A DNA stretch of 32,000 nt from NCBI GenBank assembly GCA_003144275.1, contig NJBF01000003.1:102699-134698 (forward strand), written 5' to 3'. The notes under the pieces are model-generated. The model saw only the letters and a list, made by a program, of their open reading frames with translations, made no database searches and was not told the DNA's origin. Of this stretch, positions 1 through 32,000 are shown one piece after another. Every line of letters begins with the position of its first letter. Within the stretch, counting starts at the first letter, position 1. Position numbers and translations under genes: made by a program. The stretch comes from Candidatus Heimdallarchaeota archaeon B3_Heim (GTDB taxonomy: Archaea; Asgardarchaeota; Heimdallarchaeia; Hodarchaeales; Hodarchaeaceae).

Positions 1-1
1 C

Positions 2-619
2 ATGAGAGGAGTGCACAAATACCTTCGCCGTCTCAAAAAGCTTGATTTAGTTCTTCCACCAGTAGTGATCTTTCCAGGGCACCCGCTCCAAATATCTTCT
101 TTGTCTGATTACATTATGATGCCTACATTACTAAATTGTTATCGTTTTCGGATCAAAGTTGTACTCAAACTTGGTAAGAAATACCATTGGTTGTTTAAAT
201 GGACCAGACGTCTGATTTTTGGGCAATTTCCGAAGGATCGGAAATATGGGTACCTAGTCTTAAGTCCTCAATCCACCGTTGGCAGAAAACTCCATGCAAA
301 AGCACTAAAGGATGATGAAGCATATGACGAGTTAACACAAAAATGGCGTCCTTACTGGGAAATGTGCTATATAGAAGCAGGTTCAGGAAATTTCTCTGCT
401 TCAATTGCCAATAGATTAGATCTTGTTAAGCGTGCATCGTTCTTCGCACATGGAAAACAAGCTAAGTTAATTACTGGAGGGGGAATTAGAACAAAAGAGC
501 AAGTTGAAGGTTTAGTAAAAGCAGGCTCAGATTTGATAGTTGTTTCCTCAGTATTGGAAAAAGCTGACCATCCCAAAGAACTGATGAAACAATTTTTACA
601 GGCTGTAAAACACCAGTAA
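2..619 (+). CDS. Geranylgeranylglyceryl-phosphate (GGGP) synthase / PcrB-family TIM-barrel prenyltransferase, probably 5'-truncated by the window edge
   Basis: Motifs VIFPG, LLN, GYLV.P.STVG, YIEAGSG and GGGIR occur in group II GGGPS order. The N-terminal D-P and GGS motifs are missing, so the true start is likely upstream of base 1. Confidence 0.8.
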   Translation: MRGVHKYLRRLKKLDLVLPPVVIFPGHPLQISSLSDYIMMPTLLNCYRFRIKVVLKLGKKYHWLFKWTRRLIFGQFPKDRKYGYLVLSPQSTVGRKLHAKALKDDEAYDELTQKWRPYWEMCYIEAGSGNFSASIANRLDLVKRASFFAHGKQAKLITGGGIRTKEQVEGLVKAGSDLIVVSSVLEKADHPKELMKQFLQAVKHQ

Positions 620-630
620 TTGTAGTTCTA

Positions 631-1164
631 TCATTCCAGACTTTTGCCATACTCGAATAGGTTTCCAGCATTATAGATATCGAGTTGTACCTTTGATAAT
701 GGTGTAACTTGCTTTGATTGAACATCTTCCTTTTCAGATGTAATTTCCCCTGTTGTTAGGTCAATAGTCATTTGATCACCAGAATTTAATGTAGTTGTCA
801 TAATATCAGGGGCCAAAATTAGTGGTATTCCAGAATTGATTGCGTTTCGTTTATAAATAGCTCCAAACGATTCGCCAATAATTACGATTACTCCTAAAGC
901 TTTGAAACAGTCAACAGCTTGCTGTCGTGAAGATCCTGCCCCAAAATTTTTCCCAACAATTAAAATAGTGTTTGCTGTTACTATTGATGGAAACTCCTCC
1001 CACCCTGGGAGGTTGCCAAATGTATGTTGACCCATTTCATTAATATCGGTAATATGGAGGTGTTTGTTATGGAAAATCATGTCCGTATCGATATCATCGA
1101 TACCTTTACCTTGTGTATCCTTGATTACAATTGCTTTACCACTTAGATTAGTAGGTTTTTTCAT
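631..1164 (-). CDS. 3-isopropylmalate dehydratase / homoaconitase family small subunit (LeuD/HacB-like), paralogue 1
   Basis: DDIDTDMIF, NFGAGSSRQQA, SFGAIYKRNAINSG swivel-domain motifs; lies directly downstream of a large subunit. Confidence 0.92.
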   Translation of the reverse strand: MKKPTNLSGKAIVIKDTQGKGIDDIDTDMIFHNKHLHITDINEMGQHTFGNLPGWEEFPSIVTANTILIVGKNFGAGSSRQQAVDCFKALGVIVIIGESFGAIYKRNAINSGIPLILAPDIMTTTLNSGDQMTIDLTTGEITSEKEDVQSKQVTPLSKVQLDIYNAGNLFEYGKSLE

Positions 1165-1185
1165 AATGCATAACTCCTAGCGTTT

Positions 1186-2439
1186 TCAAATTTCTGGAAC
1201 AATTATTTCTCCTGCAAGAGCACAGGCTGCAGCTGTTGCTGGAGAAGCTAGATAAGTATCTCCTTTGCCTTGTTTTCCTGCAAAGTTTCGATTCCCAGTC
1301 GTAATTTGCACTTCTCCTTCACCTGTCATTCCAATTTGTCCACTTGCACAGCTGGCGCACCCAGGATTACTTATAATAGCTCCAGATTGATAAAATAATT
1401 CAATAAGACCATTCTTTAGCATTTGTCCATATACTTCTTGTGTTGCAGGGACAATCTTCATCATGACGTCATTATGAACTTTTCTACCTTTGAGGATTCG
1501 AGCAGCTACCGCAAAATCTTCATATCGACCATTTGTGCAAGAGGCAATGACAACGGAGTCCACTTTTATTCCTGTAATCTCTGCGACTGGTTTTACATTA
1601 GCTGGATTAGGTGGTAAAGCAATTCTAGGTTCTATCCCTCCAAAATCATATTGAATATCCTCTACATAGCTAGCATCAGCATCGGCTTTGTGAATAGGAA
1701 AATCTTTTCCACTTCTTTTCTTGCAATAATCAATAATTCTTTCATCGGGTGTGATTAAACCAATAATTCCTCCCATTTCTGTAACTTGACTGGCCAGCGT
1801 AATACGTCCTGCTAAGTCAAGGGCATCAACTGTAGTCCCATAGAATTCTACCGATTTGCCCAATGCTCCTTTTGAACCTAATTGTTCTAATACTCCTAAA
1901 GTAACATCTTTGGCAAAGGAATTTTTAGCCGGGATCCCATCAATGGTGACTCGCATAGTATAGGGCACTTCAAACCATGTTTTACCTGTTTTGAAGGTAA
2001 AAGCAATATCTTGATCGCCCATTCCCTGTCCAAAGGCGCCTATGGCGCCAAGAATATTCAAATGAGAATCAGTACCAACAACAGTACTGTTTGGAGTTGC
2101 TACTCCTTTTTCTATCATAACGTGAGATCCTATTCCTGCGTTCACATCATACAGGTTTTCCCGTGGTAAGTTATTCCGGGCAAATACTCTAGCGATTTGT
2201 TGATTTTCAGCATAACCTAGATTATTTGCAGGAACTACACAATCAAATGTGAAAAAGGTTTTCTTGGGATCGGCAACATGTGATTCACCTGGATAATTAG
2301 TTTCAAGATTTTTGACTACATTGGCGCCACCGAAATCACGAGCGGATCGCACATCGATATCTAACCAAACGATCTTTTCTGGAGCAACTTCTTCCGATGT
2401 ATGGTCGGCAATTATTTTTTCAATTATTGGTTTACCCAT
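1186..2439 (-). CDS. Aconitase-family dehydratase large subunit (LeuC/HacA-like), atypical clade, paralogue 1
   Basis: IIEKII N-terminus, GTDSH, [4Fe-4S] ligands SCTNGR and GCASC, NRNF.GKQG, YLASPATAAA. Start placed at the second Met (2439, MGKPIIEKI); the ORF track extends to 2457. Confidence 0.9.
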   Translation of the reverse strand: MGKPIIEKIIADHTSEEVAPEKIVWLDIDVRSARDFGGANVVKNLETNYPGESHVADPKKTFFTFDCVVPANNLGYAENQQIARVFARNNLPRENLYDVNAGIGSHVMIEKGVATPNSTVVGTDSHLNILGAIGAFGQGMGDQDIAFTFKTGKTWFEVPYTMRVTIDGIPAKNSFAKDVTLGVLEQLGSKGALGKSVEFYGTTVDALDLAGRITLASQVTEMGGIIGLITPDERIIDYCKKRSGKDFPIHKADADASYVEDIQYDFGGIEPRIALPPNPANVKPVAEITGIKVDSVVIASCTNGRYEDFAVAARILKGRKVHNDVMMKIVPATQEVYGQMLKNGLIELFYQSGAIISNPGCASCASGQIGMTGEGEVQITTGNRNFAGKQGKGDTYLASPATAAACALAGEIIVPEI

Positions 2440-2553
2440 TCTAATTTGACACCCCATAGATTATACTCTGATTTACAAAAAGAGTATCTGTGTCTTCATT
2501 TTAACTGAATTCACGGAAATTTTTTCCTCGAAAAAAACCTTCCTCCTTGATGA

Positions 2554-2893
2554 TTACAAAACCAAGAAGGAGCGATAAGAATTGCTAAGAATCAACTAGA
2601 TTTATTAGATTAGAACCGTTCATCGCTCTGTTCGCTTGGAGAAGGTTGGTGTTCTCTCTCGACAGTTTTTTCGGATGGTGAGGAAGATTGGCAGTAATAT
2701 GACGAATATACATGAAGCCTTACAAGAGTTTTCCGGGCAATCTGAAGAATTTAGTGCATCTAGTGAGCAGGTAGCTGCTGCAACTGAAGAGCAGACAGCA
2801 TCTATGAATCAAATGACGTTTTCGGCACAGGCATTAACCCAACTTGCCGATAATCTTTCAAAAATGGTAGCAATTTTCAACCTAAATACTTAA
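2554..2893 (+). pseudogene. Methyl-accepting chemotaxis protein remnant (HAMP end joined to C-terminal methylation helix)
   Basis: ORF 2636-2893 ends in a typical MCP tail (SASSEQVAAATEEQTASMNQM..SAQ.L..LA..L..MV..F). Its start, EKVGVLSRQFFRMV, resembles HAMP helix 2, and a shifted frame at 2554-2610 (EGAIRIAKNQLD) resembles HAMP helix 1. No sensor, TM or signalling hairpin is present. Confidence 0.6.
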
Positions 2894-2931
2894 ACCTCCA
2901 CCCTTTTCTTATCTTTTTTTAAGGTAAGGAT

Positions 2932-4197
2932 ATGGTAGGTCAAACTTTAATCCAAAAAATTTTAGCAAAAGCTTCAGGTAAAGAGACTGAAGGAGTTGTC
3001 GAAAATGAAATTGTTTTTGTCTCACCTCACAGGATATTATCTCATGATAACTCAGCAGCTATTTCTAAAACGTTTTATAAGATGGTGGGGCCAAATGGGA
3101 AAATTTGGGGTCCTGAAAAAATCTTTATTGCATTAGATCATGCTGTTCCCCCGCCTGACGCAGTAAAAGCGGGAAACCATACAGTCATCAGGAAGTTTGT
3201 TAAAGATCAAGGTATTAAATATTTCTACGAGGGTGGTACGGGCATTTGTCATGAAGTCTTGCCTGCTAAAGGACACGTTCCTCCTAATGTTGTAATCCTC
3301 GGCAGTGATAGCCACACTACCACTCATGGTGCGTTTGGTGCAGCAGGTATTCCTATTGGAAGAACTGAAACCGCTTCTGTATGGGCTATTGGGGAAACAT
3401 GGTTGAAAGTACCAGAATCTATCAAGATCATTCTTGATGGTTCATTACCAAAAGGTGTTTATGCGAAAGATGTCATCTTAGAAATTATACGACAAATAAC
3501 AGCTGCAGGAGCAACGTATAATTCCATTGAATTTTATGGTTCCTCTGTAAAGAAGTTATCCATGAGTGAACGGATGACATTAAGCAATCTGACTGCAGAA
3601 ATGGGTGCCAAAGCAGGCATTTTTCCAGTGGATGATGTAACTGATGAATGGAACAAACAATTTGGGTTTCAATATGATCGAATAACTGCAGATGAAGATG
3701 CGAAGTATATCAAAACTCTGGAATTGGAGGTGTCTAACTTAACCCCTCGTATAGCCAAACCTCATAAAGTGGATAATGTAGTTCCCATAGAAGAATTAGG
3801 AAAAACCACTATAGATGTGGCATTAATTGGAACTTGTACAAATGGGCGGTTAGATGATCTTGAAATTGCAGCCAATATCTTGAAAGATAAAACCATTCAT
3901 CCCAATATTCGATTATTAGTATATCCAGCTTCTCAAGAGATTCTTCTCCAAGCAACACGGGAAGGGATACTTGAGATTCTTGTAGCTGCTGGAGGCCAAA
4001 TTGGAGTTCCTGCCTGTGGTCCTTGTTTAGGAGCATATGGTGGATGTATTGCATCAGGAGAAAAAGCTATTTCCTCGGCGAACAGAAATTTCAAAGGTCG
4101 TATGGGTAGTAAAGAAGATACGGGAATTTATTTAGCTAGTCCAGCAACAGTGGCGAAATCAGCCCTTGCAGGGTACATAACTGCAGAGGAGTCATAA
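2932..4197 (+). CDS. leuC: 3-isopropylmalate dehydratase / homoaconitase large subunit, paralogue 2 (canonical active site)
   Basis: SHDN, LDH, GICHE, GSDSHT, CTNGR, ACGPC, NRNFKGRMG, YLASPATVA. Family is certain; leuC versus hacA/dmdA is not resolved. Confidence 0.92.
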   Translation: MVGQTLIQKILAKASGKETEGVVENEIVFVSPHRILSHDNSAAISKTFYKMVGPNGKIWGPEKIFIALDHAVPPPDAVKAGNHTVIRKFVKDQGIKYFYEGGTGICHEVLPAKGHVPPNVVILGSDSHTTTHGAFGAAGIPIGRTETASVWAIGETWLKVPESIKIILDGSLPKGVYAKDVILEIIRQITAAGATYNSIEFYGSSVKKLSMSERMTLSNLTAEMGAKAGIFPVDDVTDEWNKQFGFQYDRITADEDAKYIKTLELEVSNLTPRIAKPHKVDNVVPIEELGKTTIDVALIGTCTNGRLDDLEIAANILKDKTIHPNIRLLVYPASQEILLQATREGILEILVAAGGQIGVPACGPCLGAYGGCIASGEKAISSANRNFKGRMGSKEDTGIYLASPATVAKSALAGYITAEES

Positions 4198-4199
4198 AA

Positions 4200-4727
4200 A
4201 TGCGTTTCAAGAGTCAAAAAATATGGATTTTTCCAGAAGATGATATTAACACGGATGTAATATTCCCAGGACGGTATACGTATGAGCCGCTAACACCTGA
4301 TGAAATGGCTCGTCACGCCCTAGAAGATTATGATTCTAAATTCATTGAAGAAGTGGAAGAGGGAGATATCATCGTGGCAGGCAATAATTTTGGAGCTGGT
4401 TCAAGTCGAGAGCAAGCAGTTACCTGTTTACAAGCTGCTGGAATTAGTTGTATTATTGCAAAATCGTTTGCACGTATATATTTTCGAAATGCTATCAACC
4501 AGGCGCTTCCCCTCGTTATTTCGCCGGAATGTTCAGACTTTATAACAAAGAATAAGAAAAATCTATTATCCTCTAAAGAAAAAATTGATGTAGATTTTGA
4601 TAATGGCCTCCTTAAGATTAAAGATAAAGTGTTTTCATTCCCCAAACTTGATGATCAGGCACTTCAAATCTTTAAGGCCGGAGGTTTAGTTGAATATACT
4701 AAAACTAGGTTAAAGAAAAGTACGTGA
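4200..4727 (+). CDS. leuD: 3-isopropylmalate dehydratase / homoaconitase small subunit, paralogue 2
   Basis: DDINTDVIFPGRY, NFGAGSSREQA, SFARIYFRNAINQA, GGLVEY; 2 nt downstream of the large subunit. leuD versus hacB is not resolved. Confidence 0.92.
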   Translation: MRFKSQKIWIFPEDDINTDVIFPGRYTYEPLTPDEMARHALEDYDSKFIEEVEEGDIIVAGNNFGAGSSREQAVTCLQAAGISCIIAKSFARIYFRNAINQALPLVISPECSDFITKNKKNLLSSKEKIDVDFDNGLLKIKDKVFSFPKLDDQALQIFKAGGLVEYTKTRLKKST

Positions 4728-4991
4728 TACTTGGCGCATAATTCAGCCACTTTTTCTCTTTTCTTTATCATTTACTCTTATATTTATGATAACATAAGTA
4801 AAGATCAAGTTTTTCCCTTATTATCGAACATAGGTAAATGTATTAATTTTCATATACCTTTCTATATTGCGATAAACGCAATTCATGCTCAACCACAAGT
4901 GAAAACCGGATTTCTGGTGTTTTTACAGAGAATTTTAAACCAATCTATATACCACCCATCATTCCTTGATGACTTAGATATCAAGTTAAAC

Positions 4992-4996
4992 GGTGA
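4992..4996 (+). promoter_or_regulatory. Shine-Dalgarno-like GGTGA
   Basis: GGTGA 6 nt upstream of the ATG at 5003. Confidence 0.5.
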
Positions 4997-5002
4997 AAAA
5001 AT

Positions 5003-6142
5003 ATGATAACAAAACTAAGTTATATGAAAAGGCATTTATTTGCCTTGTTGGCAATACCCCTACTTTTAGGGATAACATTTGCAGCAATTCTTCCTGCAAC
5101 AGGATTCACAGGAATGATAGTTGCTGAGGATGACGAAAGTGATGAACTCAGTGAAACTGAAACCTCTGAGGTCGAAGATGAGGATGATGAGGATGAGAAG
5201 ATTGAAGACTCTGACGATGATGAGGTAGACGATGAAATTGAAGAGAAAAATGAACGTGAAGTCGAAATCGAAGTTGAGGATTATTCAGTTCAGATCAAAA
5301 CGCAATTGAAACTTGGTGAAAACAAAGATGAAATCAAGGTGAAATTCACGGTTGATGATAATCCAAAATTCAAATTAGAGTATGAATCGGAAGTTGGTGA
5401 TACAGAAACAGAATTAGATTTTACTATCAAATTCAAAAGTATCACAGAATATTTAGATATTGACTCAAATGGTGTGTATAACAAATCCGTAGATGAAGAA
5501 TTACAGGTCCTGAAATTTGAGGATATGGAGTTTCTTCCCATTGAATATTCAACATCAACAGTATCTAATACAACAGTTCACCTGTTCAAATCCTCATCTG
5601 TAGATGGAATGTTTACACTCCAATTTTATGTTGCTGGAGAATTTACCCCAGTTAATGGATCGCTTGTAGCTCCAACAGAGGTAAAAATCGATATAGGTAT
5701 CCATGATTTTCCTTATCTTAACGAAAGTTCCCGCTTAGCCCTTTACACGAAGCTCGAAAGTGAAGCGGAATATGAACATGATAGTGATACTGAAGATGAA
5801 ACCAAAGGTCTCTCGTCAGATGAAGAAGAAGAAGTGGAAGTTGAAATGAGCGGATTCGTAGGGTTCTTTTCATGGAGTGAACTAGTGGTTGTAGATGGAC
5901 AAAATATGAGCATTATATCAAGTCCTGTGGGAACTGATGATATTGATGCCAATGAGCAGAAAATCTATCTTAACTATCCCCATGGTGCTGAGATCATCCA
6001 TGATCCAAAAGTTGGAGTTGCGGGAATATTACAAATGGATGTCATCCAGACCCCAACGAATATACCTGGATTTGAAACATTAATTGCTGCTTTTGCTTTT
6101 TTGACTGTAGCTATAGTAACTGTTTACCGTCGTCGACGGTAA
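5003..6142 (+). CDS. Secreted, highly acidic cell-surface protein with PGF-type C-terminal sorting signal (paralogue A)
   Basis: Hydrophobic signal peptide, D/E-rich tract, beta-rich domain with a DIDSNG loop, C-terminus IPGFETLIAAFAFLTVAIVTVYRRRR (PGF + TM helix + basic tail). Confidence 0.85.
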   Translation: MITKLSYMKRHLFALLAIPLLLGITFAAILPATGFTGMIVAEDDESDELSETETSEVEDEDDEDEKIEDSDDDEVDDEIEEKNEREVEIEVEDYSVQIKTQLKLGENKDEIKVKFTVDDNPKFKLEYESEVGDTETELDFTIKFKSITEYLDIDSNGVYNKSVDEELQVLKFEDMEFLPIEYSTSTVSNTTVHLFKSSSVDGMFTLQFYVAGEFTPVNGSLVAPTEVKIDIGIHDFPYLNESSRLALYTKLESEAEYEHDSDTEDETKGLSSDEEEEVEVEMSGFVGFFSWSELVVVDGQNMSIISSPVGTDDIDANEQKIYLNYPHGAEIIHDPKVGVAGILQMDVIQTPTNIPGFETLIAAFAFLTVAIVTVYRRRR

Positions 6143-6144
6143 CC

Positions 6145-6173
6145 TTTTTTTACTTTTTTTTCCTTTTTTTTTT
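6145..6173 (+). terminator. Archaeal-type oligo-T terminator
   Basis: Three T-runs immediately after the stop codon at 6142. Confidence 0.55.
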
Positions 6174-6250
6174 AACCATGTTTCCCAGGAGTATTCGAAT
6201 AGTAGGATGCTAATGGCCTGAAAAACTATCAAACACGAGAGAGAAAGAAC

Positions 6251-7363
6251 ATGTTGAGACAAATCAAAGAACTAAGTGTCAAGAAATCATCACTTCTTTC
6301 CCTTTTACTGCTCTATTTATTCATCTTACTAATTTTCTCATCTATTATGGTCCCCTCAGGGGTCTCTGGTTGGATTTCTGAAGATGATAAAATCATGGAT
6401 GATGAGGATGATGATGGTTTAGATGATGAAATAGAGGATTTAAACGAACGGACTTTACAGATAGAGGTAGAAGAAGACCAGGTTGAAATTCAATCCGAAC
6501 TAAAAAACGGGACAACGAATGATAAAATTAATATTATCTTTAAGTCATCTGGCGGACCTGAATTTCGCTTAGAATACCAATCAGAGTCTGATTCGGATGA
6601 AATCGAACTTAGTTTCGATGTACAGTTTTTTTCTATAATAGAATTTATTGATACAAATGGAAATAATGTACTTGATGAAGGTGAAGAAATTCAGGAATAT
6701 GAGCTTGAAACAGATTTTACCCCAATTTCTTATAATATCAGGAATGATGGATTTGGTTATGAGATTCACACTTTCAATACAACTTCTGAAGATGGAGTAT
6801 TTTCTCTGCAATTTTATGTGTTCACCAATATTTCCTCATTGAATGGAGGAATAGTAGTACCAAGTGAAATAAAAATGGATCTTGCAATACGAGATTACCC
6901 ATTTCTTGAATCCACATCAAAACTAGCTCTTTATACACAACTAGAGGCCGAAAGTGAATTCGAAATTGATGATCAGACTGAGGATGAAGAGCATAATCGC
7001 ACATCCGATGAAAAAGAGGTTGATGTGACAGTAGGTAATTTCACAGGCTTTTTTTCATGGTATGAATATGCTTTAGTGGATGGAATCAACAAAACAGTCT
7101 ACCATAGTAATGTCGAAAGCGATGAATCTGACAAGGAAAAGATATTCCTCATTTATGAGAACGGAAGTCGAATAATCCATGATCCGAAAATAGGGTTTGA
7201 GAATATAACAAAATTAGAACTTCCCTTCATTCCACCTGAGATAATACCTAGTATCCTTTCAGTATTAGCCCTTCCTGATGATAAGTATCTCCTAGCAGTA
7301 ATCATACTAACAACAATTATGGTGCCCAGTGCATGGTTGCTTTACAGAAAGAATCAAGTGTAG
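6251..7363 (+). CDS. Secreted, acidic cell-surface protein with C-terminal TM anchor (paralogue B)
   Basis: Aligns by eye to 5003-6142 over ~260 aa (NER..IEVE, LEY.SE, DG.F.LQFYV, K.D..I.D.P, LALYT.LE, TEDE, GFFSW, VDG, IIHDPK.G); N-terminal hydrophobic segment; C-terminal TM plus RK. Confidence 0.85.
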   Translation: MLRQIKELSVKKSSLLSLLLLYLFILLIFSSIMVPSGVSGWISEDDKIMDDEDDDGLDDEIEDLNERTLQIEVEEDQVEIQSELKNGTTNDKINIIFKSSGGPEFRLEYQSESDSDEIELSFDVQFFSIIEFIDTNGNNVLDEGEEIQEYELETDFTPISYNIRNDGFGYEIHTFNTTSEDGVFSLQFYVFTNISSLNGGIVVPSEIKMDLAIRDYPFLESTSKLALYTQLEAESEFEIDDQTEDEEHNRTSDEKEVDVTVGNFTGFFSWYEYALVDGINKTVYHSNVESDESDKEKIFLIYENGSRIIHDPKIGFENITKLELPFIPPEIIPSILSVLALPDDKYLLAVIILTTIMVPSAWLLYRKNQV

Positions 7364-7427
7364 TAAGATAACTACACGGTATGCCTGGTTCATTCTGAGC
7401 AAATTACAAGATTCGACGTGATTCAAA

Positions 7428-8255
7428 GTGAATTCTAACGAAGTCTCTGAAGAGGAACAAAATATCAATGAGTCAGTCATCAAAGCTTTGAATCATAAAA
7501 TTAGAAGAGCCCTTTTACTAGAGTTGTATAAACATGGATGGGGTGGGTACTCCGAGCTTTCAAAATCATTAAATATTAAGGCTGGTAGTTTCTACCATCA
7601 TATGCGATTATTAGAAGAATCAGGATTGGTTAAGCAATTAAAAGATAAATTATATGAAATTACTCCTCAAGGAGCGCAAGCGTCAGAATTCATTAGGGGA
7701 AGCTTTTCTCCGCTTGAGGAGAGTCGATTTACAAAGATACTTCAGATATTTACTCCAATTTCCTCACAAATTACTTCATTTCCGAAGGCTAGCTTGCTAG
7801 TTCTGCTTCTAATTCACATTGTAGGACTGTTTTGGCTTGCTTCTGACCAAAAGACAAGTATTATTGGTTTTTTTATCGTACAGTCAAATGATCCTATCCT
7901 TGCTTTGATGAATAGCATACTTTATACTTCGCTAGGCTTGATAGGTTTGTATTCTTACTTTCAATATATGTATAGGCGAGTAGTAACCAAAATTAATCTA
8001 GCGTCACATATCTTATTTCCAGAATCTGTTTTTGTTGGTTTCTTTGCGTTACTAAGTCTTACTCCATCATTAGAGATTTATAATTCAATTCCTTTAGAAA
8101 TTGTTATTATATTTACAATTGTATATCAGTTAGTCAGCATTTCTTATTATGTTCATGTTTTTCAGAAAGCTAATATACAATTACTGGGAAGTGTACTAAT
8201 CGTATTGCTTCTTCTACAGTATTACCACTTGTTAATTCTTTTTTGGCTTCTATAA
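7428..8255 (+). CDS. ArsR-like winged-helix DNA-binding domain fused to a multi-pass membrane domain
   Basis: ALNHKIRR.LL..L..., YSELSK.L.I..GSFYHHMRLLEESGLV..., YEIT..G, followed by about 5 hydrophobic segments. GTG start. Confidence 0.8.
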   Translation: MNSNEVSEEEQNINESVIKALNHKIRRALLLELYKHGWGGYSELSKSLNIKAGSFYHHMRLLEESGLVKQLKDKLYEITPQGAQASEFIRGSFSPLEESRFTKILQIFTPISSQITSFPKASLLVLLLIHIVGLFWLASDQKTSIIGFFIVQSNDPILALMNSILYTSLGLIGLYSYFQYMYRRVVTKINLASHILFPESVFVGFFALLSLTPSLEIYNSIPLEIVIIFTIVYQLVSISYYVHVFQKANIQLLGSVLIVLLLLQYYHLLILFWLL

Positions 8256-8294
8256 TTAAGGGATAAATTTATCAATTGGAGTCTCCTCCTTTAC

Positions 8295-8774
8295 TTGATG
8301 CCTTTAGATAAAGCCAAACTGGACGCTCTATTGGAAGAGATCGCTCTTTTAGATAAAAAAATTGACTCCCGTAAACCTATTCGAAAAAAACCACGCTTAA
8401 CAACAACCCCTCATAGTTTATCCCCATTAAAACAACCGGAACTACTTGAAACTGAAAAAATGTTATATTTTCAGTTCTGTCATTATTTCAAATTAACTAT
8501 GCTCTCTATTGAACATACTGAAGTTGCATTAGAAATTTGGATTAAAGGGGTTCTTCCTCATCTTCTCAAATTGTTTAATCTCGAAAATGAAGAATGGGAA
8601 AGACTGTGCGAAATCGGAGATAAAGACACTCAGACACAAAAGGAGCTTGATGAGGATTGGGTCACTTTTTTCCGTGAGGTAGTCGAAAATGGAAGGATTG
8701 AAGAGGAGGTTCTTTCATTTATCCATGAAGGAAAAAAGAAAAAAGAATATCTTACTCGTACAAATATAAAGTAA
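8295..8774 (+). CDS. Hypothetical protein
   Basis: 159-aa open frame filling the gap between genes, helical and charged composition; no family recognised. Start may be the ATG at 8298. Confidence 0.6.
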   Translation: MMPLDKAKLDALLEEIALLDKKIDSRKPIRKKPRLTTTPHSLSPLKQPELLETEKMLYFQFCHYFKLTMLSIEHTEVALEIWIKGVLPHLLKLFNLENEEWERLCEIGDKDTQTQKELDEDWVTFFREVVENGRIEEEVLSFIHEGKKKKEYLTRTNIK

Positions 8775-8800
8775 GATAGCAACTTCTACTTATATTTTAC

Positions 8801-9343
8801 TTATCCTTTTTTCTTCTGCTGTGGAGAGGGAACCAGAATAAGGTCATATTCACGTGAACCTATTCCTTGAGAATAAGCAGCAGCTAATTGTGTTTCTGCA
8901 ATAATGGGTCGAGATACAGGATCAACAAATCGGCTATATAAACCCAATTTTTGATTTTCAGCTTCCAATGCTCGTTCATTCGGTTCAATTCGTCCACTTG
9001 GAGAATTCATTCCAGTTTCCGCAGGTGACATGGGTAGTCCCCGAGCTTTAGTGACAAGATCCACACTTGCTTGATCTATAGCAATTGGATCTTCAGAATA
9101 CAAGATGCCCTGGTCTGGAACGAGAAGATGTCCACCTGCAGACATACAATCACAATGGCTTGTGATATCAATTGCGATGTTGAAATATCTTAATCTCTCC
9201 TTTCCAGTCCCTTTTACTACTCCTCCAGCATTATCCATCATTCTTTCTACTTGTTCCACACTGGGAACCCGGCGTCTTAATGCAAAAACTCGTTCTTTTT
9301 CCATATCCTTTCCGTGATGACATTTATCAAAACACATGATCAT
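8801..9343 (-). pseudogene. C-terminal part of a DUF362-like Fe-S protein (5'-truncated)
   Basis: NIAIDITSHCDC, VPDQGILYSEDPIAIDQASVDLV and a GIGSREYDLI ending match the C-terminal half of DUF362 ferredoxin-like proteins. Only CFDKC remains of the ferredoxin motif, an in-frame stop lies 12 codons upstream, and the N-terminal half is absent. Confidence 0.6.
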
Positions 9344-9482
9344 TTTTGTCCGACAAAGCGAGATTACTCGTATTCGCTAACCTCTCCCTCTCTCTTACAT
9401 TCATAAAAAGCCTCCCTCCATAACCTCTTCCAAGCGAGGTGATGAAAAGAAAAATTCCTAACTTCTTGGGTCTTATTCACTT

Positions 9483-9690
9483 GTAACTACGTGAGACGAG
9501 TTACCCGTCAAAGGCAAGAGAAGAATGACCCTTTAGACGTGAGAGGTATTAGCGCTGGGGATATCAGCAGTAAGGATGCTTCAAGTAGTCCCAATGAATA
9601 GTAACCCTTTTAGTGGTGCTAATCTGCTGGATAGCGGATGTGTGACTCATCCTGTCCAGAACTCTTTTCAAGAGTTGTCTGACAAATCTA
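9483..9690 (+). ncRNA. Candidate structured non-coding RNA of unknown class
   Basis: Consecutive hand-verified helices: 9483-88/9499-504, 9506-14/9530-39, 9548-56/9615-23, 9627-40/9648-59, 9660-66/9670-76. Several G-U pairs work only on the + strand. The block looks GC-richer than the other intergenic spacers and carries no long ORF. Confidence 0.4.
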
Positions 9691-9705
9691 GTCATGAACC
9701 AAAGC

Positions 9706-9713
9706 TATAAAAA
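9706..9713 (+). promoter_or_regulatory. Putative TATA box for the 9747 gene
   Basis: TATAAAAA preceded by an A-rich BRE-like stretch, about 35-40 nt upstream of the ATG. Confidence 0.4.
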
Positions 9714-9746
9714 TAGTAATGTAAGAGAATTACATAATCATTTTTC

Positions 9747-10415
9747 ATGGTGAAATTACTAATGAGATTCGGTCCAACTTCTTTTTCTAGTGATACAGAA
9801 CTTACTAAACCCTTAACCTCTTTCGGCCCACTAGTTGCTAAAGGTAATCTTTATGCTTCGGAGATAAAAACTAATGGTCCTTGTTCGATAGGAGACAATT
9901 TAGAGATAGATTTATCGCTAAAGGTGAATGGTCCTCTAGTTGTAAAAGGATCCTTAACCTGTCACAAAGAGGCGGCTGCCAAAGTTAATGGCCCTGTAAA
10001 CATCAATAATGGCATCATTGGTGGAAAAATCAAAATAAACGGCCCATTGAAAGCACGGTATGTAGAAGTCAATAATTTCAAGGTGAATGGACCATTAACC
10101 GTTGAGGAAGACATTATAGCTGAAGAAAATATTATTATTGGAGTAGGACGGTCAAGCAAAGGACGTGAAGGTCAATCTGTGTCAGTAGGAGGAGTTATTG
10201 CAGCGCCAGTAATTCGGATCACCAATTATTCTTCTATGTTTTCAGCTGCTAAAATCATTAAAAAAGTAATAGGATTAAAGGATAACTTTGAAAGAGTATT
10301 AATTCTTAAAGATCTAAAATTTAAAGCTGAAAAATTAGAGTTAGAGGGAATCGAATTAGAAAATTGTGACACAACTGAAGTTGGAGAAATTATTCAGATT
10401 CATTCTAAAAAATAA
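9747..10415 (+). CDS. Beta-helix/solenoid repeat protein, bactofilin (polymer-forming cytoskeletal)-like
   Basis: Seven [F/N]GP-anchored repeats (Gly at aa 9, 27, 44, 62, 82, 99, 115; spacing 16-20 aa) with alternating V/I/L beta-strand pattern; no signal peptide or TM segment. Confidence 0.65.
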   Translation: MVKLLMRFGPTSFSSDTELTKPLTSFGPLVAKGNLYASEIKTNGPCSIGDNLEIDLSLKVNGPLVVKGSLTCHKEAAAKVNGPVNINNGIIGGKIKINGPLKARYVEVNNFKVNGPLTVEEDIIAEENIIIGVGRSSKGREGQSVSVGGVIAAPVIRITNYSSMFSAAKIIKKVIGLKDNFERVLILKDLKFKAEKLELEGIELENCDTTEVGEIIQIHSKK

Positions 10416-10559
10416 GTTACAAGAATTGACCTTTTTCTTATTTGTTTTTCAAAGAATGTTTTTTAGTAACAATCGAAAATTCCTATATGCTTTCTTAATA
10501 CAGGGAGGAGAAAAATTTAAATATTCACATCATCCTTTCACTTAGGCGGATGATAGTTT

Positions 10560-11723
10560 ATGTCAAACATGAAAAATAGTCGAGTTTTATTAATATGTGT
10601 AGTTCTAGTAGGTGTCGTCCTGCTATCTGGTTGTACTACAACTAGTAGTGGCAAGATTAAGGCAGGATTTATCTATGTTGGTCCTATTGGCGATTATGGG
10701 TGGACTAATGCCCATGATGAAGGTAGAACTATCGTAGAAGATAAATATGACTGGTTAGAAACAGTTTATATTGAAAGTGTTGCAGAGGACACTGCGAGTG
10801 TAGTCGCAGCGGCTGATACGCTGGTAGAAGTGGAACAATGTGATGTAATATTCACGACATCCTTTGGATTTATGGATGGTACACTAGCAGCTGCTGAAAA
10901 ATACCCCGATGTATTATTTTTCCACTGTTCAGGATTTATGAGAGGCGCAAATGTTGGTAATTATTTTGCTGATTTTTACCAGCTTTATTACCTTAATGGG
11001 TTGATGGCTGGCGCCCTAAGTCAAAGTGGTGAACTCGGATATGTTGGCGCTTTTCCAATACCTGAAGTTATTCGTCATATCAATGCATTTACGTTAGGGG
11101 CTCGAGCTGTGAACGCAACAGCTACCGTTGACGTTCGTTGGATTTACAGCTGGTACGATCCTACATTAGCAACTAATGCCGCAGATGCACTTGTCGCTGC
11201 TGGTGTCGATATGCTTGCATTTACTGAAGATTCTCCTGCAGTGATTCAAGCAGCAGAAAAGTATGATGATGTTTATGCTTTTAGTCATTATTCACCCATG
11301 CAATACTATGGGAATGATAGTACAATTTCTGGTCAATTAGTCCATTGGGATATCTTATATGATGAGATTTTGTCAAAAGTGAATGATGGAACATATAACA
11401 ATACCAATTTAGCTGATGTTGACTATCTCTGGTTCCTTAAAGAAGACGCAGTAGAATTAGGTGGGCTTTTTGGTGTTCCAATAAATACCATATTTGAGGA
11501 TGATCTGAAAGCAGTTGATGTCAGTGGTGAAACAGCCTATGCACTTGTGATGCGCCGTCTGGATGAGATGGATGGACCTACTGTTACATTTGACCCTTTT
11601 ACTGGTCCGATTAAGGCCCAAAACGGTACCATAATGTTTGCTGATGGAGTACAAGCAACAATACCTGATTTGTTTGCATTTATGGACTGGTTTGTTGAAG
11701 GAGTTATTGGTTCACCTTCTTAA
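10560..11723 (+). CDS. BMP-family (PnrA/TmpC-like) ABC transporter substrate-binding lipoprotein, nucleoside/purine type
   Basis: Lipobox LLSGC; GFIYVGPIGDYGWTNAHDEGR, TTSFGFMD, FHCSG, GYVGAFPIPEVIRHINAFTLGA, W..SWYDP. Confidence 0.93.
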   Translation: MSNMKNSRVLLICVVLVGVVLLSGCTTTSSGKIKAGFIYVGPIGDYGWTNAHDEGRTIVEDKYDWLETVYIESVAEDTASVVAAADTLVEVEQCDVIFTTSFGFMDGTLAAAEKYPDVLFFHCSGFMRGANVGNYFADFYQLYYLNGLMAGALSQSGELGYVGAFPIPEVIRHINAFTLGARAVNATATVDVRWIYSWYDPTLATNAADALVAAGVDMLAFTEDSPAVIQAAEKYDDVYAFSHYSPMQYYGNDSTISGQLVHWDILYDEILSKVNDGTYNNTNLADVDYLWFLKEDAVELGGLFGVPINTIFEDDLKAVDVSGETAYALVMRRLDEMDGPTVTFDPFTGPIKAQNGTIMFADGVQATIPDLFAFMDWFVEGVIGSPS

Positions 11724-11729
11724 AAAGTC

Positions 11730-11762
11730 AAATAGGGAAATTTTCCCTTCTATTTTTTTTTA
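11730..11762 (+). terminator. Hairpin plus T-tract between the binding-protein and ATPase genes
   Basis: AAATAG/CTATTT and GGGAA-ATT-TTCCC inverted repeats followed by a T-run. Confidence 0.5.
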
Positions 11763-11852
11763 TTAATTCATCACAATTGGTCGGAATGTCTATATACTCT
11801 CACATTTGATATTCTATTTCACTAATAGCGTTGGAATTGAAGAGGAACTATT

Positions 11853-13439
11853 ATGGAAACTGTCCTTGAAATGCAGAATGTATGCAAAACATTTTATGGG
11901 GATGGAGTTGAGATTCATGCGAATGACAATGTAAATTTTTCACTGAAACATGGGGAAATTCATGCTCTTTTAGGCGAAAATGGTGCTGGGAAGTCAACTC
12001 TCGTAAATAATCTCTTTCGGAAACCTGACAGTGGAACCATTTTATTACGAGGTAAAGAAGTTGAACTCAGTAATCCAATTGCAGCCCTTAGGCATGGGCT
12101 TGCTATTGCCCGTCAGGATCTTTCAAAAAGCCTGATAGAACGGCACACAGTTGCCGAAAATATTCTGAGTATATCAGAAGGTTTTTTCCTCTCCTTATCA
12201 CGTATTGAACGAGAAATAACGAGTGCTCTGAATAAATATGAGTTGGGAGATATTGATCCTAAAACTAAAATCTGGAAACTTTCGGGAGGAGAAAAACAAA
12301 GAGTAGAAATCTTAAAGGCGCTTATTACGGATCCAGAAATAATAATTCTTGATGAACCAACGTCTATGCTCACACCTCCTGAAATTGTTAATCTTTTCAG
12401 TCTTCTTAATTCCCTACGCTCTCAAGGAAAAAGTATCATTATTATCACTCACCACCTTGAAGAGGCAATTAATTACTGTGATCGCATTACTGTGATGAGA
12501 CATGGAGAAGTTGTGGCTACTCTCGAAACTGAAAAAGAAAAAAACGCCTGGGTTTCCGAAGAGGAGGGAATCCGGCGTTTAGCCACCTTAATGGTTGGTA
12601 AAGAAGTATTATATGAATTAGCTCGAAAGAAAATGGAACCTGGAAAGTTAACGGCGGAAATCCAGGGCCTTTTTACTACGAATGATATGGGAGATACTGT
12701 TGTAAACGGAGTGAGTCTTCAATTAAAGGAAAATCAAATATTAGGGATTGCAGGAATATCAGGTAATGGTCAACAAGAATTAGTTGAGGCAATGCTACAT
12801 TGGCGCAAAGTTGATTCTGGAAAAGTACTTATTCATGGAAAAAAAATTGATGGTGTGTCCATTGTCCAAGATATTACAGGTAAATCAATAAGAGAAATTA
12901 GAGATTTAGGAATTGCGTATATTCCAGAAGATCGTCGAAAAGCTCTTATTCTGGATTTATCGATACGAGAAAATCTTATCCTTAATTCTTACCGAAAATC
13001 AGGTGGTTTATTCATAGATCAGAAATCTATCGTGAATGTAACAGAAGAATTGATATCCATTTTCAAAATTAAAACTCCTAGTGCCCTTTCATCCGTTCGG
13101 AGTTTATCTGGGGGTAATAGACAGAAAGTAGTAGTGGCACGCGAAACAACACTCGCTCCTCCAGAAGGACGAAAATTGATTTTAATAGCAGAAAATCCGA
13201 CTTTCGGACTTGACGTTGGTACGACCCAATTCGTTCGAGAAGAACTATTACGGCTAAGGGAAGAAGGGGCTGCTATTATGTTGATTTCTAGTGATTTGAC
13301 AGAGGTTTTAGCTCTCAGTGATCGGATAGCTGTTATGTATAAGGGGAAAATTATGGGTATTTTGAATTCACAGGAAGCTACAAGAGAGAAAGTAGGTTTA
13401 ATGATGGGAGGATCTACACTTCAGGAGGTCATTGAATGA
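11853..13439 (+). CDS. ABC transporter ATP-binding protein with two fused NBDs (CUT2 sugar/nucleoside family)
   Basis: Walker A GENGAGKST, LSGGEKQR, ILDEPT; second NBD degenerate (GISGNGQQE, YIPEDR, LSGGNRQK, PT.GLDVG). Confidence 0.95.
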   Translation: METVLEMQNVCKTFYGDGVEIHANDNVNFSLKHGEIHALLGENGAGKSTLVNNLFRKPDSGTILLRGKEVELSNPIAALRHGLAIARQDLSKSLIERHTVAENILSISEGFFLSLSRIEREITSALNKYELGDIDPKTKIWKLSGGEKQRVEILKALITDPEIIILDEPTSMLTPPEIVNLFSLLNSLRSQGKSIIIITHHLEEAINYCDRITVMRHGEVVATLETEKEKNAWVSEEEGIRRLATLMVGKEVLYELARKKMEPGKLTAEIQGLFTTNDMGDTVVNGVSLQLKENQILGIAGISGNGQQELVEAMLHWRKVDSGKVLIHGKKIDGVSIVQDITGKSIREIRDLGIAYIPEDRRKALILDLSIRENLILNSYRKSGGLFIDQKSIVNVTEELISIFKIKTPSALSSVRSLSGGNRQKVVVARETTLAPPEGRKLILIAENPTFGLDVGTTQFVREELLRLREEGAAIMLISSDLTEVLALSDRIAVMYKGKIMGILNSQEATREKVGLMMGGSTLQEVIE

Positions 13440-14572
13440 AAATTGCAAATTATGAACTAATATTTCAAAAAAGAACTTTCTCAATTACTGGATTCCGCGC
13501 TATTGCTTATAGGATACTTTTCGTCATATTTGGGTTAATGACTGTTGGGTTCATATTTTTGTTAAATGGAATAAACCCTCTGGATCTATTCTTCTTGTCA
13601 AATCGATCTATGCTCCGTATTATCTTGATATTACTCCCTCATACATTTGTTTCATTCATACCGCTTCTTTGTATTGCCATAGGGCTAGCCATCCCTTTTA
13701 AAGCACGAATAGACAACATTGGAGCGGAAGGACAATTTATTATGGGAATGCTAGCAGCAACATGGACTGCAATGGAATTTCCCGATCTTCCATCAATTGT
13801 CCTTATACCCCTAATGTTTCTTAACGGATTCATTCTTGGAGCTATTTGGGCTCTTCCAGTTGTTTTTTTCAGAGCAAAAGGAGGATTCCAAGGCGCCGAT
13901 GTAGTTGTTTCTTTTCTAATGGTTTTTCCAGCTCTTTATTTAATGCAGTACCTTGTTAGTGGTCCTTGGCGAGATCCAGCGACTGGTTTTGCTTTTTCCA
14001 AAATCTTACCCGAATCTGCACAAATTCCAGGAATACCAATTGAAATCTATGTACCTTTTCTAGATGCCACATGGAATTTCGATCCTGTGCACATATCTAT
14101 ATTTTTGGTTCTGATAATTGCACTCGTAACGTACTACTACTTATTCCGTACTGAAGAGGGAATTCCAAAAACGAAGATTGGTTATGAAATCAACGTCACA
14201 GGCAAAAATCCTTTAGCTGGACGGATGGCAGGTATAAGTTTTTTCAAGGTAATTTTGATCAGTATGATAATTTCAGGAGGTCTCGCTGGAATAGCAGGAG
14301 TTGCTGAAATTGCAGGTAATAAATTACGACTTACTGTTAATTCGGCAGGTTATGGTTTTACAGCAATTGTTGTTGCGTATCTGGGTGGCCTAAATCCGAT
14401 AGGGATAATTTTTAGTGCATTATTTTTTGCCGCATTGATTTCTGGTGGAACAGCAATCAACTTAACAGGTCTACCCGTATCTGCACTAGATATGTTCAGC
14501 GGTATCATTTTGTTTTATGTCCTACTATCAGAATTTTTCTTTCGCTATACAATCAAATGGAGGCGTTCTTAA
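13436..14572 (+). CDS. ABC transporter permease (nucleoside type), subunit 1
   Basis: NIGAEGQF, G.N..A.R.AGI loop, SGGLAGIAG, GYGFTAIVVA.LG.LNP; 4-nt overlap with the ATPase gene. Confidence 0.93.
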   Translation: MKIANYELIFQKRTFSITGFRAIAYRILFVIFGLMTVGFIFLLNGINPLDLFFLSNRSMLRIILILLPHTFVSFIPLLCIAIGLAIPFKARIDNIGAEGQFIMGMLAATWTAMEFPDLPSIVLIPLMFLNGFILGAIWALPVVFFRAKGGFQGADVVVSFLMVFPALYLMQYLVSGPWRDPATGFAFSKILPESAQIPGIPIEIYVPFLDATWNFDPVHISIFLVLIIALVTYYYLFRTEEGIPKTKIGYEINVTGKNPLAGRMAGISFFKVILISMIISGGLAGIAGVAEIAGNKLRLTVNSAGYGFTAIVVAYLGGLNPIGIIFSALFFAALISGGTAINLTGLPVSALDMFSGIILFYVLLSEFFFRYTIKWRRS

Positions 14573-15523
14573 ATGGTAGAACTTCTGAATCCGATACTGT
14601 GGCACTCAATAGTTGCAGCTGCTACCTTTTTTGTTCTTCCAACTCTTGGTGAGATTTATGCTGAGCGTTCTGGTATATTGAATTTAGGTATTGAAGGAAT
14701 GGTAATTGCTGGAGCTGCGGGGTCGTACGCAATTGCGTACCAGACTCAGGATATTTTATTGGGAGTCCTTTTTGGAATGTTTATAGGCGGCCTACTCGCC
14801 ACGATCCATGCAATTCTAACGATAACCTTCAACAGGAATCAAGTGGTGTCTGGAATAGGCTTGACTATCTTAGGAACAGGACTTAGCGGATTGTTAGGGG
14901 ATGCAGTTGTTGGAAAAGCCTTAAAAGGCATTGATTCTACTCCTATTCCAATTTTAAAAGATATTCCAACGATAGGTGAGGTATTTTTTGATCAAAATAT
15001 TTTTGTATATCTTAGCTTTATTTTAGCACCAATCTTGTGGTTTATTCTGTATAAAACTCGAATTGGTATCCTGATCAGGTCAGTTGGAGAAAATCCTTCT
15101 GCCTCAATGAATCAAGGTGTAAATGTGAGACTGATCCGATATCTTTGTGTTATCTTTGGAGGAATGATGGCTGGACTTGGAGGGGCATATCTTTCACTTG
15201 GGTGGTTAAATTTCTGGACTGATGGAATGACACAAGGAAGAGGATGGATAGTCATTGCTCTAGTAGTAGTGGCATTATGGAATCCCTTAGGAGCGTTCAT
15301 TGGATCCTATCTTTTTGGAATGTTTGATGTCTTACAATTTTCTTTCCAACACGAGGCAATCCCGTTCATCTTTCCTACTGGAATCCCCCCATCTGTATTA
15401 AAAATGATGCCTCCTGTTTCCACAATCTTATTCTTAGCAATTTGGGGAATCATCTTATCACAACAGAAAGTAAAGAGTATTGTTGGCGCACCTACAGCGT
15501 TAGCAAAACCTTTTGAAGATTGA
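14573..15523 (+). CDS. ABC transporter permease (nucleoside type), subunit 2
   Basis: LGEIYAERSGILNLGIEG, NQVVSGIG, RSVGENP, GRGWIVIALV, P.AL.KPF. Confidence 0.93.
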   Translation: MVELLNPILWHSIVAAATFFVLPTLGEIYAERSGILNLGIEGMVIAGAAGSYAIAYQTQDILLGVLFGMFIGGLLATIHAILTITFNRNQVVSGIGLTILGTGLSGLLGDAVVGKALKGIDSTPIPILKDIPTIGEVFFDQNIFVYLSFILAPILWFILYKTRIGILIRSVGENPSASMNQGVNVRLIRYLCVIFGGMMAGLGGAYLSLGWLNFWTDGMTQGRGWIVIALVVVALWNPLGAFIGSYLFGMFDVLQFSFQHEAIPFIFPTGIPPSVLKMMPPVSTILFLAIWGIILSQQKVKSIVGAPTALAKPFED

Positions 15524-15558
15524 CCGTCACTTGTACAATCAGAAAATGAGATTCGAAC

Positions 15559-16449
15559 ATGAGCAAAACAGAACCAACGATCCCTTTTTTCCATACTCTG
15601 CAGGGACTAATAATTCTTGGTAGGCCCGTCGATGGAATTATTATTGGAAGTACAGCTGTTCTCGGTATGATTGTCAGTTTACGTTCAATGCCTTCTTTCA
15701 CCCAATTATCTTTTGGATTACTATGTGGGATCTTAGTACTTGCAGGAATGGACACTCTTAACGATTATTTGGATATTGAGATAGATAAAATTTCCAAATC
15801 ATGGCGGCCTTTACCACAGGGGACAGTTAGTCGTCAATTAGCTTTATTAGCAGCCATAATAGAAACTATGCTAGCATTAACCTTGGGTTATTTCCTTTTT
15901 AACTATCAAGCAATTCTTGTTGGGCTAATTGCTATTACAGCGGCAGTAGTATATTCGAAATGGTTAAAACCTATATTTTTAGCAAAAAATATCATCGTAG
16001 CATTTAGTTTATCATTAGCATTCCTAGGTGGTGCCCTTTCTGTTAATTCGGCACCCCAAATTGATTTAACGTTTCTCTTACTACAACTACTAACATTTGT
16101 GGCAGCTTTCATATTTGAAGTTCATAAGGATCTTGGAGATTTACGTGGAGATTCACTTCATGAAGTTCAAACTCTCCCTACAAGATTTGGACCAATAAAA
16201 ACAGTGAAATTGATTATTTTGGGATATACAATGGCATGGATGATTGCTGTTTCATTTATCTTTATTATGGAAGTAGACCTCATCTACGTTCTAATTCTTT
16301 TACTCACTTTAGTCCTACTCATCCTTGTTCTCTATTTATTGGATAAAGATCCCTTAAATAATATTGAATCTACTAGACGCATTATGACGTTAGTTATGGG
16401 GTTTATTCTTCTTGGTTTGGCTAGATTGACTCTTTTAAACCTTAACTAA
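15559..16449 (+). CDS. UbiA-family membrane prenyltransferase, digeranylgeranylglyceryl-phosphate synthase-like
   Basis: NDYLDIEID...RPLPQG (first Asp-rich motif), KDLGDLRGD...TLP (second), YS..LK; about 8 hydrophobic segments. Confidence 0.85.
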   Translation: MSKTEPTIPFFHTLQGLIILGRPVDGIIIGSTAVLGMIVSLRSMPSFTQLSFGLLCGILVLAGMDTLNDYLDIEIDKISKSWRPLPQGTVSRQLALLAAIIETMLALTLGYFLFNYQAILVGLIAITAAVVYSKWLKPIFLAKNIIVAFSLSLAFLGGALSVNSAPQIDLTFLLLQLLTFVAAFIFEVHKDLGDLRGDSLHEVQTLPTRFGPIKTVKLIILGYTMAWMIAVSFIFIMEVDLIYVLILLLTLVLLILVLYLLDKDPLNNIESTRRIMTLVMGFILLGLARLTLLNLN

Positions 16450-17880
16450 ATTCACTTGGCTCAATTTGGTTAAATTTTCTTTTATCGCTCTTCCTGCAAT
16501 CAATCCTGAAATACTCGCTTGGACCAGTGACCGAGTGACTCCAGCTCCATCTCCTACCGCATATAATCCTGTAATTTTCGTTTCAAGATTATTGGATACT
16601 TTTATTTTACTAGAATAATATTTTGTTTCGATCCCATAAAGCAAAGTATTAGATGAATTCACTCCAGGCATAATATTGTCAAGTGCTTCTATCATCTCAA
16701 GAATACTACATAAATGTCTGTAAGGAAGTACAAAAGATAAATCTCCAGGGATAGCTTCTTTTAATGTTGGTTCAATGGCTGATCTCTTGATTCGCTCGAA
16801 ATTTGAACGTCTTCCCCTCTTTAGGTCAGCGAGTCGCTGTATAATTACATTTCCCTTTGTTAACAAATTTGCTAATTTACTTATAGATCGGCCATAAGCT
16901 AACGGGTCATCAAAAGGTTCAGTAAAGCGACTACTAACTAATAATGCGAAATTCGTGTTTTTTGTTTCTTTTTCTTGAATCGAGTATGAGTGGCCATTGA
17001 CAGTTATCCATTTTTCTCGAGTTTCAGGATCATAAACTACTTCTTGAGTTACTATTCCCCTTGGACAAACACAAAATGTTCTGCATTCTTGTTCAAAGGT
17101 AGGAGAATAATATTTCGCTTTGAATTCATATAGGAGGTCTGTGAGATGGGAACTTATCTCTGCAGGTAATTCTATTCTAACTCCAATATCAACAGGATTA
17201 TTTTCTAACGACAAACCAAGTCTTAATGATTCTTTTCTAGCCCATGCGGCTCCAGATCGACCTGTAGCAATTATCACGAATTTTCCTTTGTATATACCTT
17301 GATCTGTCTTTACTCCTCTAACTTGATAGTTTTCAACCAAGATTTCTTTAGCTGTTTCACTGAAATTGACTTTTATTTTTAAAGAGGCTTTAAGATGATC
17401 ATACATAGTCAGTAAGACTTGAGAACATTTATCTGTCCCAATATGCAACAGGCGATAAGGTATAAGAGTAATCCCATACTTTAATGCCGTTTTTCGTGCC
17501 TCATCAACATCTTTTCCTTCACCCGTAACTAAGCGATCCCTAGAAGCCCCAAAACTAATATAAATCTCTTCAACCTCACTGATGTATTCTTCGAGTTTAT
17601 TAATGGAAATATAGTCTGATAAATGTCCTCCTATGTCAGCAGTTAGAGTCAGTTTTCCATCTGAAAAAGCTCCTGCTCCTCCCCATCCTTGCATCACATC
17701 GCTCTTTTGAATGTTACGATTTTCTACCCGATTGGCTAAATCACTACCGCTTTCAATCATCAAAATGTTTAAATTATCCTCGGAGAATTTTATCAATTCT
17801 AATGCTGCAAAAATCCCTGCTGGCCCAGTACCAATTATGATGACGTCATAGTATTTCGAATTATCTAATCTAGAGTTCAT
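16435..17880 (-). CDS. FAD-dependent oxidoreductase (uncharacterised flavoprotein family)
   Basis: DVIIIGTGPAG Rossmann motif, GWGGAGAFSDGKL, IATGRSG, RTFCVCP.G, NGHS, YAVGDGAGVTR..QA..SG. Confidence 0.88.
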   Translation of the reverse strand: MNSRLDNSKYYDVIIIGTGPAGIFAALELIKFSEDNLNILMIESGSDLANRVENRNIQKSDVMQGWGGAGAFSDGKLTLTADIGGHLSDYISINKLEEYISEVEEIYISFGASRDRLVTGEGKDVDEARKTALKYGITLIPYRLLHIGTDKCSQVLLTMYDHLKASLKIKVNFSETAKEILVENYQVRGVKTDQGIYKGKFVIIATGRSGAAWARKESLRLGLSLENNPVDIGVRIELPAEISSHLTDLLYEFKAKYYSPTFEQECRTFCVCPRGIVTQEVVYDPETREKWITVNGHSYSIQEKETKNTNFALLVSSRFTEPFDDPLAYGRSISKLANLLTKGNVIIQRLADLKRGRRSNFERIKRSAIEPTLKEAIPGDLSFVLPYRHLCSILEMIEALDNIMPGVNSSNTLLYGIETKYYSSKIKVSNNLETKITGLYAVGDGAGVTRSLVQASISGLIAGRAIKENLTKLSQVNLVKV

Positions 17881-17909
17881 TAGAATATTAACCCGTCCAT
17901 TTTGGGTAG

Positions 17910-19361
17910 TTATTTATCAGTAATTCCTGCTAAATATTTGGCAATTGATTTTCTCGAATCGATATCATATTGCTTGAGAATTGCTATATCTTCCATAACA
18001 GGAGAACCACCTCCATGAACTCCTGCTATAGATATTACACCACCAATAGATGAACAAAGTACATCAGAAAGGGTTCTATAAAGTTTATAGACATCTTCAG
18101 CAGGTATATCCGCTTTTCGCTTGATATATTTCTGGAGGAGCGGTCCTATCTTTTCCTCATCGAAAAAATCCTTTTCAAATGGTAGTGTCGCAGGTAGACC
18201 TCCAGATAAATCGGCGAGAGTTTCAAGTTCATGATAGTAATTCTTTCCTGCATGTTTTCTACCCACATTACAGAACATAGGATCTGGAATCATGGTGCCA
18301 CAATCATCTTTAGTTGCTTTGTATGCAGCGGCAATTCCACTTGCGTATACAAGTTCAGCGACACTTATTAAATCTGCAAGTTTTGATTGCACATGCTTCT
18401 TATCTTCTATCCCATTATATTCACTAACCAGTGCAGAATAGCCCAAGAGGATGTCTGTGGATGAGGGTTTACATCCAGTATAACTATGACGATGATATAA
18501 GGCAAACAAAAGAGCAAGCCATCCTCCAAACTGATGTTCTCCCTCATAACCGCCTAAAAAGACTCGCTCGTTAGGAATAAAGACATCATCAAATATTACA
18601 GTGTTCTCAACATCGCCAAACGTCCCAGCAGGACAAGGTACATTTTCTCGCTGTTTCATATTTGACGCACGAGTAACAAGATACACACCATCCCAATCTC
18701 CTGGAATGGCAAATGATACAGCATACTCATCTTCTTCAGGTGTTAAAAAACGAGTCGGTGTAACGATTATCTCCTCAGCCACAGCCGCCGCCGTTATGTG
18801 ATGTTTGGCACCTCTTACAACAATTCCATCCTCTCTATGTTCAATTACACGTAAATATAAATCAGGGTCTGCCTGCTGATGGGGCCTTAGTGAACGATCC
18901 CCCTTTGGATCTGTTTGTGCACAACAACCTACCGTATCATTTGTTTGCCATTCTTTCAAATACTTCAGAAATCTCTGATTATAAGGCCGCTCTGTCATCG
19001 ATTCAGCTCTAGCTGTAATTATTGATAAGGCATTCATCGCATCTACTCCCATACATCGAAAGATACACCCTCCTGTGTAATGGCAAATCTGACGGGTCAT
19101 ATCCTGTTTCTTTAATAGGTCTTCCACCGACTGGTGGATATGAGTAAACCTATTTATAGTATCACCCGTGATATGGGACTCTGCAGTGATTAAATCCTTA
19201 AATTCTGGGTCTTTAACACTATCGAAGGTTTTACTGATAGTGGTTATAGAACCTGCAAGTCTTGAATCATCTCTCCCGACTTGTTCTCCATTAATATAGA
19301 TATTCGGTTTCATATTGTATAATTGCTCTTTATACTGTTCGGAGGTTTTCATTTGCTTCAC
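17910..19361 (-). CDS. abfD: 4-hydroxybutyryl-CoA dehydratase (AbfD / HpaB-fold, FAD + [4Fe-4S])
   Basis: INRFTHI, GGCIFRCMGVD (C-x3-C), AQTDPKGDRS.RP..Q.DPD, VRGAK.H, HRHSYTGCK (H-x6-C), HGGGSP. Start may be the second Met (19352). Confidence 0.82.
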   Translation of the reverse strand: MKQMKTSEQYKEQLYNMKPNIYINGEQVGRDDSRLAGSITTISKTFDSVKDPEFKDLITAESHITGDTINRFTHIHQSVEDLLKKQDMTRQICHYTGGCIFRCMGVDAMNALSIITARAESMTERPYNQRFLKYLKEWQTNDTVGCCAQTDPKGDRSLRPHQQADPDLYLRVIEHREDGIVVRGAKHHITAAAVAEEIIVTPTRFLTPEEDEYAVSFAIPGDWDGVYLVTRASNMKQRENVPCPAGTFGDVENTVIFDDVFIPNERVFLGGYEGEHQFGGWLALLFALYHRHSYTGCKPSSTDILLGYSALVSEYNGIEDKKHVQSKLADLISVAELVYASGIAAAYKATKDDCGTMIPDPMFCNVGRKHAGKNYYHELETLADLSGGLPATLPFEKDFFDEEKIGPLLQKYIKRKADIPAEDVYKLYRTLSDVLCSSIGGVISIAGVHGGGSPVMEDIAILKQYDIDSRKSIAKYLAGITDK

Positions 19362-19531
19362 ATACCGATTTGTAACTTACCTGTTTTTTTATAGAATTAT
19401 TTGTTTTTTAAATCTTCAGGAGTGGAATTATTGGTTTATAATAGCTCATGAGTGTGACTATGAGAAACCTACCGAATTTCTCTTAACAGACAAAAAAATC
19501 AGACAAAGTGAAGTAAATTAGGTGAAAATTA

Positions 19532-19879
19532 ATGCAAACGATAACACTAATTCTTAATGATGCTCCGTATGGATCAGAAAGGTCATATAATGGATTGAGA
19601 ACGGCGATAGCATTACAAAAGGAAAATACTCAAGTCAATGTATTCTTAATTGCCGATTCTGTTTACTGTGCACTAAAAGATCAAACAACTCCTGAAGGTT
19701 ACTATAATATTGGACGTATGATCAAAGGTGTAACTAGGAGGGGGAAAATTGGAGCATGTGGGGCATGTATGGATGCTAGAGGTCTTACCAATGTTCAATT
19801 ATTGGATGGTGTGCATCGAAGCACGATGGCGGGACTAGCTGAATGGATACTCAAAAGTGATAAAGTTATTACTTTTTAG
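19532..19879 (+). CDS. DsrE/DsrF-like (YchN-type) sulfur-relay family protein
   Basis: LNDAPYGSERSYNGLR.A, VFL.ADSV.CA...Q, CGACMDARG, STMA.LAEW; AGGTGA RBS upstream. Confidence 0.88.
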   Translation: MQTITLILNDAPYGSERSYNGLRTAIALQKENTQVNVFLIADSVYCALKDQTTPEGYYNIGRMIKGVTRRGKIGACGACMDARGLTNVQLLDGVHRSTMAGLAEWILKSDKVITF

Positions 19880-19901
19880 AAGGTCTAGGAATTGTTAAAG
19901 A

Positions 19902-22274
19902 CTAAGCGCTCATATGTTCTGTCCGATTGATGATTTCATTTTGTAATTCGATACCAAGATTGATAAAAAGATCACTATAACCAGCTACTCTGACAATTAA
20001 ATTTCGATATTTATCAGGGTGCTTTTGTGCATCGCGTAATGTGTCTACTGAGACTACATTAAATTGTATATGATGACCATCCATTTTGAAGTAGGAACGG
20101 ACTAAATGGGCAACCTTTTCTAAAGACTTTTCATCATCAAGGAATTTGGGTGAGAATTTTTGATTTAGGAGTGTTCCTCCAGTTCGTTCATGATCTATTT
20201 TCGCTACTGATTTGATGACTGCCGTAGGTCCCTTAATATCTGCACCCTGAACTGGAGACACACCTTCAGATAGGGGTTCATGGGCCATTCGTCCATCAGG
20301 TAGAGCACCTATCATCCGGCCGAAATAAACATGGACTGTAGTGGGAAGAAGATTCACACGATGTTGACCACCTTTAGTATTTGGTCTACCATCGATCGCA
20401 TTCCAATAGATCTCAAACACATCCTTCATTAAATCGTCTGGATAATCATCATCGTTTCCAAATTTAGGAGTTTTGTATATTAGCATTTCTCGTAGGGATT
20501 TAGAGTCCTTGAAGTTACTTTTTAAGGCATTTAATAATTCTTGCATTGTTACATTCTTATTATCATAAATATTATATTTAATCGCTGCAAGAGAATCAGT
20601 TATTGAACCTAAACCTACCCCTTGAATATACGAACTATTATACCGGGCTCCTCCATCATTATAGTCTTTTCCATTCTGAATACAATCCTTGGTAAGGAGA
20701 GACATAAATGGCGCTGGTAAGGTTTGTGCCCATAATCTTTCAATAATGTTATTACCTTTGATTTTGATATCGATGAAATAATTCATCTGTTTGGTGAATG
20801 CTACTACCAATTCCTCAAAGGTTGTAAACTCTACTGGATTACCTGTCTGTAAACCAAGCAATTTTCCAGTATTGGGATCGATACCATTATTTAAAGTAAT
20901 TTCTAATACCTTTGGGATATTAAAATAACCTGTTAATATGTAGGCTTCCTTTCCAAATGCCCCTGCTTCAACACACCCGGAAGCCCCTCCAGCACGAGCA
21001 TCAATGATTGATTTACCTTGGCGAGTTAATTCCTGAATTATAGTATCGGTATTAAACACAGATGGTTGTCCATATCCAGTCTTGATGATATCGAAAGCGC
21101 GTTTTAAAAATCTATCAGGGGACTTTCTACTAATTTGAACCATCGAACTGGGTTGTAATAATCGCATCTCTTCTATAACATCAAGTAAAATATAAGATAG
21201 TTCATTAACTGCATTTGAACCATCTTCTTTCACTCCTCCAATATTAATCAGGCAAAAGTCAGTGTAAGTATTACTTTCCTCAGCTGTCACTCCCACCTTG
21301 GGAGGAGCAGGTTGATTATTAAATTTGATCCAAAAAGCTTGAAGCAATTCCTTTGCTGAATCTTCAGTATGTGTCTTATTGGAGATATCTTGTTGATATA
21401 ATGAATATAAATTTTGATCCAGTCTTCCAGGATTATACGAATCCCATGTATTCAATTCAGTGATCACCCCCAGATGAATGAACCAATAATGTTGCAGTGC
21501 TTCCCACATATTACGTGGTGCATTAGCTGGAACATGTTTGCAAATATTAGCTATTGATTCTAGTTCCTTTTTCCTCTTTAGGTTAGTTTCCTTTTTAGCT
21601 AATTCCATAGCTTTCTTTGAATAACGTCCTGCAAACAGAATGAGCGCTTCAGCTGCAATTGCCATCGCGTTAAGCTCTTCCTTCTTATTTAGTGCTTCTG
21701 GATCGTTGAAAAAATCGAGATTGTCAATACTTTCTGCAATCTCCTTTTGAAAATCATGCATTCCATTAGTCCATAAATGAGCTCCACCTACTGTATGCCC
21801 AGGAGCTCTTTGTTCCATAAACTCTGTAAACAATCCTGCATTATATGATTCAATCCATTCAGGATCAACTGCGGCGAAAATTTTGTCTCTTATGGATCTC
21901 CCTTTCCAAAATGGAGTAATTACATTCGATTGAAGCTCTTTTACTTCATCATTGACTGAAAAACTAATTTTCTCACGTGAGTTTAGAATTTCAAAATCTT
22001 GAAGTGTATGAGTGCATATTTCGGGATAGGTGGGTGTGGCTGTAGGTTCAGGCCCTCGCTCTCCAATAATCAGCTCTCCTTCATTTATACAAATTTTTTT
22101 ATTTTCTAAAATATATTTAAAGGCTTGAGCACGGGCAACAGGGATAGATGCTTTATCTGCTGCTCCGCTTTGGTAATAATCAGTGAGTAATTTAGCTCTT
22201 TCAATTGACAAAGAAGGTTGAGCATTCATACTTTGTTCTCGAAGACTTTTAATTCTATCTTTCACATCATCCAC
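19902..22274 (-). CDS. hypD: Glycyl radical enzyme, trans-4-hydroxy-L-proline dehydratase
   Basis: Glycyl motif VRVAGYS, SGCVE, and HypD-type segments PTYPEIC, TEFMEQRAPGHTV, ELNTWD, FNNQPAPPKVG, ES.TYTDF, GKEAY.LTGY, LPTT.H.YFG. Confidence 0.88.
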   Translation of the reverse strand: MDDVKDRIKSLREQSMNAQPSLSIERAKLLTDYYQSGAADKASIPVARAQAFKYILENKKICINEGELIIGERGPEPTATPTYPEICTHTLQDFEILNSREKISFSVNDEVKELQSNVITPFWKGRSIRDKIFAAVDPEWIESYNAGLFTEFMEQRAPGHTVGGAHLWTNGMHDFQKEIAESIDNLDFFNDPEALNKKEELNAMAIAAEALILFAGRYSKKAMELAKKETNLKRKKELESIANICKHVPANAPRNMWEALQHYWFIHLGVITELNTWDSYNPGRLDQNLYSLYQQDISNKTHTEDSAKELLQAFWIKFNNQPAPPKVGVTAEESNTYTDFCLINIGGVKEDGSNAVNELSYILLDVIEEMRLLQPSSMVQISRKSPDRFLKRAFDIIKTGYGQPSVFNTDTIIQELTRQGKSIIDARAGGASGCVEAGAFGKEAYILTGYFNIPKVLEITLNNGIDPNTGKLLGLQTGNPVEFTTFEELVVAFTKQMNYFIDIKIKGNNIIERLWAQTLPAPFMSLLTKDCIQNGKDYNDGGARYNSSYIQGVGLGSITDSLAAIKYNIYDNKNVTMQELLNALKSNFKDSKSLREMLIYKTPKFGNDDDYPDDLMKDVFEIYWNAIDGRPNTKGGQHRVNLLPTTVHVYFGRMIGALPDGRMAHEPLSEGVSPVQGADIKGPTAVIKSVAKIDHERTGGTLLNQKFSPKFLDDEKSLEKVAHLVRSYFKMDGHHIQFNVVSVDTLRDAQKHPDKYRNLIVRVAGYSDLFINLGIELQNEIINRTEHMSA

Positions 22275-23058
22275 CTATTTGTACACCTAATCCATATGTT
22301 TCAAGTTCGTTTTTAATTCTATTTAGCTCTTTATCAGAAGGAGTTGCAAGCTGATTAGCAAATCGGTACGGACGGTTTAATCTTGGATATTTTCCTTCAC
22401 CTAAACGATTGTATGGGAGTATGTTAACCTTATTGATATTTTGTAGAGATGAAGAAATAAATGTCCCAAGACTTTTAATATTGGTTTTAGTATCTGTAAC
22501 ACCTGGTATAATAGGAATTCTTATTATTACTGACTCCTTCTCAGAATCTAGATACTTAAGATTCGTCAGAATCGATTTATTTGATACTCCTGTATAAGCT
22601 TGATGTTTTTCATCATCAATGAATTTAAGATCATATAAAAAGAGATCTAATTTACCTAACATTGACTTCATTGTTTTTAATGAGCTAAAACCTGTTGTAT
22701 CAATAGTTGTATTAATATTTTCGTTCGTACACTGGTTGAGTAGAGCTACTAAGAATTCTGGCTGCATCAAGGGTTCTCCCCCTGATACAGTCACACCACC
22801 ACCAGACTCATCATAAAAGATGATATCTTTTCTTATCTCATCCATTAATTCAGATATATTTACACTCTTCCCAATTAACTCTGTTTCCCCAGAATTAGGG
22901 TGAAGTATTGTTTCAGGGTCAGGATTTTGACTTTCTGGGTTGTGACACCACCAACAGTTGAGGGGACAGCCTTTAAAGAAAATGGTAGTCCGAATACCTG
23001 GCCCATCATGGACAGCAAACCGTTTAATGTCAAAAATTGTACCCGTACGTATTTTCAT
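22267..23058 (-). CDS. Glycyl-radical enzyme activating enzyme (radical SAM, PflA family)
   Basis: IFDIKRFAVHDGPGIRT..FFKGCPLNCWWCHNPE (CxxxCxxC), GGVTVSGGEP, DTTG, YDLK, RIPIIPG; 8-nt overlap with hypD. Confidence 0.95.
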   Translation of the reverse strand: MKIRTGTIFDIKRFAVHDGPGIRTTIFFKGCPLNCWWCHNPESQNPDPETILHPNSGETELIGKSVNISELMDEIRKDIIFYDESGGGVTVSGGEPLMQPEFLVALLNQCTNENINTTIDTTGFSSLKTMKSMLGKLDLFLYDLKFIDDEKHQAYTGVSNKSILTNLKYLDSEKESVIIRIPIIPGVTDTKTNIKSLGTFISSSLQNINKVNILPYNRLGEGKYPRLNRPYRFANQLATPSDKELNRIKNELETYGLGVQIGG

Positions 23059-23352
23059 ATAATAAGACCATTTTCTCCATTGCTTAAATTGATTTTAGCT
23101 CTCACGATATTCTGCAAAAACAAGGTTTTTTGCCATTTTCAACCTTCAGTTTAATAGGAAAGTTTTTTGAAAGGATCCCAAGGACCAAGAAGGAAAGAAG
23201 TTCCACTTTCCAGAAATTTCGTAAGAAATGTAAATACCGATTCTTATCATCGAAGAAATAATAAGGTTTTCCACTGTAATAACGACAGTGAAGTAGCTCT
23301 AGCGTAATAGGATGTAAGAAAAAAAGAGGAAAGAGGGGTAGTAAGAAAATTC

Positions 23353-23829
23353 CTACTTAAAATATCCTTTATTATCAAAAGAATACACTAAATACCCCAT
23401 AATGGGTCCCCAGACCATATGACCCACTCCACTAATCATATTGACTAGTGATAGGTCAAACAAAGGATCACCACTCATCATTGGCACCATCATCAGAGGG
23501 CCAACCATAAATACAAAAATTCCCCATAAGAATCCAAATAAAAGCTGTTTGTTACGATCTCCGAGAGAGAAATAATCCTTTAGTAAAATAAGCAATATTC
23601 CAAATGTAATTCCTAGTATAATTGTGCCCATTACAGAGTGGAACATTAGTCCAACCATGACAGGATCTAAACCAATGTCACCCATCATACTCCCCATCAT
23701 TTTGAGCATCCCAAACATATCTGGGGGATCCATAGCCAAGCCCTGCACAATAAATACAATAATATACAAGAAGCCTGCTAATAATGCCGATAATAGTCCA
23801 TAGACAAGAAAACGTGGTTTTTCTTCCAT
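23353..23829 (-). CDS. Met-rich four-helix membrane protein with two intramembrane His
   Basis: Four hydrophobic segments; MFHSVMG and GHMVWG motifs; GGTGA RBS 7 nt before the ATG at 23829 (ORF track starts at TTG 23841). Confidence 0.78.
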   Translation of the reverse strand: MEEKPRFLVYGLLSALLAGFLYIIVFIVQGLAMDPPDMFGMLKMMGSMMGDIGLDPVMVGLMFHSVMGTIILGITFGILLILLKDYFSLGDRNKQLLFGFLWGIFVFMVGPLMMVPMMSGDPLFDLSLVNMISGVGHMVWGPIMGYLVYSFDNKGYFK

Positions 23830-23849
23830 AATAATCACCAAGACTTTTG

Positions 23850-23873
23850 ATTACGAATTTTTCTTATCGTAAT
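23850..23873. promoter_or_regulatory. Inverted repeat ATTACGA-N10-TCGTAAT, putative operator
   Basis: Perfect 7-bp inverted repeat between a TATA-like element (minus-strand TTTAAATATA, 23882-23891) and the start of the Met-rich gene. Confidence 0.4.
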
Positions 23874-24116
23874 GTCTTGAGTATATTTAAACTGTAATCT
23901 ATGGTACTCATTTTCTTTGCCATACCAACATCGTAGATTTCTACGTTATACGCAGTATCAGATTACGATTTAAAAAAAAAGTTTTTGAGAAACGAAAATA
24001 ACTCTATCTCCCTTCCAGAACAGTTACAGTTCCTAATATTAGGAGGGGTAATAATCCCAAGAATATTGAAATTGGGAAATAATTTCTGGAGAATTCTTTG
24101 AGTCATTAAGTTAGTA

Positions 24117-25139
24117 TCAGCTAGTATTAAGTACTTCGGATCCCAATATTTGAGTAAGAACATCTCTATGCTCTGAATTAGAAATCTGAGCAATTAATTC
24201 TCGTGTTTCATTGATAATACCTCTATGAATCTTGAGAGCTGTATTGATAGAATTATACTTTGCTACAATATCTATTAGAAGTTCTATTTCCTTCGTTGCA
24301 ACGTCATGGGTAACTATTGCAGAATCCATCGATGAATACCTCTTTATTGCTTCTTCTAGTTTATTTTTCTCTAAAGAGGTAGATAATTCAAAAGCAAGAG
24401 TAACTGGTAATGGAGGTGGTTTATTAGGTAGTTTTTCCTTAAGGGGACCTTTCAAACCGTACATCTCGTTTATTTCTTTGAGAATTCTCCTTGTTAGTGA
24501 AATATTAGCACCAATTTCAGTTAATATCTGAATTTCCTTTTCATCAGAATTTCCCAAGATTCCTCCAATTTCAATACAGATTCGGTTAGGTGTTAAACGA
24601 CGCCAAATTCGTAAAAATTCCTCGAAAGGAAGGATTTTCCCAGTATGATTTCTTCTGACGATTTCTGAGTCCATAACATAACGGACGAGCCTTTCCGCCG
24701 ATTTAAGGAGCTTATCAATTATCTTATCATTTTTATGCATATTAATTAGGGAAACTAGTGCTTCACAATACAAAACATTCCCCATAATTAGACTAGTAGA
24801 CATTCCTAAATTTTTTACTAGAGTTCTTGGTTTTTCTGCACTTAAGGAGTCTAAAAGGTCATCTTGATATACGGTTCCTTGAAAGAAACTATTTATCGGA
24901 AAAAACGCAACAGCAAGGTCTTTTTCAGAAGGAATATTCCCAGAAATTTGCCAAGCAACATCCATGAGGACAACTCCTAGAGGAATAGCTCCAGAGTCTG
25001 AATCAGCATTATTCACATGGTCAAAAGCTTGAAGTACATCCAAGGAGTAGTTTAAATTACATAATCTTTCTCTAGCTAGTTTTCCTGCAAGTGTTTTCGC
25101 TTGTTTGGCTCTGTCCCTGAAATCCATGACTTTCCCCAT
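24117..25139 (-). CDS. Divergent trans-isoprenyl diphosphate synthase-fold protein (polyprenyl synthetase-like) with degenerate motifs
   Basis: DDLLD first Asp-rich motif followed by SLIMGNVLY (like AILAGD.L); overall length and helical pattern fit. The second Asp-rich motif is replaced by KEINE. Confidence 0.7.
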   Translation of the reverse strand: MGKVMDFRDRAKQAKTLAGKLARERLCNLNYSLDVLQAFDHVNNADSDSGAIPLGVVLMDVAWQISGNIPSEKDLAVAFFPINSFFQGTVYQDDLLDSLSAEKPRTLVKNLGMSTSLIMGNVLYCEALVSLINMHKNDKIIDKLLKSAERLVRYVMDSEIVRRNHTGKILPFEEFLRIWRRLTPNRICIEIGGILGNSDEKEIQILTEIGANISLTRRILKEINEMYGLKGPLKEKLPNKPPPLPVTLAFELSTSLEKNKLEEAIKRYSSMDSAIVTHDVATKEIELLIDIVAKYNSINTALKIHRGIINETRELIAQISNSEHRDVLTQILGSEVLNTS

Positions 25140-25252
25140 TCAGAAGATCTTCATTGGCGGATAAAATTGTCTTCCCTCAAAACATTTATAAGAATCTATT
25201 TACCCCACAAGATGATATAACCAAGAATTTGAATTTATAGTGGTAGAAATAA

Positions 25253-25549
25253 TTGAAAGATGATAAACCTTTAGATTTAATGAGTGATGATAAGATAGAT
25301 CTTAGAAAAGGCCGTTTACATGCTTTGGTGAGACTCGTAACGGTACCAAAATCCCAAAGGGGAAAACCTCAGGCACTTCTCAAAGAGGCATTAGAAGCTC
25401 CCATTGGGAGTGAGGCTCGTGAGACTGCACTCAGAACATTTTTTGAGTATGTACCTCAAGGTTGGATCGAGAGTTCTGATGCTGAAGACCAGCAATTCCT
25501 TTTACACGCTCTACAGCAGAGTGGATCCTTTTGGTGGGATTTTGGCTAA
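25253..25549 (+). CDS. Small hypothetical protein
   Basis: 98-aa ORF with protein-like composition in a gene-sized gap; TTG start, alternative ATG at 25280. Confidence 0.55.
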   Translation: MKDDKPLDLMSDDKIDLRKGRLHALVRLVTVPKSQRGKPQALLKEALEAPIGSEARETALRTFFEYVPQGWIESSDAEDQQFLLHALQQSGSFWWDFG

Positions 25550-25685
25550 ACGAACATTGTAATCCGTTTTTGTATTGATTAGAAGAATTGAACGTCAGCA
25601 AAAGACTTAAAAAATTATTTACTCTAATTAATATTTATCGATAGTAAAACCATTATTATATAGATTTCGAGTGGTCTGACGTATT

Positions 25686-27107
25686 TTGGTAAAAATTCAA
25701 TTCTCTGATATTCGTACGCTAACAGTAATTGTTGTGCTGTTAACAGCACTTGATTTCTTTATTACGACAATACTTGTTAGTCCAACCGATTTTTCTGATT
25801 TTTCAATCTTTATCCTGAGTATTTTACTCCTAATCACGCTAATAATTCTAATATTAGCTTATAAGATTTGGAAAATCATTCTCACAGAAGAATATAAGGT
25901 TAAAACTCGTCATAAAAAATCACTATTAATAGTTGCCATTTTAACGATGGTAGCTGGAATAATGGGTTTTCTAGTATATACTTTTGAAATTATTCTTTCA
26001 TCCTCACTCTTAGGAACAATATACTTAGAATTTGATCTTACTCCTCCTCAAGATGGAATAGGAATCGCGTATCTCCTGATGATCTTGACGTATATATTCA
26101 AATATTGTCACAACCTATTTGCAATTACTGGTTGTATCCTTACAGGAGTAATTTGGACTCGACAGTTTAGAGTATGGGCTCGTTTTTCTGAAGCACCATT
26201 TGTAAAATCTTTCTACTTTGTAGGTATGACTACGATTGTACTTTTTCTTGATCAGATAGCCACAACAACTCTCCAATACTATCTTAATTTGGTTTATCCT
26301 GAAGCTACAAAACTTTCGGATTACCCTATGGAATTCCAAATCATTATAATGGTTCTTCTCTTGATAGCTCAGTTAGGACTGCCTGTATATATCTACTTTT
26401 TAGCTGTTGCCCGAGAAAACATACAAATACCAAATGAAGCAATTAAGCCAAAATCAAAGAGAGGAATTATGCTTCCTTTAGTGTTTTTCTTCTTATATTT
26501 CCTAGTAAATATGGCGAACTTTGGTGGAGATAGCGGGACTGCAAGTAAGAGTATGGAACTTATTGGTAATGGTTTTCTTGTCATAGTATTCATACCAATT
26601 TCTATAGGCTTCTTTGGACATATGAAAAGAGTAGAATCCGCATTTCTGAAGAAAAACTTGTTTCTAGCCGCCATAGGGACGCTTGCTCTTGCTACTTTTA
26701 ATGTGGTTGGACCAAGTCGATGGACAGGTATGACAGTTCTTGTAGGTTATTTGATAGCGTTTTCAATACTAACATGGTCATTAGCAAACATATCTCAATT
26801 TTTAGGTTCACGAGAAGCTCTTTTAGGACGTTTGAGAAAAGCTGGCGCTCAATTTTTGTCTGACATGGGGGAAGCAGAGATGAAAGATCAATCGATCCAA
26901 AAAATGGCACAGGTGATGACAGATGTGACAAAGAGCTATATGGAAGACCTTACAAAAATTGAAGTTAGAACCCCCCCAACAGCAGAGGAAATTCTGGACT
27001 ACGTGGCAACTACAATGGGAATTAAAACTACTACCTCTGAAGCAGAAGTTTTGGCCTATCTAAATGATGCAATTACTTTCATGCAACAGAGCAACACTGA
27101 GGGATAA
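25686..27107 (+). CDS. Multi-pass membrane protein of unknown function with a soluble C-terminal helical domain
   Basis: 473-aa ORF with roughly 9-11 hydrophobic segments in the first ~365 aa, then ~100 aa of charged helical sequence. Confidence 0.8.
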   Translation: MVKIQFSDIRTLTVIVVLLTALDFFITTILVSPTDFSDFSIFILSILLLITLIILILAYKIWKIILTEEYKVKTRHKKSLLIVAILTMVAGIMGFLVYTFEIILSSSLLGTIYLEFDLTPPQDGIGIAYLLMILTYIFKYCHNLFAITGCILTGVIWTRQFRVWARFSEAPFVKSFYFVGMTTIVLFLDQIATTTLQYYLNLVYPEATKLSDYPMEFQIIIMVLLLIAQLGLPVYIYFLAVARENIQIPNEAIKPKSKRGIMLPLVFFFLYFLVNMANFGGDSGTASKSMELIGNGFLVIVFIPISIGFFGHMKRVESAFLKKNLFLAAIGTLALATFNVVGPSRWTGMTVLVGYLIAFSILTWSLANISQFLGSREALLGRLRKAGAQFLSDMGEAEMKDQSIQKMAQVMTDVTKSYMEDLTKIEVRTPPTAEEILDYVATTMGIKTTTSEAEVLAYLNDAITFMQQSNTEG

Positions 27108-27118
27108 TAGTTGTTTAA

Positions 27119-27152
27119 TTTCCCCCTTTTATAAATAGGATATTAGGGGAAA
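27119..27152. terminator. Hairpin between convergent genes, possible bidirectional terminator
   Basis: TTTCCCC (27119-25) / GGGGAAA (27146-52) inverted repeat between stops at 27107 and 27194. Confidence 0.4.
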
Positions 27153-27193
27153 ACTAGGAAAAGAAACGCTGATATTTATATAAGCATCCAAGA

Positions 27194-28324
27194 TTACTTA
27201 TGTTTCCTAGTGATGAGTAGGGGTAATATTCCAAGAAATACGGTGAAAGAAAAAACAGTCGTTTTTTCGTGTGAAGTAGAGGAGGATGTTTCGGTTGTTG
27301 TCGTTTCATCGTTAATTGATGATGTTACAGAGAATGAATCTCTGAGCGTAATAGAGCGATCAATTTCATTAAACAGAAATACATCAATATCTGTGCTCAC
27401 ATTTCCAGCGCTTTCTGTGACAGTTATATTACAATAATGAAAATCAGAAAAGTACACATCACTGTCCTGCCACTCAGATATATCCCCATTCGTGTATAGG
27501 TCTGCTCCTGCTCCTCCAGTAGTTACATAGGTAATATTATTCCGAATCGTCCGATAATAATAATGGTCATGACCAGAAAAGACTAGATCAACACCATATT
27601 CTATCAAAATTGGTTCAAGAACGGTTCGGATTGCTTGCGCATCATAAACGCGACTTGAACTTCGAACTGAATAACTGGGACGATGAAAAACTGCTACAAT
27701 GAATTCCAGTGTATTGCTTTCAAGATCATTAATCAACCAATTATATTGATCCGTCTTTATTTCAAATGTTCCAGTCCAATCCTCTTCAGTGTTGATGAAA
27801 ACAAAATGAATTTGATTCATATAATCAAGACTATAATAACGTTCGTTCCCAGGTAACTCAACGTTCGCTAGATAAGTCGAGTAGTCTTCTTCGGATGGGC
27901 CGTAAGTACTTGGCCCTAATGCGTACGTATAGCGTTCATGATTTCCTATAGCGTAATAAAACGTCACATTTGCTTTCGTGGCGTTTTCAATGTCTTCATA
28001 ATAACGATTCCAATCATCTTGTTCCCCACCTGAACTGACTAAATCTCCTGTATGAATAATAAATTCCATATTTGGATTATTTTCTACAACAGAAGTAATT
28101 AATGCCGCACGAGTTGGATTACTACTATTTTCGTGAGTAAATTTATCATTCTCATCATCCCACTCTCCGCTCTGTTGGCGGCTGTCACCTAATGTAATAA
28201 AGTGCCATGAATTAGATGATAATTGAGCAGTGTTTTCTTGAATTTTGTTATCACCTGAAATAACAATCGGTGAGAAAACTAGAGTAAGACCAAGTAACAA
28301 TAAAACTGTTTTCTTTGGTGTCAT
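27194..28324 (-). CDS. Secreted calcineurin-like metallophosphoesterase (purple-acid-phosphatase-like) with C-terminal anchor
   Basis: Signal peptide; GDSR, HTGDLV, GNHE, FHRP, SGHDHYY metal motifs; Thr/Ser linker, TM segment and RKHK tail. Confidence 0.9.
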   Translation of the reverse strand: MTPKKTVLLLLGLTLVFSPIVISGDNKIQENTAQLSSNSWHFITLGDSRQQSGEWDDENDKFTHENSSNPTRAALITSVVENNPNMEFIIHTGDLVSSGGEQDDWNRYYEDIENATKANVTFYYAIGNHERYTYALGPSTYGPSEEDYSTYLANVELPGNERYYSLDYMNQIHFVFINTEEDWTGTFEIKTDQYNWLINDLESNTLEFIVAVFHRPSYSVRSSSRVYDAQAIRTVLEPILIEYGVDLVFSGHDHYYYRTIRNNITYVTTGGAGADLYTNGDISEWQDSDVYFSDFHYCNITVTESAGNVSTDIDVFLFNEIDRSITLRDSFSVTSSINDETTTTETSSSTSHEKTTVFSFTVFLGILPLLITRKHK

Positions 28325-28386
28325 TTCAATCCATTAGACCATTAATCCTTGCATTATCAATATAACCTGTTCATTCATTACTCCAT

Positions 28387-29826
28387 TTACGTATTTTCGT
28401 AAATTTGACGGAAGTGCTCAATGGGGGGAGAACTACCCTCGGGTATAAGGGATTCATATGGAGTTTTACCTATTCGTTCTTTAAATTCCTGTTTCACTCT
28501 TTTGACTAATTCAGAATTTTTCATCAACTCTTCGGTCGCTGACGCTAGAACCTTTGCCGCATAAACCATTCCCTTATGACCAATACTCATCCCACAATTT
28601 GCAACCATTTGCCATGAATGGCCAGGTGTTCCAAATGTGCTACATGCTGTCACAAATTGAGCTGTCGGAGTTACCCATGTTACATCACCTACATCAGTTG
28701 ATCCTCCGAGTGTGATTCCTCGACCAAAAATTGGATAAACGATGTCACAGATCGGCTTTTCTCTAAATTGTTCAGATAATTCTCGAATTTCTTGGGGATA
28801 TACCGTAAGGGAATTATCAAAATAATTTTCAGGGAATGATTCACGTATTTCAGTCGCAAAAGTGATTTCTTCCTCTGTATATTCTGGAATATTTATTTCA
28901 GTCATTTTTTTATGAAGAAGATCCTCTAATGTTTCATTAGGTAGCATGTTGGATGCTCCACCTAATATCATAGTTTCAAAGGATGTTTCGGTCATTAAAG
29001 CGGCGCCATTGGCAACTTTAAGCACTCTCCTATATAAATCGTTTACCTGATCAAATTTAGGAGCTCGTACGAAGTACCAGACTTCCGCTTCTTCTGGGAC
29101 GATGTTAGGGGCCTTTCCGCCTTTTGTAATGATATAATGCAGTCTTGCATCAGATATAATATGTTCTCTTAGATAATTACATCCTACATTCATTAACTCT
29201 ACCGCATCGAGTGCAGACCTCCCATTAAAAGGATCAGCAGCAGCATGAGCAGTTCGCCCTTGAAATTTAAATAAAACATCAATTATTGCTTGAAAATTAA
29301 AACTCACAACAGTATTTACATCACCTGGATGCCATGTTAAAGAAATGTCCACGTCTTCAAATAAACCTCCTTTCACCATCCATCCCTTTCCATTGGCATT
29401 TTCTTCCGCAGGACAACCATAGAATTTAACCGTTCCAGCCAATTCCTTATTGATTATCTTCTCTTTAATTGCTAAAACTGCAGCTAAGCAAGCAACTCCA
29501 AAAAGATTGTGTCCGCACCCATGACCTGGCATATCTTTCTCTATCGGTTGTTTTTGAGGATTTTTATCCTGACTAAGTCCAGGTAACGCATCATACTCTC
29601 CAAGTAGTGCGATTACAGGTTTCTCAGTACCAAACGTCGCAATGAATGCCGTTGGCATGGAGGCAACGCCTCGTTCAATAGTAAAACCCTCTTGTTCCAA
29701 AATATCGATAAGCAAATCTGATGACTTATATTCAAATAAGCCTAATTCAGCGAATTTCCAAATTTTATCGCTAATTTCTATGAATCTTGGTTGATTATTG
29801 TCTATCCATTCTATATTTGAATTCAA
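28387..29826 (-). CDS. abgB: M20-family amidohydrolase, p-aminobenzoyl-glutamate hydrolase subunit B-like
   Basis: GEYDALPGLSQ, GHGCGHN, GCPAEE, WHP, GRSALDAVELMN..NYLREH, GGSTDVGDV, HSWQ. Actual substrate unproven. Confidence 0.85.
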   Translation of the reverse strand: MNSNIEWIDNNQPRFIEISDKIWKFAELGLFEYKSSDLLIDILEQEGFTIERGVASMPTAFIATFGTEKPVIALLGEYDALPGLSQDKNPQKQPIEKDMPGHGCGHNLFGVACLAAVLAIKEKIINKELAGTVKFYGCPAEENANGKGWMVKGGLFEDVDISLTWHPGDVNTVVSFNFQAIIDVLFKFQGRTAHAAADPFNGRSALDAVELMNVGCNYLREHIISDARLHYIITKGGKAPNIVPEEAEVWYFVRAPKFDQVNDLYRRVLKVANGAALMTETSFETMILGGASNMLPNETLEDLLHKKMTEINIPEYTEEEITFATEIRESFPENYFDNSLTVYPQEIRELSEQFREKPICDIVYPIFGRGITLGGSTDVGDVTWVTPTAQFVTACSTFGTPGHSWQMVANCGMSIGHKGMVYAAKVLASATEELMKNSELVKRVKQEFKERIGKTPYESLIPEGSSPPIEHFRQIYENT

Positions 29827-30363
29827 CTAATACATCCACTCACAATATTTATTGATTACTAACTTAAAATCCAGATTTTTCTTCAATAGTTAACGTAGTA
29901 TCTTAAAGATTTTCTCAAAGAGCCAAAAAACGAAGCTTACAAAATTTTTATACCGTTTTAACTAACGAATGATTTTTTTCGCAATGTCGTATAACCAACG
30001 ATAAAGAACAATTTTTCGTATTCCTATGAAAAGGTTCCTAGCTAAGTAATTAGAATAAAACACAGTACACACAGTATGTTTTTCCGTAAATTTATATACA
30101 AATCCAACAATACATGATATACTAGAAAATAACATTTATCCAATGGAATGGTCCGTAAAACCCCGTTAAAATCTTGAAAAAGGTGCTCAGCACGAATCAT
30201 AAAGTAAAAGCAAACAGACCTGAAAATAAAGCGAAAGATTTCGATCAAAGTATAAATATACCATTGGAATTCTTCCCAATCTTAATATAATAAGATTATG
30301 ATTACTGACATAATATTAAATGTTTCTAATTTCCTAAAAGTGCAGCTACATCTTTTTTCTATT

Positions 30364-31689
30364 CTATCGCGATTTCTTCTTGGAAATGATAATAGTTAAA
30401 CTAAGTATTAAAAGGAGTATATTCCAGCTAGGGATGGTAGCTTTTGTGGTGGTAGCAGTTGTAAATGTCCAAGAATTAGGGAAGAAAAACACAAGCAGTT
30501 CATCCATAGTGTGTTGCCAAAAGGCGTAACTATGACCTTCAGGATAGAAATGGATCTCCGTTTCCCACTCTTTCGTCTTACATACTTTGTACAACTCTTC
30601 ATTAAAGCTCATTAGAGATTCATAAGTCCCGACGCAAATCCAAAATTTGAGATCTAGAGAAGCATTAGCATAATTTTCAAGCTGATAAGAAATTGAGGTT
30701 AGACTAGAAGAACCTGATTGAATGGCAGCAAGTTTTATCGTATCTGAGCGCTCAAAAGCGACATAAGCAGAAACATAACCTGTGAGTGATAACCCAACAT
30801 GTAAGCGAGCGAAAGGGGAATCAATAGTAGAATAATGGTCATCAATATAAGCAACTAAGTCGTCTAAAAAAGAAAGATATGTGCTTCTACTTTTATAAAA
30901 GGAGCTACGGTCATTCCAATCATACTCAAAAGGACGTTCAGGATCGAAACCAAGAGGATCCGAAAAAACAGCAATAAGAGGAATAATCTTGTCATCAAAG
31001 ATTAAATTATCTAAAATAGTAGTGGTATTCATTACCTCAGTATATGCAGAGCCATCAGCAAAATAAACGACAGGATAAACAAGATTGACATTGTAATCAG
31101 GGGGAAGATAAATTTGAACATAAGGATCAGAAGAAAAGTTAGTAAGAGGAGTGACAGAGCCATGAGGAACGTCGGGACGATAAACGTAGTAATATTCACG
31201 CTCAAATGGGGGGAGAGCAAGTTCAGAGTCTATCCACCCCCAAATCCCCGTTATGCGGTATTGATTACGAGGGTCAAGGTTTTTCACCCCATCAATAAAG
31301 AATTGATAATTCGCACGGGTAGAAGGACGTAGAGTAAAGGCTCGATAAAAGAATGAAACAGTAGGGTCAAGTTGAACCATCGTGAAAGGAACCCAGTCAA
31401 AAATATCTAGAGAAACTAGACAAGAAGTAATGGATTCAGAGGAATTATAGTAGATAAAAACAACATGAGTAGCATTAATAATAGCCGGAAAGCCTCCATT
31501 AGCATTAGTTTGCCAGAACATATAATCATTGATTATGGTAGGCTTATCCCCCTCGGTAGCATTTTGATATTGATCTAGAAAATCATAGAAATCAGTAAAA
31601 GTAAAGAAAGGATTAGCAGATGAGGGAGAATAGCAATTTAAAGCTAATAAATAGATGATACAAAATATAAAGGAGGAACTTCGGTTCAT
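30364..31689 (-). CDS. Secreted alpha/beta-hydrolase (enterochelin-esterase-like putative esterase) with N-terminal beta-sandwich module and C-terminal anchor
   Basis: Signal peptide; NYQFFIDG..LDPRN, IYLPPDY, YPVVYFADG, GLSLTG nucleophile elbow, VGTYE, EGHSYAFW; Thr-rich linker, PSW, TM segment and KKKSR tail. Confidence 0.85.
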   Translation of the reverse strand: MNRSSSFIFCIIYLLALNCYSPSSANPFFTFTDFYDFLDQYQNATEGDKPTIINDYMFWQTNANGGFPAIINATHVVFIYYNSSESITSCLVSLDIFDWVPFTMVQLDPTVSFFYRAFTLRPSTRANYQFFIDGVKNLDPRNQYRITGIWGWIDSELALPPFEREYYYVYRPDVPHGSVTPLTNFSSDPYVQIYLPPDYNVNLVYPVVYFADGSAYTEVMNTTTILDNLIFDDKIIPLIAVFSDPLGFDPERPFEYDWNDRSSFYKSRSTYLSFLDDLVAYIDDHYSTIDSPFARLHVGLSLTGYVSAYVAFERSDTIKLAAIQSGSSSLTSISYQLENYANASLDLKFWICVGTYESLMSFNEELYKVCKTKEWETEIHFYPEGHSYAFWQHTMDELLVFFFPNSWTFTTATTTKATIPSWNILLLILSLTIIISKKKSR

Positions 31690-32000
31690 TCAAACATTCA
31701 CCAATATTCCATGAAAGAGGAAAAATTAATTCATAAGTTATAGGCAGATACATATTATAAACTTTTATTCAAATTTACCAAATCTTCGATATCACACGAT
31801 AATGTCATCATACATTTATTACTTTTAACCAGAAAGTTCTTTCAACAGGTTCTTTTTTTCGAGTTTTTTGTTGTATAACAGACATTAAAAGGCGTGCGCC
31901 TCATCTGCACTAGAAATTTTTTTTTAGTTAAAGAGTGGGGGTTAGGAATTGAGGCCAGACAGAACACGAACACATCTTAGGAAGAATTAAGATAATTCTA

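Follow-up and report, generated by a model that had tools for sequence, protein, structure and literature searches.

Background

The omegaRNA of ISDra2 consists of a 116-nt scaffold followed by a 16-nt guide and overlaps the disordered C-terminus of TnpB, and the nucleotides situated just 5' of its guide form a pseudoknot (PMC10097598). RNAs of this kind, referred to as sotRNAs or omegaRNAs, are also on record for archaeal IS1341-type elements (PMC4615843, PMC12558985). The archaeal descriptions include a hairpin, a pseudoknot to the 3' end and a right-end hairpin, and a “pseudoknot between hairpin loop and TEM” has been described for omegaRNAs (PMC12558985). In bacteria, protein-less derivatives of IS200/IS605 elements, the PATEs, carry omegaRNAs that act in trans (Meers et al., bioRxiv 10.1101/2023.03.14.532601). 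In Asgard archaea and elsewhere, TnpB has been found in elements equipped with non-canonical transposases (aCas1, IS630 DDE), Asgard-linked groups of TnpB exist, and symmetrical ends have been reported for TnpB elements riding on DDE transposons (PMC10691335).

The locus analyzed here belongs to a stretch of 32,000 nt of the genome of Candidatus Heimdallarchaeota archaeon B3_Heim (contig NJBF01000003.1), hereafter the window. A preliminary description made from the sequence alone had pointed out in this window an unannotated, highly structured RNA candidate of ~200 nt (9483-9690, plus strand) and had proposed three options for it: a new or divergent non-coding RNA, a riboswitch-like element, or the orphan guide-RNA scaffold of a mobile element. 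Our analysis supports the last of them. The best reading is that the candidate is of a known kind, an omegaRNA scaffold located on a miniature element derived from a TnpB element, and not a new RNA class. With a probability of about 0.8, we consider the segment 9335-9696 a MITE/PATE-like derivative of a tnpB-only insertion sequence (IS), carrying an orphan omegaRNA that would be used in trans by TnpB. This explanation assigns an apparent orphan structured RNA to the guide system of a mobile element, and its annotation as a new ncRNA or a riboswitch is not needed. For one TnpB clade belonging to the archaeal group closest to eukaryotes, the analysis also provides a compact scaffold, its covariance model (R1) and a predicted TAM. 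Moreover, the retention of a mid-gene module and the nature of the mobilising enzyme raise testable questions on the spread of tnpB-only elements.

Results and discussion

General characteristics of the element and its copies

The candidate region lies within a gap of 403 bp, flanked on the left by an ORF of the minus strand (8801-9343) and on the right by one of the plus strand (9747-10415), in a window whose G + C content is 34-42%. The plus-strand ORF encodes 222 aa with regularly spaced N-G-P repeats and has no Pfam match. A search of the genome with the intergenic stretch returned 46 matches, and about 25 copies devoid of TnpB are present in this genome. In the window, positions 9335-9696 of the plus strand constitute one sharply delimited 362-bp unit of this repeat family, into which the structured region 9483-9690 falls entirely (Table 1). 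Seventeen full copies of 359-367 bp were recovered by genome BLAST and nhmmer, in addition to diverged, partial and contig-end copies. They are distributed among three subfamilies showing about 98%, 75-80% and 67-70% identity to the window copy, the 98% level being shared by five copies.

CATG is present at both termini, and the outermost ~22 nt on each side form imperfect inverted repeats around a TTGTC-N-GACAA palindrome (~17 of 22 positions match between the left end and the reverse-complemented right end). The flanks of the copies are unrelated, the insertions being located at about 25 unrelated places, including the inside of genes and start codons. The unit is short, multi-copy, non-coding and bounded by ends common to a longer tnpB element, as are MITEs and PATEs.

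Table 1. Coordinates in the window of the element, its predicted functional parts and its immediate surroundings
Feature	Position	Strand	Evidence or remark
DUF362 gene, 3' part, interrupted at an internal CATG by the element	8801..9338	-	Pfam profile positions 147-200 of 200
Whole non-autonomous element, MITE/PATE-like	9335..9696	+	Copies by BLAST/nhmmer, empty sites in G013
Left end, imperfect TIR with TTGTC-N-GACAA	9335..9356	+	Common to left end of 1.4-kb tnpB elements
TATA-like box TTCATAAAAAG	9400..9410	+	Conserved block in copy alignment; putative tnpB promoter
Relic of tnpB ribosome-binding site and start codon, GAGGTGATG	9436..9444	+	Kept in all copies
Module 1, stem-enclosed, with the GTAACT/AGTTAC hairpin	9468..9531	+	Homologous to tnpB codons ~200-222, RuvC-I region
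Module 2, putative omegaRNA scaffold, 115 nt	9582..9696	+	Homologous to tnpB 3' end and right end
Covarying hairpin	9596..9624 (9596-9603 with 9617-9624)	+	6/6 pairs change on both sides, 42 distinct sequences
GGAUG/CAUCC hairpin	9636..9652	+	98-99% kept, nearly invariant
Right-end hairpin	9653..9684	+	Apex 9660-9664 with 9672-9676: compensatory changes in 4/5 pairs
Right-end TIR, terminating in TCATG	9675..9696	+	Copy alignments
Predicted 16-nt guide from flanking DNA	9697..9712	+	Conservation among copies stops at 9696

The TATA-like box reads CTTAAAAGG in the other subfamilies. The production of a small protein by the element was considered and rejected, as no ORF is conserved and the start provided by GAGGTGATG opens only 4-14 codons. 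A stop-free frame extends across the element in seven copies of the second subfamily (e.g. L008, L082, L007, L085), in which the old tnpB frame is open over ~121 codons and has no start codon at its beginning; the subfamily of the window has stops. The duplicated ACGTGAGA (9489, 9537) highlighted in the preliminary description is indeed present twice, but the repeat is specific to the window's subfamily.

Relationship with a tnpB-only insertion sequence

Several genomic matches cover only the right ~115 nt of the element, and ORFs of 417-437 aa are located directly upstream of them. The corresponding proteins carry the PF07282 (Cas12f1-like TNB) and PF01385 (OrfB_IS605) domains, show homology to the structures of ISDra2 TnpB and Cas12f, and display motifs resembling RuvC signatures (GIDLG; NADYNAA). 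TnpB relatives with 67-86% identity are encoded by MAGs labelled Heimdallarchaeota and Hodarchaeota. The parent unit measures 1411-1424 bp, shares its ends with the short element and encodes TnpB as sole product, as in IS1341-type IS. About six intact tnpB genes (at least six autonomous copies) are present in the B3_Heim genome. Many contigs end within tnpB or its right end (C75, C102, C96, C8:3-92, C82:3-92, C41:6-126, C86:6-126); the copy number of the tnpB element is therefore under-counted and repeats limit the assembly.

A sensitive comparison revealed that the short and long elements are collinear in four pieces: the left end, the promoter and start region, 50-75 nt from tnpB codons ~200-222, and the last ~35 codons together with the right end. 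The two internal blocks lie in the same former tnpB reading frame. Judged from this collinearity, the short element is an internally deleted, protein-less derivative of the 1.4-kb tnpB-only IS. What had been seen as a stand-alone ncRNA or riboswitch-like element is one of ~25 copies of a repeat that corresponds, in its 3' part, to the 3' end of tnpB and the right end.

The constraint acting on the retained blocks was evaluated with a codon alignment of 11 tnpB genes (five from the B3_Heim genome and six from MAGs of relatives). Synonymous-site identity, which is ~0.5 along tnpB, amounts to 0.77-0.87 over codons 200-222 and, in the terminal part of the gene (codon ~385 to the stop), to 0.77-0.91. 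These frozen zones are exactly the two blocks retained by the MITE. Both blocks hardly vary, even among copies whose overall identity is only 67-80% and whose spacers diverge freely. The freezing of synonymous sites, combined with this near-invariance, points to a selection on nucleic acid rather than protein. Within module 2, the invariant core codes for the C-terminal TnpB peptide LPDSGCVTHPVQN.

Structure of the 3' block and comparison with omegaRNAs

Module 2 has a homologue on the sense strand at the 3' end of an intact tnpB at 18 loci, and the window copy has the same orientation. From an alignment of 23 short elements and 18 tnpB 3' ends we derived the covariance model R1, and 46 matches to it, consisting of MITEs and tnpB 3' ends from the B3_Heim genome and other MAGs (42 distinct sequences), were realigned. 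In this alignment, which is fitted to the model, 96.5% of the cells are paired versus 29-42% with slid partners, and cells with double changes number 95 versus 11-30. The covariation score is 0.315 compared to 0.03-0.08, and 0 of 500 shuffles was as good, the relatedness of the copies inflating such shuffle tests. In total, ten pairs of the two covarying hairpins changed on both sides in the model-fitted alignment.

The loop GUGACU (9642-9647) of the GGAUG/CAUCC hairpin can pair with AGUCAU (9690-9695), forming a candidate pseudoknot beside the predicted guide. This pairing is compatible with all copies, 98-99% kept and nearly invariant, with no compensatory changes; the single changes observed in it and in the GGAUG/CAUCC stem are mostly wobble-compatible. 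More generally, the GUC/GAU, GUGACU/AGUCAU and GUC/GAC helices are kept in 99% of cells and barely variable, and this invariance of the helices beside the guide means that covariation cannot confirm them. The assignment to the plus strand made in the preliminary description is upheld by the fold of the block 9578-9696 relative to shuffles (z = -2.07 on the plus strand, -0.63 on the minus strand) and by the excess of G-U over A-C (43 vs 4) at pairs with a Watson-Crick consensus.

The complementary segments initially listed are all present in the sequence. Taken as a single sequence, the 208-nt region is no more stable than expected by chance: its minimum free energy of -56.9 kcal/mol corresponds to z = -1.29, and 25 of 200 shuffles gave an energy at least equivalent (z = -0.34 for the minus strand). 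The conservation of the individual helices was tested on 25 genomic copies (alignment A1), and three of those initially drawn are conserved wholly or in part. The hairpin GTAACT/AGTTAC with inner CGT/ACG (9483-9504) is 99% paired and invariant, and covariation, with UA replaced by CG in six copies, is seen in the stems on either side of it (CTT/AAG, TTC/GAA). The AACTCTT/AAGAGTT helix displays compensatory changes and is the only one of the three that covaries within itself. In the composite helix CTGGATA-gc-GGATG/CATCC-TGTCCAG, the GGATG/CATCC part holds (98% paired, invariant). In the CTGGA/TCCAG part, position 9628 forms a C-A mismatch in 23 of the 25 copies. The T at 9628 is private to the window copy, in which it completes both CTGGA/TCCAG and the pseudoknot that had been proposed between TATCAGCAG and CTGCTGGATA. 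This pseudoknot is paired in 55% and unconserved among copies.

The CGTCAAAGG/CCTTTAGACG helix (9506-14/9530-39) is paired in 43-54% and GGATGCT/AGTAGTCC (9574-80/9584-91) in 28%, both being unconserved. The long-range helix ATTAGCGCT/GGTGCTAAT (9548-56/9615-23), 72% paired, conflicts with the strongly covarying local hairpin 9596-9603/9617-9624, with which it shares its 3' strand; the tnpB coding sequence that provides its 5' strand is unconstrained. The alternative pairings on which mutually exclusive, switch-like helices had been postulated are not conserved among copies. Of the initial model, neither the long-range helix nor the pseudoknot nor the switch is conserved. The suggested echoes of SAM-I, group I and HEARO RNAs have no Rfam match, even at E up to 10; nothing in the window reaches the gathering score, and the only match of the region 9200-9900 at E up to 10 is a chance one to a snoRNA at 15 bits.

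Compared to the omegaRNAs of ISDra2 and archaeal IS1341-type elements, module 2 is alike in its location on the tnpB sense strand, overlapping the last ~35 codons and the right end, and in its length (~115 nt, versus 116 nt in ISDra2). It also shares with them a hairpin and a right-end hairpin, it could form a similar pseudoknot linking the 3' end to a loop, and its conservation stops where a flank-derived guide would begin. Conversely, it has neither sequence similarity with characterised omegaRNAs nor a matching Rfam family, and the scaffold of the window has no tnpB gene upstream.

A conserved block from the middle of tnpB

Module 1 is 79-89% identical to the middle of tnpB. Its enclosing stem has a pairing level of 88% in the MITEs and 77% in the tnpB genes, versus 32-59% in slid controls, and shows UA to CG exchanges; the fold of the module has a z of -2.07 relative to shuffles. 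Two inner folds compete, GTAACT/AGTTAC and GACG/CGTC, and cannot be told apart because both are invariant. The tnpB version of the core carries a GTC-N-GAC motif which resembles the palindromes of the ends. No consistent long-range pairing was detected between modules 1 and 2, the sole recurrent feature being the complementarity of the GTC-N-GAC cores.

We found no description of a comparable mid-gene element in the literature on TnpB systems consulted for comparison. The conservation of module 1 allows the tentative suggestion, which we regard as possible rather than probable, that it is a functional nucleic-acid element of a kind so far undescribed for TnpB systems. One possibility is that the omegaRNA precursor has in module 1 a second domain, serving its processing, its stability or the loading of TnpB. 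Module 1 could also regulate tnpB in cis, or be recognised as an internal site by a transposase moving the inverted-repeat, CATG-bounded tnpB elements of Asgard archaea.

Insertion sites and mobility

The minus-strand ORF adjacent to the element matches only the C-terminal quarter of Pfam DUF362. In the closest relative (genome G013), an intact DUF362 gene of 422 aa runs through the CATG equivalent to 9335-9338; the 5' part of this gene is absent from the B3_Heim assembly. The true left neighbour of the window's right flank is found at the end of contig C31 (78230-78356), which stops 127 nt into an identical left end. The intact G013 gene and this contig end indicate that the left and right flanks in the window belong to two different insertion sites, and the window contig reflects either a rearrangement mediated by the repeat or a mis-join between repeat copies that are 98-100% identical. 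In the four public runs, available as contigs, the DNA contigs break at the ends of the element.

Insertion polymorphism, with filled and empty sites, is observed for the element family. The empty site for the window's right flank is located in G013:C88 and that for the copy on contig C76, uninterrupted, in G013:C104, the G013 flanks being 93-97% identical to those of B3_Heim at these two resolved sites. In both pairs, the empty site has a single CATT or TATG, and the filled site CATG on both sides, a pattern fitting either a short 3-4-bp duplication or an IS605-like TAM combined with an end motif encoded by the element. Despite the high identity of the flanks, clusters of mismatches occur beside insertion points, for example at 4 of 6-8 positions (L005 1495-1875 vs L109; window 9697-9710 vs L103 1503-1520); they may be repair scars or fast-evolving sites.

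According to a hand-curated motif scan, the base preceding the left CATG is A in 19, C in 11 and G in 4 of the 34 cases and T in none, and the right end reads TCATG. The absence of T may act as a self/non-self discriminator for the nuclease or reflect a target preference. One copy (L084, C86:22165-22527, minus strand) coincides exactly with the start codon of an ORF of 595 aa, and the terminal ATG of its CATG continues in frame into this gene. A “748-aa open frame” at this copy does not represent an in-frame insert, the insertion being exactly at the start codon of the gene. Targeting of CATG would often strike start codons.

Searches of the 94%-complete genome detected neither Y1 TnpA nor an IS607-type recombinase nor Cas1, and no partner transposase recognising the ends was identified in it. 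One serine recombinase/resolvase was considered as mobiliser and rejected, being Hin/Tn3-like with no element ends nearby. The search for larger or cargo-bearing elements with the same ends gave only units of 33, 146, ~360 and ~1420 bp, and a 2.6-kb interval between element ends was discarded as it holds a host gene for an M48-like membrane protein. Considering the TIRs of ~22 bp, the CATG on both sides and these negative searches, the canonical IS605 model may not apply to this element. The symmetrical ends recall the TnpB elements riding on DDE transposons, but neither Cas1 nor an end-linked transposase was detected in the B3_Heim genome.

The element resembles PATEs by its short size, its multiple copies, its lack of ORF, its ends common with tnpB elements and its presumed use of TnpB in trans. 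It differs from them by inverted-repeat ends of ~22 bp with CATG on both sides, where PATEs have two different subterminal hairpins, by a genomic context without Y1 TnpA, by the retention of an extra conserved mid-tnpB module and by its host, an Asgard archaeon instead of a bacterium.

Proposed function and alternative explanations

In the proposed mechanism, the retained tnpB promoter, with its TATA-like box at 9400-9410, would drive a plus-strand transcript through both modules and across 9696 into the flank. This transcript would be trimmed to a scaffold of ~115 nt and a flank-derived guide of ~16 nt, and TnpB produced by the at least six intact autonomous copies would load this MITE scaffold in trans. 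The resulting complex would cut the empty allele where the TAM is followed by a match to the guide, favouring retention of the element through homing. By analogy with known omegaRNAs, the guide would correspond to 9697-9712, which overlaps the TATA box of the next gene (9747-10415). If the TAM were a plain CATG, the junction of the element itself would be a target, its right end being also CATG. The absence of T before the left CATG, together with the TCATG of the right end, leads to the prediction of (A/C)CATG as TAM, which would spare the element's own right junction. One contig of 151 nt from an RNA-labelled library covers 9493-9643, and proves neither transcription nor strand.

The conserved structures could alternatively be DNA-level transposition signals only, the RNA of the MITE being functionless. 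Several traits are in line with this possibility: the ends carry inverted repeats with the TTGTC-N-GACAA palindrome, a related GTC-N-GAC core exists in module 1 of the tnpB genes, the right-end hairpin is placed where IS200/IS605 elements have a DNA hairpin, G-T wobbles are tolerated in single-stranded DNA too, and the public runs gave contigs only and no demonstrated transcript. We nevertheless consider it unlikely, as the constraint covers the 115 nt adjoining the right end, with a covarying hairpin at a distance of 73-100 nt from the tip, an extent that far exceeds usual end signals and equals that of an omegaRNA scaffold. Moreover, the same constraint is found within the tnpB coding sequence, on the sense strand, and no comparable structure is visible by eye at the left end.

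An even less probable explanation, which we hold to be very unlikely, is that of a decaying tnpB pseudogene remnant without a function of its own, the similarity of the copies being due to recent copying. The near-invariance of the blocks in copies 67-80% identical, with free spacers and a length maintained at 359-367 bp, is difficult to reconcile with it, as are the compensatory changes preserving the hairpins and the stops present in the old frame in the window subfamily, even though both internal blocks derive from tnpB in the same former reading frame and five copies are 98% identical. The remaining proposal, a stand-alone ncRNA or riboswitch-like switch regulating the downstream gene, was suggested by the intergenic position just upstream of a TATA box and by the several stems that can be drawn. 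It is scarcely credible given that the same sequence, with unrelated flanks, recurs at ~25 places that have nothing in common, some within genes and others at start codons, that G013 is without the element at two of these sites, that the alternative pairings are unconserved and that no Rfam riboswitch matches. A miniature element carrying an omegaRNA scaffold for TnpB is consequently the explanation that we retain.

Distribution of the scaffold and shorter relatives

R1 identifies 36-37 scaffolds in the B3_Heim genome, about 25 of them without tnpB. Matches to the model are found in 8 of the 22 genomes of the genus (7 of the 21 others), with 1 to 41 copies each and a patchy distribution. The search was extended to two other genera of the order and gave no match there. 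This Asgard genome would therefore harbour more orphan omegaRNA scaffolds (~25) than intact tnpB genes (~6), providing a natural case of many guides for few nucleases. Two ultra-short relatives of the element were also detected: a 33-bp unit (C8:64499-64531), in which both ends share a single palindrome between two CATGs, and a 146-bp unit (C57:96043-96188) that has lost module 1 and most of module 2.
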